Assembly (NCBI GenBank): GCA_965116495.1
Contig: OZ220696.1
Span: 2,752,001-2,816,000 of the forward strand
Direction of reading: 5' to 3'
DNA: 64,000 nt
Origin: Gammaproteobacteria bacterium
Lineage (GTDB): Bacteria; Pseudomonadota; Gammaproteobacteria; Eutrophobiales; Eutrophobiaceae
Position numbers and translations under genes: made by a program. Shown here one piece after another: positions 1 to 64,000 of this stretch. The first letter of the stretch is position 1. Every line of letters starts with the position of its first letter. Below the pieces are notes generated by a model. That model was not told where the DNA came from, did not search any database, and saw only the letters and a program-made list of their open reading frames with translations.

Positions 1-921
1 TTCGACAACATTGTCTACATGGCGACGATCCGGGTACAGGAAGACTATATCCTGGTGGAAAAGGAAGATTTGCTGCCGTTTGAAGACTGTGTGCAGTTGA
101 TCAGAAATAACCCGATGGAATGCCAGGTGGCTGAACTGGGAAAGCTGAGCAACGCCTTCACGCAACACAACATCGCGCTTAAAGACTTGTATATCAATCT
201 CGATCCGGGGAAAAATAATCCCTACCTGCTGAGACGCGGCTACAACCTGGCTGAACTTTTCCTGGTGGCAATGGTTCCCTGCATCGGAGCGGGTTTAATC
301 TTCGCGCTCTCCTTGACAATCAATGTCAAAGACCTGGAACAAGCAACCATTAAATCTCTGCCGGCCAAACCAAAAAGCATAATTCAAATTGATAAGGACC
401 TGGGCGCTGTCATGACGTTGCTTTCCGAGTTTTCAGTGTTACTGGCCTATAACCTGGAAAATATCCACGTAAAGAAGACTGCGAAAGGCTACAACACCAG
501 CGCAAGCGGTCACTATGATCAATCATTCTCGCTGGCTCGACTGAACCGGATCGCGCGGGAGTTGGAAGGCAGGTTCCACCTGCAAAAAAACCGTTGGACC
601 TTGAATTCGTCCCTGTTCAAACCAGCGGCGGGGGAGACTGTCGAATTAGCGCCGTTACCGGCCAGCTTTGAGAATTACCGGCAGTTTGCCATTTCCAGTC
701 ATGCACGATTTTCCCTTATCGGTACCAGTCAAATACAGGACGCGGCACAAGGCTGGATCGAGTTGGCCTTCGACTATCCGAACAGTTCTGCCCTGCGGCA
801 ATCAATTCAGCGACTGCAGCAAATGGCGCTGCACGGTTACATACAAGACGTCGATATTACTACCCGGAAGAATGCGGGTTGGAAAAGTCTGACGATTATC
901 ATTGAAATCACCGGAACCTGA
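1..921 (+). CDS. Type IVb pilus accessory (PilO-like) membrane protein, probably 5'-partial
   Basis: Frame is open back to base 1; single TM segment (LFLVAMVPCIGAGLIFALSL); lies upstream of the pilP/pilQ/pilR-like genes. Confidence 0.45.
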   Translation, partial: FDNIVYMATIRVQEDYILVEKEDLLPFEDCVQLIRNNPMECQVAELGKLSNAFTQHNIALKDLYINLDPGKNNPYLLRRGYNLAELFLVAMVPCIGAGLIFALSLTINVKDLEQATIKSLPAKPKSIIQIDKDLGAVMTLLSEFSVLLAYNLENIHVKKTAKGYNTSASGHYDQSFSLARLNRIARELEGRFHLQKNRWTLNSSLFKPAAGETVELAPLPASFENYRQFAISSHARFSLIGTSQIQDAAQGWIELAFDYPNSSALRQSIQRLQQMALHGYIQDVDITTRKNAGWKSLTIIIEITGT

Positions 922-922
922 T

Positions 923-1588
923 ATGAAATCAATTATACTGCTGTTATTCCTTTCAGCCTGTACCGGCCAGGTTATCGCACAACCGGATAAAGCGGGTGGC
1001 GACGCTTCCCTGACCCGGCAAAAATTACCAGCCAAAACAATAATGCCGCGGGGTGACATTCCATGTCCACACTGTACCCTTGCCGAACAGCTTGTTGTCG
1101 ACCTGATTTATTACAAACAAGTCCTCGATATTCTTGAACAAATCGACCAGCAACGAAACAAAATCAATGCCGGCTTATTACAATCCATCCATGCCGAATT
1201 GATAAAAACCAGGCCAAATCTTGCTGCCTTGTTGAAATCGAATAACAAATCCAGGACGCGCCCCGGCCCGCCGGCAAAAAAAGTAAAGAAACCGGTTAAA
1301 AAACCAGCAAAACCCGTAAAGAAAACGCCGCCCAAACAAGGTATGGAAGGATTGGCCGTCGGACACGTCAATGAAGAAAACCAGCAACTGGGCATCAAGG
1401 CCAGTGTGGTCCTGATCAGTAACGGGCGGCCGCGCTCCCTGAATGTCGGCGCTGCCATTGAACATAACCGGCGTATGTTTAAAATTCTCAAAGTCATCTA
1501 CGTCGAAGACCGGAACAATGGCAACCGACACGAAGTTCACCTGCAGGACCAAACCAGCAAACAAATCCATATTGTCCCCTGGAAATAA
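923..1588 (+). CDS. Pilus accessory lipoprotein (PilP-position protein)
   Basis: ATG at 923 gives MKSIILLLFLSAC (lipobox LSA/C); CPHC motif; Lys/Pro-rich linker; beta-rich C-terminus; stop overlaps the ATPase start. Confidence 0.5.
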   Translation: MKSIILLLFLSACTGQVIAQPDKAGGDASLTRQKLPAKTIMPRGDIPCPHCTLAEQLVVDLIYYKQVLDILEQIDQQRNKINAGLLQSIHAELIKTRPNLAALLKSNNKSRTRPGPPAKKVKKPVKKPAKPVKKTPPKQGMEGLAVGHVNEENQQLGIKASVVLISNGRPRSLNVGAAIEHNRRMFKILKVIYVEDRNNGNRHEVHLQDQTSKQIHIVPWK

Positions 1589-3198
1589 TGTTTAGCTCTC
1601 TGAGAAAGCAAAAAGCGGCGTTTCCCCTGCCGACATTCGACCAGGAAGCGCCCGGCAACTCCGTTACGGCGACACCGCTGATCACCAATTTTGAAGAGCT
1701 GGAAGATATTCAGGTCACGACGAATGCCGACATTCTCACGGAAACACAAAAGATGAACGGGGCCTGTCCCGGATTTATCGCTGAAGACGCGCAACTGTAT
1801 TGCATCGACCGCAGCGACCTGAACAAACACGAAGCCCTGGCGCTGAATCAACTGGTTAACCTCATCAGGGAGGTGCTTCATAAAGAACCTGTCATTCGCC
1901 AGACCACGCGTTCGGTATTTGAATCCTTCATTAATAAAAACAAAGAGATTTCACTGCAACAACAAACCCGGGAAAGCTCCAACCAGGTTAATGAGTTACT
2001 CGCGCAGGCCATCAACTATCATGCCACGGATATTCACCTGGAAATCAGAAATAACAAAACTACCGTGTCCCAGCGTATCTATGGCCGACTCTCAACCAGT
2101 CAATCCTTTGACAAAAGCCAGGGGATAAAAATTATCTCAGCGATCTGGAACATCTATGTTAACCAGCCATTCAGCAATGGCGACGTCGCCAAGGACGGGC
2201 GTTTTAACTTCGATTATAAAGGGCAAAAATGGCTTTGCCGGGTGTCATACGGCTATTCAAAAGTCACCGATGAACGCAGCCTGGCTATTCGGTTGCGGGA
2301 CATGAAGCATATCCCTGATATCACCACCCTCGGTTACCATGATACCCAATTACATACCTTAAAGAGAATTTCAGCCGATAAAGGCATTACGCTGATCATC
2401 GGCGCGGTCAACTCCGGCAAATCGACCACACAAACCGCTATCATGAAGACCCGACCGGCCCTGGAGAAGAATCTGGAGATATCAGACCAGATCGAAGTTG
2501 AACTGGATAATTTTGTTCAACTCCAGTTACCGATCGAAGGCACCGAAGAAATCATCCGGGAAAACAAGGAAAAACTCCGGCGTATTTCCACTCGGCACGA
2601 TGTGGATTTTATCGCCATCAACGAAATACGCGACAAGGAAACTGCTGTCATGGCCTCCTCCATGATGCTTCAGGGAACCACCGGAGTCGCATCAATTCAC
2701 GGTTCAGGCTGGGTTGACGCCATCAACCGGCTGATCTCGAAAACCGATTTGGGAATCAGCCCGGATATCCTGTTCTCCGAGTCTTTCCTGAGTTTAATCA
2801 TCGTTCAATCCCTGATTGGTGTTCTTTGCCGGAACTGCAAACTTGATACACATGTTGACCCGTTCTGGCAGGAATACTACCGGAACGGTTTCGGAGCGGA
2901 TATCAGTCAAAACGTTCGCTACCTCAACAGCCGGGGTTGTCGCGCCTGCCGGCATTCAGGAATCGAAAAACTCACCCTTGTGGCCGAATGTATTCCGATA
3001 ACAGAAGCGAACCGTCACCTGCTGATGAATACCACCAACCCCCAGGCGATGCGTGACTGGATGTACGAAAACGGCGTATTGAATATTCACCGGCATGCCT
3101 ATTCAAAGATTATCAAAGGCGAACTGGACCCGTTGCTCACCCAGCGCAAGATAGGCAATTTCAACAAAGGGAACCTGTACGATGCATGGCATCATTGA
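1588..3198 (+). CDS. Type II/IV secretion-pilus assembly ATPase (GspE/PilB/PilQ family)
   Basis: ATDIHLE motif, Walker A GAVNSGKST, Walker B INEIRD, His box ASIH, tetracysteine CRNC...CRAC. Confidence 0.9.
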   Translation: MFSSLRKQKAAFPLPTFDQEAPGNSVTATPLITNFEELEDIQVTTNADILTETQKMNGACPGFIAEDAQLYCIDRSDLNKHEALALNQLVNLIREVLHKEPVIRQTTRSVFESFINKNKEISLQQQTRESSNQVNELLAQAINYHATDIHLEIRNNKTTVSQRIYGRLSTSQSFDKSQGIKIISAIWNIYVNQPFSNGDVAKDGRFNFDYKGQKWLCRVSYGYSKVTDERSLAIRLRDMKHIPDITTLGYHDTQLHTLKRISADKGITLIIGAVNSGKSTTQTAIMKTRPALEKNLEISDQIEVELDNFVQLQLPIEGTEEIIRENKEKLRRISTRHDVDFIAINEIRDKETAVMASSMMLQGTTGVASIHGSGWVDAINRLISKTDLGISPDILFSESFLSLIIVQSLIGVLCRNCKLDTHVDPFWQEYYRNGFGADISQNVRYLNSRGCRACRHSGIEKLTLVAECIPITEANRHLLMNTTNPQAMRDWMYENGVLNIHRHAYSKIIKGELDPLLTQRKIGNFNKGNLYDAWHH

Positions 3199-4213
3199 AA
3201 ATCAATTACATAAGCTTAAATCCCTTTATCTCCGTACTCTCCTGTTCAATAATGATACCCGGGTGTACTTTTATGCAACGTTGCGGGAGTACCTGAAAAG
3301 TCATTTTCCGTTGTTGGGAGTGTTCAGCCACATTCAGCAGCAAAGCAAAAATCCGGCGCTGCAGGAAATTGCCAAACTCAGTAAATCAGCCATTCGCAAT
3401 AATCAGCCCTTCGCCACGCACTACTACCGCACCGGCCTTTTTACCGAACAGGAAAGCAACCTGTTGATACTGGGGGAACGCTATGATTGCATGGATACCA
3501 TCACCAGCCTGTTGCTGGACCAGGACAACCAGACCCCGGCACTACTGCAAATCCTGTCAAGCAGCATTCAATGGATATTCATGACGCTGGTAATCAGCGC
3601 CATGTCCATCTATACGCTGCCATACCTGCAAAACTACACCAGCGGTTATGACCTGTTTTTCGATTACGTGACGTTTATCAAAACCTGGTGGCTATACATA
3701 CTCGGCTTGTCAATCGGCGCCATGACCCTCTATCACTGGTGCTCCTTCCACCTGACCGGGCCGGTGCGTATGGTCCTGACAGCCTGCGGATTTTTCCGGG
3801 TACAGGGCATGTTGATTGAACGACGGTTCTTGAAAATCAGCAGCGCGTTGATCGCCACCCGCCTGCCCCCTGACGAATTCCTGCAGTTGATGGAGACCAC
3901 CTTTGCCAGACACAGGTTGTTCGGGCTGGCATTACAGAAAAGCAGGGCCGGACTGAAGGAGACCTCGTTGCTGCAAGTCCTCCGGGGCGTATTGTCTCCG
4001 TATACCTATGCTCACGTTCTATCCTGTTCGCCTAACCAGACCCCGGACGAAATCGCCAACGGATTCAACATGGCGGGACGTATGCTGAACATCAGGTTGA
4101 CGAAGACCATCAAGGCCTACCGGGATTTCTACACGATTTTATTTTTAGGCGTCAGCATTGCCATCACCGTCCCCTTTGCCCTGGTTTCCATGGGCATGGG
4201 AATTGATATCTGA
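3182..4213 (+). CDS. Pilus inner-membrane platform protein (GspF/PilC/PilR-like)
   Basis: Three TM segments separating two cytoplasmic domains; directly after the ATPase. Confidence 0.75.
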   Translation: MHGIIENQLHKLKSLYLRTLLFNNDTRVYFYATLREYLKSHFPLLGVFSHIQQQSKNPALQEIAKLSKSAIRNNQPFATHYYRTGLFTEQESNLLILGERYDCMDTITSLLLDQDNQTPALLQILSSSIQWIFMTLVISAMSIYTLPYLQNYTSGYDLFFDYVTFIKTWWLYILGLSIGAMTLYHWCSFHLTGPVRMVLTACGFFRVQGMLIERRFLKISSALIATRLPPDEFLQLMETTFARHRLFGLALQKSRAGLKETSLLQVLRGVLSPYTYAHVLSCSPNQTPDEIANGFNMAGRMLNIRLTKTIKAYRDFYTILFLGVSIAITVPFALVSMGMGIDI

Positions 4214-4231
4214 CCGCAGGAGGGAAATACC

Positions 4232-4675
4232 ATGAACCAGGTTGCCATTGTATTCGGATTAATCATCACGAGCGTTGTCGGTTTCGGCGCATATACCGCG
4301 CTGGCGCCTCTGGTCACCCAGTCGGAAAACCGCAATATGGCGGCAGAGATTATTAACGTGGTGAATGCCGCGTCGGAATATCGCTGGGTAAACCGCAACG
4401 AGACGGGCCTCGCCGCCGCGGATTTTGAAGATATGGTAGATAACGGCTACCTGGACTCGGAATTGTATGACGACGGGGCCGCTGAGAGCGTAATAGAAAC
4501 GGATATCACAGCCAGTCCCGGCGCGGCGACTCCCATCATCACCTACGATGCCGGCGACGCGCAAAGCTGTAACTGGCTGTTGGACCGGGCGGTAACCGGC
4601 AAGTGGGCCAACGTGGACACAGACAGCGCTACAAATGCCTGCGCCACCGCGACCCTGACCGTCGCGATAGAGTAA
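4232..4675 (+). CDS. Pilin-like protein (putative major subunit), no prepilin leader
   Basis: N-terminal hydrophobic helix then amphipathic helix, 'DMVDNGYL' motif, two C-terminal Cys; strong RBS GGAGG. Confidence 0.7.
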   Translation: MNQVAIVFGLIITSVVGFGAYTALAPLVTQSENRNMAAEIINVVNAASEYRWVNRNETGLAAADFEDMVDNGYLDSELYDDGAAESVIETDITASPGAATPIITYDAGDAQSCNWLLDRAVTGKWANVDTDSATNACATATLTVAIE

Positions 4676-4678
4676 GCC

Positions 4679-5125
4679 ATGCCGATTGCCTTATACCAGT
4701 TTGCGTTGGCCGCTGTTTTCGTCCTGGGTATAACCACGATGATACAACCCCACCGGCAGACCCGCGGCTATATGCAGACCTTGAAGGATATAGAGCTGGC
4801 CGGCATCGACTACATCGGCGCACACTGCGCCGCTCTGCCGGATACGCTGACCGACGTCCGGTTGCAGGACTCGGGCCACCTGGACGGCGGCTTCAACGGC
4901 CGGGGCGTCGCGTTCACCTGGCGCCTGGCTGATCACCCCGTCGTGACTATCAACGCCAGGGGGAATACCGACCACCTGGCGTTCCTGGCCGGACGCACGT
5001 TGGGAGAGTTTGGAGGGGACGGTTCCTACTCTTTTATCCCTGGGCGCGACGTGACTTTGTTCCGGGCGGCAAACCCCGGATACAACCTGTTTGCCTACGA
5101 TGAAAATGACTTCTCGTGTAATTAA
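4679..5125 (+). CDS. Pilin-like protein (minor subunit)
   Basis: N-terminal hydrophobic helix, 'LQDSGHL' pilin-like motif, two Cys; follows the pilin gene. Confidence 0.6.
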   Translation: MPIALYQFALAAVFVLGITTMIQPHRQTRGYMQTLKDIELAGIDYIGAHCAALPDTLTDVRLQDSGHLDGGFNGRGVAFTWRLADHPVVTINARGNTDHLAFLAGRTLGEFGGDGSYSFIPGRDVTLFRAANPGYNLFAYDENDFSCN

Positions 5126-5152
5126 CCCTGCTTTCTCGCCAGGTGGCTCGTC

Positions 5153-5794
5153 GTGAATGTTCTACCCAGCGTTTACTTCATGCTGATATTCAGCCTGTTA
5201 TCGCTGGGACTGAGTTTTCAGGTAGAGGAACGGGCGCGCTCCCTGGTACCGGACCGGGTTCAGAACAGCATCATACAACTGGCCTTGGCGCAGCACCGCT
5301 ATATTTCCGACCCGGCTAATCCCGACTTCGGCAGTTATGCCGGGGATATTGATATACTGGCGGCAAGCGGGTACCTGCCGGTCTGGGAAACGGACGCGGC
5401 GTTCACCTTCGCCAACACCACCCAGCCGGGGTTCACCATCCAATACAGCGCACAAAACAATGCCGAAGCCGGGCGCATCGCCGGGCGCCTGGGCGCGGTG
5501 GCCCAGGTCAGCGACAACGTAGTCACGGTGGGCTTTGCCGACCCCACCGACCTCACCCTGCTGGATGAGTTTGTGACGCGGGACGACAATGAGTTTGTGC
5601 TGCGCGTCGGCGATGAGATGTCCGGTACATTGAGCTTCAGCGCCGGTCTGGGTGAGGCCATTGATTTAAACCAGAACTCATTGACTGACGTGTTGCGGAT
5701 CATTGCCCGTAATCCCGTCGCCAGCGGCACCGTGGAAGCAGATATTATCGTGGGAACTACCGCCACCTTCAACGACATTCTCATCAACCCTTAA
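5153..5794 (+). CDS. PilV-like minor pilin / tip adhesin
   Basis: GTG start with AGGTGG RBS; N-terminal TM helix, 'AQHRYI...LAASGYLP' as in PilV N-domains; last gene of the operon. Confidence 0.55.
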   Translation: MNVLPSVYFMLIFSLLSLGLSFQVEERARSLVPDRVQNSIIQLALAQHRYISDPANPDFGSYAGDIDILAASGYLPVWETDAAFTFANTTQPGFTIQYSAQNNAEAGRIAGRLGAVAQVSDNVVTVGFADPTDLTLLDEFVTRDDNEFVLRVGDEMSGTLSFSAGLGEAIDLNQNSLTDVLRIIARNPVASGTVEADIIVGTTATFNDILINP

Positions 5795-5993
5795 CCCGGA
5801 AAATACAATAGTCCGGCAGGAGGAAAGACGCTACACAAGATTGAACAAAGCAACAATATCCGTGGTAGTTAAATGAATCATTCCCGTAACGCGGGATGAT
5901 CGTGTCCCTTGAGGACATGACAACAGCAACCGACCCGAGGGCTGAAATACGCCCCCGGGCGTATTCCTCTCGTGGTCCAACCACAGGAGAAAT

Positions 5994-6299
5994 ATGATGA
6001 AGATATCACTGAAATACCTGGTGATCGTTTTTGTGCTCCTTATCGTGGGCAGTCAGGCCGTAGCCAGTCCGTATTTGGCTGAGGCAAGGAAGGTGATGCT
6101 CAAGTGCGCCTTGACGGAGGTAAAGCCGCAGGTCGTTTATCGTGCATACGATAAGACCGGCAATACCACCCGCAGGAGCAGTAAAGTCGATAAGGACGAA
6201 AGCCTTGAAGACGCGTTGATACGGAGCAACCTGGGTTGCATCGTGAAGACGGTCGATTCAATGCTGACGTACAAAAAACTGGAAAAATTCGTCCAGTAG
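5994..6299 (+). CDS. Small secreted hypothetical protein
   Basis: AGGAG RBS, Sec signal ending AVA, two Cys, followed by a terminator. Confidence 0.65.
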   Translation: MMKISLKYLVIVFVLLIVGSQAVASPYLAEARKVMLKCALTEVKPQVVYRAYDKTGNTTRRSSKVDKDESLEDALIRSNLGCIVKTVDSMLTYKKLEKFVQ

Positions 6300-6320
6300 C
6301 ATCATTCGGCCTGCTGTACC

Positions 6321-6355
6321 GAAAAGCCGATCTCCGGATCGGCTTTTCTTTTTTT
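6321..6355. terminator. Intrinsic, probably bidirectional terminator
   Basis: GAAAAGCCGATC-TCCG-GATCGGCTTTTC then a T-run, between convergent genes. Confidence 0.9.
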
Positions 6356-6362
6356 ACGAATG

Positions 6363-7832
6363 CTATGTTCTTTCAACAATATTCACACAGAACTCCCGGA
6401 TGCTGTTCCGGTCTGGAGTGGGTATTCCACACGTATTGAATACCGCTTCATCAATACTTTCTATGAACGAAAGAACTTCTGTGACGCTTGGACAAGCTTC
6501 ATAGGCCTCCTGCGCTATGTGCCCCAACGTTTTCAGTGCATCAGCAGGCATTACAGGAACAGGAATCCTGGCGACGTAGCCGGCAGTAATCATATTTGAG
6601 CGCAGCAGCACGCCGCGCACCAGGTAGTTGCACAGGGAACTGTTCAGGTAACTCAATAGCCACCATCGGTCTTCTTCAGGGGGGAACAGGTTTGCATTCA
6701 CGCCGAAGGCCGAGTTGGCAGGGAGAATAGCCGCCCCGAATGATACACCCATTGATGAACAGGTGATGCCCGGAAGACCGATGTACGACTCATTCCGGAT
6801 AATGAAGTTCCCCACATTGCGTGCCACTTCTCGATAGTCATCACGCAAATACGCATCCGGTTCCGTAAAAAACCGGCGCTTGCCCGGATTCTTGTAGAAC
6901 GGTACGGTAAAACCCTTTCTTCGTGCGGGAGACAGGTGCGCCTTGTCGTTCCCGGTGGAGATCCCGGTCCGGCAGGGGAAGCGTTCGCCCAGGCGCGGCG
7001 CACTGAACAATGCGTGTACCGCCTCCGGTACTTCCACCACGAACTCGCTGCGGTCCTTGGGCGATGAGAGAAATACCTCTTCCGCCGGGTATGTTTGAAA
7101 CGCTTGAGTCCTGAGGATCCGTTCAAAGCACGTGGATGATTCCGGCCGACCTGCGACCTCAATCCTGTTCATACCCTGGGAACCCTTCTGCAAAATCAGG
7201 ATTGAGGTTCGCACATCGGCTCCCTGTTTCCTGAATAAATCGGTCGGACATAATAACAGCGAGTGAATCCGGCACTCCGACCGTATGAACCGGCGCAGAC
7301 CCTCATGTCCCCTTGCAGTCAAAAAGGAATCAAAGGTGATTAACCCGATCAGGCATCCGGGTTTTGCCACGCGGATGATCGCGTAGACAAACAAGGAGTA
7401 AAGGTTGAGGACCGCCTCCCTGCCAAAGCACAGGGCAAACCTTTTTTTATGTCTGCGCAGGTATTCGTGCTCGTGGCAGTTGTAAGGCGGGTTGGCGACG
7501 ATGATGTCGGCGTCCGGTATGCTTTTTTCGGTTGAAGGGACATCCAGTGTATCGACCACTGAAAACAGGAAATCGCGTTGCTCAAAATCAAAAAATTTGT
7601 CAGGGCCATAGTCGATAACGTCAAACCCGCACAAGCGGGCGCCGATAGGGCGAAATGGCGCCAGCAGTTCGCCGTTACCCACACAGGGGTCAAAAACCAG
7701 TTTCGGGTCCGGGTTGAGGGATAATAATTTTCGTTTGAAGAAATCGGCGACAGGTTCCGGTGTTGAGTAATAACCGGTGTCGCGCCGGTCGATGCCGGCG
7801 CTGTTGAAGACCGATTTTATGTGTCTGCCCAT
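6363..7832 (-). CDS. Orphan N6-adenine DNA methyltransferase (gamma class, TaqI/Eco57I-like)
   Basis: GYYSTP, SAM-binding FDPCVGNG, catalytic NPPY, C-terminal TRD-like region (GISTGND). Confidence 0.85.
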   Translation of the reverse strand: MGRHIKSVFNSAGIDRRDTGYYSTPEPVADFFKRKLLSLNPDPKLVFDPCVGNGELLAPFRPIGARLCGFDVIDYGPDKFFDFEQRDFLFSVVDTLDVPSTEKSIPDADIIVANPPYNCHEHEYLRRHKKRFALCFGREAVLNLYSLFVYAIIRVAKPGCLIGLITFDSFLTARGHEGLRRFIRSECRIHSLLLCPTDLFRKQGADVRTSILILQKGSQGMNRIEVAGRPESSTCFERILRTQAFQTYPAEEVFLSSPKDRSEFVVEVPEAVHALFSAPRLGERFPCRTGISTGNDKAHLSPARRKGFTVPFYKNPGKRRFFTEPDAYLRDDYREVARNVGNFIIRNESYIGLPGITCSSMGVSFGAAILPANSAFGVNANLFPPEEDRWWLLSYLNSSLCNYLVRGVLLRSNMITAGYVARIPVPVMPADALKTLGHIAQEAYEACPSVTEVLSFIESIDEAVFNTCGIPTPDRNSIREFCVNIVERT

Positions 7833-7889
7833 CAGACATCACTGTAGGCGATTTTGCTATGGGTTCGGACCGTCTGAGACAGCCTGATT

Positions 7890-9623
7890 TTACGGTTCCG
7901 CAGAATAGACTTCCTCTCCCGACACCACCGTCAACACCACTTGCGTCTCGCTGATCTCCTCCACCGGCACCTGGAAAATATTCCTGTCGAGGACGATGAA
8001 GTCGGCGGACTTGCCGACCTCGATAGTGCCCGTACGGTCCGCGTTTTTTGCCGCGACGGCGCCGTTGATGGTAAATATCCGCAATGCGTCCTCCAGGGTA
8101 ATGGCCTGATCCGGCCACAACTTGCCGGGACGTACTCCATAGGGGTCCTGTCTCGTCACCATGGCTTCGATCCCCGGCCAGGGGTTGGGGTCGGGCACCA
8201 CGGACGGCCAGTCGGACCCGTAGATAAGGTGTGCGCCGGCGTCCTGCAATGATTTTATGGGCCAGAACCGGTTTGCTCTTTCCTCTCCAATCACCCCCGC
8301 CATGACCTCGACCAGCAGCGACGGATACCACAGGATAGGGGAGAACTCCGCGGTCACGTTCAATTGTTTGAAGCGGGGAATATCATCCGGGTGAATTAAT
8401 TCCGCATGGGAAATCTCATGCATGAGGCCGGAGTCGCCGTTCGCTTCGCGCGCGGCTTCGATAGCGTCCAGCGCCACCCGCACCGCGCGGTCTCCGGTTG
8501 CGTGGATCTTGACCGTCTGCCCCTGGACGTCCAGGTAAACCATATCCTCGGCCAATTGCGCCGGGGTGTGTATCAGCTTGCCGGTGAAACTGTCGCCATG
8601 GGTTTCATCGGGCAGATAGGGCTCCAGCATGGCGGAGGTACGCGTAGGCGGTATACCGTCAAGCATGATTTTTGTGAAGTTGGTGCCTACATTTTGGGTC
8701 GCGTAGTCAGCCCGCAATTTCAGGTTTTCCAGTTCTTTTTCCCGGGTGTCGGTCCAGGCTATTTTCCAGACGATACTGGCGCTGACTTTCATGGTTAAGC
8801 GCCCGGCCTGGTCCAGGCTTCGATAGGCTTTCAGCGCGTTGCTGTCGGCCGCGGCGTCCTTGACGCTGGTCACGCCCACCTTGTTCATTTCATGCATTGC
8901 CCAGGCCAGTGCGTTTTCATATTGCTCATCGGTATAGGCAGGTATCTGTTTCAGGACATCGTAGGCGGCGTTATCGATGAGGATGCCCGTCGGCTCCGTA
9001 CTCCCCCGTTCTCTCAGGATTACGCCACCCGCCGGGTCGGGTGTACTCGCGTCAATACCCAGCACTTCGAGGGCGCGGGAGTTGAGCCAGGCCCCGTGCA
9101 CGGTGGAATCGCCCAGGTAAACCGGATGCTCCCGGGTGATCGCGTCCAGGATTTTTTTATTGGGGACCGTATCGGACTGCATCAGTTCCATGGCCCACTG
9201 GCCGCCGCGAATCCACTCACCCTTCGGGGTGTCGGCTGCGCACGCCGTCAATTTTGCGACGATCTCATCCATGCTGAAGGTAAAGGGAAACGCGCACTGG
9301 AAGTTGTACTTTTCGCCGGCTTCCTTGGGGTGGGCATGCATGTCGTGGATGCCGGGCATCAGCATCCTGCCGTTGAGGTCGACAACCCGGGCCTGGTCCG
9401 ACACCTGCGCCTGTACCTCCTGGTTGCTGCCCAGCGCGGTGATCACCCCGTCTGTTACCGCCAGCGCTTGCGCCACGGCCCGGCCGGGGTCGACCGTGTA
9501 GATAAACCCGTTGGTATAGATGGTTTCCTGCGGTTGAGACTGGTTGTTACCAGAACAGCCGGCGGCACAGACCAGTGCCGTCAGCAGTATAAGTCCCGGA
9601 AATTTCAAAGCATTAATATTCAT
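7890..9623 (-). CDS. Amidohydrolase family 3 (YtcJ-like) lipoprotein
   Basis: PGIHDMHAH, HATGDRA, GSDWP, GTIEVGKSADF motifs; lipobox AAGC. Confidence 0.9.
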   Translation of the reverse strand: MNINALKFPGLILLTALVCAAGCSGNNQSQPQETIYTNGFIYTVDPGRAVAQALAVTDGVITALGSNQEVQAQVSDQARVVDLNGRMLMPGIHDMHAHPKEAGEKYNFQCAFPFTFSMDEIVAKLTACAADTPKGEWIRGGQWAMELMQSDTVPNKKILDAITREHPVYLGDSTVHGAWLNSRALEVLGIDASTPDPAGGVILRERGSTEPTGILIDNAAYDVLKQIPAYTDEQYENALAWAMHEMNKVGVTSVKDAAADSNALKAYRSLDQAGRLTMKVSASIVWKIAWTDTREKELENLKLRADYATQNVGTNFTKIMLDGIPPTRTSAMLEPYLPDETHGDSFTGKLIHTPAQLAEDMVYLDVQGQTVKIHATGDRAVRVALDAIEAAREANGDSGLMHEISHAELIHPDDIPRFKQLNVTAEFSPILWYPSLLVEVMAGVIGEERANRFWPIKSLQDAGAHLIYGSDWPSVVPDPNPWPGIEAMVTRQDPYGVRPGKLWPDQAITLEDALRIFTINGAVAAKNADRTGTIEVGKSADFIVLDRNIFQVPVEEISETQVVLTVVSGEEVYSAEP

Positions 9624-11303
9624 AATGATTCTTGCCGTTGGTAAAACGCATTTTCAACTCATCAAATACCAATACGTCATTATCGTCAACGTATTGTTGC
9701 CACAGCGCCAGCATATCCTGTAGTTTCCCGGGCCGGGACTGCGCCAGGTCATTCAGTTCCCCGGGGTCCTCTTCCAGGTTGTATAACTCCCAGCTTTCCT
9801 TGCCCCAGGGCCGGTTATTATACAGTAGCTTCCAGTCGCCCTGGCGGATCATGCGCCGGTTGAACAGTTCAAGGCCATAAACGTGTTCCGGAGAGTGTAC
9901 GACGGACTCCTGGCCTGCGAGGTGTGAAAAGAACGGCTTGCCAATCATCGGGTGAACCCGGCGTCCCTCAAATTCCGGCGCGGGATGCGGCACTTTTGCC
10001 AGTTGCAGGATAGTGGGCGCCACGTCCAGTACGGTGATGAACGCATCGGAACGGCTGCCTGCTTTTATCCGGTCCGGAAATACTGCGATGGTGGGCGAGA
10101 CCAGGCCGCCCTGGGTAGGGAAGCCTTTATACATGTGAAACGGCGTGTTGCTGACGTGCGCCCATCCCGGTCCTGTCGAAGCATAGGAGCCGGGTTTCCC
10201 CATGTTTTCATAACTCAAATCGAAATTCGACGGCACCCAGGTGGGATTGCTGGCGAGATCGTGCGGGTTATTGCCCTCTGCGCCGTTATCGGAAAAGAAC
10301 AGGATAAAGGTATTCTCATATTCGCCCGAATCTTTCAGGTACCGGATCAGGCGGCCGATGTTCTCATCCAGCGCCTCCACCATCGCTGCGTAGAGTTGCA
10401 TACGGCGCACTTCAAGCTTTTTCTGCTCCCCGTCGAGTTCATCCCAGCCGGGCCATTCCCGATGCTGCGGCGCGGGTGTCTGTCCCGGTTTTATGAGGCC
10501 CGTGGCCTGCATCCGCTCGATGCGTTTCTCGCGGATCCCGTCATAGCCGACTTCATACACACCTTCGTACCTGTCGACATACTCCCGGGGCGCCTGTAAC
10601 GGCCAATGGGGCGCGGTGTAGGCTGCGTAACCAAAGAACGGTTTGCCGTCAGCACGGTTTTTGTCGATGTACTCAATCATCTTGTCGGTGAAATACACGG
10701 AAGAATAAAAATCATCGGGCAGGGCCTGTAACTGCTCGTTGCCTTCAGCCCAGAATGACACTTCCTCGTACTCGGTAATGCCGCGCATGTCTGAGAAGTG
10801 GCTTGCGCCGCCGTGTTTCAGCCAGAAGGCCTCTTCGAAACCCCGGTCCAGGGGGTAGTAGCCTTCCTCGTAGCCCAACTGCCACTTGCCCGACATGTAG
10901 GTGTGATAACCGGACTCCCTGAGCAGTCTCACAAACGTGACGATGTCCTTGTTCAGGAAGCCCTCGTAGCCGGGTTTGCCTTTCTGCTCTTCCGACCACA
11001 TGCCGTTCATGGTGCCGAGGCCGGCGCGGTGGGCGTCGGCGCCGGACATCAGTAAGGCACGGGTGGGAGAGCAGGTGGGCGCCACGTGGAAGTTGGTCAG
11101 CATCTTGCCGGCGCCGGCCAGGGCATCCAGGTTCGGCGTGCTGATCTCGCCGCCGAATACGCCCAGGTCCGAGTAACCCAGGTCATCCGCAATGATCAGC
11201 AGGATGTTGGGCCGCGGGTCATTTTTATCAGTTTCTGCCTGATCCGTACAACCGGCCAAACCCTGCAAACCGGTAATCAAAAAAATATAATAACTGTGCG
11301 CAT
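9613..11303 (-). CDS. atsA: Arylsulfatase (AtsA-like); N-terminal signal is out of frame at a T7 tract
   Basis: ADDLG, CSPTR formylglycine motif, SDNG, GDWKL; natural ATG at 11303 is frameshifted relative to the main ORF (TTG 11280). Confidence 0.85.
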
Positions 11304-11333
11304 CGTATGTGCCCCGGTGGGATTTTATTCTAT

Positions 11334-12368
11334 TCAGACGATCTTCAGTTGTGGCATGACGTTCTCGGCAAACCGTTCCAGCGAACGCATTTCCTCGTCG
11401 TGTCCGATATCGCCGAACGCGGGTTGCAGCGCCAGGTAATTCACGCCTGTTACCTCCACCTGGCGGGCCAGGGCATCAGCCACCCTGGTTGCGCTGCCGT
11501 GCACCATCATCCCGATCTCCACGGCCTTTTCAAACCTGGAGATCGGACCCAGGTGCGGCGCTTCAATATTGCGTTCTACCCACAGCCTGTGCAGTTTGGC
11601 AAACCAGTCGTTATAGGCCTGGCGCGCGACCGCCTCCGCCTTGCGCTCATCCTCGTTAACGTAGATCATACGCCAGGCGCCGACGAAAGGTTCTGCCGGA
11701 GCGCCGGCGGGCCGTAACGGATCATCCTTGCTGGCGTTCCACTCAGACCGGTAGTTTTCGCTGGCCTGGCGGATAACCTCAGTCGGGCCCAGGGCAATCG
11801 AGTGCATGCCGCGCCGGGCTGCCTCAGCCTGGCCGCCGGGGGACATGGACGCACTCCAAAGGGGCAATAGCGACTGTTCGGCCTGCAGAGCCATGGGTAC
11901 GTCTTCGTATTGATAGTGTTTTCCATTAAAGGTCAATGTCGTGCAATTCAACCCCTCAATGATCAGGTCCACACCCTCGATGAACATTTCCATGGCGTCA
12001 TCCGGGTCAACGCCGAAAAAAGCGATTTCAATCGGCGATACGCCGCGACCCAGACCCACCTCCAGCCGGCCGTTGCTGAGGTTGTCCAGCATGCAGATTT
12101 CTTCAATCAGGCGTAACGGTATATACAGGGGGACCAGGTAAACCAGCGGGCCGATGCGTATGGTCGAAGTCGCCTGTGCCAGGGCGGCCAGGAATATACC
12201 GGGAGACGGCGCCGCGCCCAGCGGCGTGCCGTGGTGCTCGGCCAGGTGGTACCCCCTGAAGCCGGCGGCCTCCGCCGCCTGAGCAATTATAATCCTCTCG
12301 GCGTAGGTTCTGCTCAATGGCTCCGCGCGTTTATCCAGGTGATCAAAGATGCCGAATTCGATAGTCAT
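11334..12368 (-). CDS. LLM-class (luciferase-like) flavin-dependent oxidoreductase
   Basis: AEAAGF..YHLAEHH, LDNLSNGRLEVGLGRG. Confidence 0.9.
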   Translation of the reverse strand: MTIEFGIFDHLDKRAEPLSRTYAERIIIAQAAEAAGFRGYHLAEHHGTPLGAAPSPGIFLAALAQATSTIRIGPLVYLVPLYIPLRLIEEICMLDNLSNGRLEVGLGRGVSPIEIAFFGVDPDDAMEMFIEGVDLIIEGLNCTTLTFNGKHYQYEDVPMALQAEQSLLPLWSASMSPGGQAEAARRGMHSIALGPTEVIRQASENYRSEWNASKDDPLRPAGAPAEPFVGAWRMIYVNEDERKAEAVARQAYNDWFAKLHRLWVERNIEAPHLGPISRFEKAVEIGMMVHGSATRVADALARQVEVTGVNYLALQPAFGDIGHDEEMRSLERFAENVMPQLKIV

Positions 12369-12536
12369 TCCTTATTGCCTCATATGGATTCCTCCGCCGT
12401 TCAGGCTGCATTCTACCTTCTTTCTGCGGAAAAATTGCCTCACTGTCGGAATTCCGTGTATTCTTATCGCCTTTCAAAACTCCGGCAGGGCTTTTTTTGA
12501 TATATTCGCCCAATTGCGCTATCACGAGAACAAAGC

Positions 12537-13286
12537 ATGAAAATACTGATCCCGATAAAACGCGTCATCGATTACAACGTCCGCATCCGCGTGAAAAAAG
12601 ACGGTAGCGGCGTTGAAACGGCGAACGTAAAAATGTCCATGAATCCGTTTTGTGAAATTGCCGTGGAAGAGGCGGTACGGATCACGGAAGCCGGAAATGC
12701 GGATGAGATCGTGGTGGTAACCATCGGCGGGCGCCAGTGCCAGGATATCCTGCGCACCGCCCTGGCGATGGGCGCCGACCGGGCCATATTGATCGAGACG
12801 GACGTGGCGGTACAACCCCTGGCTATAGCAAAATTGCTGAAAGTGACGGCCGAACGGGAGGAGCCGAGACTCATCATCACCGGCAAACAGGCCATCGACG
12901 ACGATAACAACCAGACCGGACAGATGCTCTCGGCCCTGCTCGGCTGGCCCCAGGCAACGTTCGCATCGAATATTGAATTTGCCGATGGAGGATTAAATGT
13001 GACCCGGGAAGTGGACGGCGGCCTGGAGACGATAGCCATAAAGCTGCCTGCCGTTATCACCACCGACCTGCGTCTGAATGAACCACGCTACGTCAAACTG
13101 CCCAATATCATGAAAGCCAAGAAAAAGCCGCTCGACGTGATAACCCCGGCAGACCTGGGCATAGACGTTACACCGAGCATAGATATCCTCAACGTCGTCG
13201 AACCGCCGGCCAGGTCGGCGGGCGTAAAGGTGGCTGATGTACAGGAACTGGTAGACAAGCTGCACAATGAAGCAAAGGTGATCTGA
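12537..13286 (+). CDS. etfB: Electron transfer flavoprotein beta subunit
   Basis: [24 protein letters not shown] motifs. Confidence 0.97.
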
Positions 13287-13287
13287 T

Positions 13288-14229
13288 ATGAGCATCCTGG
13301 TTATCGCGGAACACGACAATAAGGCCATCAAATCGTCCACGCTGAATACCGTCGGCGCGGCTGTCCAGTTGGGAGAGGATGTGCTGCTGCTAGTCGCCGG
13401 CAACGGCAGTGAACCGGTCGCAGAAGCCGGCGCGAGGATTGCGGGAATAAGCAGGGTATTGCATGCCGAAGCTGCGCACTATGAGCACGCGCTGGCCGAA
13501 GAACTGGCGCCGCTGGTGGTCGCCTGCAGCGAAGACGTAAGTCATATCCTGGCGCCGGCCAGTACGTTTGGCAAAAACCTGGTGCCCAGGGTGGCGGCAC
13601 TGCTTGACGTCGGCGTGGTTGCGGACATTGTGAGTATTGAATCTGCCGACACGTTTGTACGCCCGATTTATGCCGGCAACGCCCTTGCCACAGTCCGCAG
13701 CAATGACGCCGTCAAGGTCATCAGCGTCCGCAGCACGAATTTTGACGCGGCCGCCGCCGAGGGTGGAACAGCCGTAATCGAACCGGTCAGTGTTTCTGAT
13801 CCTGCCGGCCTGTCCGCGTTTGTCGGTCAGGAAACCGCCGAATCGGAACGGCCTGAACTCACCAGCGCAGGCATTGTCATCTCCGGCGGCCGCGGTTTCG
13901 GCAGCGGCGACAATTTCAAGCTGCTGGACGATATAGCCGACAAACTGGGCGCGGCCATAGGCGCTTCCCGGGCCGCGGTAGATGCCGGCTATGTCCCCAA
14001 TGACTACCAGGTAGGCCAGACCGGCAAGATCGTCGCGCCTGACCTGTATATCGCCGTCGGGATATCCGGCGCCATACAACACCTGGCCGGGATGAAAGAA
14101 AGCAAGGTGATCGTCGCCATCAACAAGGATGAGGAAGCCCCCATCTTCGAAATTGCCGATTACGGTCTGGTTGCGGATTTGTTCCAGGCCCTGCCGGAAT
14201 TTTCCGCCGCGCTGGACAATCTCGATTAA
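13288..14229 (+). CDS. etfA: Electron transfer flavoprotein alpha subunit
   Basis: [32 protein letters not shown]. Confidence 0.97.
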
Positions 14230-14248
14230 TCGGCATATCGGCGACCCG

Positions 14249-14272
14249 GGGGACGGACTTAAGTCCGTCCCC
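14249..14272. repeat. Perfect 24-bp palindrome, GGGGAC-type REP-like element
   Basis: GGGGACGGACTT|AAGTCCGTCCCC. Confidence 0.85.
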
Positions 14273-14281
14273 GAACGCATA

Positions 14282-15157
14282 ATGGAACGTCAACATCATC
14301 CCTACCTGGCGGCAGTATTCATGTTCATGGCAACGATCTTTTTCTGCCTGGCCGACGTAATGGGGAAGTGGTTGACGGAAGTCTACCCGGTGATACAGGT
14401 GACCTGGCTGAGACATGTCGTCGGTATAATCGTCGTGTTCAGCATCATTGTCGCTACGTCAAACCTGGGAAAACTGAAAACCAGGCGACCTGTATGGCAT
14501 GGTTTGCGGAGTCTGGCCAGCGCTATTATGGTACTGTCCATTTTTTATGGCCTGAAACATATCCCGCTGGCTGAATTTGTATCGCTGACGTTTTCAATCC
14601 CTTTCTTCGTTGCCCTGTTGTCTCCCTGGTTGTTAAAGGAAAAAGTCACGATGCACACCTGGGCTGCTATCACCATCGGTTTTGTCGGCGTGCTGTTTAT
14701 ATTGAGACCGACCCCCGACCATTTTCATTATGCCCACTTGACCAGCCTGGCGCTGGCGTTCCTGGCCAGCCTGGTGCTTATGAGCGCGAGGTATTTGTCC
14801 ACGACTGAGAACAGGTGGTCGCTCAATTTTTACCTGCCTGTCGCCGGCATCATCCTGTATGGCTACTGGGCATTAAGTTACTGGGTTGACCCGACAACGA
14901 TGCACTGGCTGATGATTGCTACCCTGGGGGTATCACAGACGGCCGCGCTGGCCTGTTATATAGAGGCCTTACGCCTGGCGCGCCCGTCGGTTATTGCGCC
15001 GCTGGATTATGTACGCCTGATCTGGACGCTCATCGTCGGCTACGTCATCTGGCAGGAAATCCCGGATCAATATACCTGGATTGGGATCATCATCATCGTT
15101 GCCAGCGGCATCTACATCGTGAGCCACGGCTACGTGAGTAAAACGGAACATCTGTAA
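14282..15157 (+). CDS. DMT/EamA family transporter
   Basis: About 10 TM helices, LLKEKV, APLDY motifs; ATG at 14282. Confidence 0.9.
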   Translation: MERQHHPYLAAVFMFMATIFFCLADVMGKWLTEVYPVIQVTWLRHVVGIIVVFSIIVATSNLGKLKTRRPVWHGLRSLASAIMVLSIFYGLKHIPLAEFVSLTFSIPFFVALLSPWLLKEKVTMHTWAAITIGFVGVLFILRPTPDHFHYAHLTSLALAFLASLVLMSARYLSTTENRWSLNFYLPVAGIILYGYWALSYWVDPTTMHWLMIATLGVSQTAALACYIEALRLARPSVIAPLDYVRLIWTLIVGYVIWQEIPDQYTWIGIIIIVASGIYIVSHGYVSKTEHL

Positions 15158-15261
15158 TCCTCTTGTCCCGAACGTTTCTTTCACAAAGAGGTTATTTTCG
15201 GTTCAGCGACGGTACTGTCCACTACTTGACCTGCAGGTTCATATTCATCAAAATCTGACGA

Positions 15262-17703
15262 ATGGCCTTGAAAAAATCCCAACTCTACTCATCACTCTGG
15301 CAAAGCTGTGATGAGTTGCGCGGCGGCATGGATGCCTCGCAATACAAGGATTACATACTTACGTTGCTGTTTATGAAGTATGTCTCGGACAAGCGCGCCG
15401 GCGACCCCGATGCGCTGATTGAAGTCCCCGACGGGGGCGGTTTTGCCGACATGGTAAAGCTAAAGGGTGACAAGGAGATTGGCGACAAGATTAATAAGAT
15501 TATCGCCAAACTAGCTGAAGCGAATGAGCTTAAAGGTGTCATCGACCAAGCCAGCTTTAACGACGAAAGCAAATTAGGTGCCGGAAAAGAAATGCAGGAC
15601 CGGCTATCCAAGCTGGTCGCCATATTTGAAAATCTTGACTTCCGTGCCAACCGGACCGAAGGCGACGATCTCCTCGGTGACGCCTACGAATACCTGATGC
15701 AACACTTCGCCACCGAGTCTGGCAAGAGCAAGGGGCAATTCTACACACCGGCTGAAGTCTCTCGCATCATGGCCCAGGTGCTCGGCATCGGCCCGGTAAC
15801 CCGTCAGGACCAGACCATCTACGATCCTGCCTGCGGTTCCGGTTCCCTGCTGCTCAAGGCAGCCGACCAGGCGCCACGCGGAATTACAATTTATGGTCAG
15901 GAAATGGACAATGCAACCTGGGCGCTGGCGCGCATGAACATGATCCTGCACAACCACCCGACCGCGGATCTATGGCGCGGTAATACGTTGTCTGCTCCGT
16001 ACTTCAAAAACCAAAACGGCAGTCTCAAAACCTTCGATTTCGCCGTTGCCAATCCTCCTTTTTCAGCCAAAGCCTGGTCCAGCGGACTCGATCCGGCTAA
16101 TGACGAATACCGGCGTTTCGAGTACGGCATTCCACCGGCAAAGAATGGCGATTACGCTTTCCTGCTGCACCTCATCACATCGCTTAAGAGCAGGGGTAAA
16201 GGCGCAATTATCCTGCCCCACGGTGTGCTGTTTCGTGGTAACAGGGAGGCCGATATCCGCAGGAATCTGGTCCGGCGCGGCTTCATCAAAGGCATCATCG
16301 GCTTGCCCGAGAACCTTTTCTACGGCACCGGCATACCCGCCTGCATCCTGGTCATCGACAAGGAGAATGCGCACGCCCGCACCGGCATTTTCATGATCGA
16401 CGCGAGTAAGGGTTTTAAGAAAGACGGCAATAAGAACCGCCTGCGGGCACAGGACATACACCGGATTGTGGACGTGTTCAACAGGCAGACTGAACTGCGC
16501 GGTTATTCCCGCATGGCGCCGGTGGCCGAGATTGCCAGCCCCGCCAACGACTACAACCTTAATATTCCGCGCTATATCGATTCCAGCGAACCGGAAGACC
16601 TGCACGACCTGGACGCCCACCTGAACGGGGGCATTCCCGATTATGACCTTGATGCCTTGAGCGCTTACTGGAACGTCTTTCCCACGCTACGCCAAACGCT
16701 GTTTTCGAGTGACGGCCGCTCCGGTTACAGTGCAGCCCGCGTCGAGACGTCGCAAGTGAAAGCCGCCATTCTCGACCACGACGAATTCAATGCTTTTGAA
16801 CACCAGGTCACGACCACCCTCAACGCGTGGCGAAAAGCGCACGAACCGGCTCTCAAAGCAATACAGCAAGGCGCCAATCCAAAGGCGATCATCCGTAAAC
16901 TGTCGGAAGACCTGCTTACGCGTTTCTCCCACCTGCCGTTGCTGGACGCATACAACGTGTACCAGCGGCTGATGGATTACTGGGATGAGACGATGCAGGA
17001 CGACCTGTATCTGGTAGCCGCGGACGGCTGGATTGACGCCGCCAGGCCGCGCGGAATCATCGAAAGCAAGGAAAAGAAGCTCAAGGAAACGCCGGATCTG
17101 GTCGTCAAGCGCAAGAAGTACAAAATAGACCTGGTGCTCCCGGCGCTGGTCGTAGTCCACTGCTTTTCCGCCGAACGCGAGGCTATGGAAGCGTTGCAAA
17201 CCGCCCAGGAAACCGCCGCCCGCGAACTGGAGGAATTCATCGAAGAGCACAGCGTCGAGGAGGGCCTGCTGGCAGACGCGCTCAACGACAAAGGCAAAGT
17301 GCCCAAAGCCAGCGTGACACAGCGCCTCAAGGCCATAAGCAACGAACCGGAGAGCGAGGAGGAAAGCGAAGTTTTAACAAAATGTCTGACGTTGATTGAG
17401 GCCAACACCAAGTCAGACAAGGCTGTCAAGGAGGCCCAAGCCGCGCTGAACGAGCAAGTGCTGGCCCGTTACTCGTCGCTGACCGAAGCCGAAATCAAGT
17501 CACTCGTCGCAGGGGACAAGTGGTTTGCCAGTATCGACAGCACCATCAAGGGTGAGGTACAGCGCATAACCCAACAGCTTGCCGGGCGCGTCAAGGAAGT
17601 GGAAGAACGCTATGCCTCCCCGTTGCCTGAGTTGGAGCGTGAGGTGGAGGCGTACAGCGAAAAGGTCGAGGGACATCTGAAAAAGATGGGGTTGTCGTTG
17701 TGA
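15262..17703 (+). CDS. hsdM: Type I restriction-modification methyltransferase subunit (long form)
   Basis: GQFYTP, DPACGSG, NPPF, LPHGVLFRG; helical C-terminal extension. Confidence 0.97.
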   Translation: MALKKSQLYSSLWQSCDELRGGMDASQYKDYILTLLFMKYVSDKRAGDPDALIEVPDGGGFADMVKLKGDKEIGDKINKIIAKLAEANELKGVIDQASFNDESKLGAGKEMQDRLSKLVAIFENLDFRANRTEGDDLLGDAYEYLMQHFATESGKSKGQFYTPAEVSRIMAQVLGIGPVTRQDQTIYDPACGSGSLLLKAADQAPRGITIYGQEMDNATWALARMNMILHNHPTADLWRGNTLSAPYFKNQNGSLKTFDFAVANPPFSAKAWSSGLDPANDEYRRFEYGIPPAKNGDYAFLLHLITSLKSRGKGAIILPHGVLFRGNREADIRRNLVRRGFIKGIIGLPENLFYGTGIPACILVIDKENAHARTGIFMIDASKGFKKDGNKNRLRAQDIHRIVDVFNRQTELRGYSRMAPVAEIASPANDYNLNIPRYIDSSEPEDLHDLDAHLNGGIPDYDLDALSAYWNVFPTLRQTLFSSDGRSGYSAARVETSQVKAAILDHDEFNAFEHQVTTTLNAWRKAHEPALKAIQQGANPKAIIRKLSEDLLTRFSHLPLLDAYNVYQRLMDYWDETMQDDLYLVAADGWIDAARPRGIIESKEKKLKETPDLVVKRKKYKIDLVLPALVVVHCFSAEREAMEALQTAQETAARELEEFIEEHSVEEGLLADALNDKGKVPKASVTQRLKAISNEPESEEESEVLTKCLTLIEANTKSDKAVKEAQAALNEQVLARYSSLTEAEIKSLVAGDKWFASIDSTIKGEVQRITQQLAGRVKEVEERYASPLPELEREVEAYSEKVEGHLKKMGLSL

Positions 17704-18932
17704 GTCACGTACATGCAAAGGAGGCAACAGGCTACAAATCTGCTGACATAGGGATGACACCGGAGGATTGGGATGTTTACAGCCTTCAGGATATCGTAAA
17801 TCAATTTGTAAACGGAGGTACGCCATCGACAAAGAACGAGGATTTCTGGTCAGGGAATATTCCATGGGTAACCGGAGCTGATATCTTAGATCAGGAAGTT
17901 GCGGTTATCAGGAGACATATCACTGCAGAAGCAGTAGATAGCAGTTCCACAAATGTGATTCCAAAAGGCAACCTTTTGATTGTTTCCCGGACAGGTGTAG
18001 GAAAACTGGCGATTGCACCATGCGATATTGCCATCAGCCAGGATTTTACTGGCATAATCCTGCGTAAAGAAAAGATTCTGGCCGAGTACCTTTTTCGATA
18101 TTTAGACTTTTTTCAGGATGTCTTAGTCAGACAGAACCAAGGAACATCAATCAAGGGAATTACACGAGATACCTTAACTGCAATCCTCATAGCGATCCCA
18201 TCTTATGCCGAACAACGCTCCATTGCCGAGGCATTGTCGGACGTTGATGGTTTGATCAAATCATCAGAGGCATTGATCGCAAAGAAGAAGGCGATCAAGC
18301 AGGCCACCATACAGCAACTCCTCACCGGCAAGACCCGCCTGCAGGGGTTCAGTGGGGCGTGGGAGATAAAGCGGTTGGGAGAGTTTGCTTTCATTCGCAA
18401 TCATAAGGTCTTGCCCTCAGATGTATCCCCAGATATACCCTGCGTGGAGCTTGAACATATCGGGCAAGGGAATGGAAGGCTTCTGGGATGCTCCTCGGCA
18501 CAGTACTCGACATCATCGAAATATTTATTTTCTTCGGGTGATGTGCTTTTTGGTCGGCTTCGAGCATATCTTCGCAAGTTCTGGCTTGCTGATAGAGATG
18601 GCGTTTGCACTACCGAAATATGGCCGTTAGTGACTGACTCTCAGCGGGCAGATAGCGGTTTCTTGTACGCCATCGTCCAATGTGACAAATTTATCGAAAC
18701 GGCAAGTATTTCCTATGGTACGCATATGCCGCGCACAGACTGGGGCGTAATGCGGAACTTTGAAGTCTCACTGCCAGAAATCTCTGAACAACGCGCAATT
18801 GCCTCCGTTCTCTCCGATATAGACGCCGAGATTACGTCACTTGAGCGACGACTAGACAAGACCCGTAGAATCAAGCGTGGTATGATGCAACAACTCCTCA
18901 CCGGTCGCTTACGGCTGGTCAAACCGGTATAA
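17700..18932 (+). CDS. hsdS: Type I R-M specificity subunit
   Basis: Two TRDs, each followed by EQR.IA..LSD.D...QQLLTG. Confidence 0.95.
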   Translation: MSHVHAKEATGYKSADIGMTPEDWDVYSLQDIVNQFVNGGTPSTKNEDFWSGNIPWVTGADILDQEVAVIRRHITAEAVDSSSTNVIPKGNLLIVSRTGVGKLAIAPCDIAISQDFTGIILRKEKILAEYLFRYLDFFQDVLVRQNQGTSIKGITRDTLTAILIAIPSYAEQRSIAEALSDVDGLIKSSEALIAKKKAIKQATIQQLLTGKTRLQGFSGAWEIKRLGEFAFIRNHKVLPSDVSPDIPCVELEHIGQGNGRLLGCSSAQYSTSSKYLFSSGDVLFGRLRAYLRKFWLADRDGVCTTEIWPLVTDSQRADSGFLYAIVQCDKFIETASISYGTHMPRTDWGVMRNFEVSLPEISEQRAIASVLSDIDAEITSLERRLDKTRRIKRGMMQQLLTGRLRLVKPV

Positions 18933-18936
18933 ATAC

Positions 18937-19410
18937 ATGGCAATAACGTATTCGGAGTTAGAGATAGAGTCGTTTGTGCAAGAACGCAAACCTTTATCAA
19001 TCGACTGGGAAAACCGGATTAAACTCAGATCCAAACTCGGGCATGACGAGCGACACCTGGATCTAATTGGTGACGACGGGAACAAGTTCCGTTTGATTCT
19101 CAGGCAAAATCAGATTAGTCCATTGGACTTCTCCGTCATCCTAGCTGTTCGGATTCCACAGTCAAACCAAATCTTTCGCCTCCGGCGCTACAACGGCAAG
19201 AGTCACGAGCACACAAATCATATTGAAGACGTGACATTCTATGATTTTCATATCCACATCGCTACAACACGATATCAGGAGCTTGGAGCGCGAGAAGACG
19301 CCTTCGCAGAACCAACCGAACGCTATGCCGATTTCCGAAGTGCCTTCAACTGCCTCATTGATGATGCGAATTTCGTAATCCCGCCAAAATCACAGACTGA
19401 ACTTTTCTAG
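18937..19410 (+). CDS. Uncharacterised His-rich protein (DUF6978-like), cargo in R-M locus
   Basis: [12 protein letters not shown]...FHIH motif; C-terminal QTELF. Confidence 0.6.
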
Positions 19411-19421
19411 GGGTATTAAAT

Positions 19422-20198
19422 ATGTCCATCGATACCATAGAACAAGAATTTCACAACAAAGTATCTGCCAAGGTCCGGTTGTTCCCCGAAGGTGTAGAAC
19501 GTTTCCGCGTGTTTACTCCATTCCTCTTTGATGACGGTGACCATTTAGCCGTTGTCCTGAAAAAAGAAGGAGCGCGGTGGGTGCTATCCGATGAGGCTCA
19601 TACATACATGCACCTGACTTATGACATCAATGAGAAAGATCTTCACAGTGGCACGCGACAGAAAATTATCACTAATACTCTGTCAACGTTTCAAGTCGAG
19701 GACCGTAACGGGGAACTGGTACTCGAAGTACCTGATGAGCGTTATGGCGACGCATTGTATTCCTTTATACAAGCACTTCTCAAAATCTCCGATGTATCTT
19801 ACCTATCCCGGGAACAGGTCCAATCAACTTTTATGGACGACTTCCAGACATTGTTAAGTGAAGCTGTCCCGGAAGATCGCAGGAACTTCGATTGGAACGA
19901 TCCAGAACACGACCCCAATGGAATGTACACGGTAGACTGTCGGATCAACGGTATGCCTCGACCACTTTTCGTTCACGCCCTCGGCAGTGACAGCAGGACC
20001 CGTGATGCTACGATTGCACTACACCAATTTGAGAAATGGGATATCCCATTCCACTCACTTGCAATCTTTGAAGATCAGGAATCAATCAATCGCAAAGTGC
20101 TGGCTCGTTTAAGCGATGTCTGTGAAAAGCAGTTCTCCAGCCTCACTTCTAACCGTGAAAGGATCACGCGGTTTCTGAATGAGAACATATCGGGATGA
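19422..20198 (+). CDS. DUF1828/DUF1829-like protein, cargo in R-M locus
   Basis: N-terminal [11 protein letters not shown]...LSD signature; C-terminal YTVDCRING region resembling a PD-(D/E)XK-like fold. Confidence 0.65.
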
Positions 20199-20297
20199 GA
20201 TATCCGACCAAAGCGGAAGTTCGAACGAACAATCGCTATTGATGATTTTACCTACACCACGTTGAAAGAGACCTGCCTGAGAGAAAATAAATTGCAG

Positions 20298-21596
20298 TCA
20301 AGTCCACCTGAGTCGGAGTGTCCGCAGAACGTGATCTTGCAGGTTCTGCGGTATCTCAAGATCCCGGGCGATGTGGCGCCAGGTTGAGAAGGCTTCGACG
20401 GTCTGCTCCAGGATCGCTTTGTCGCGGTGACGCGGCAACCCGGCGTACCTGGCGAGGTGTTTCACGTCCTCCCTGGTAAAGTCTGATGTCTTGCCGTTGA
20501 TACTGAGTTGGTGAAATCTTGTGAAATCGCTGCCGGCAGCGTGACAAAGATCATAGGCCGGCGCGATATCCCAGATGCCTCTCCGATCCATCATAAAGGT
20601 GAAGTTCTTCACGTGGTCGTCCCGATTGCATCCCGTCAGGTTGAATAGCACGCGCCGGAACTGCTCTTCTATCGCCACCTTTGACATGCCCAGTTGGCGC
20701 ATCGTCATGAAGAGTTGTTCGTAGGAATAACGTCCGCTCTCATAGTAGTCAAAGTGCGCTACTGCGGCGAAGGTCTGCACAAATTTCCTGGCGCCGTTTT
20801 CATCACGATCAAAGCGGCGGGTCATAAAATGGTGACGACCGTTTTCACTGAAAATTCGGCTCTCCATCATGTCGATGCCACATGCCTTGGCCACCAAATG
20901 ATAGCTGTATTCCAGCAGGCCATATCCCGATGGGTCGGCAACTTCCCAGTCGCCACTGAACGCAACGCCGTCGAATTTTATGAGCCAATGTTCAAAACCG
21001 GGCGGGAGGTCTGACTGACCGGAGCGCACTTGGCGGGTCTTGGGGTTAAAAGCGATAACCGCCTTGGCGCGGGCGCCGCCGGCTGACGTGCCGACACCCA
21101 GGATGTCGAGCAATGTGTTTTCTTCTCTGCCGGGTGCAAACCTGGTGTCCAGCGTTTCTTTCTCTGCAAATGCCATCGAGGCAAGCTCAACAAGCTGCAG
21201 TACCTCAACCGGCTTGTCCTTAGCCATGTCGTCACCTGTTGAGGGCTCAAACTCCAACGCGCCCATACCGCGCCGTCCCGTATAGCACAAGCGGTCGACT
21301 GCGTTGAAATCCTCAGCCTGTCTGCCTGTTTGCGCCAGCCAAACGTCGATGAGCTTGTTGCCATACTTGTCGGGAAGGCTGTCGGCAAGCAGGCCCGGCA
21401 AGCCATGAAATGATCTTCGTTGCAGGTTTTGGAACTGGTAAATCCTGCCGGGACGAACAGGCATGTGTAGTGGCGCCGGTTCAATCCCGAACGTTGCGAA
21501 TCCGGGGTCGTATTCAAAACGGGCGTAGCGCTCATCAGCATTAATGGAAACATAACCGATTGGCGTCCCCCACAGCTTGACGGTAGCTGTGCTCAC
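20298..21596 (-). CDS. hipA: HipA family toxin kinase
   Basis: DSLPDKYG, GTSAGGARAK, WLIKFD, NRDDHVKNF, APAYD. Confidence 0.95.
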   Translation of the reverse strand: MSTATVKLWGTPIGYVSINADERYARFEYDPGFATFGIEPAPLHMPVRPGRIYQFQNLQRRSFHGLPGLLADSLPDKYGNKLIDVWLAQTGRQAEDFNAVDRLCYTGRRGMGALEFEPSTGDDMAKDKPVEVLQLVELASMAFAEKETLDTRFAPGREENTLLDILGVGTSAGGARAKAVIAFNPKTRQVRSGQSDLPPGFEHWLIKFDGVAFSGDWEVADPSGYGLLEYSYHLVAKACGIDMMESRIFSENGRHHFMTRRFDRDENGARKFVQTFAAVAHFDYYESGRYSYEQLFMTMRQLGMSKVAIEEQFRRVLFNLTGCNRDDHVKNFTFMMDRRGIWDIAPAYDLCHAAGSDFTRFHQLSINGKTSDFTREDVKHLARYAGLPRHRDKAILEQTVEAFSTWRHIARDLEIPQNLQDHVLRTLRLRWT

Positions 21597-21928
21597 CGGG
21601 TTTCATCTCCCCATATAATGCCAGAGTTTGCTTGAGGCACTTTCCGTTTCTTCGGGTTCGCCGCGCGCGCCTCCGCCATCGGCGAGTTGAATGTTTCCGG
21701 TAGCAGGGCGTCTATAGCAGCGGCCATATTCAGCGCCTTCAGGAGTTTCAACCAGGATTCAAACAGTCCATCCTGCCCGCCTTCAATGCGCCGGAGCGTG
21801 GCGACGCCAATGCCCGCCTCTTCAGCCAGTTCAGCCTGGGATAACCCTTGCTGTTTGCGGATGCGGGCGAGCCGATTGCCGAATTCGCGCAGAATCTCAC
21901 TCTCGGGGGTAAGCTGATTGATATTCAT
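21593..21928 (-). CDS. hipB: XRE-family HTH antitoxin (HipB-like)
   Basis: LSQAELAEEAGIGVATLRRIE HTH; C-terminal IIWGD; overlaps the hipA start. Confidence 0.85.
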   Translation of the reverse strand: MNINQLTPESEILREFGNRLARIRKQQGLSQAELAEEAGIGVATLRRIEGGQDGLFESWLKLLKALNMAAAIDALLPETFNSPMAEARAANPKKRKVPQANSGIIWGDETR

Positions 21929-21929
21929 A

Positions 21930-21986
21930 ATATCACTTTTGATTTAAAATAAGATTTTTCAACCTGTTTCATATCATAAATGATAT
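21930..21986 (-). promoter_or_regulatory. Two putative HipB operators in an AT-rich promoter
   Basis: ATATCA-CTTT-TGATTT (21930-21945) and ATATCA-TAAA-TGATAT (21971-21986) immediately upstream of hipB. Confidence 0.6.
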
Positions 21987-22090
21987 TTAATAAAAATACG
22001 ATAGAAAAACCTCATCGCTTGAAAAATATTCTCTTTCAGCTACATTCCTTGTATGAAAACAGTTCGTGACCGATATTCAGGGAGAAACCG

Positions 22091-22444
22091 GTGACTACTC
22101 CCGAGGTCGCAGGGCAAGTTACAGGGCATGATACAGGGCAAGCCATCGGCCAGCCAGAGTCACGGCCAGAGTCACAACAAATTATCACCCCCGAAGTCAC
22201 CCCCGAAGTCATTCGGCTCCTGGCAGTGATGGAGAGTGCAATGAGTCGCCAGGAAGTCCAGGCTAAATTGGGCCTCAAGGATGAAAAATACTTCCGTGAG
22301 TTCTACCAGCAACCTGCTGTTGCCGGAGGTCTGATTGAGATGACTATCTCTGATAAGCGGACAAGCCCTTTGCAGAAGTACCGACTGACAGATAAGGGAC
22401 GCGCTCTGCTCGCGAACTTGAAGTCGAGGTCAGCAGAGGCATGA
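22091..22444 (+). pseudogene. Stand-alone or truncated Fic-like C-terminal winged-helix domain
   Basis: TPEVTPEV linker repeats, then MSRQE...LGLKD...P....GLIEMT...SPLQKYRLT; no Fic catalytic domain upstream. Confidence 0.6.
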
Positions 22445-25400
22445 GCGCGGTTGGTCAGAGAGAGAAACAGACGCAACAACGCGTGGTCGAATTCTTTCAG
22501 GACACGCTCGGCTATTCATACCTCGGAGACTGGACCAGTCGTCCCAATAACAGCAACGTTGAAAGGGTAATACTTGCCGATTGGCTAGGCCGCCAAGGCC
22601 ATAACGACAGAATCATCGACAAAGTACTGTACGAACTGGGAAAGGCAGTTGCGCTCGGTGGCAGCAAGACACTCTATGACGCCAACAAACAGCTCTATGG
22701 TCTGCTCCGCTACGGCGTTAAAGTTTTACCGGAGGTGGGTGAGCAACACCTTACTGTCTGGTTGACCGACTGGAAAAATCCCGCAAAGAACGAGTTCGCA
22801 ATCGCCGAAGAAGTAACTGTCACCGGCCGAAATACAAAACGTCCCGATATCGTACTGTACGTTAACGGAATTGCTCTGGGTGTATTGGAACTTAAACGTT
22901 CGATAGTCTCAGTAGCCGAAGGCGTCAGGCAAAACCTCGACAACCAGAAAAAGGAGTTCATCCAGCCATTTTTCTCCACCGTTCAACTCCTAATGGCGGG
23001 AAACGAAGCCGAGGGACTGCGTTATGGCGTGATTGTAACCCCGGAGAAGTACTGGTTGCGCTGGAAAGAGGCCGGCGCCCATACAGCCGCCGATGATAAT
23101 CCGTTACTCCGGGAACTGGGCCAATTATGTGATAAAGAGCGGATGCTCGAGATCATTCATGATTTCATCGTCTTCGATGCAGGAATCAAAAAGATCTGCC
23201 GACATAATCAATACTTCGGAATGAGGGCGGCCCAGGAACATGTGAAACGCAGGGAAGGCGGCATCATCTGGCACACCCAGGGCAGCGGCAAAAGCCTGAC
23301 TATGGTGTGGCTGGCAAAGTGGATTCGCGAAAATGTCACTGCCTCCCGTGTACTGCTTCTTACTGACCGAACCGAATTGGATGATCAGATCGAAGGAACT
23401 TTCCTGGGAGTAAGTGAGGGTATTTACCGCACGGAAAGCGGCGCCGACCTGGTGGATGTTCTCAACACCAGCGACGAGTGGCTGATCTGTTCTCTGATAC
23501 AAAAATTCGGAGCGTCAGAGGATGGCGATTTCGATGCATTCATAAATGACATATGCAGTCACCTGCCCGAAGAGTTTTACGCCAAAGGTGAGCTCTTTGT
23601 TTTCGTAGACGAATGTCATCGAACCCAATCCGGCAAGCTCCACGACGCAATGAAGGAACTGCTACCGGGGGCTATGCTGATTGGTTTTACAGGGACGCCC
23701 CTGCTCAAGGATGACAAGAAACGTAGTATTGAGACTTTCGGGCCCTACATCCATACCTATAAATATGATGAGGCAGTAAATGATGGTGTGGTGCTCGACT
23801 TGCGCTACGAGGCACGAGACATTGACCAGGACATCGTTTCGCCGGACAAAATCGATCAGTGGTTCGACCTGAAAACCAAAGCTTTGACTGATGTGGCGAA
23901 GGCCCAACTCAGACAACGCTGGGGCACCATGCAGAAAGTGTTGAGTTCACAGGACCGTCTGCAAAAGATTGTGGCTGACATCCTTCTTGATATGGAACGA
24001 TGCGACCGTTTGAAGAGTGGCCGGGGCAACGCGCTGCTTGTGTCTGGTAGTATTTATTCCGCCTGCCGTATCTTCGAGATGTTTCAGCAACAGGGGTTAG
24101 GCGGAAAATGCGCTATTGTGACCTCCTATAAACCATCTCCATCCGATATCAAAGGGGAGGAGACCGGTGAGGGTCTCACGGAGAAGCTGCGGCAGTACGA
24201 AATTTATCGAAAGATGCTTGCAGCACATTTCGACGAACCTGAAGAAACGGCGATGCACAAAGTCGGAAAATTTGAAAAGGATGTAAAGAAACGCTTCGTC
24301 AAAGAACCTGGCCGGATGAAGCTCTTGATCGTCGTGGATAAGTTGTTAACCGGTTTTGACGCTCCGCCTGCGACCTATCTCTACATCGACAAGAACATGC
24401 AGGATCACGGACTGTTCCAGGCCATCTGTAGAGTTAATCGCCTTGATGGCGAGGACAAGGAATATGGTTATGTCATCGACTATAAAGATCTGTTTCGGTC
24501 TTTGGAGCAATCGATTAATCACTACACCGGAGAAGCATTTGAAGGATACGACAGCGAGGATGTAGAAGGCTTACTGAAAGACAGACTGGAACAGGGGAAA
24601 AATCGGCTGGAACAGGCGCGGGAAGCTATCAAAGCACTGTGCGAACCCGTTAATCGACCTTGCGGTACGGCTGATTACCTGAGGTATTTTTGTGCAACCG
24701 ATAACGCTAATGTCGAGCAGCTAAAAGCTAATGAACCAAAACGCGCAGCGCTTTACAAGTTAGCAGCAGCTTACCTGCGCGCCTACGCCAACCTGGCCAA
24801 TGAAATGATTGAAGCCGGATACAGCGACGCTGAAATACGAACAATCAAGGCTGAGGTTGACCACTATGAGAAAGCACGTCAAGAGGTCAAGCTCGCCAGC
24901 GGCGACTATATCGACATGAAGCTGTACGAGCCGGCTATGCGTCACCTTCTCGACACTTACATTCGAGCTGAGGACAGCGAGCAACTGTCAGTACTTAATT
25001 ACATGACGCTCATAGAATTAGTTGTCGAGCGCGGCGAGTCTGCTGTTGCTTCGTTACCCGACGGAATCCGCGACAATCACGAAGCAGTTGCAGCCACAGT
25101 CGAAAATAACCTTCGAAGGCTCATCGTGGACGAAATGGCTGTGAACCCAAAGTACTACACAGAGATGTCAAAATTGCTGGATGCCCTAATCCTTCAACGC
25201 AAACAGGATGCGCTGGATTATAAAACCTATCTGGCCAAAATTGTTGATCTGACCAGAAATACCACTCAGCCGAAAGCGACACGTTACCCATACACGATAA
25301 ATAACCCTGGTCGGCGTGCACTGTTTGATAACTTGAAGGACCATGCGCATACACTGGAAGAACATATCCTTAAAAACAAAGCAGCAGATACCGCTGCCGA

Positions 25401-25581
25401 TACAGCCGAAACCATCGCCCTGGCTATGGACGATGCGATACGCTCCGTAAAGAAAGCGGATTGGCGCGGCAACAGGTTTAAGGAGCGCGAGGTTCGTAAT
25501 GCCATCAGGTCGGTGCTTGGCGACCATGAGGGCCTTGTGGATGAATTTTTTGAAATTGTAAAGGCCCAGCATGACTACTGA
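22441..25581 (+). CDS. hsdR: Type I restriction endonuclease R subunit
   Basis: RPDIVLYVNGI..ELK nuclease motif, HTQGSGKS Walker A, DECHR, FTGTP, LLTGFDAP, QAICRVNR. Confidence 0.97.
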   Translation: MSAVGQREKQTQQRVVEFFQDTLGYSYLGDWTSRPNNSNVERVILADWLGRQGHNDRIIDKVLYELGKAVALGGSKTLYDANKQLYGLLRYGVKVLPEVGEQHLTVWLTDWKNPAKNEFAIAEEVTVTGRNTKRPDIVLYVNGIALGVLELKRSIVSVAEGVRQNLDNQKKEFIQPFFSTVQLLMAGNEAEGLRYGVIVTPEKYWLRWKEAGAHTAADDNPLLRELGQLCDKERMLEIIHDFIVFDAGIKKICRHNQYFGMRAAQEHVKRREGGIIWHTQGSGKSLTMVWLAKWIRENVTASRVLLLTDRTELDDQIEGTFLGVSEGIYRTESGADLVDVLNTSDEWLICSLIQKFGASEDGDFDAFINDICSHLPEEFYAKGELFVFVDECHRTQSGKLHDAMKELLPGAMLIGFTGTPLLKDDKKRSIETFGPYIHTYKYDEAVNDGVVLDLRYEARDIDQDIVSPDKIDQWFDLKTKALTDVAKAQLRQRWGTMQKVLSSQDRLQKIVADILLDMERCDRLKSGRGNALLVSGSIYSACRIFEMFQQQGLGGKCAIVTSYKPSPSDIKGEETGEGLTEKLRQYEIYRKMLAAHFDEPEETAMHKVGKFEKDVKKRFVKEPGRMKLLIVVDKLLTGFDAPPATYLYIDKNMQDHGLFQAICRVNRLDGEDKEYGYVIDYKDLFRSLEQSINHYTGEAFEGYDSEDVEGLLKDRLEQGKNRLEQAREAIKALCEPVNRPCGTADYLRYFCATDNANVEQLKANEPKRAALYKLAAAYLRAYANLANEMIEAGYSDAEIRTIKAEVDHYEKARQEVKLASGDYIDMKLYEPAMRHLLDTYIRAEDSEQLSVLNYMTLIELVVERGESAVASLPDGIRDNHEAVAATVENNLRRLIVDEMAVNPKYYTEMSKLLDALILQRKQDALDYKTYLAKIVDLTRNTTQPKATRYPYTINNPGRRALFDNLKDHAHTLEEHILKNKAADTAADTAETIALAMDDAIRSVKKADWRGNRFKEREVRNAIRSVLGDHEGLVDEFFEIVKAQHDY

Positions 25582-26299
25582 TCGGCGTGACATTGATGTC
25601 TGTGGCATTGCCGTTGAAGTTGTGCGCAAGAACATCAAGCACCTCTACGTGGGCGTTTATCCGCCGGGTGGCCGGGTTCGGGTAAGCGCGCCGCTACGTA
25701 TCGATAAGGAAACCATCCGGTTGGCTGTTATTTCCCGATTGGGCTGGATTCGCAAAAGACAGGCGCAGTTCGAACATCAGGAACGACAATCAGAGAGGGA
25801 ATACATATCGGGCGAAAGCCACTACTTTGAGGGGCGCCGCTACCGGCTGGATGTGATTGAGCAAAACAGCCCCCCTGCCGTCCTGCTGCTCAACAATACT
25901 ACGCTGGCATTAAGCGTACGTCCCGGCGCCGACTGGAGCCAGCGGGAAGCGGTGCTTGACCGATGGTATCGCGGACAACTACGCGACCGCCTGCCTGTAC
26001 TTGTCGAGAAATGGGAACAAAAGATCGGAGTACAGGCCAATGAAGTTCGCATCAGGAAGATGAAGACCCGCTGGGGGACATGCAACAGTCGCGCTCGTCG
26101 CATCTGGTTGAATCTTGAACTGATGAAGAAACCCCCATCCTGCCTTGAATATGTCGTCGTCCATGAGCTTATCCACCTGATTGAGCGCAAGCATAACAAT
26201 CGCTTTCGTGAGCTCATGGATAAATACATGCCTCCGTGGCGCAGTCACCGGGATGAACTGAATCGTGCGCCACTGGCTCACGCAAACTGGGAGTATTAA
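25571..26299 (+). CDS. M48/SprT-like (YgjP/DUF45) zinc metallopeptidase
   Basis: MKTRWGTC, YVVVHELIH; usual partner downstream of hsdR. Confidence 0.92.
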   Translation: MTTDRRDIDVCGIAVEVVRKNIKHLYVGVYPPGGRVRVSAPLRIDKETIRLAVISRLGWIRKRQAQFEHQERQSEREYISGESHYFEGRRYRLDVIEQNSPPAVLLLNNTTLALSVRPGADWSQREAVLDRWYRGQLRDRLPVLVEKWEQKIGVQANEVRIRKMKTRWGTCNSRARRIWLNLELMKKPPSCLEYVVVHELIHLIERKHNNRFRELMDKYMPPWRSHRDELNRAPLAHANWEY

Positions 26300-26357
26300 C
26301 CCGTATTTCCCATAGATATTTGTCTTTGGCGAATGAGGGAACAACTCCGGAATAGAT

Positions 26358-26424
26358 GGGGTCAGAGTAAAATCTTGAGGCATGTGGCTGACGGCACGAC
26401 CGGTGGTGATTTTACTCTGACCCC
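26358..26424. repeat. GGGGTCAG-type inverted-repeat element
   Basis: 17-bp IR GGGGTCAGAGTAAAATC ... GATTTTACTCTGACCCC. Confidence 0.85.
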
Positions 26425-26431
26425 TGGTATA

Positions 26432-27979
26432 TCAAATCACCGCCTCGATCAGGTTCGGCCCCGGTTCGGCCAGGTAAGCGGCCAATTGCCTGTTTAATTG
26501 CTCCGTGGCGGTTACCCGGCAGGCAGGCACTCCCATGCCGTTCGCCAGCTTGACCCAGTCGATTTCCGGGTTGTCGATATCCATCATGGAACGTGCCCTG
26601 GCGCCTGGCGCGCCGGCGCCGACCCGTTGGTATTCGATGTTCAGGATGCGGTATTTGCGGTTGGCAAGGACAACGGTGGTCACGTCCAGTGATTCCCTGG
26701 ACTGGGTCCACAGGGCCTGCAGGGAATACATGCCGCTGCCGTCCGCCTGCAGGTTCAGGACCTTGCGGTCCGGACAGGCCAGCGCCGCGCCGGTGGCATT
26801 GGGCAGCCCCTGGCCGATGGCGCCGCCGGTCGTGAACAGCCAGTCATGGGGTTCTGTGGTGGCAGTGGCCGGTATCAGGTTCCCCCCTGAACTGATCGCT
26901 TCCTCGGCAACGACGGCATTTTCCGGCATCAGCGCGGCGACACTCAGGGCGATGGATTCAGGCGTTAATTTGCCCGCGGGCAGGGGTGGTTTTTTCAACG
27001 GCATCAGGACCGGGGAGACACGGCCGGCGCCAAGTTCGTCGATAACCCTGGCCAGGGCATCGACTACGTCGTCTCCGGCTTTGGCCAGGTGATGCACCCG
27101 GCAATCCGGGGGAACCAGGTAACTGGGCAGGTCCGGGTAGGCAAAAAAGCCCACCGGTGGTTTGGTGCCGGCAATGATGAGATGCCGGATGCCTGTCAGC
27201 GTCTCGATGATCGCCTCGGGAAAGTACGGCAGGCGTTCGATGTTCGCCCGCCCGGCGCCGCGGGTGATGCGCGCGGTAAACGTATGGGACAAAACCCGGG
27301 CATTTACATGATTGCCGATCACGCCGGCCAGGCCGGCGCCCTCCTCAAGCAATGCGTGGTCACCCAGCAGCAGGGCTGCCGGTTCACCTGTGCGCAATGC
27401 CTTCGCTACGCTCTTCACCGCTTCATCCGCAACTTTGCGGCGCACGGGTTGGGGAGCCTTCCGGCCGGGGTCGGCGGGACATGGGTCCCAGGAACAATCC
27501 GCCGGTATGATCAGGGTCGCAACATGTCCCGGCGGTTGCCGCGCGGCCGTGATCGCCGCCACGGCGTCGGCCGGTATATCCGCCGCCGTCCCGCTCTCCT
27601 TGATCCAGGCGGAAACCGGTTTGGCATAAGCGGCAACGTCCGATGCCAGCGGCGCATCATACTGTTTGTGGCTGGTCGCATGATCCCCGACAATATTGAC
27701 GATGGGCGCGCCGGCGCGCATGGCATTGTGGAAATTGGCCAGGCCGTTCCCCAGGCCGGGGCCAAGGTGCAGCAGCGTTGCCGGCGGATTGTCTGACATC
27801 CTGGAGAAACCATCCGCGGCCCCGGCGACCACACCTTCAGCCAGGCACAGCACGCAACGCATGTCGGGCACCCGGTCCGCGGCCGCGACAAACTGCATCT
27901 CCGAGGTGCCCGGATTGGTAAAACAGGTGGTAATATCGTTGTTGACCAGCGTTCTTAACAGACTTTCAGCTCCGTTCAT
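26432..27979 (-). CDS. ThDP-dependent enzyme, acetolactate synthase large subunit-like
   Basis: NPGTSEM, LLHLGPG, ADGSGMY...N ThDP motif. Confidence 0.9.
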   Translation of the reverse strand: MNGAESLLRTLVNNDITTCFTNPGTSEMQFVAAADRVPDMRCVLCLAEGVVAGAADGFSRMSDNPPATLLHLGPGLGNGLANFHNAMRAGAPIVNIVGDHATSHKQYDAPLASDVAAYAKPVSAWIKESGTAADIPADAVAAITAARQPPGHVATLIIPADCSWDPCPADPGRKAPQPVRRKVADEAVKSVAKALRTGEPAALLLGDHALLEEGAGLAGVIGNHVNARVLSHTFTARITRGAGRANIERLPYFPEAIIETLTGIRHLIIAGTKPPVGFFAYPDLPSYLVPPDCRVHHLAKAGDDVVDALARVIDELGAGRVSPVLMPLKKPPLPAGKLTPESIALSVAALMPENAVVAEEAISSGGNLIPATATTEPHDWLFTTGGAIGQGLPNATGAALACPDRKVLNLQADGSGMYSLQALWTQSRESLDVTTVVLANRKYRILNIEYQRVGAGAPGARARSMMDIDNPEIDWVKLANGMGVPACRVTATEQLNRQLAAYLAEPGPNLIEAVI

Positions 27980-28130
27980 GCTCCCGTTTCCTTATTCTCG
28001 TAAACAGTTGGCAGTATATCGCCGCCAGGTGATTAGTATGATATATTAACGGGCAGAATTTTTAAGCTTGAAAGGATCCACCTCTTTTCCGTACCAGTAC
28101 AATCCAGTTCAATCTACCAGGAGAATAACC

Positions 28131-30122
28131 ATACCTTCCAGACGTCAACTTGCCAATGCCATCCGGGCATTGAGTATGGATGCGGTGCAGCGCGCCAAGT
28201 CGGGGCACCCGGGCGCTCCGATGGGCATGGCGGATATCGCCGAGGTGCTGTGGAACGACTTTTTCCGGCATAACCCGGCCAATCCCGGCTGGGCGGACCG
28301 GGACCGTTTCGTCATGTCCAACGGCCACGGTTCCATGTTGCTTTATTCCATACTGCACTTGACCGGTTACGACCTGCCCATGGAGGAATTGAAAAATTTC
28401 CGCCAGCTTCACTCGAAGACACCCGGCCATCCCGAATACGGATACACCCCCGGCATAGAAACCACGACCGGACCCCTGGGCCAGGGACTGGCCAACGCCG
28501 TGGGCATGGCCATCGCCGAACGCACCCTGGCCGCGCAATTCAACCGCGCCGGCCTTGACATCGTCAACCACTACACCTATGCCTCCGTCGGTGACGGCTG
28601 CCTGATGGAGGGGATCTCCCATGAAGCCTGTTCGCTGGCGGGAACGCTGGGCCTGGGCAAGCTCATCGTCATCTACGACAGTAACCGGATTTCAATAGAC
28701 GGCGAAGTGGAAGGCTGGTTTACCGAAGACATCCCGCAACGGTTCAAGGCCTACCAGTGGCATGTCATTCCCGCTGTGGACGGCCATGATCCCGACGCCG
28801 TCAGACAGGCTGTCAGTGATGCACGGGCAGTGGCCGATAAACCCAGTATCATATGCTGCAATACCATTATCGGCCTGGGATCGCCCAACAAACAGGGCAA
28901 GGCTTCCAGCCACGGCGCTCCCCTGGGGACGGATGAAGTCGCCCTGGTGCGGGAAGCCCTCGACTGGTCCTGGCCTGAGTTTGAAATCCCCGCGGAAATC
29001 TATGACGGCTGGAACGCCCGGCAGCGGGGGGCCCAACTGGAAGCAGCCTGGGATGAGAAGTTTTCCAATTACGAAAAGCTTTATCCCGGAGATGCGGCCG
29101 AGTTCCTGCGCCGGGTCCGTGGCGATCTGCCGGTGGACTGGCAGGATACAAGCCGCGCCTACGTAGAAACCACTCAACAGAAAGCGGAAACCATCGCCTC
29201 GCGCAAAGCGTCACAAAACGCCTTGAATGCCTACGGACCCGCGTTACCGGAACTCATTGGCGGCTCGGCGGACCTGACCGGGTCAAACCTCACTCTACGG
29301 CAGGATTCCACGGTCATTACCGATACGGTTGCAGACGGCAACTACCTTTATTACGGTGTCAGGGAGTTTGCCATGGCCGCCATTAACAATGGTCTGGCCC
29401 TGCACGGCGGGTTTGTCCCCTACGGCGGCACGTTCCTCATCTTTACGGAATATGCCCGCAATGCCTTGCGCATGGCAGCGCTGATGAAGCAACGCAGTAT
29501 TTTCGTACTGACCCATGATTCGATCGGTCTCGGGGAAGACGGTCCCACCCACCAGGCGGTTGAACAGGCCGCAACCCTGCGCCTGATCCCGAATATGTCG
29601 GTGTGGCGTCCCTGTGACACGGTTGAAACCGCGGTGGCCTGGAAATCAGCCCTGGAAAACCGGGATAACCCTACCGCCCTGTTGCTGTCACGCCAATCCT
29701 TGCCCTGCATGGAAAGAAGCGCAGAGCAGCTTGACGCCATTGCACGGGGCGCCTATATCCTGGTGGAACCCGAAGGCGGGCCTGAGTTGATCATCATCGC
29801 CACCGGTTCCGAAGTCACCATTGCCGCTGATGCTGCACGGCAGTTAAACGCTGGCGGCAAACGCGTGCGCGTCGTCTCCATGCCGGCAACGGACGCGTTC
29901 GACAGGCAACCTGAACAATACCGCGAACAGGTCCTGCCACCTGCGTGCCGCCGGCGCATCGCCATTGAAGCCGGCATACCCGATTACTGGCGTAAATACG
30001 TCGGGCTTGATGGTAAGATCCTGGGTGTCCCGGGCTTCGGCGAGTCGGCCCCCGGCAGTGCGGTATTCAACCATTTCGGCATCAACGCAGAGGGGCTGAT
30101 ACGCCTGGTTGAGACACTGTAA
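28131..30122 (+). CDS. tkt: Transketolase (apparent ATA start codon)
   Basis: [34 protein letters not shown]; AGGAG RBS 7 nt before ATA at 28131. Confidence 0.95.
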
Positions 30123-30147
30123 ACACCAAAACGAGGAGCTATACATA

Positions 30148-31161
<1,014 letters not shown>

Positions 31162-31170
31162 CAGATTAAC

Positions 31171-31267
31171 TGCCATTCCCACGAAGCATGTCCTCGAATG
31201 TCGTAATCCGGGGGTCAGGAATCCTGCGCACAGGACACTGACCTTCCGGCGCAGGCCGGAAGGTCAG
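31171..31267. repeat. Degenerate ATTCCC-type REP with inserted module, followed by a 13-bp stem hairpin
   Basis: GCCATTCCCACGAA[GCATGTCCTCGAATGTCGTAATCCGGGG]GTCAGGAATCC; CTGACCTTCCGGC-GCAG-GCCGGAAGGTCAG. Confidence 0.6.
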
Positions 31268-31284
31268 CGGAGAAGCCCTAACGG

Positions 31285-32466
31285 ATGAAGCCTGATTTCA
31301 ATACCCTGGATGACCTGACGCTGACCAGCAGGAAAGTCCTGATCAGGGCCGATTTCAATGTGCCGATCAAAGCCGGCGCCATCCAGGACGACACGCGTAT
31401 CCGGGCCTGCCTGCCCACCCTGAAGCGGCTGCTGGACTCACAGGCAGCGGTCATCCTGGTATCCCACCTGGGACGCCCCCTGGAAGGACACTATGACGAA
31501 CAATACAGCCTGGCCCCGGTCGCCAGGCGCGTCTCTGCCCTGTTGCAACAGGAGGTGAACCTGATACGCGACTGGGAGGAAGGGATTACAATACGGCCCG
31601 GGGAAATAGTAATGCTGGAAAACATCCGGTTTTTGCCGGGTGAGAAACAAAACAGTGATGAACTGGCCGGACGTCTGGCCGGCTTGTGCGATGTGTACGT
31701 TAACGATGCATTTGCCACGGCGCACCGCGCCCAGGCTTCGACCCACGGCGTGGCGAAATATGCGCCCGTGTCCTGCGCCGGCCCGTTATTGCTTGCCGAA
31801 ATAGAGACGCTCACCAGAGCCCTGGAACAGCCTGCCCACCCCATGACGGCTATCGTCGGCGGGGCGAAGGTCTCGACTAAATTGACGGTGCTGCAAAACC
31901 TGATTGAAACAGTGGACCGGTTGATCGTCGGCGGCGGAATTGCCAATACGTTCCTGAAAGCTGCCGGCTACGCGGTCGGCACCTCACTGCATGAACCGGA
32001 CCTGGTTAATGCCGCTTCGGACATCCTCGCTTATGCCGGAGACCATAACAAGGAGATCCCCCTGCCGGTAGACGTGGTCTGTGCGAAATCCATGGCGCAG
32101 GATGCACAGGCGGAACTCAAAACCCTGGCGGAAATCAAGCCGGACGACAAGATCCTGGATATCGGCCCGAAGTCCGTAGCGGTGAATAACCGCATTATCC
32201 GTGACGCCGCCACGATCCTGTGGAACGGCCCTGTTGGAGTATTCGAAATCGAGCAATTCGCCGCAGGCACGGCCGCCCTGGCCGCGGCCGTCGCCGCAAA
32301 CCCGGGATTGTCGATAGCGGGAGGCGGAGATACCATCTCGGCCATTGCCCGGTTCGGCGTAGCGGAGGGAATATCCTGCATCTCCACCGGCGGCGGCGCC
32401 TTCCTGGAATTGCTGGAAGGCAAGACATTGCCCGCCATCGCCGCATTGCAGGAGGCGGCTCGATAA
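31285..32466 (+). CDS. pgk: Phosphoglycerate kinase
   Basis: RADFNVP, SHLGRP, WNGPVGVFE, STGGGA. Confidence 0.97.
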   Translation: MKPDFNTLDDLTLTSRKVLIRADFNVPIKAGAIQDDTRIRACLPTLKRLLDSQAAVILVSHLGRPLEGHYDEQYSLAPVARRVSALLQQEVNLIRDWEEGITIRPGEIVMLENIRFLPGEKQNSDELAGRLAGLCDVYVNDAFATAHRAQASTHGVAKYAPVSCAGPLLLAEIETLTRALEQPAHPMTAIVGGAKVSTKLTVLQNLIETVDRLIVGGGIANTFLKAAGYAVGTSLHEPDLVNAASDILAYAGDHNKEIPLPVDVVCAKSMAQDAQAELKTLAEIKPDDKILDIGPKSVAVNNRIIRDAATILWNGPVGVFEIEQFAAGTAALAAAVAANPGLSIAGGGDTISAIARFGVAEGISCISTGGGAFLELLEGKTLPAIAALQEAAR

Positions 32467-32467
32467 T

Positions 32468-32610
32468 GTGTCCCCCGCTTACAACATGCAGGGGCAGGCT
32501 CCAGCAACTGTTTGCCGACTGGATTCCGGCATTCGCCGGAATGACGAACGAAGCATATGCCGGATCGACGCTCCCCGACGTCATGCCGGGCTTGTCCCGG
32601 CATCCAGTAG
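32468..32610. repeat. Cluster of three REP-like palindromes
   Basis: CCCCCGCTTACAACATGCAGGGGCAGGC; CTGGATTCCGGCATTCGCCGGAATGACG; CGTCATGCCGGGCTTGTCCCGGCATCCAG. Confidence 0.8.
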
Positions 32611-32641
32611 ATATAACGTCCCAAAGGGGCACTTGTAACTG

Positions 32642-34084
32642 ATGCGCAGGACAAAAATCATTGCCACCCTGGGACCGGCCACCGATAAATCGGAGATGAT
32701 GGAAAAAATGGTCGAGGCCGGCGTGGATTTGTTCCGTATCAATTATTCCCACCAGACCCACCTTGAGCACCGGGAACGGGCCCGCGTCCTGCAGGACATC
32801 AGCGCCAGGAAAGGCGTTGAAGTCGGCCTCATAGCGGATTTACAGGGGCCCAAGATCAGGCTGCAGCGGTTTCAGAACGGCATGGTCCTCCTACATGAGG
32901 GAGATGATTTCACTCTTGACTCGTCTTTACCGGATACTGCGGGCAATGAATCACAGGTGGGCGTGACTTACCGGGCACTGGCCCGGGACGTCAATTCCGG
33001 GGATACGCTGCTGGTCGATGACGGGCGCATCGTCCTGGAGGTAATCGGCGTCGGAAAGACAACTGTGCGCTGCAGGGTCATCGTGGGCGGAAAATTGTCG
33101 GATAACAAGGGGATCAACCTGAAAGGCGGCGGCCTTTCCGCAGGCGCCCTGACCAGAAAAGACCACAAGGACCTGCTGCACGGTGTTGAAATCGGCGCCG
33201 ATTACTTTGCCGTGTCCTTTGCCAGCAGCGCCGCCGACATCGACCAGGCCCGCACACTGTTGGACAAGGCTGGTTCGAATGCGGGGATTATAGCGAAATT
33301 TGAACGGGTGGAAGCGCTGGAAAATGCCACTTCCATTATCGAAGCAGCCGACGCCATCATGATCGCCCGCGGCGACCTGGGGGTTGAAATCGGCGACGCT
33401 TCCCTGCCCCCGGTACAAAAAAAACTCATCATTCAAGCCCAGGACCTGGACCGGCCCGTGATCACTGCGACACAGATGATGGAGTCCATGATCTACAACC
33501 CGATCCCCACGCGCGCGGAAGTATTCGACGTCGCCAATGCCATCCTGGACGGCACGGACGCGGTCATGCTGTCCGGTGAAACGAGTATCGGCATGTTCCC
33601 TGACCGGGTTGTCCAGGCCATGGCCCGTATCTGTGAGGAAACGGAGAAACAGAAGGAAACCCGGGAATCACACCACCGCATCAACCAGGAATTCAAACGT
33701 ATCGACGAAGCCATCGCCATGTCCGCCATGTACGCGGCAAATCACATCAAGGCCAGGGCAATCGCCGCGCTGACGGAAACCGGCTCAACCTGCCTGTGGA
33801 TGTCGCGTATCAGTTCCGGGATACCTGTCCTGGCATTTACCCGCCATGCATCAACCATGCGCAAGGTAAGATTATACCGGGATGTCTATCCCATACACTT
33901 TGACATTACCCACACGGACCCGCTGGAAACCAACAAGGAGATTATCGCCATCCTGCTCAGGCGCAAGCTGGTCAGCGAAGGTGATATAGTCCTGATCACA
34001 AAAGGAGACCTGAGGGGTCACCGCGGGGGGACCAATAACCTGAAAATCATCCGGGTGGGAGATTCAACCGGGCAACAACTATAG
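32642..34084 (+). CDS. pyk: Pyruvate kinase
   Basis: RRTKIIATLGP, DLQGPKIR, ARGDLGVE, ATQMMESM. Confidence 0.97.
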   Translation: MRRTKIIATLGPATDKSEMMEKMVEAGVDLFRINYSHQTHLEHRERARVLQDISARKGVEVGLIADLQGPKIRLQRFQNGMVLLHEGDDFTLDSSLPDTAGNESQVGVTYRALARDVNSGDTLLVDDGRIVLEVIGVGKTTVRCRVIVGGKLSDNKGINLKGGGLSAGALTRKDHKDLLHGVEIGADYFAVSFASSAADIDQARTLLDKAGSNAGIIAKFERVEALENATSIIEAADAIMIARGDLGVEIGDASLPPVQKKLIIQAQDLDRPVITATQMMESMIYNPIPTRAEVFDVANAILDGTDAVMLSGETSIGMFPDRVVQAMARICEETEKQKETRESHHRINQEFKRIDEAIAMSAMYAANHIKARAIAALTETGSTCLWMSRISSGIPVLAFTRHASTMRKVRLYRDVYPIHFDITHTDPLETNKEIIAILLRRKLVSEGDIVLITKGDLRGHRGGTNNLKIIRVGDSTGQQL

Positions 34085-34097
34085 CAAGGTCATAGAT

Positions 34098-34475
34098 ATG
34101 AATAAAACCGAAGAAGCTGCACGGGCACGCGCGGTCATCCAGGAATATGTCGATGCCAGTGCGGCAGGCAGTGTAGAGCGTCTGCGGGCAATCTTTCACG
34201 GGGATGCCCTGATGTCAGGGTATATGATGGGGGAATACCTGATGGGGTCCCCGGAACCGTTTTTCCAGGCAGTGGCGAATCCGCCTCCCGACGCAGGGGA
34301 CGGCGGGGACTATAAGGCTGAAATCACCAACGTGGAAGTCTCCGGCCCGGTTGCCAGTATCACCCTTAAAGAAACGGCGTTCATGGGAATAAACTTCACC
34401 GACTTCTTCCACCTTGCCAGGGTAAACGGCGAGTGGAAGATAATCAGCAAGACATTCAACCCGGAACTTCCCTGA
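34098..34475 (+). CDS. NTF2-fold (putative lumazine-binding) protein
   Basis: LRAIFH..A, FTDFFHL....GEWKIISK. Confidence 0.8.
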   Translation: MNKTEEAARARAVIQEYVDASAAGSVERLRAIFHGDALMSGYMMGEYLMGSPEPFFQAVANPPPDAGDGGDYKAEITNVEVSGPVASITLKETAFMGINFTDFFHLARVNGEWKIISKTFNPELP

Positions 34476-34585
34476 TAATGAAAAGCAGCGAATTGATCCC
34501 GGCGGCGGCAAACCGGAATATATGATTTTCACGGGATTTGCCTTACAATCGGACCAACCATTTTCAACCACTGGAGTAAGTCTGT

Positions 34586-35614
34586 ATGAGTGATTTAAAG
34601 GCGCAAATGGCGCAAACGGCCACAGCTATGGTGGCCCGGGGCAAGGGCATACTGGCCATCGACGAGAGCCTGCCGACCATCAAGAAACGTTTCGACACGA
34701 TCGATGTCGAGTCCACCGAGGAAAACCGGCGTGCATACCGGGAATTGCTGATCACCGCGCCCGGCGCAGAACAATTCATCAGCGGCATGATCCTGTTCGA
34801 TGAGACCCTGCGCCAGAAGACCCGGGAAGGCGTCCCCTTCCCGGAGGTCATGATTAAAAACGGGATCATGCCCGGTATCAAGGTGGACAAAGGCGCCAAG
34901 GAGCTGGCGGGTCACCCGGGGGAAAAGGTGACCGAAGGCCTGGACGGCCTGCGCGACCGGCTTGCCGAATATCGCGGGCTGGGCGCCCGCTTTGCAAAGT
35001 GGCGCGCCGTGATCACCATCGGTGATCATATCCCGTCCGATGCCTGTATCGAAGCCAATACCCATGCCCTGGCCCGCTACGCGGGTTTATGCCAGGAAGC
35101 CGGTATTGTTCCCATGGTGGAACCGGAAGTCCTGATGGACGCCGACAATGATATCGATACCTGTTACTGGGCCACGGAAAAAACCCTGAGATCACTGTTT
35201 AATGCCCTCTACAGCCAGGCCGTAGCGCTGGAATTTACCATCCTCAAGACTAATATGGTCATATCCGGGAAAAAGTGTTCCCGGCAGGCGGACGTACAGG
35301 AAATCGCAGACAAGACGGTACTGTGCCTGTTAAATACGGTACCGGCAGCGCTGGCGGGGATCGTATTTCTGTCCGGCGGACAGAGCGCAACCCTGGCAAC
35401 GGCCCACCTGAACGAGATGAACCGGAGCTATGACGGCTTGCCCTGGCCCCTCAGCTTCTCTTACGGGCGCGCCTTGCAGGAGCCTTGCCTGAATACCTGG
35501 GCTGGCAGCCCGGACAACTTCGATGCGGCGCAGACGGTTCTCCTGCACAGGGAAAAATGCAACAGCCTGGCCTGCCTGGGGCAGTACTCTGACAGCCTCG
35601 AGCGGGCTGCCTGA
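34586..35614 (+). CDS. Class I fructose-bisphosphate aldolase
   Basis: GKGILAIDES, AKWRAV, VEPEV, FLSGGQ, FSYGRALQ. Confidence 0.95.
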   Translation: MSDLKAQMAQTATAMVARGKGILAIDESLPTIKKRFDTIDVESTEENRRAYRELLITAPGAEQFISGMILFDETLRQKTREGVPFPEVMIKNGIMPGIKVDKGAKELAGHPGEKVTEGLDGLRDRLAEYRGLGARFAKWRAVITIGDHIPSDACIEANTHALARYAGLCQEAGIVPMVEPEVLMDADNDIDTCYWATEKTLRSLFNALYSQAVALEFTILKTNMVISGKKCSRQADVQEIADKTVLCLLNTVPAALAGIVFLSGGQSATLATAHLNEMNRSYDGLPWPLSFSYGRALQEPCLNTWAGSPDNFDAAQTVLLHREKCNSLACLGQYSDSLERAA

Positions 35615-35629
35615 TGTTTCTGCAAGTTT

Positions 35630-35679
35630 GTCATTCCCGCACATCAAGTCCGTCATTCCCGCGCAGGCGGGAATCCAGT
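35630..35679. repeat. ATTCCC-N8-GGGAAT REP-like element plus half copy
   Basis: GTCATTCCCGC (35630); CGTCATTCCCGCGCAGGCGGGAATCCAGT (35651-35679). Confidence 0.85.
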
Positions 35680-35731
35680 CGGATAATATGCCGCTGAAGG
35701 CGGCTCATTTTTCTGCCGGCCTCCATTCACC

Positions 35732-36031
35732 GTGTCAGACCCCATTACTGAAGACCTCAGCCCGGAAACTACAGCCGCCTGGCAGGCCTACCAATTAATG
35801 TGCGCCAGCAAAGACGACTATTTCTCATTGCTCCAGGCCCTGGACGAAAAATACAAAAACGGCGGAGAACCCGGTATCGCCGAAAGCCTGAAACTGGAAA
35901 AGTTATTGAGCGACCACGATCGAAAAGTAAAACTGTTCAACCGGGCAGTGTCCGCCATTACCGACCCCAACGCAAAGCAACAACTGATGGAACTCCTTAA
36001 AGCTGCAGCCGATACTAAAAACAGGCATTGA
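35732..36031 (+). CDS. Small helical hypothetical protein
   Basis: GTG start, amphipathic helices, stop close to the aminotransferase start. Confidence 0.55.
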   Translation: MSDPITEDLSPETTAAWQAYQLMCASKDDYFSLLQALDEKYKNGGEPGIAESLKLEKLLSDHDRKVKLFNRAVSAITDPNAKQQLMELLKAAADTKNRH

Positions 36032-36063
36032 GCCGCGTTGCCTGGTTCTTCCAATTTCGACGG

Positions 36064-37242
36064 ATGCATAATAGTGACCTGACCACACATAGCAGTAGGA
36101 TGGGCGCCGTCCAGTCCCCTGTCGTACCCGTAGTGGCAGACCTGATCAAGGCCACTCCCGGCACCATTTCCCTGGGACAGGGGGTCGTCTATTACGGCCC
36201 GCCGGAGACGGCCTTGCAAAACGTCATGGCCCATGGCAGGGAGCTGAACCAGTTCTACGGACCTGTGGAAGGCATTCCGGAACTTGTTGGAATTCTGACG
36301 CACAAGCTATCTGAAGAGAACCATATCAGCATCGATGAAAAGCGCCGTCTGCTCGTCACAGCCGGGGCCAACATGGGTTTTCTGAACGCGCTGTTTACCA
36401 TTACCGACCCGGGCTCTGAAGTCATATTGCCCACTCCTTATTACTTCAACCATGAAATGGCTGTCAGGATGTTGAACTGTGAGCCGGTTTGCGTGGCGAC
36501 CGACCGCTATTTTCAGCTTGACCCCGAAGCCGTTGCCGCGGCGATTACCCCGCGCACCGCCGCGGTCGTAACCATCTCACCCAATAACCCCAGCGGCGCC
36601 GTCTACCCCGAGCAAACGTTACGGGCTATCAACGAAATCTGCCGTGACCGGGGTGTTTACCATATCAGCGACGAGGCCTATGAATATTTCGTATTCGACG
36701 ACCGGCGCCATTATTCCCCCGCCAGCGAGGATGATTCGGCCCGGCACACCATTTCACTGTTTTCCCTGTCCAAGGCCTTCGGGTTTTCGTCCTGGCGCAT
36801 CGGTTACATGCTCATCCCTGCGCACCTTCACGAAGCTGTGAGGAAGGTACAGGATACCAACCTGATCTGCCCGCCGCTGGCTTCGCAATATGCGGCCATC
36901 GGCGCGTTTGAGGCGGGCCGTGAATATTGCGATGACAAGATCAGGCAGATCGCCAGCAACCGGATGTTTGTGCTCGCTGAACTGGAGAAACTGGATTGTC
37001 TCGCCGGCGCGGTCCGCTCCGACGGTGCCTTTTATGCCTTCCTACGCCTGAGTACCGCCCTGTCGGACATGGATATCGTCGAACGGCTTGTCCGGGATTT
37101 CAGGATAGCGGTCATGCCCGGCAGTGCCTTCGGCGTGGAACAAGGCTGTTACCTCAGAATCTCCTACGGCGCGCTGGATGAAGCAACGCTGGAAGATGGC
37201 GTGCACAGGCTGACCCGCGGCCTGAATGCAGTTATAAGCTGA
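36064..37242 (+). CDS. PLP-dependent aminotransferase class I/II
   Basis: SPNNPSG, SDEAY, SLSKAFG...RIG. Confidence 0.92.
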   Translation: MHNSDLTTHSSRMGAVQSPVVPVVADLIKATPGTISLGQGVVYYGPPETALQNVMAHGRELNQFYGPVEGIPELVGILTHKLSEENHISIDEKRRLLVTAGANMGFLNALFTITDPGSEVILPTPYYFNHEMAVRMLNCEPVCVATDRYFQLDPEAVAAAITPRTAAVVTISPNNPSGAVYPEQTLRAINEICRDRGVYHISDEAYEYFVFDDRRHYSPASEDDSARHTISLFSLSKAFGFSSWRIGYMLIPAHLHEAVRKVQDTNLICPPLASQYAAIGAFEAGREYCDDKIRQIASNRMFVLAELEKLDCLAGAVRSDGAFYAFLRLSTALSDMDIVERLVRDFRIAVMPGSAFGVEQGCYLRISYGALDEATLEDGVHRLTRGLNAVIS

Positions 37243-37253
37243 AAAAGCGTTCT

Positions 37254-38051
37254 CTACTGCCTGTTCCGTTTCGACCAGCGACTTGCGGCATTCTCCAATT
37301 GATTATGCTGCCCGTCCTGCTGCGGCCAGCGGCTTACCCGCCTGGTCAACCGTTTGGAGCCGTGGGCCTTATGGAACAAGGTGACGTTCCCGGACTTGAA
37401 GAACGGGATCAACACCATGCCGGCGACAAAACCGCCTATGTGGGCGAACCAGGCTACTCCACCTCCTTCAGACGATGCAAAGGCAGAACTGATCAATTGT
37501 ATGGCGAACCACAGGCCCAGTACCCACAGGGCAGGCAGCCTTACCAGTTGTATAAAAAACCCCAGGGGGATGAGTACCAGCACCCTGGCGCGGGGATAGA
37601 GTATCAGGTATGCGCCCAGTACCCCGGAAATCGCGCCGCTGGCCCCGATCATGGGAATCTCGGAACCCGGGTTCTGTAATACCTGGCCGAATACTGCCGC
37701 GACGCCGCACAGCAGGTAAAATACGATAAACTTGCCGTGCCCCATAGCATCTTCCACGTTGTTACCGAAAATCCACAGGTACAGCATGTTGCCGGCCAGG
37801 TGCATGAAGCCGCCGTGCAGGAACATGGAGGTGAACACGGTTACGGGGGGGGGGACCAGCGCCAGTTCCACGGGCAATGTAGCCTTGTTCAACAACACGG
37901 CAGGGATAACGCCCAGTGCATAGACGGACGCCTGGTAGCCCTGCGTACCCAGTGAAGCCTGCCACAGGAATACGAGGATGCAGGCCGCGATGAAGGCAAC
38001 GGTCAGTACGGGGAAAATTTGCGTGGGATTATCGTCGTGGAGCGGGATCAT
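37254..38051 (-). CDS. Rhomboid family intramembrane serine protease
   Basis: SMFLHGG..H...NM, GASGA, AHIGG. Confidence 0.93.
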   Translation of the reverse strand: MIPLHDDNPTQIFPVLTVAFIAACILVFLWQASLGTQGYQASVYALGVIPAVLLNKATLPVELALVPPPVTVFTSMFLHGGFMHLAGNMLYLWIFGNNVEDAMGHGKFIVFYLLCGVAAVFGQVLQNPGSEIPMIGASGAISGVLGAYLILYPRARVLVLIPLGFFIQLVRLPALWVLGLWFAIQLISSAFASSEGGGVAWFAHIGGFVAGMVLIPFFKSGNVTLFHKAHGSKRLTRRVSRWPQQDGQHNQLENAASRWSKRNRQ

Positions 38052-38072
38052 TGAATTATTGGAGCAATTTTT

Positions 38073-39002
38073 TCAACTGGATTCCGGCATTCGCCGGAAA
38101 GAAGAAGTATTATCCAGCAACCTGTCCTGCGCCTCCCTGTATTTGGCGGAAGTCTGTTGTATGACTTCCCCGGGCAACGTCGGACCGGGCGCCTGTTTAT
38201 CCCAGTCCAGAGTTTCAAGATAGTCCCTTACGTACTGCTTGTCAAAGCTGGGTGGGCTGATACCCGTGCGGTAGGAATCAGCCGGCCAGAAGCGGGACGA
38301 ATCAGGCGTAACCACTTCATCGATCAGGTATAACTCGCCGTCCTCGTCAAAACCGAATTCCAGCTTCGTATCGGCAATAATGATCCCCCTGTCAGCGGCA
38401 TATTCAGCAGCCTGTTGATAGATGGTCAGGCTGAGCGTCCGCACTTTGTTCGCAAGATCCGTACCCAGCAATGCTACGGTATCCTCAAAACTGATATTTT
38501 CATCATGCGCCCCTGCCTCCGCCTTGGTTGAAGGTGTAAATATCGGCTCCGGCAACTGTTGTGCCTGTTGCAGACCGGCAGGCAGGCTGATGCCGCACAC
38601 TGCGCCGCTGCGCTGGTAATCTTTCCAGCCTGAACCGATGATATAGCCGCGCACAATGGCCTCGACAGGCAAGGGGGTCAGCTTCCTGACCACGATGGAC
38701 CGACCTTCGAGTAAACCTGCCTCGTCGTCCCGCAGGCCGATGGAATCCAGGCCGCGGCCGGTCAGGTGGTTGCCGACCAGATTTTCGGTGCGGTCAAACC
38801 AGAAGTTGGACACGGTGGTCAGTACGCTGCCTTTGCCCGGGATGGGGTCGGGCAGCACCACGTCGAAAGCGGAGATGCGGTCGCTGGTGACGATCAGCAG
38901 ATGGTCGTCATCCACCTCATAGATATCACGAACCTTGCCCCGGTTCAGCAGCGGCAGGGTATCGATGGTCGAGCGGTATAGTGCGGCATGCAAATCTTTC
39001 AT
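38073..39002 (-). CDS. purC: SAICAR synthetase
   Basis: [29 protein letters not shown]. Confidence 0.96.
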
Positions 39003-39073
39003 ATCTTCTCCTCATGATACAGGAAAGGTTAGTTAACTGGATTCCCGCCTGCGCGGGTGTGGAATAGAGTCTG

Positions 39074-40768
39074 TTACCTTTTGCTTATTTTCGCCCAGCT
39101 GTCGCGCAACGTTACTATCCGGTTGAATACCAGCTTGTTCGGTTGCCAGTCTTCCCTGTCGGCGCAGAAATATCCAAGCCGTTCAAATTGAAAGCGTTCC
39201 CCCGGCTGCGCCTGCGCCAGGTCCGGTTCAATGAGACAACGGCCAAGCGTCTCCAGAGAAGCCGGGTTGATATACGTTTTCCAGTCCTGATCGCCCCGGT
39301 TGGGATTGGCAATGGAAAACAGCCTGTCATAGAGCCTTATCTCCGCATTGCGCCCGTGTTTTGCCGATACCCAGTGGATGGTTCCCTTGACCTTGCGCCC
39401 GTCAGGGGCGTTACCGCCCCGGGTTGCCGGGTCGTAGCTGCAATGCAGTTCAAGCACTGCGCCGGTACGCTCATCCTTGACAACTTCGTTACAGGTAACG
39501 AAATAAGCATAACGCAGGCGCACTTCCCGGCCCGGCGCCAGACGGAAAAACTTCCGGGGGGCATCCTCCATAAAATCATCCTGTTCAATGTACAGCACCT
39601 TGCCGAACGGGACCCGGCGCGTACCCATGGCCGGGTCCTGCGGATGATTGGCGGCATCCAGCCACTCTTCCCTGTCATCGGGATAGTTATCGATCACGAC
39701 TTTCAACGGGCGCAATACCGCCATCCGGCGCGGCGCGGCGGCGCCCAGTTCGTTCCTGATAACATGTTCCAGCACGCCCGCGTCAATGTACGTGTCGCTT
39801 TTGGTCAAACCGATCAACTCGCAAAACTCGCGTATGGACCCCGGGGTAAACCCGCGCCGCCGCAAACCGGACAGGGTGGGCATACGCGGGTCATCCCAGC
39901 CGTCCACGTACCCATCGTCAACCAGTTCGATCAGTTTGCGTTTGCTCAGTACAGTGTATTCAAGGTTCAGACGGGCAAACTCATACTGGCGCGGGCGTGA
40001 GGGTGTTTCCAGGTTGTCGATAAACCAGTCGTACAGGGGGCGGTGGTCCTCAAATTCCAGGCTACACAACGAGTGGGTCACATGCTCCAGCGCGTCTGAG
40101 AGGCACTGGGTAAAATCGTACATGGGATAGATACACCAACTATCGCCGGTGCGGTAATGACGGGCCCTGCGGATCCGGTAAATTACCGGGTCCCGCATGT
40201 TCAGGTTGGCCGCCTGCATATCGATTTTCGCTCTCAGCACATGTTCACCGTCGGCAAACTCTCCGTCTTTCATCCTGTGGAACAAATCCAGGTTTTCCGC
40301 GACCGGCCTGTTTCGATGGGGACTGTCAGTTCCCGGTTGCGTCAAGGTGCCGCGATATTCCCTGATCCGGTCCGCGCTCAAACTGTCCACGTAGGCCTTA
40401 CCCTGCTCGATTAATTCGACTGCAAAACGAAACAGGCGCGCAAAATAATCCGAGGCAAAAAACAACCTGTCTTCCCAGTCAAACCCGAGCCAGCGTACGT
40501 CAGCCTGGATGGCTTCGACGTATTTCATGTCCTCTTTTTCCGGGTTGGTATCATCAAAGCGCAGGTTGCATTTTCCCCGGTACTCTGCGGCCATGCCGAA
40601 GTTCAGGCAAATTGCCTTGGCATGACCTATATGTAGGAACCCGTTGGGTTCCGGCGGAAAGCGCGTGTGGATCCCTTCAGGGTAACGGCCCCGGGCTAAG
40701 TCATCGTCGATGATCTTGCGGATAAAATGTGTCGGCGTTGAATGTTCCATCCGGTCGCACGGCCTCAC
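39074..40768 (-). CDS. glnS: Glutamine-tRNA ligase
   Basis: [26 protein letters not shown]. Confidence 0.97.
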
Positions 40769-43275
40769 CCATGCATTACAATATCAGGTAAATCGCCGCC
40801 CAGTCCCGTAGCCCGGCGCATAGTGAAATTCTTCAATGCCTGAAAAGAATTATACAGGCCCATCCCGGCATTCCTTAACGGGGGAACGGGTAAGGTCTGG
40901 TTTTCAAACAGGTATTTTAAACTCTCCAGGGCCATCATGACCATAAAATTTTCGCCTTTGCGCCATCTTTCATACTTTCTCAGCACTGCCGTGCTGCCCG
41001 GGTCGCGTCCCCTGGTCCCGGCTTCGCTGATCACCTGGAACAGACTGGCCGCATCGAGCAGTCCCAGGTTGGCGCCCAGCCCGGCCAGGGGATGTACACA
41101 ATGGGCCGCATCGCCGACCAGGGCAATCCTGTCGCGGCAATAACGGCGCGCCTGTGCCCTTTGCAGCGGGAAACTGTGCCTGACGCCGGTATCCGGTATG
41201 GCGCCCAGTGTGTGCTCGAACGCGTCCGCCAATGCCTGTTGAAATACCGCCTTATCCATGGCAAGCAACTCGGCTGCCTGTGCGGGAGTCGTCGACCAGA
41301 CCACTCCGCAGCGGTGCGGGTCGGCCAGGGGCAGGAAGGCCAGGGGACCGTCCGTCAGAAACCGCTGGCGGGCGATTTGTCCGTGACCCACTGCCGTGCG
41401 GACTATACTCGCCACGGCCGTTTGCCCGTACTGACGCACCGCATAATTTATCCCAGCAAGCTGTCTGACCTTCGATCCGGTCCCGTCGGCGGCAACCAGT
41501 AATTTTGCCGACAACTCCCGCCCGTCGCTCAACTGCACCCTGATCGCCCTGTGATCGTCACTGAGAGCGACCGGTTCAGCGCCCGCGCACAGCGCAACAC
41601 CGGACAGCCCCGTACGGACTGATTCCAGCGCACTCACCAATGTATTCTGCCTGACTGTATAGGCCAGGGTTGCCTGTTCGATATCGGCGCTGTCGAAGCA
41701 GAGGTTGCCGGTGCCGTTCTCATCCCAGACGTGCATGCGTTTGAACAGCCCGGGCTCCTCTGCAAGCTGCTGCCAGGCCCGGACCACAGACAGGATTTTG
41801 CGGGACGCCGGGGTCAATGCCAGAACCCGGGTATCTTCGGCCGTTTTCTCTGTTGCGGTCACGGGGTTCCGCTCAACCAGAATGCATTCAATTCCGTTGG
41901 ATGCCGCCAATAACGCCATACTGCCACCGACTACGCCGCCGCCGACTATCAGGAGTTCCGTATCCGCAGGCCTGGAGGCAGAAGAGCCATACCTGGCCGA
42001 TGAGGACTTTCGCCGTCCCGGGACAGAAGTGAGTTCTGTCCCCTGGTGAAAGTCCGTCCCGTGCACTCCACCCCGCATTGTCCACACACTGCTCCTTGCC
42101 ACACCTAGTCCTGTCGCCTGCCTGATAAATTCTTTTTTCAGGGTTGGTATTGCATCGAGTATCCACATCGCACTGTTGCGCAGTGCGGATTTCAGCGGTG
42201 CCGTATCGTTGAACGCCCGTTGCAGCGAATCGGAAAAGCGTATTACCCGGCGCTGGTCTGCCTTCCTTGATAATCCGTATGCATTCAGGACCTCACCGGC
42301 TCCCACGTCAGCGCCATTCTGCAAGACCGTGCCGAGATGTGCGGCCAGCGCCGCCACGTCCCGCAATACCAGGTTGAACCCCTGGGCGCCATTGGGGTGG
42401 ATAGTATGCGCGGCATTGCCCAGCAGCACGGTCCGGTCATGCGTCTGTTGTTCCGGCCGGAGTAGAAACAAGGGGTAGGATTTTCTCGCGCCCGGGCGGG
42501 ATAACCTCCCGAGACGCTTACCGAATGCCTGTTGCAGATGGTTGAGATATTCCTCGTCGTCCAGCCGCACATAACTGTCCGCCTGTTCTGCCGGCATGAC
42601 CATCACCGTGACGCAACGGCCGCGCTTCAGCGGCAATAAGGCAATCAGGCCGTCAGGGGTAAATCTTTCATACGCCGTATTACGGTGCTCCCGGGCTATA
42701 GAGACGTTGCTGACGATGGCCGTTTGGCTGTAATCATGGATGCTTGTCCTTATCCCGGCCAGTTCCCTGGTGTTTGAAAAAGTCCCGTCTGCAATCACGA
42801 GAAGTTTGCACTTGAGCGCCGTATCCTTCCCGGCCTGCCTGATATGTACGGTCACTGAACCCGTGCCACGCTCTATTCCGGCAGCCGTTGCCGGGCAGAA
42901 GGTATCGATATTATCGTGGCCGGCAGCTTCTTCAAACAGTGTTCGCCCCAGTTCCTGTGCGGGTACCACAAACCCTAATGCATCGAGATCAAGCATATCG
43001 GCAGACATCCTGACAGCGCCGTAGCGGCCCTGCGTACTGACATGTATCCGCTCAACAGGACAGGCGGACTGCTCCAGTTTCGACCACAACCCTGTCCCGT
43101 CCAATAATTTCCGGGAAGAAAGTGATAATGCGATGCCTCTGGCGTCATCGCCATGCGGGTTATCGCCCTGCGCCTGTCTCTCTTCGACCAGGGCAATGCT
43201 GACCGGCTCGAGGGCCAGGGCACTGGCAAGAGCGGAGCCTGCCAGGCCGCCGCCAATAACTACGATGTCATACAT
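40765..43275 (-). CDS. Fused ubiquinone-biosynthesis flavin hydroxylases UbiH + UbiI(VisC)-like
   Basis: Two complete FAD monooxygenase units (GGG.AG...ADG...GNAAH.IHP.GAQG; GGG.VG...ADG...GDAAH.VHPLAG.G) in one ORF at the pepP-ubiH-ubiI locus. Confidence 0.85.
42004..42060. repeat. Nested hairpin REP-like element inside the fusion linker
   Basis: Outer IR GGACTTTCGCC/GGTGAAAGTCC, inner IR GGGACAGAA/TTCTGTCCC; end AAGTCCGTCCC shared with the element at 14249. Confidence 0.75.
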
Positions 43276-43299
43276 CGCGCAGGGCTAAGGGGAATCACT

Positions 43300-44610
43300 T
43301 TAACCATTCAGCGTCATCAGCGCCTCAATCTCAGCAATGCTCTTGGGCGCCTCCCTGCTCAGTACTTCATGGCCGGATTTCGTTACCAGTACATCATCTT
43401 CAATGCGGACGCCTATGTTCCACCATTTCCGGCCAAGACCCTTTTGCGGAGGAAAATACAGTCCCGGCTCAATGGTCATGGTCATGCCGGGTTCCAGCAT
43501 GCGCCACTCCTCGCCCACCTTATATTCACCGACGTCGTGTACGTCCATACCCAGCCAGTGCCCGGTCTTGTGCATGAAGTAGCGGCTGTAGGCCTTCTCC
43601 TTTATCAAAGTCTGCAGTTTTCCCTTGAGAATTCCCAACGCAACCAGGCCTTCGGTCAGCACCTCAACTGCTGCATCGTGGGGCTGGGCCCAGTGATTTC
43701 CCGGTCTCACTGCATCGATTGCAGCAAGCTGTGCGGCCAGCACCAGCTCATAGACCGATCGCTGCGGGCTGTTGAACTCACCATTTACCGGGAACGTACG
43801 GGTTACGTCGCTCGCGTAACATTCGTATTCAGCCCCCGCGTCAATCAATAATATGTCGCCGTCCTTGAGTTCCCGGGTATTATCGATGTAATGCAGAACG
43901 CAACTGTTTGCACCGCTGCCGACTATGGAAGGATAGGCTGCGCTGTGTGCCCCCTGGCGCATGAACTCGTGCATCAGTTCAGCCTCAATCTGATATTCCA
44001 TCATCCCCGGACGGCATGACTTCATGGCGCGTATGTGGGCATTGGCCGAAATTGCAGCTGCCTTGCGTAACAGGCTGATTTCACGGCGGCTTTTATACAG
44101 CCGCATGTCATGCAGGATATGGTTCATGGAAACGAATTGCTCCGGCGCGTGGACACCGCTGCGCGCCTTGCCGCGCACCTGGTTGACCCAGCTGAGCACA
44201 CGTTGATCGAACACGGCATTGTTGCCCATGGTGTAATAAATCCGCGCGCGGTTCTCCAGTAATCCGGGTAGAATATCGTCCATGTCGGTAATCGGGTAGG
44301 CGTCATCCGCGCCGTAATTATTGCAGGCGCCTTCCAGCCCCGCCCTGGCGCCGTGCCAGATTTCCTGTTCCGCGTTACGTTCACGACAGAACAGGATAAA
44401 TTCACCCTGTCCCCGGCCTGGGATGAGTGCCATAACGGCTTCCGGTTCGGCAAACCCCGTCAAATAAAAAAAATCACTATCGGGACGATAGCGATATTGC
44501 ACGTCCCTGTTGCGTGTTTTCTCGGGCGCGGTGGGCAGGATCGCAATGCTGTCATCCCCGAGCATATCCATGAGTTTCTTGCGGCGCTTTTGAAATTCGC
44601 TGTGTTTCAT
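43300..44610 (-). CDS. pepP: Xaa-Pro aminopeptidase P
   Basis: [36 protein letters not shown]. Confidence 0.96.
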
Positions 44611-44806
44611 CTAACAGGTTTTGACTTTTTTCAAGACTACCTACGGTACCGTGATAGATTGCCAAAAGCAATGGCGATAACATGGTCCGGCAAGCAAACT
44701 TTCAGTTGCTGCCGGTGCACTGGCCTTGACCGCATTTCAACCGCGTTCTATATTGGTAGGTAAACGCCTTCGTTTTATGGGGAAAACCAGCCGCTTAAAT
44801 AAACAT

Positions 44807-45031
44807 ATGTCAGAGAAAAAACCAGAAAATGTAGATTTGGGGGTGCTCGAGGCCAGGGTTGACGATCTTATCCGAGCTGTTGATGCACTGAAAAACGAGA
44901 ATTCCGCTTTACGACACCAGCAAAAAAACCTGATCAGTGAACGGGCCGTACTCATTGAAAAAACAGAGCAGGCAAGATTTCGCATTGAATCCATGATTGC
45001 CCGGCTCAGGGCTATGGAAACGCGTACATGA
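44807..45031 (+). CDS. ZapB-like coiled-coil protein (TIGR02449 type)
   Basis: LEARVDDLI...LKNEN..LR...RIESMIARL; upstream of zapA. Confidence 0.85.
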   Translation: MSEKKPENVDLGVLEARVDDLIRAVDALKNENSALRHQQKNLISERAVLIEKTEQARFRIESMIARLRAMETRT

Positions 45032-45327
45032 CACGAACCAAGACGGTTCCGGTATCGATTCTTGACAAGGAATACCTGATATCCTGTCCTGAAGATGAGC
45101 GCGAGCAATTACATGCCGTGGTGGAATTTGTCAACGAAAAACTGCATGAGGTTAAAAACAGCGGCAACGTTATCGGCACGGAACGTATAGTGGTCATGGC
45201 CACCCTGAATATTGCCAATGAACTGCTTGCATACAAACAGAGAAATAAGGACTATACTGAATCCGTAGGCTCCGTGGTAGAACGCCTTCAAACTAAAATT
45301 GACGGCATACTGAGCGGGGATGAATAA
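45028..45327 (+). CDS. zapA: Cell division protein ZapA
   Basis: ILDKEY.I.CP, ERIVVMATLNIA. Confidence 0.92.
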   Translation: MTRTKTVPVSILDKEYLISCPEDEREQLHAVVEFVNEKLHEVKNSGNVIGTERIVVMATLNIANELLAYKQRNKDYTESVGSVVERLQTKIDGILSGDE

Positions 45328-45422
45328 ATCGTGAGTCAGGCCAACCGCATATTTTTATGGAAACACGGCCGCAAAAGTTTACGGTTGTCCTGATGGAGGC
45401 TGTACCACGGATGACCGGTTTT

Positions 45423-45609
45423 GGGTATCTTCTGTCGTGCTCGTGAGCGGGCCGACAGAAACTTGAGCTTATTTCCTGTTATGAAGGGAGCTGACCGCGC
45501 TATTGTGTGCAAGCCCACTTGAGGTGGGAAGCCTGATATATCGCCTGCTGTTCCCACTTGAACCACCGGTTCAAGTTTAACGCCTGTAACGGCACGACGG
45601 TTGATACCC
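45423..45609 (+). ncRNA. ssrS: 6S RNA
   Basis: Canonical position after zapA; terminal stem GGGTATCTTCTGTCGTGC / GCACGACGGTTGATACCC; CTTGAACC...GGTTCAAG motif; about 187 nt. Confidence 0.85.
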
Positions 45610-45622
45610 GCCAATAACGGAT

Positions 45623-45780
45623 AAGGGGGCGGATTTAAAATCTGTCCCTTTTTCCGCACTTCGTCATGCCGGGCCCTGCCTCAAGGCCAGGGCAGGTCTG
45701 ACCCGGCATCCAGTAGGATATTGTGTCGCCTGAAAGGCGACTCTTTGTTTCGCTGTATTCCCGCCTTCGCGGGAATGACG
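45623..45780. repeat. Hairpin/terminator plus composite REP doublet
   Basis: AAGGGGGCGGATTT/AAATCTGTCCCTTTT; GTCATGCCGG[insert]...CCGGCATCCAG, central hairpin, ATTCCCGCCTTCGCGGGAATGACG. Confidence 0.75.
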
Positions 45781-45809
45781 GTTGGGTTGCGGCAGTCCCC
45801 TTTAACGTA

Positions 45810-47330
45810 TCAATTCAGAAAGATCCTGTAGGCAGGATTGTTCGTCTCTTCCGAATACTCAATCCCGAGGCCGTCCAGGAATTCCTGGAATTCGCCGATC
45901 TGGTCCTGCGGCACCTGTATGCCCATCAGCACCCGCCCGTAAGCAGCGCCGTGATTACGGTAGTGGAACAGGCTGATGTTCCAGCGCGAGCTCATCTGCG
46001 TAAGAAAATGCAGCAGTGCCCCGGAACGCTCCGGGAATTCAAACCTGTACAGCAGTTCATCGGTAACCCCGGTCGCATGGCCACCTACCATGTAACGGAT
46101 ATGCATCTTCGCCACTTCGTCATTGCTCAGGTCGATGACCTGGTAGCCCTTGTCCCGTAAATTTGCCAGTAGCTGGTTCTTCTCCCGCACGCCGTGGCGC
46201 AATTGCACGCCCACGAAGATATGCGCCTCTTCGGTATCGCAGTACCGATAGTTGAATTCGGTGATCTGGCGCGGGCCCAGGTCGTGGCACAGGGTGCGAA
46301 AACTGCCGGGGCGTTCGGAAATCGTGGTGCAAATCAACGCCTCCCGCCGTTCACCCAACGCGGACAGTTCGGCGATATGGCGCAGGCGGTCAAAGTTCAC
46401 GTTGGCGCCGCTGAGAATGGCGACCAGGCGCCTGTCCTTCAGGTTTTCCCGCTGGACATATTTTTTCAACCCGGTCAGGGCCAGTGCCCCTGCCGGCTCC
46501 GGGATGGAGCGGGTATCCTCGAATATATCCTTGACTGCCGCGCAGATCTCATCGACGTTCACAGGCAGGACCTCATCGACCAGCTCCCGGCAGATGCGGA
46601 ATGTTTCCTCACCCGCCTGCTTCACTGCGGCGCCGTCGGCGAAGATGTCCACGTGGTCCAGGGTGACCCTGTCACCGGCTTCCATCGCCCGGTACATGCT
46701 GGCCGCCCCGTCATGCTCCACACCGATAACTTTTATCCCCGGGCTGGTCGCTTTCACGTGCAGCGCGATGCCGGCTATCAATCCGCCGCCGCCGACCGGG
46801 ACGAAGATACAGTCCGGCTGCTTATCACACTGCTCCAGCAGTTCCACGCCCACGGTAGCCTGCCCGGCGATGACCAGCGGGTGGTCGTAGGGCGGGATGA
46901 AGGTCCTGCCCTCCCTGGCGGCCAGTTCTTCTGCGTGCAACCGGGCCTCGTCATAGGTATTGCCGTGCAGGACCACCCTGGCGTCGAGACGCCTTACTGC
47001 GCTTACCTTGATCTCCGGCGCGGTCTTCGGCATCACAATGATTGCGCCGATATTCATTTTGCCGGCGGCCAGGGCAACACCCTGGGCGTGGTTCCCGGCG
47101 GAAGCCGCGATGACTCCGCTGCGTTTCTGCTCGTCGCTCAGCGTGGCAATCAGGTTATAGGCGCCGCGCAATTTATAGGAAAACACCGACTGCTGGTCTT
47201 CCCGCTTCAGCCAGATATGGTTGTCCAGCGCCCGGGAAGCCTGGTCGGCGTAATCCAGGGAGGAACGCCGGGCGACGGCGTAAACCCTGGTCGCTGCCGC
47301 GCTGATTAACGGTTGGTATTCTGCAAACAT
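45810..47330 (-). CDS. ilvA: Threonine ammonia-lyase, biosynthetic
   Basis: [23 protein letters not shown], two regulatory domains, FHYRNHG. Confidence 0.96.
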
Positions 47331-47441
47331 GTGTATAAGATAACATCACGCTGGATTTCCGCCAAAGCCTGCCCCTGTATGCTAATGGTAAGGCTCACGG
47401 AAGCCGGCAATGCGCGATTTGCCAACGGGACATTCCTCCAG

Positions 47442-48095
47442 ATGAGCCAGGAAAAAAAACAACGGGTCGCCAGCGCCGCGATCGAATACATAGAAGATGA
47501 CATGGTCGTGGGTGTCGGCACCGGCAGCACGGTCAACTGCTTTATCGATGAACTGGCGCGAATCGGTCACCGTATCGACGGCGCCGTAGCCAGTTCGGTC
47601 GCGACCGAAACCCGGTTAAGGCAACACAATATCCCAATAATCGACCTGAACGGCGTACGCGAACTCTCGGTTTACGTGGACGGCGCCGACGAAGCCACGC
47701 GGCACCTGCAGCTGATCAAGGGAGGAGGAGGCGCCCTGACCCGGGAGAAGATCACCGCTGCCGTCAGCGACCGCTTTATCTGCATCGTCGACGATACGAA
47801 GGTGGTGGACGTCCTCGGCGCCTTCCCGTTACCAGTAGAAGTCATTCCCATGGCCCGCAGCTACGTGGCCCGGGAAATCGTGAAACTGGGCGGCCAGCCG
47901 GTGCTGAGAGAGGACTTCGCCACGGACAACGGCAACGTCATCCTGGACGTCCACAACCTTTCCATCCTGAACCCGGCAGAACTGGAGCAGCAACTCAACC
48001 AGGTAGTGGGCGTGGTCACCAACGGCCTGTTTGCCAGGCGCCGCGCCGACCTGTTACTGGTTGCCGATGATCAGCAGGTTAAGACAATTGCATGA
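47442..48095 (+). CDS. rpiA: Ribose-5-phosphate isomerase A
   Basis: [24 protein letters not shown]. Confidence 0.96.
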
Positions 48096-48529
48096 TCGGA
48101 CTCATACAGCGCGTCACCGAAGCAAGGGTGGAGGTCGATAACAGGACCGTAGCACAAATCGACCGAGGTATCCTGGCGCTCATCGGTGTAGAAAAACAGG
48201 ACAAGTCCGCAACGGCCCGGCGGCTGGCCCAAAGGATAATCCAGTACCGAATATTCCCTGACGCCGACGGGAAAATGAACCTGAGCCTGCATGACACGGA
48301 CGGCGAACTGTTATTGGTTCCTCAGTTCACCCTGCCGGCCGACACCCGCAAAGGCAACCGCCCCAGTTTCAGCTCAGCCGCGCCGCCCGAGACGGGCGAA
48401 CGCCTGTTCCTGGAACTTGCAGGCTTCGCCAGGGAGGCTCACGGGCAGGTGCAAACCGGCGTGTTCGGCACAAACATGCAGGTTTCGCTTAGCAACGACG
48501 GACCCGTGACGTTCTGGTTGCAGGTTTGA
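48092..48529 (+). CDS. dtd: D-aminoacyl-tRNA deacylase
   Basis: QRV, PQFTL, NDGPVT. Confidence 0.95.
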
Positions 48530-48532
48530 CGG

Positions 48533-49399
48533 ATGAAGATTACAAAATCGTTCCTGTTGCCTGTACTGTTTGTTGCCTATTGTATTTCCCAACCCCTGTC
48601 AGCGGCAGAACTTGTCAGCATTGAAAACGTCACGCTCATCGACGCCGACCCGAACGACGGCGATAGTTTCAAGGTCAATGCCGGTGGCCGCGAACTGCAC
48701 CTGCGCCTGTACTATGTCGATTGCCCTGAAACCACTTACAACAGCAAGCCCGTACTGGAAAGAATCCGTGAGCAACAACGCCATTTCGGCCTCGAAGATC
48801 CCCATGACGTGGTACGTTACGGCGGACTGGCTGACGAATACGTCAGGCAGGCACTGTCACAGCCCTTCACGATTCACACCAGCTATGCCCAGGCGCCGGG
48901 ACGGTCTGCGCTGGTCCGCTATTACGCCTTCGTGCAAACCCATGACGGTCATGATCTGGCCCATCTACTCATCGAGCAGGGCCTGGCCAGGATACACGGC
49001 AAAACCCGTCCTGGTCCCGATGGGACACCAAGCCAAACCGTACTCGAAGAACTCCAGGACCTGCGCACCATCGCCCTGCTGAACCGCGCCGGTATATGGC
49101 AGTCATCACAACCCGACATCCTGGCCGAAATGCGTGAACGCCAGCGGGAAGAGGCCGAGGAACTGAAAACATTCCGCCAAAAGGTGGCGAAGATGCGTAC
49201 CCGTGATGACCAGCCTCTCAACCTGAACAGCGCCTCGAAGGAGGAACTTGAGCAAATCCCCGGAATCGGACCGGTTACGGCAATCAAGATTAGCGATGGG
49301 AGGCCGTATGAGTCAGTTGATGATTTGTTGAGAATTCCCGGAATCGGGCCGAAAACGGTGGAGGCTATAAGGCCTTATGTTACGGTGGGCATTAAGTAA
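48533..49399 (+). CDS. Exported staphylococcal-nuclease-like domain fused to ComEA-type helix-hairpin-helix
   Basis: Signal peptide; DGDSF...LRLYYVDCPE; LNLNSASKEELEQIPGIGP...IPGIGPK. Confidence 0.8.
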   Translation: MKITKSFLLPVLFVAYCISQPLSAAELVSIENVTLIDADPNDGDSFKVNAGGRELHLRLYYVDCPETTYNSKPVLERIREQQRHFGLEDPHDVVRYGGLADEYVRQALSQPFTIHTSYAQAPGRSALVRYYAFVQTHDGHDLAHLLIEQGLARIHGKTRPGPDGTPSQTVLEELQDLRTIALLNRAGIWQSSQPDILAEMRERQREEAEELKTFRQKVAKMRTRDDQPLNLNSASKEELEQIPGIGPVTAIKISDGRPYESVDDLLRIPGIGPKTVEAIRPYVTVGIK

Positions 49400-49426
49400 T
49401 TCTTAACCGTACGACCTGACCCCTTA

Positions 49427-49670
49427 CTATGACAGATGGGGCTCTATATCAAGCGGTCGAAGCTGCCTTGGTGCAATCTCTTGAAGGGTCATGGCGGCCT
49501 GGTGCGAAGAGCCATGAAAAGTGGCGGCTCGCAACAGGGAGATGCAATAATCGAGCCCCGAATATTTCATCAGAGGGTCAATCCAGCGTACCGGATCCGG
49601 CGCCCCGCTCACAGCGGACAGACAGGCCTGGATGTGGTAAATTCTTCAAAGATATACCGCGCGCGGATAG
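49427..49670 (-). pseudogene. Fragment of an AbiEi-type (type IV TA) antitoxin
   Basis: WIDPLMKY..LDYCISLLRAA.FHG.SHQA resembles the AbiEi core; truncated on both sides. Confidence 0.55.
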
Positions 49671-50645
49671 TTAGGGAGACCCGGCCCCCTCCTTCGCAGC
49701 CCGTTGGCTCCATTCTATCCAGGAGCCGTCGTACAGGTGCAATCTTTCAACGGGGAAGCCCATCAGGTAGAGCGCGAACAACGGCGTGGCGGCGCGCACG
49801 CCGGAGTGGCAATAGAAGATGTGATCGTGTTCGCGTTCAAAGCCCGACTGTGTCAGCAGTGCGTCGATCTCGGCGGCGGTCCGGAACTCCGACATGCGGC
49901 CTTCGGATACCTTGCGGAAATCTTTCCAGCCGATGTATTGAGCCCAGCCGATGCGCCCTGCCGGCAGGCCGCCGATACGCGCCGACCCGTCCCATTCCGC
50001 CATCTCGCGCGCGTCCCAGACATGGGTCCCCGCGTCCGAGCGACCCTGGTGGACGTCGGCCATAGCGGCCGTCCAGGCGGCGAGGGCGGGCGCAGCGACG
50101 AAATTCCCGGTTCTTCCGGCTGAACGTCCGGGACCGCGCTCAATGGCGTAGCCTGCGTCCTTCTAGGCATCCAAGCCGCCGTCCAGCACCCGGACATCGT
50201 GTTTTCCGTAAAGGCGGAAGATCCACCAGAGGCGCGCGGCGTCGTAGGCTTCATCATAGACTACGATAGTAGAATCGTTGTCGATACCGAGTCCGCGCGC
50301 AAATTCCTGCAAGCGTTCACGGTCCACCGCAATGCCGGCCTTGCCGGTGTAGGCCTTGCGCGGGGCATGGAGGGCGCCGGGAATATGCTCAAGCAGCCAG
50401 GAGACCTGCTTTACCGCAGCCAGCACTACCGGTTTCGGGCCGTGTCCGTCCAGCATCGATTGAACTTCTGCCGCGGTAACCAGGGCATGCCCGCGCGGGA
50501 AGCCCTTGTATTGCTCGGCCTGCAATGGGCCACCCAGGAGCAGGAGAACGAGTGGCAGTAGAATGGTGCGGTACAATGTGATACCTCGCCCGTGCACCGG
50601 GAGACGGTTGTGAAATACCCTGACTCTTGTCGATTGCATTGCCAT
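49671..50645 (-). pseudogene. Two-domain rhodanese/sulfurtransferase interrupted by one in-frame TAG
   Basis: HIPGA, VLDGGLDA*(50163-50165)KDAG continues in frame into YCHSGVRA and YDGSWIEW. Confidence 0.85.
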
Positions 50646-50663
50646 TTCTGATTTTCCGGTACG

Positions 50664-51680
<1,017 letters not shown>

Positions 51681-51838
51681 CTATCAGCATCTCCTCTGAA
51701 AACAGCCGGTAGCTCGCGGCCGGCTTGCATATTCGACACCGGCATTCCGGCCTCTGTCCTCTGCCCCCTGTTTCCTGTATTCTACGCACTGTTTTATCTA
51801 TTATGGGAAACCCGTTAGCAACTTACCGGTATATAGAT

Positions 51839-52435
51839 ATGGGGAACGAAAGACAGGCCTCACTGCAAAGGTCAACAAAAGAAACGGACATAGCCGTAGG
51901 GTTGAACCTGGACGGAATGGGCGAATCCGATTTGCACATTGGCGTCCCCTTTCTCGAACACATGCTCGACCAGGTTGCCCGGCACGGTATGTTCGACCTG
52001 GACATCAAGGCGGTCGGCGATCTTGAAATTGACGCACACCATACCGTTGAGGATGTCGGCATCACCCTGGGGCAGGCCTTCAGGCAGGCGCTGGGGGACA
52101 AACGCGGGATACGCCGCTACGGATACGCGTATGTACCCCTGGATGAGGCCTTGTCGCGAGTAGTACTGGATTTCTCCGGCAGGCCTGGGCTGGAATACCG
52201 CGTCGACTATCCCCGGGCCAGGGTGGGTGAATTTGACGTAGACCTGCTGCGCGAGTTTTTCCAGGGTTTTGTCAACCATGCCATGGTCACCCTGCATATT
52301 GATAATATCCGTGGCAGGAACTCACACCACATCGCCGAAACGATCTTCAAGGCATTCGGCCGCGCCTTGCGTACTGCCGTGGAACTGGATCCGCGCATGG
52401 AGGGCATCCTGCCGTCAACGAAAGGCAGCTTATAA
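51839..52435 (+). CDS. hisB: Imidazoleglycerol-phosphate dehydratase
   Basis: [20 protein letters not shown]. Confidence 0.96.
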
Positions 52436-52441
52436 CCCGCC

Positions 52442-52541
52442 CGTGAACGGGGTCAGGTCGCACATTGCACATGCAGAGGTTAGGCACGGCTTCACACTCA
52501 TTGTCTTTGCATGTGCAATGTGCGACCTGACCCCGTTCACG
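52442..52541. repeat. 100-bp element with perfect 34-bp inverted repeats (GGGGTCAG type)
   Basis: CGTGAACGGGGTCAGGTCGCACATTGCACATGCA at 52442-52475 and its exact reverse complement at 52508-52541. Confidence 0.9.
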
Positions 52542-52560
52542 CGGCTACAAACCTTGAGAT

Positions 52561-53208
52561 ATGCGGCTTAAAACCATCGCCATCCTGGACTACGGTTCCG
52601 GCAATCTGCGCTCTGTAGCAAAAGCCCTGGAGTACGTTGCGGGTAACGATTACAACGTGCGGGTCAGCAGCGACCGCGCTACTATACTGGCTGCTGAACG
52701 TATCGTATTCCCGGGGCAGGGCGCCATAGGCCAATGCATGCAGACCCTGATCGGAAAAGGCTTTCCGGAACTGCTCAGGGAGTGTATCTTCAGTAAACCC
52801 TTTCTGGGCATCTGCCTGGGCCTGCAGACCCTGATGGACTACAGCGAAGAAGATGATGGTACTGAAGGTCTGGCGGTGCTACCCGGAAAAGTGTGCCGGT
52901 TTCCGGCGGCTGTCCGGGACGACAACGGTAACCTGTACAAGATCCCGCATATGGGCTGGAACAAGGTAAGACAGGCAACGGCCCATCCCCTGTGGAAAAA
53001 CATCAGGGACGACGAGCGGTTTTATTTTGTTCACAGTTATTATGTGCAGCCGGACCGCGCCTCCGACTCTGCCGGGACTACGGATTATGTCGTAAATTTC
53101 ACAGCCGCCGCAGCACGGGACAATTTATTCGCAACCCAGTTTCACCCGGAAAAAAGCCAGCGGGCCGGACTCACCCTGCTGAAAAATTTTCTGGCGTGGC
53201 AACCGTAA
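52561..53208 (+). CDS. hisH: Imidazole glycerol phosphate synthase glutaminase subunit
   Basis: DYGSGNL, GICLG, PHMGWN, QFHPEKS. Confidence 0.96.
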   Translation: MRLKTIAILDYGSGNLRSVAKALEYVAGNDYNVRVSSDRATILAAERIVFPGQGAIGQCMQTLIGKGFPELLRECIFSKPFLGICLGLQTLMDYSEEDDGTEGLAVLPGKVCRFPAAVRDDNGNLYKIPHMGWNKVRQATAHPLWKNIRDDERFYFVHSYYVQPDRASDSAGTTDYVVNFTAAAARDNLFATQFHPEKSQRAGLTLLKNFLAWQP

Positions 53209-53265
53209 CGCACATATACAACTTCCAGCGAAGTGCGCCGGTAAGTGGGGGTAGGTGGGGGAAAT

Positions 53266-53307
53266 AAAACCCAGGGGCAGATTTAAGCTGCCCCCGGCTT
53301 CTGTTTT
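53266..53307. terminator. Hairpin between convergent hisH and HU genes (probable bidirectional terminator)
   Basis: GGGGCAG-ATTTAAG-CTGCCCC flanked by A- and T-rich tails. Confidence 0.6.
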
Positions 53308-53640
53308 CTAAGATATCGAATCTTTAAGTACTTTTAACGGCGTTGCGCGGACGACAGTGGTTTCCGGTTTTGCCTGTATGGTTATTTTCTCACCGGTGGC
53401 AGGGTTTATGCCGGTACGTTCCGGACGGGCAGGCTTTATCGCCCTTTTCAATTTAACACCCATTGACGGTATGGTAAATTCCCCGGAAGCCCCGTTTTGC
53501 AGATGACGTACGGCCAGGCCAGCCAGAGAATCCAGTACTGCGGCTACCTGTTTTTTGGTTAGGTCCGTGTCTTCGGCAATATGTGCCAGAATTTGAGATT
53601 TGGTTTGCTTCTCAGCAATCGCTTGAGGTCTATCAGCCAT
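53308..53640 (-). CDS. HU family DNA-binding protein
   Basis: TKSQI, RTGINPATGE arm, LKD. Confidence 0.9.
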   Translation of the reverse strand: MADRPQAIAEKQTKSQILAHIAEDTDLTKKQVAAVLDSLAGLAVRHLQNGASGEFTIPSMGVKLKRAIKPARPERTGINPATGEKITIQAKPETTVVRATPLKVLKDSIS

Positions 53641-53831
53641 ATCTGCCTCTCATTATGGAAATGTATGTTTAATGTTTATAGTTAGTGATGCTCATCACTC
53701 CCTGTTCCGAGCAGTCCCCCACAGAGTAATTCAAAATCCCCGCAGCTGAGGAAAGTTCCCTCCTACGTTACGATTATATTACAAAATCAAATGAGTTAAA
53801 CGGAAATGTGGAAATTTTTTTCGTCAGCCTG

Positions 53832-54578
53832 TTATTGCGACAATTTGCCGTCTATTTCGTCCCAGAGCAAATTGAATGCGCCGGCAGCCCTGGACCCTTT
53901 TGCGCAGGCCTGAACCGGGGCCCGGTACATGCCCATTTTTTCCACATCGCTCAGGTAACCTATGAATGCCTGCAGTATCTCCGGATTGCTCTTGTGAAAA
54001 TCACGCACGATCTCGCAATGCAGTTTTTTCCTTCGGTCCACCATTGAAAAAAACGGTAGCAGGCGCGGCGGCAATTCCGGTTTTTTGTCTATATACCGCT
54101 TGAGTTGGCCGTAAGCGCGTATCGACAACGGTGTGGGGATAAGCGGTACCAGCAACGCATCCGCTGCATTGAACAGGTTTTCCGCCACGGTGGAAAAACT
54201 GGGCGCGCAATCGAACAAAAGCAAGTCGTAATCAGCAGCCAGACTGCTGGATACCTGCGCCAACCTGTGTAAGGGCCGTCTTTTGTCGTCAAGTATCCGG
54301 TCCAGGTAACGGTTGGAAAATTCGGCGGGGATAAGATCCAGGTTGGGATAATTGGTGGCCTTGACAAAATCCGTCAGTTTGCGTTTTCTTTTCAACAACT
54401 GGTTGTTTCCGCCGCGCAGCCTGGGTTTGATCCTGAAATAATATGTGGCCGCTGCCTGCGCATCGAGATCCCAGATCACCACCCGCTTGCCGCTGCGCGC
54501 GGCAGCGAAACCAAGATTCACAGTGGCGGTAGTTTTTCCTACACCTCCCTTGGTATTGTAGACGGCAAGAATTTTCAT
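53832..54578 (-). CDS. Orphan ParA/Soj-family ATPase
   Basis: Deviant Walker A KGGVGKTT, WDLDAQ, DCAPS; start overlaps the CHAD gene stop. Confidence 0.9.
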   Translation of the reverse strand: MKILAVYNTKGGVGKTTATVNLGFAAARSGKRVVIWDLDAQAAATYYFRIKPRLRGGNNQLLKRKRKLTDFVKATNYPNLDLIPAEFSNRYLDRILDDKRRPLHRLAQVSSSLAADYDLLLFDCAPSFSTVAENLFNAADALLVPLIPTPLSIRAYGQLKRYIDKKPELPPRLLPFFSMVDRRKKLHCEIVRDFHKSNPEILQAFIGYLSDVEKMGMYRAPVQACAKGSRAAGAFNLLWDEIDGKLSQ

Positions 54579-56125
54579 CCGCTTGTTTTACCGCACAGGG
54601 TTTTGAACAGTTCCCTGTTTTCAACAGATACAAACGCGCCGTAGTAACGCTGGAATTCTTTCTTTGTCACCTTTTCCCGACGCGCATATACCTTGCCCAG
54701 GTAATCCATGGCAGCTTTGACACCCCGGTGTTGCTTCCCTGGAAAATTTTCCTGCCACAGGCTGAGATACTGTTGCTGAACCTGGTAGTCGACGATATCC
54801 CCCAGCACATTCTGGAGTTTGCGCAACTGCCTTATCGCTTGTTCCACATCTTTTGCAGGAAACAGCGTGCGGAATGCCTCCAGCAGGTAACGCAGCTTTT
54901 TACAGGATATTCGCAATTCATGCAAGGCTTCGTCGGTACCGGTTCTTGCCGCGTGCCGGCCTTGTTTTCTTATTCTTCTCCAGGCTTTCCAGACAGACTC
55001 GTCAGCAGCCTTGAGTACCGGATCAGTCGTATTCGCATCCGTTGCATTTTCCAGCAGGGATGCGCGCCAACTCCGAATAAACCCGCGGTAGCGGTCCGAC
55101 TCCAGGGCACTCAGGAGTCCAGCCCTTTCCCTCTCCCTGCTCTCTTGCAAATATGTTTGCAGCGGCAGCAGTTGCGTGTACATTTTCGCCGGCAGCAACT
55201 GCTTGTATTGACGGAACGCAAGCAGGAATACATCGATGTCACGCAGGCTCGACGTCTGCTTACTGAGCCAGGAAAATAACTGTTTCCCCGATTCCTGTTG
55301 TGACGCCGGCAGGACGTGTTTCATTCCGGTAATCAATGATCGGCTGCGCCGGTTGGCAATCCTGAAATCATGCAGAAACTCAATGTCGATATCGTCCCTG
55401 ATTCCCGGCGCGTTACGTTCCATCATATCAAGCTGGGAGAGCAGGATGGCCGACATCGCCTGGCGAATCGTCATACCCCGGTCCAGTTGTACCATCAGTT
55501 TCGATGAATAATCTCCAGGCGTTCTGCCAAGCGCCGAAAAACAGGTTGATAACAGGCTATCCGTTGAACCCGTCCCGTTGCAACATGCCATCATCCAGGA
55601 AAATATTTTTTTTGTTCTTCTTTCATAGCCCCTCAGCGCCTGTAGCTTGACTACCCGTAACGGAACACTTGTGTTTTTGTCGGCCTGCGTCTGTCCTTCC
55701 AATTGCTCAAGATGCAATCTGGCGATGATTTTTCCATGTTTATCAAATATGTCCCGCTGCTCCCCCCGCAATGTAAAGCTCCCCTGGCAGATCAGGGCGC
55801 GTTCTTCGATTACGTGCGCCAGGCGGGAGGCGATGGCGGGAGGCTCTATTTCATGCAGGAAACGCCCTACGCTCGCCGTATTTTCCTGTCTGATCCAGCC
55901 TGCATCAGTAATATCGAACAGGAACAATGCAGCGCTATCGTCCTGATCAAAACCCAGCATGAGCCGGTTTTTGAACAGGCGCCAGTCAAACGTGTCATAA
56001 ATCTCGCGCAGCCCGGTAATTGTCCGGCCTCGGCCAAACCGGTATCCGCGTTCACGCAGGTTGCGTTTTATCTCCATTATTGCCCTGGCTTGCCTGAGAA
56101 CGAATTGTGGACAATAGCTTTCCAT
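54575..56125 (-). CDS. CHAD domain protein with degenerate CYTH-like N-terminus
   Basis: YDTFDWRL; LHDFRIANRRSR, LRDIDV, LHELRISCKKLRYLLE, LQNVLG. Confidence 0.88.
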   Translation of the reverse strand: MESYCPQFVLRQARAIMEIKRNLRERGYRFGRGRTITGLREIYDTFDWRLFKNRLMLGFDQDDSAALFLFDITDAGWIRQENTASVGRFLHEIEPPAIASRLAHVIEERALICQGSFTLRGEQRDIFDKHGKIIARLHLEQLEGQTQADKNTSVPLRVVKLQALRGYERRTKKIFSWMMACCNGTGSTDSLLSTCFSALGRTPGDYSSKLMVQLDRGMTIRQAMSAILLSQLDMMERNAPGIRDDIDIEFLHDFRIANRRSRSLITGMKHVLPASQQESGKQLFSWLSKQTSSLRDIDVFLLAFRQYKQLLPAKMYTQLLPLQTYLQESRERERAGLLSALESDRYRGFIRSWRASLLENATDANTTDPVLKAADESVWKAWRRIRKQGRHAARTGTDEALHELRISCKKLRYLLEAFRTLFPAKDVEQAIRQLRKLQNVLGDIVDYQVQQQYLSLWQENFPGKQHRGVKAAMDYLGKVYARREKVTKKEFQRYYGAFVSVENRELFKTLCGKTSG

Positions 56126-57432
56126 TACCGGTACGGCCTCATGTAACCGGGTGCTGCCTCCCGTTCTATTGCGCGGTAGGCGATATCGGTGCGGAAAAAC
56201 AGGGCTTCACAATCTATGGCTGCAACTGCTTCGTATGCCTTGTCCCTGGCGCTGGTAACGTTGTCGGCCAGTGCCGTGACGCACAGCACCCGGCCGCCGC
56301 TGGTGAGGATTTCCCCGCCGGCCTGCCGGGTTCCGGCGTGAAAAACCTTTACCGACTCGTTCACCCGATCCAGGCCGGTAATTTTCCTGTCCCGGGTGGC
56401 GCCCTCAGGATAACCGGACGAGGCCATCACAACCCCGACAGCCGCGCGCGGGTCCCAGGAAACGGCATCAGCGTGAAGGCGTCGTGACAGGGCCATGTCA
56501 CATAATGCCGGCAAATCACCCCGCAGACGCATCATGACCGGCTGGGTCTCGGGGTCGCCGAGACGGCAATTAAACTCAAGCACTTCAGGGTCACCGTTGG
56601 CATCGATCATGAGGCCGGCATACAGAAACCCCATGTAGGGATTGCCTTCCGCGCGCATGCCGGCCACAGCCGGTTCTATGACGCGCCGCATGATTTTGTC
56701 ATGCACGCCTTCACCCATCAGGGAAGCAGGGGAATAAGCGCCCATTCCGCCGGTGTTCGGACCTGCATCACCGTCGTCCCTGGCTTTGTGGTCCTGGGAA
56801 CTGGCCAGGGGGATAACATTTTCGCCATCGCTTATTACGATGAAACTGGCCTCCTCCCCTGCAATAAATTCCTCTATCACGACCCGCTGTCCCGCCGCGC
56901 CGAATTTTCCGGCGGACAACATGTCGTTCACGGCGCGTCCTGCTTCGGCATGGGTCTGAGCGACGATCACTCCCTTGCCCGCTGCCAGGCCGTCCGCCTT
57001 GACGACTATCGGCAAACTTCTTGATCCGATGTAATCCAGGGCTGCGCCGGGATCGGTAAAGGTCTCATACTCCGCCGTCGGAATACCATGACGCCGCAGA
57101 AACGCTTTACTGAAACTCTTCGACCCTTCCAGCATGGCAGCATTTCCCGATGGGCCGAAGCAGCGCAGTCCCGCATCGGTAAACGCGTCTGCAATACCGG
57201 AAACCAGGGGCGCTTCGGGACCCACTATGGTCAGCGCCACGGCGTGCCCGCGGGCAAATGCAACCAGGCCCGGCGTGTCCGCGGGCGCGAGCGGAATATT
57301 TTCGACTTTAGCCTCCGCCGCCGTGCCGGCGTTGCCCGGCGCAACGTAGACCTTGTCCACATCGGGCGATTGGGCCGCCTTCCAGGCCAGGGCATGTTCG
57401 CGTCCCCCCCCGCCGACGATCAGGACGTTCAT
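56125..57432 (-). CDS. purD: Phosphoribosylamine-glycine ligase
   Basis: GGGGREHA, KADGLAAGKGV, EFNCRLGDPE. Confidence 0.97.
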   Translation of the reverse strand: MNVLIVGGGGREHALAWKAAQSPDVDKVYVAPGNAGTAAEAKVENIPLAPADTPGLVAFARGHAVALTIVGPEAPLVSGIADAFTDAGLRCFGPSGNAAMLEGSKSFSKAFLRRHGIPTAEYETFTDPGAALDYIGSRSLPIVVKADGLAAGKGVIVAQTHAEAGRAVNDMLSAGKFGAAGQRVVIEEFIAGEEASFIVISDGENVIPLASSQDHKARDDGDAGPNTGGMGAYSPASLMGEGVHDKIMRRVIEPAVAGMRAEGNPYMGFLYAGLMIDANGDPEVLEFNCRLGDPETQPVMMRLRGDLPALCDMALSRRLHADAVSWDPRAAVGVVMASSGYPEGATRDRKITGLDRVNESVKVFHAGTRQAGGEILTSGGRVLCVTALADNVTSARDKAYEAVAAIDCEALFFRTDIAYRAIEREAAPGYMRPYR

Positions 57433-57434
57433 GG

Positions 57435-58997
57435 TTAATGCCGGAAATGCCTCATTGCGGTGAATACCATGGCCATGCCGTGTTCGTCCGCCGCCGCGAT
57501 AACCTCTTTATCCCGTACCGAACCTCCCGGCTGTATCACGGCTGAGATTCCTGACTGTGCAGCTGAATCGATTCCGTCCCGGAATGGAAAAAATGCATCC
57601 GACGCCATCACGGCGCCCGCCACCTGCAAACCGGCGTCCGTTGCCTTGAGCGCGGCGATCCGGGCGCTGTAGACCCGGCTCATCTGGCCGGCGCCGATAC
57701 CGATGGTCCGGCGCTGCCTGGCGTAGACAATGGCATTGGACTTGACGTACTTCACCACTTGCCAGGCAAACAGCATGTCATCCAGTTCCCCGGTGTCCGG
57801 TTTACGCCTGGATACCACGTTTAATTGTTCAGGCACAACCGTCCCCGTATCGGCGTCCTGGACCAGCAATCCGCCACTGACGCGTTTCAACTCGAGCTGC
57901 CCCGGGTTGTCAGCGCGCCTGCCGGTCACCAGCACCCGTACCCCGGGCTTGTTCGCGGTTACCGGGAGGACGCCTTCTTCCAGCTCCGGCGCCAGGATGA
58001 CTTCCACGAATTGTCGCGCGATGATATTTTCCGCGGTCTCCTTGTCGAGGCTGCGGTTGAAGGCGATGATGCCGCCGAACGCGGAGACAGGATCGGTCCC
58101 ATAGGCCGCGTCATAAGCATCCGGCAACGACCCGCTTAGCGCCACGCCACAGGGGTTGGCGTGCTTGACAATGACACAGGCGGGGTCGTCAAACCCCGAC
58201 ACACATTCCAGGGCGGCATCGGCATCGGCAAGATTGTTGTAGGAAAGCGCCTTGCCCTGCAACTGGCGGGCGCCTGCCAGGGTGCCGGCAGCGGGTTTCG
58301 GCTCCGTATAGAACGCCGCGGTCTGGTGGGGATTCTCACCATAGCGCAACTGTTCGGCAAGGCTGAACTGCATCGAATAGGTGTCCGGGTAATTCCTGCC
58401 GTTGCCCTGGTGATCCGTTGCGCCCAGGTAATTTGCCACGTTGGCATCGTAGTTCGCCGTGTGGGAGAAGGCTTTCTGCGCCAGCCTGAAGCAGGTTGGG
58501 ATACTCAGCCGGTTTTCATTTTCCTGCAACTCGTTCAATACCCCGGGGTAATCTCCTGCATCAACGATGACCCCGGTGTATTCATAATTTTTGGCTGCGG
58601 CCCTGAGCATTGTCGGGCCGCCTATATCAATATTCTCCATTGCCTCGGCCAGGGTACAGCCGGCGCGCTTGACGGTTGCTTCGAAAGGATACAGGTTGAC
58701 GACAACAAGATCGATCGGCGCAATACCCAGTTCTTCCATAATTTCGTCGTCCCGGCCGGGCCGCCCGAGCAGGCCGCCATGAACCTTCGGGTGCAGTGTT
58801 TTTACCCTGCCATCCATAATCTCGGGAAACCCGGTATGGGCTGACACATCCGTCACCTGAATATTATGGGATTGCAGTAACCTGAACGTACCGCCGGTAG
58901 AGATGATGGCAATGCCCGATTGCTCAAGGGTGTGGCAGAATTCCACGATGCCGGACTTGTCCGAGACGCTGATCAGCGCGCGCCTGACACTCACCAT
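57435..58997 (-). CDS. purH: AICAR transformylase / IMP cyclohydrolase
   Basis: [31 protein letters not shown]. Confidence 0.97.
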
Positions 58998-58998
58998 A

Positions 58999-59271
58999 TC
59001 AGCTGACTATACCGTATTTCTTCAATCGCCCCAGTACCGTACCCCTGTTCAAGCCAAGTGCTTGTGCAGTACGGCTTATGTTTCCGTTATATCGATCTAA
59101 TACGACTCTAAACAGCGGTTTTTCGACCTGCGAAATGACCAGGTTATAGAGATTTGACGTGTCCTCCCCCTCCAGATCGTTAAAATAATTTCGCAAGGCA
59201 TTTTCCACGCATTCACCAAGGGATTGTGCAGTGGAAACCGTCTGTGTTGAATCCTGTTTGGTCGAAGCCAT
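58999..59271 (-). CDS. fis: Fis family transcriptional regulator
   Basis: [23 protein letters not shown]; upstream of purH. Confidence 0.85.
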
Positions 59272-59387
59272 TTATTATGATTCTCTTCGGTACAAGATTT
59301 GACCTTTATCCATACCTTTTCTCCCCCCCTGTTTTTCACAATAGCAATCAATATGCTTTCATGCAATCCCTTTTGGCGAGGAACCCG

Positions 59388-60272
59388 TCAATGAAACTGA
59401 AATTCAAAACTCACGGCCTGTTGTGCTGCGCCGGCAAGCTCCAGGACAAAGTGAATCGGCACGCCGGGAGGCATGCCGGCAGCGTTGCGGGTGTCCGGCC
59501 CGAGGTAGTCTGCAGGCTTGAAACGTCCCTGGGAGATCACCCGTCCATTTGTCGCGTATGTGACCAGTTCAATTTCGGGGTACGGCTGGACATATTCGGC
59601 CAGGTTGACCAGCGCGGCGCTGACCTGCAGGGCATCCACGAAACGCGGGTGCAGTCGTACTTCCCTGTTCAACAACTTGATGGCCGACAGGTCGCGAAAC
59701 CGTATCAGGTCACACTGCCATTTATCACAGAGCCGTTCCACCCAGGGCATCAGCACCGGGTACGCGCGCAGCAGCCGGTCCCTGTTGAACCAGGCGACCT
59801 GTGCAAGCGCGCCGATAGACAGGATTATAATCAAGCCGGCCCATATCAGCCGTGCGGACGAGTTGGTTGATTTCTCCTCCCCGTAGTCGATGACGGGCGG
59901 CAACTCTGCCGGCAGTTCGCGTTCTTGTCCGGCATGCGCGGTTTCGGCTTCAGCCGCCTCCTGCTGCGGTTCGGTTGCCCTGTCCGCCGGTGTGGTTTGC
60001 GGGGGCGGGGCGGTTGTGTGTTCCGGAACATCGCCGTCAGGCGGGGCTTGCTCCTGTTGCGGGACTACCGTGACGGTTTCTTCCGGCGGCTGTTCCACGG
60101 ACTTTTCTGCCTGATGCAGTACCGGTGGTTTTTTTACAGGCGTATCGTAAAGCCGCTCCAGTGCATAAAACGCCTCATCACAATAACCGCATCGTACCCA
60201 ACCGTCGGCTGCCTTCAGTTGGGCTGCGCGAATACGATACAGGCGCTCACAGGATGGACAATCTGTAAACAT
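59388..60272 (-). CDS. Zinc-ribbon + DUF3426 membrane protein
   Basis: CPSC...VRCGYC, low-complexity linker, TM, C-terminal beta domain; usual position between accC and fis. Confidence 0.85.
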   Translation of the reverse strand: MFTDCPSCERLYRIRAAQLKAADGWVRCGYCDEAFYALERLYDTPVKKPPVLHQAEKSVEQPPEETVTVVPQQEQAPPDGDVPEHTTAPPPQTTPADRATEPQQEAAEAETAHAGQERELPAELPPVIDYGEEKSTNSSARLIWAGLIIILSIGALAQVAWFNRDRLLRAYPVLMPWVERLCDKWQCDLIRFRDLSAIKLLNREVRLHPRFVDALQVSAALVNLAEYVQPYPEIELVTYATNGRVISQGRFKPADYLGPDTRNAAGMPPGVPIHFVLELAGAAQQAVSFEFQFH

Positions 60273-60289
60273 GGCACCCCGGGTGGTCT

Positions 60290-61633
60290 TTACTTGAGAC
60301 CCAGCTTGTTTTCGAGGTAGTGGATATCGGTACCGCCGGCAATAAACGCCGCGTCATCCAGCAATCTCTGCAGCACGGGAATATTGGTGCTGATACCTTC
60401 TATGACCAGTTCCGAGAGCGCAGTGGACATGCGCGCCAGAGCCAGTTCCCGGGTCTCCCCGTGCGCAATCAACTTTGCGATCATGGAATCGTAGTGGGGC
60501 GGTATGCGATAGCCGTCATAAAGGTGCGTCTCCATGCGGATCCCCGGTCCCCCGGGCTGGTGGAAATGGCTGACCTGTCCGGGTGACGGCATAAACGTAT
60601 CGGGGTTTTCCGCCAGGATACGACATTCAAGCGCGTGGCCGCGGAAGCGGATACCATCCTGTCTGTAACTGAGTGTCGCGCCGGCTGCGATACGCAGTTG
60701 TTCCTTGACGATATCAACGCCGGTCACCATTTCGGTGACCGGGTGCTCCACCTGGATGCGGGTATTCATTTCTATGAAATAAAACTCGCCGTCCTCATAG
60801 AGAAATTCCATTGTTCCTGCGCCGCGATAACCCATGGTCTTGCAGGCATGAACACAGATCCCGCCGATTTTCTCCCGCATTTTTTCCGTGATCCCAACCG
60901 CCGGGGCTTCTTCCATGATCTTCTGGTGGCGCCTCTGCATTGAGCAATCCCTTTCCCCCAGGTGTATGACGTTGCCTGCTTCGTCCGCCAGCACCTGTAA
61001 CTCTATATGACGCGGATGCTCGAGAAATTTTTCCACGTACAAGGTGTCATCGCCGAACGCGGCAGCCGCCTCGGCGCGGGTTACCGCCACGGCATTGCGC
61101 AGGGTTGCCTCCCCGCGCACTACGCGCATTCCCCGCCCGCCACCGCCGGCGGCGGCCTTGATAATGACCGGGTAACCCAGTTCCCTGGCGAGCTTGCCGA
61201 TTTCGTCGATATCATTGCCGATATCGCCGCTGGATCCGGGGACGCAGGGTACTCCGAATTTCCGCATCTGTTCTCGCGCTGAAATTTTGCTCCCCATCAG
61301 ACGGATCGTATCGGCGCGCGGGCCAATGAATATAAACCCGCTTTCCTCAACCCGTTCGGCAAAATCGGCATTTTCAGCCAGGAATCCGTAACCCGGATGT
61401 ATCGCCGCGGCATCGGTAACCTCAGCCGCACTGATTACAGCCGGGATATTCAGGTAACTGCCGACAGCCGCGGCCGGACCGATACATACCGCCTCGTCCG
61501 CCAGCAGCACGTGTTTCTGTTCCCGGTCTACTTCGGAGAAGACGGCTACGGTTTTTATACCCAACTCGCGACAGGAACGCAGGATGCGCAGGGCGATCTC
61601 GCCCCGGTTGGCAATGACCACTTTCCCAAGCAT
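60290..61633 (-). CDS. accC: Acetyl-CoA carboxylase biotin carboxylase
   Basis: [36 protein letters not shown]. Confidence 0.97.
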
Positions 61634-61653
61634 GATTATTTATGGGGGACTAA

Positions 61654-61736
61654 GGGGACAGATTTAAGCATGCCCCCGCATGTTGTAAGCGGGGGTCTGT
61701 CCCCGTCCACTCTGTGATCTCTGTGTCCTCTGTGGC
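61654..61736. repeat. GGGGACAGA...TCTGTCCCC element with an inserted palindromic module, followed by a CTCTGTG tandem motif
   Basis: GGGGACAGATTTAA[GCATGCCCCCGCATGTTGTAAGCGGGGG]TCTGTCCCC; CTCTGTGATCTCTGTGTCCTCTGTGG. Confidence 0.8.
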
Positions 61737-61752
61737 AACACATGTCGTTGTT

Positions 61753-62223
61753 TTACTGATCCCGGATAATGAACAGGGGCTGACCGTATTCAACCGGCTC
61801 ACCATTAGCGGCCATGATACGGCTGACGACGCCGGCCTTTTCGGATTCAACCTGGTTCATGATCTTCATCGCTTCGATAATACAGAGCACATCGCCCTTT
61901 TTCACGGTCTGACCCAGTTCGACAAAAGACGGTTTACCCGGGGCCTGTGCCTCGTAGAAGATCCCCACCATAGGCGAACGTACCAGGTTATCCTCGGGCT
62001 CCTCATTTTCCGTTGATTCCGACCCCAATGCGGGTTCCGCTACGGCAGTATTGCGTTGACCCGTATCCCGAATATCCCTGGCCGGTACTGTGGCGGCAAC
62101 TTGCGCAGGAGCGAACCGGTTGCGGCTGACCCTGACTGAGTCCTTATCCTCGTGAATCTCAATTTCATCAATCCCGGATTCTTCCAGCATCTCAATCAGT
62201 TTTTTTACCTTTCTTATGTCCAC
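61753..62223 (-). CDS. accB: Biotin carboxyl carrier protein
   Basis: DIRKVKKLIE, SPMVG, EAMK. Confidence 0.96.
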   Translation of the reverse strand: MDIRKVKKLIEMLEESGIDEIEIHEDKDSVRVSRNRFAPAQVAATVPARDIRDTGQRNTAVAEPALGSESTENEEPEDNLVRSPMVGIFYEAQAPGKPSFVELGQTVKKGDVLCIIEAMKIMNQVESEKAGVVSRIMAANGEPVEYGQPLFIIRDQ

Positions 62224-62228
62224 ACCCG

Positions 62229-62669
62229 TTACCCCTGTAATTTTTCCGCAGCCACCTCTAATGCCAGACCGTAACCTGCCGCGCCGGCGCCGCTGAGTAC
62301 CGCTAGTGCCAGGTCTGACAGGTAGGAATGTCGTCTGAATTCCTCCCGGGCAAACACGTTGGAAAGGTGGACTTCAATGAACGGGATGGAAACACCGGAA
62401 AGCGCATCCCGCAGCGCGATGCTGGTGTGGGTAAACGCTCCGGGATTAATGATGATGAACTCGACCCCTTCCTGTTTAGCCTGGTGGATCCGCTCAATCA
62501 GTCCATGCTCTGCATTGGACTGAAAGCAGGCCAGGCTGTGGCCCTGGCGCGCGGCGGTCGCAACCAGATCTTGGTTGATATCTTCGAGGGTGGTCGTGCC
62601 GTATATCTCCGGTTCCCGCTCCCCGAGCAGGTTCAGGTTGGGCCCGTGCAATACCAGAAATTTTGCCAT
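62229..62669 (-). CDS. aroQ: Type II 3-dehydroquinate dehydratase
   Basis: [29 protein letters not shown]. Confidence 0.96.
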
Positions 62670-62786
62670 AACACTGTAATTATCAGATGATTTCAGGAAT
62701 TTCGCTACATTTTGCCATATATTAGCAGAAAATAGCCGAAATTAAACAGAAAAGGATGGAATTAGTCGCCTCTTTTTCTCAAGGGG

Positions 62787-63362
62787 TCAGAGCAGGCGGT
62801 TGATGATGGTTTCAGCTTCTTCAGTCGGCAGGATACCGGGCTTGACATGGACCACCTGCCCGTTTCTATCGATAATCACGGTATAAGGCAGGGCGCCGAT
62901 GTGGTTGCCGTAGGCCTCGGCCAGCTTGATGACCTCCAGTTCTCCGGCCAGTATCGGGTAATTCACCTTGTGTTCGGTGACAAACGCGCGCGCCTCTTCC
63001 GGTTTCTGTAAGGCGATACCTATGAATTGTAATCCCTGTGTCTGGTACCTGTCCTGCAATGAAACAAACTCCGGGACTTCCTTTATACAGGGGGGACACC
63101 AGGTTGCCCAGAAATTCAACGCTATCACTTTACCGTCCCATTCGGTGATTGAACGCAGCTGACCGTCCAGGTCCGGCAGGCTGAATTCCGGCCTGCGGCG
63201 GCCCAGGATCGGCGCGGCCGTGTGAGCTTGCATTGCGTTGCCGTTTGTCTCCGCTGACGAACGGGCTACCTCGTCCTGCTGGAAATCATACAGGCGAACT
63301 CCCAGATAGGCGGAAACGAAAACCAGCCCTGACAGCGCAGTCCACAAAACAGCCCTGTTCAC
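62787..63362 (-). CDS. TlpA-family thioredoxin-like disulfide reductase
   Basis: N-terminal TM, NFWATWCPPC. Confidence 0.9.
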   Translation of the reverse strand: MNRAVLWTALSGLVFVSAYLGVRLYDFQQDEVARSSAETNGNAMQAHTAAPILGRRRPEFSLPDLDGQLRSITEWDGKVIALNFWATWCPPCIKEVPEFVSLQDRYQTQGLQFIGIALQKPEEARAFVTEHKVNYPILAGELEVIKLAEAYGNHIGALPYTVIIDRNGQVVHVKPGILPTEEAETIINRLL

Positions 63363-64000
63363 GTGGTCAGTAGCCTGGCCAGGTGCTGCAGGAACTGTTC
63401 CGGCTTGACGTAACCTATCAACCGGTACTCCTGCAACTCCTGCCTGTCGGTGTTGAAAAACAGGATAGCCGGCGGTCCGAACAATTGAAAGCGTTCAAGC
63501 AGTTGTTGATCTTCCAGGTCGTTCCTCGTCACGTCTGCCTGCAGCAGGATGACGTCCGACAAGACCCGTTTTACCTCCGCTTCGGTAAACGTGCCGTGTT
63601 CCATTTCGATACAGGTAACGCACCAGTCCGCATAAAAATCAAGCATTACGTGTTTACCTGCCGCGGCCGCGGCAACCAGTTCCGCATCCAGTTCTGCAGC
63701 ACTCTTTATACGCTGGAATTCCAGGCTGCTGGTAACAGCGGGCTTTCCGGCCAGGTGAGCCAGGGGCCGTAACATATCATTTGAACCCGACAGCGCGCCG
63801 ATAATCAAGGCGCCGGCATAGATCAGGCCGGCAATACCGACGGCTTTGAATGCCTTGCCAATACCCGCCGTGCGATCCAGCGCGCCCATGAGCAGCGCAC
63901 TTATTATGACCAGCAGGGCCCACAATAACATGGAAGCGGCGACCGGAATAACACGCTCCATGAACCAGATTGCCACGCCCAGCATAATGATGCCGAAGCC
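63359..64000 (-). CDS. dsbD: Protein-disulfide reductase DsbD, C-terminal part (partial)
   Basis: TM helices followed by DFYADWCVTC, FGPP; runs off the window end. Confidence 0.9.
   Translation of the reverse strand, partial: GFGIIMLGVAIWFMERVIPVAASMLLWALLVIISALLMGALDRTAGIGKAFKAVGIAGLIYAGALIIGALSGSNDMLRPLAHLAGKPAVTSSLEFQRIKSAAELDAELVAAAAAGKHVMLDFYADWCVTCIEMEHGTFTEAEVKRVLSDVILLQADVTRNDLEDQQLLERFQLFGPPAILFFNTDRQELQEYRLIGYVKPEQFLQHLARLLTT

Follow-up and report, generated by a model that had tools for sequence, protein, structure and literature searches.

Type IV pilins are defined in reviews by their class III signal, with the prepilin peptidase counted in the core of every filament (PMC4471445 and PMC10191384, each in part), and passages of PMC10191384 hold that pilins must be processed before assembly. 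The glutamate at position 5 of the major pilin (Glu5) is needed for efficient assembly in the systems that have been studied, according to extracts of PMC5207764. Among described pili, the R64-type thin pilus, with B. pseudomallei Tfp7 (pilN-O-P-Q-R-S-M-V) and PAPI-1 as examples, arranges its genes for secretin, O, P, ATPase, platform and three pilin-like proteins in the order seen in the operon reported here. Our ATPase groups with plasmid PilQ at about 25% identity, both systems are associated with a type IV secretion system, and pilU is missing from the PAPI-1 and Tfp7 operons, as portions of PMC3984277 describe them, and likewise from ours. However, the three plasmid PilS proteins and the one annotated PilV that we inspected have leaders, whereas the proteins at the PilS and PilV positions of our operon have neither leader nor Glu5. 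Our operon also differs in being chromosomal and genus-wide, in having no shufflon, and in being followed by a secreted repeat protein after the pilins in most loci.

TCP (TcpA/TcpB/TcpF) and CFA/III (CofA/CofB/CofJ), neither of which has a retraction ATPase, supply the best structure matches of our likely major pilin, and in them, as in our operon, the one larger minor pilin precedes a secreted protein whose N-terminus bears an aromatic motif. Mature TcpA also starts with Met1, and in other pili Thr2 touches the neighbouring N-terminus (PMC10710030, in part), but TcpA differs in having a leader of 25 residues and a salt bridge between Glu5 and Met1 (sections of PMC5207764 and PMC10710030). 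The sizes differ as well, our likely major pilin having 147 aa against about 200 in the TCP and CFA/III pilins, and our likely tip pilin 213 aa against 423 in TcpB. Leaderless minor pilins are not unique to our operon, since PilM, which is an accessory component and not a major subunit, has a pilin fold without a leader (PF07419; PDB 3eoi, 3hg9), and a B. ambifaria plasmid carries a leaderless gene with a Glu5-like motif at the PilV position. In the literature searched, with most subscription papers outside its reach, neither the genus locus described below nor any natural major type IV pilin without a leader turned up. With a major pilin that naturally begins at +1 it becomes possible to test whether the leader does anything besides orient the subunit, and whether the charge pair between Glu5 and the N-terminus is the sole mode of docking.

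An operon with leaderless pilin genes

The window, which is the whole 64,000-nucleotide stretch of DNA that was analysed, sits in the complete 4.34 Mb genome of an uncultured Gammaproteobacteria genus. The operon starts about 10 kb upstream with virB4, B5, B6, B8, B9 and B10, a lipoprotein-like gene at the PilL position and a secretin, and then runs through O, P, ATPase, platform, three pilins and a protein of about 100 aa to a terminator. Position is the sole basis for the names PilL, O and P. Within the window it comprises the following features.

1..921, + strand: 3' part of the PilO-position gene (390 aa, starting 251 bases before the window; named by position, no family match)
923..1588, + strand: PilP-position protein with a signal-like N-terminus (named by position, no meaningful family match)
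1588..3198, + strand: assembly ATPase, PilQ-type (PF00437, E 1.6e-41; Walker A GAVNSGKS)
3182..4213, + strand: inner-membrane platform, PilR/GspF-type (PF00482, E 0.004, below cut-off)
4218-4223, + strand: Shine-Dalgarno sequence AGGAGG, upstream of the ATG of pilin 1
4232-4675, + strand: pilin 1 (147 aa, ATG), likely major pilin, PilS/TcpA/CofA-like, leaderless
4679-5125, + strand: pilin 2 (148 aa, ATG), pilin-like protein at the PilM position, leaderless, with invariant Cys50/Cys147
5153-5794, + strand: pilin 3 (213 aa, GTG), likely tip minor pilin at the PilV/TcpB/CofB position, leaderless
5994..6299, + strand: conserved protein of 100-101 aa with a signal-like N-terminus, last gene of the operon (no family match)
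6321..6348, + strand: likely operon terminator, a strong 12-pair hairpin with a T run

The L140 orthologue of the platform gene, from a metagenome locus, passes the PF00482 cut-off. As in type IVb pili, one operon holds secretin, ATPase, platform and pilins, with neither PilT nor the PilMNOP of type IVa, and none of the genome's five PF00437 genes encodes PilT or another retraction ATPase. The genus ATPases group with three plasmid ATPases at 100/100 against GspE/MshE, which places them in the PilQ lineage; a long-leader major prepilin, as in R64-like pili, is absent. The system would work like an R64-/TCP-type IVb pilus, with a motor of that lineage, and because its pilins have neither leader nor Glu5 it is a variant of that type.

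The original prediction held that the three pilin-like genes open almost directly on their hydrophobic helix and that no longer leader can be encoded, and the sequence bears it out. The best 19-residue hydrophobic window begins at residues 4, 4 and 3 of pilins 1, 2 and 3, and the first charged residue stands at positions 32, 26 and 25. In-frame stops precede the three genes at 4211, 4673 and 5123, and no ATG, GTG or TTG falls within the 6, 1 and 9 open codons between stop and start. With no leader encodable and no acidic residue among the first 24 of any of the three, the predicted lack of both a leader-cleavage site and Glu5 is confirmed. None of them matches PF07963 or TIGR02532 or shows a class III leader, and Pfam and NCBIfam searches gave no meaningful match. 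A missed upstream start or an assembly error as the cause is ruled out by the start scan together with contigs from two public runs (possibly of the source sample itself), which span 3900-6347 with identical letters and no gaps. Among the three, pilin 1 alone has a strong ribosome-binding site.

The leaderless starts are conserved across the 23 genus genomes. An alternative upstream in-frame start is absent from 20 of 24 loci for pilin 1, 22 of 24 for pilin 2 and 21 of 23 for pilin 3, and where one exists no Gly precedes the conserved start; the leaderless starts are therefore not a product of chance. A GGAG/GAGG-type site lies upstream of the pilin 1 start in all 24 loci. The search for pilin 1 homologues gave 164, and every one of the 120 listed opens with [MV]NQ[VI]A; these close homologues have no K or R within their first 25 residues (0/120). 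Pilin 3 homologues share the N-terminal length of the query in 83 of 113 cases, and none of the other 30 has a leader.

Of the 22 other genomes of the genus, 21 have the ATPase at E 1e-60 and all have pilin 1; at that threshold none of 14 further genera in the family has the ATPase. An ATPase-alignment scan of the genome collection, with patterns too narrow to reach the outgroups discussed below, returned 23 loci above 50% identity, all from the same genus, and 49 generic ATPase loci at 24-31%. Pilin-profile matches in other genera of the family are weak (E 1e-9 or worse), and the three that we inspected are ordinary type IVa-like clusters.

No peptidase or transglycosylase follows the pilins, just as first described; the ORF of about 100 aa comes next, and then the hairpin. 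As evidence, however, this absence carries little weight, because PAPI-1 and Tfp7 lack pilU, the leader-bearing operon of the outgroup G329 has no peptidase beside its pilins, and the genome encodes one prepilin peptidase, PilD, far from the operon. PilD is present in 22 of the 23 genus genomes, so that gene loss gives no sign of independence from it. No leader-bearing pilin lies in or near the operon. A true major pilin with a leader upstream was rejected, since the 11 kb upstream hold only virB and pil genes; the class III pilins of the genome are spread over three loci of T2SS- or MSHA-like type with their own ATPases, none closer than about 90 kb.

Register and predicted fold of the pilins

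A profile search with pilin 1 over 1.84 billion representatives gave 45 matches, of which 41 were retrieved and 35 aligned with the query, five fragments and one protein with an unclear N-terminus being omitted. These 35 relatives comprise 11 full-length leaderless proteins, 23 with a Gly-ending leader and one (P0142) with a degenerate leader. Counted from the residue after the Gly, and so free of any alignment, Glu stands at +39 in 22 of 22 leader-bearing relatives (P0160 being excluded as ambiguous) and Pro at +26 in seven. Counted from Met1, both Pro26 and Glu39 are present in all 120 close homologues listed. Because the spacing to Glu39 is identical from Met1 and from the cleavage site, the initiator Met of pilin 1 is residue +1 of a mature pilin. 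Profile position 11 likewise corresponds to residue 1 of mature CofA and TcpA and to the ATG of the G002 pilin. The register is kept exactly by seven of the distant leaderless proteins, and four fall short of it by about one residue, with start calls taken as predicted except where the locus was seen.

This register also bears on the suggestion that a Gln sits roughly where Glu5 would be. In pilin 1 the Gln is residue +3 and position +5 is Ala, which excludes a replacement of Glu5 by Gln, and the Gln of pilin 2 is not conserved. Gln5 is nevertheless common among relatives, position +5 in the 22 leader-bearing proteins being Glu in 12, Gln in eight, Met in one and Asn in one. Since ten of these 22 lack Glu5 while keeping a leader, a retained formyl-Met as the necessary reason for the loss of Glu5 is weakened.

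The N-terminal helix of pilin 1 is the most constrained part that we measured. Relative to the genus genome G000, dN/dS is 0.034 over residues 1-39 and 0.110 over the remainder (the head), with 0.242 for pilin 2, 0.162 for pilin 3, 0.075 for the ATPase and 0.064 for the ATPase core, all estimated from 18-19 non-independent pairs with dS near 1. The low value of the helix fits a polymerisation surface and not a disposable signal.

Structure prediction agrees with the proposed type IV pilin fold for pilins 1 and 3. The model of pilin 1 (pLDDT 88) has a 51-residue helix (H3-53) and an alpha/beta head, and its structure matches are CofA (Z 7.6, rmsd 3.0, 131 residues aligned), TcpA (Z 6.8), PilM (Z 6.1), C. 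difficile PilA1 (Z 6.0) and Salmonella PilS (Z 5.4), with pilins in nine of the top 10 rows. Foldseek also places TcpA first for this model (probability 0.94, E 0.069); such scores, with Z below 8, are moderate and lie in a range that, according to the tool, common arrangements can produce. Its Atlas neighbours are PF08805 PilS clusters, and its sequence is homologous to proteins with normal prepilin motifs. The predicted pilin domain of pilin 3 (residues 1-130, helix H4-52) matches PilA1 (Z 8.5) and CofA (Z 8.3), while residues 132-213 are modelled at low confidence, and the alignment of pilins 1 and 3 (probability 70%) begins at residue 1. In type IV pilins a hydrophobic N-terminal helix of 20-25 residues continues into a long alpha-1, and the globular alpha/beta head has a disulfide; both models agree with this helix and head, and pilin 1 has an invariant Cys pair, Cys113/Cys137.

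Pilin 2 holds the position of PilM and differs from it in having no significant sequence match. It has no Pfam match to PF07419, and the Atlas gives PilM as a weak link at rank 8 (score 0.91, 131 shared features). Its similarity to pilin 1 is weak too. Two comparisons of pilin 2 count against our reading of the operon, one with a PilM protein (E 0.063) and one with the G329 gene at the same position (E 0.59), neither of which gave a match.

Outgroups and the direction of change

A related ATPase was found in two of 399 other genomes of the class that were scored, G315 and G329, which belong to other gammaproteobacterial families. Their operons have the nearest ATPases, the same gene order and homologous pilins (pilin 1, E 1e-32 for G315 and 4e-19 for G329; pilin 3 of G329 is also homologous), but pilin 1 of G315 and pilins 1 and 3 of G329 carry normal Gly-ending class III leaders with Glu5. 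No virB genes were seen in the G315 and G329 loci fetched. Because these outgroups keep leaders on pilins 1 and 3, the loss of the leader is derived. The gene at the pilin 2 position is leaderless in both outgroups, like PilM, and so only pilins 1 and 3 represent derived losses. The notion of pre-matured pilins itself is well supported, by the predicted pilin fold, Met1 at +1 and the lack of a leader-bearing pilin nearby; the wider interpretation around it is supported in part, and pilin 2 is not a derived loss.

In an ATPase tree rooted on GspE/MshE (16 rows, a small taxon sample with long branches flagged), the seven leaderless systems group with L140 at 100/100, G315 and G329 join them at 95/97, and plasmid PilQ falls outside this group. 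Judged by these sequences, the genus operon is a derived branch of type IVb pili and not the separate filament class that had been proposed. In a tree of the pilin heads, with the first 25 residues excluded, the leaderless proteins and eight leader-bearing proteins without Glu5 form one clade (96/81) inside the Glu5-bearing relatives; a single leader loss is not rejected (p-AU 0.44), and this tree does not itself establish one. An earlier tree without outgroups held 11 of 12 leaderless rows together (95/83). We infer that Glu5 became dispensable at or before the loss of the leader.

Members of the pilin family grade naturally from a leader with Glu5, through a leader lacking Glu5 and a degenerate leader, to no leader at all. 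The degenerate leader is found on pilin 1 of L140, and at a distant metagenome locus, L141, all three pilins are leaderless and are accompanied by a secreted protein; the metagenome scan returned only these two loci, so that most distant leaderless or Gln5 proteins stand without genomic context. Divergent second copies in G009 and G022 are also leaderless, on elements that carry VirB2, B3, B11 and a typical VirD4. PF07963, TIGR02532 and predictors that rely on a leader all miss leaderless pilins, so that surveys of type IV filaments undercount them.

Assembly and function of the predicted pilus

We consider it likely that the operon encodes an adhesive type IVb pilus polymerised from uncut subunits, which probably serves a domesticated type IV secretion system. 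The filament, its proteins and the transcript are all predictions from genes alone. In our model the first 25 or so residues of each subunit would act as a signal anchor that sets the protein N-in in the inner membrane, and an uncut subunit would leave nothing in the cytoplasm for a prepilin peptidase to remove. The PilQ ATPase and PilR platform would extract the subunits and polymerise pilin 1, as the shaft, through the secretin. Pilin 3 would cap the tip and, as TcpB carries TcpF, would probably carry the secreted Cys/Trp-repeat adhesin, pilin 2 would be a PilM-like accessory, and the pilus would probably hold the cell to a target cell for the co-encoded VirB/D4 system. Glu5 would have no replacement; instead the invariant Asn2 (and Gln3) may contact the neighbouring N-terminus, by analogy with Thr2 in other pili. 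Pilin 1 has no basic residue before its helix to fix the orientation, an observation that runs against this scheme, as do the need for Glu5 in the major pilins studied so far and the presence of PilD in the genome.

The pairing of pilin 3 with the secreted repeat gene recalls the TcpB/TcpF arrangement (PMC9565799, in part). This gene lies directly after pilin 3 in 16 of 23 loci and is not adjacent in G000 and six others. Its product has an invariant G-D-x-G-Y near the N-terminus (13 of 13 aligned) and no Pfam match, and its Cys/Trp repeats presumably resemble thrombospondin type 1. More tentatively, we can imagine that the lineage lost Glu5 first and the leader afterwards, and that the raw Met1, possibly formylated and so uncharged, replaces the cut and methylated N-terminus; a peptidase-free pilus and a VirB/D4 system that is dispersed and lacks a relaxase would then be fixed across the genus as one attach-and-inject organ, chromosomal and with the secreted repeat adhesin at its tip.

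Other fates of the subunits are conceivable. Left uncut, they could build a short pseudopilus in the periplasm, or a complex in the membrane, that drives the repeat protein and the 100-aa protein out through the secretin, and no long surface filament would form. The absence of both Glu5 and a retraction ATPase would suit such a complex, as would an operon that ends in secreted proteins (type IVb pili do secrete TcpF, according to part of PMC9565799) and the precedent of PilM, a leaderless pilin fold that acts as an accessory membrane protein. We nevertheless think it unlikely: pilin 1 alone has the strong ribosome-binding site, its helix is near-invariant while its head varies (95% against 70% identity), its Cys pair is like that of filament pilins, and its best structure matches are filament subunits. 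It is very improbable that the hydrophobic N-termini are Sec signal peptides cut by signal peptidase I to free soluble pilin heads. Ala23-Leu-Ala25 of pilin 1 does lie right behind the hydrophobic stretch, but the next residue, Pro26, is invariant (120 of 120 listed), and Pro at +1 blocks signal peptidase I; moreover, there is no basic n-region, the register with cleaved pilins is exact, and the dN/dS of residues 1-39 is far too low. Least credible of all is the idea that the chromosomal PilD cuts inside these proteins, with Gly9 or Gly17 as an unusual site, or that another leader-bearing pilin is the true subunit. PilD is present, both glycines are near-invariant, G000 has Gly17-Phe18, and PAPI-1 is served by an unlinked peptidase (passages of PMC3984277). 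Yet Gly9 and Gly17 lie within the predicted membrane helix, whereas the peptidase acts on the cytoplasmic side (PMC4471445, in part), residue 18 may be any of F, I, L, Y, V and A, and the T2SS- and MSHA-like loci of the class III pilins are served by their own ATPases.

The locus marks a pilus and a type IV secretion system that are genus-wide and fixed in the chromosome. Across the operon and two other chromosomal loci, one with virB3-B2 before recA and one with virB11, the virD4-like gene and trbM together, we recover B2-B6, B8-B11 and a D4-like gene, several of them by matches that are weak or below cut-off; VirB1 and VirB7 were not identified in the genome. In four of 20 loci virB3-B2 are contiguous with virB4, which they directly precede. 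Among the 23 genus genomes, virB2 is present in 20 and the virD4-like gene in all, its product having weak family matches only and no standard Walker A. A search for four relaxase families found PF08751, PF07514 and PF03389 absent and one distant, partial and unlinked match to PF03432. Because this VirB/D4 system is chromosomal, genus-wide and without a linked relaxase, delivery of protein is more likely than delivery of DNA. That the pilus and VirB/D4 instead move DNA, by uptake or chromosome transfer, is a minority possibility that concerns function only. It draws on the position of virB3-virB2, which in 15 of 20 loci stand immediately before recA, on the main operon of G000 lying after cinA-thpR, on the TrbM gene that flanks virD4, and on the second copies in G009 and G022 with their typical conjugative VirD4. 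Besides the relaxase result, the repeat adhesin argues against it by pointing to cell contact, and the recA neighbourhood could be an old insertion site.

Leaderless pilin-like genes in other systems

L142:11250-12452: PilV-position gene, annotated hypothetical, on Burkholderia ambifaria plasmid NZ_CP086300.1
L195:8996-9433: leaderless gene at the pilin 2 position in the outgroup genome G329

The B. ambifaria gene, which adjoins a normal PilS on the plasmid, is immediately preceded by an in-frame stop and starts with M-L-S-I-I-E. Its product is a minor pilin that lacks a leader and bears a Glu5-like motif. Residue 5, counted from Met1, is Glu in the G329 protein.

Dispersed virB genes and divergent second copies

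G000:C1:2280236-2280859 (= L146:8237-8860), minus strand: virB3-virB2 of the source genome, immediately 5' of recA-recX-alaS
G000:C1:2206067-2209420 (L145): virB11, a divergent virD4-like gene and a TrbM gene
L001:9657-9760: short repeated motif AAATTTGGGACA and its inverse
L024/L030 (genome G009) and L025/L026/L135 (genome G022): divergent second pil-virB copies, with VirB2/B3/B11/D4 complete

The recA adjacency of virB3-virB2 is found at 15 of 20 genus loci, and in the source genome cinA-thpR precedes the main operon. These placements suggest either that an old insertion close to recA was later rearranged, or that recA and these genes are co-regulated. AAATTTGGGACA and its inverse, which lie near the thpR end and 5' of cinA and virB4, are possibly a regulatory or repeat element. 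The virB11 group, whose virD4-like gene is without a standard Walker A, adjoins argH and is kept across the genus. In the second copies, VirB10 and the PilL-position gene are apparently fused (G009), and pilin 1 lies upstream of virB2, beside cas genes that we take to be type I-C-like (G022).

The 3' end of the main operon

Window 5994-6299, plus strand: conserved 100-aa protein with a signal-like N-terminus
Window 6363-7832, minus strand: orphan adenine DNA methyltransferase (PF02384/PF07669), next after the operon

Of 23 loci, 20 have the gene for the 100-aa protein as the last gene of their operon; the protein had no match in the family search. Three or more further loci of the genus also have the methyltransferase 3' of the operon, there as a 489-aa ORF. 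At window position 6351, just past the likely terminator hairpin, each of two public runs has a contig diverging from the window sequence: either the hairpin has copies elsewhere or the downstream DNA is variable.

A secreted repeat protein

G000:C1:4217540-4219195, minus strand: gene for a secreted Cys-rich repeat protein; a further example is L009:17221-18927, and there are others

The protein, which had no Pfam match, has about 40 Cys, repeated W-x-P...C...TQTRT units and a conserved N-terminal G-D-x-G motif. In G009 and G022, multiple copies surround the second pil-virB loci.
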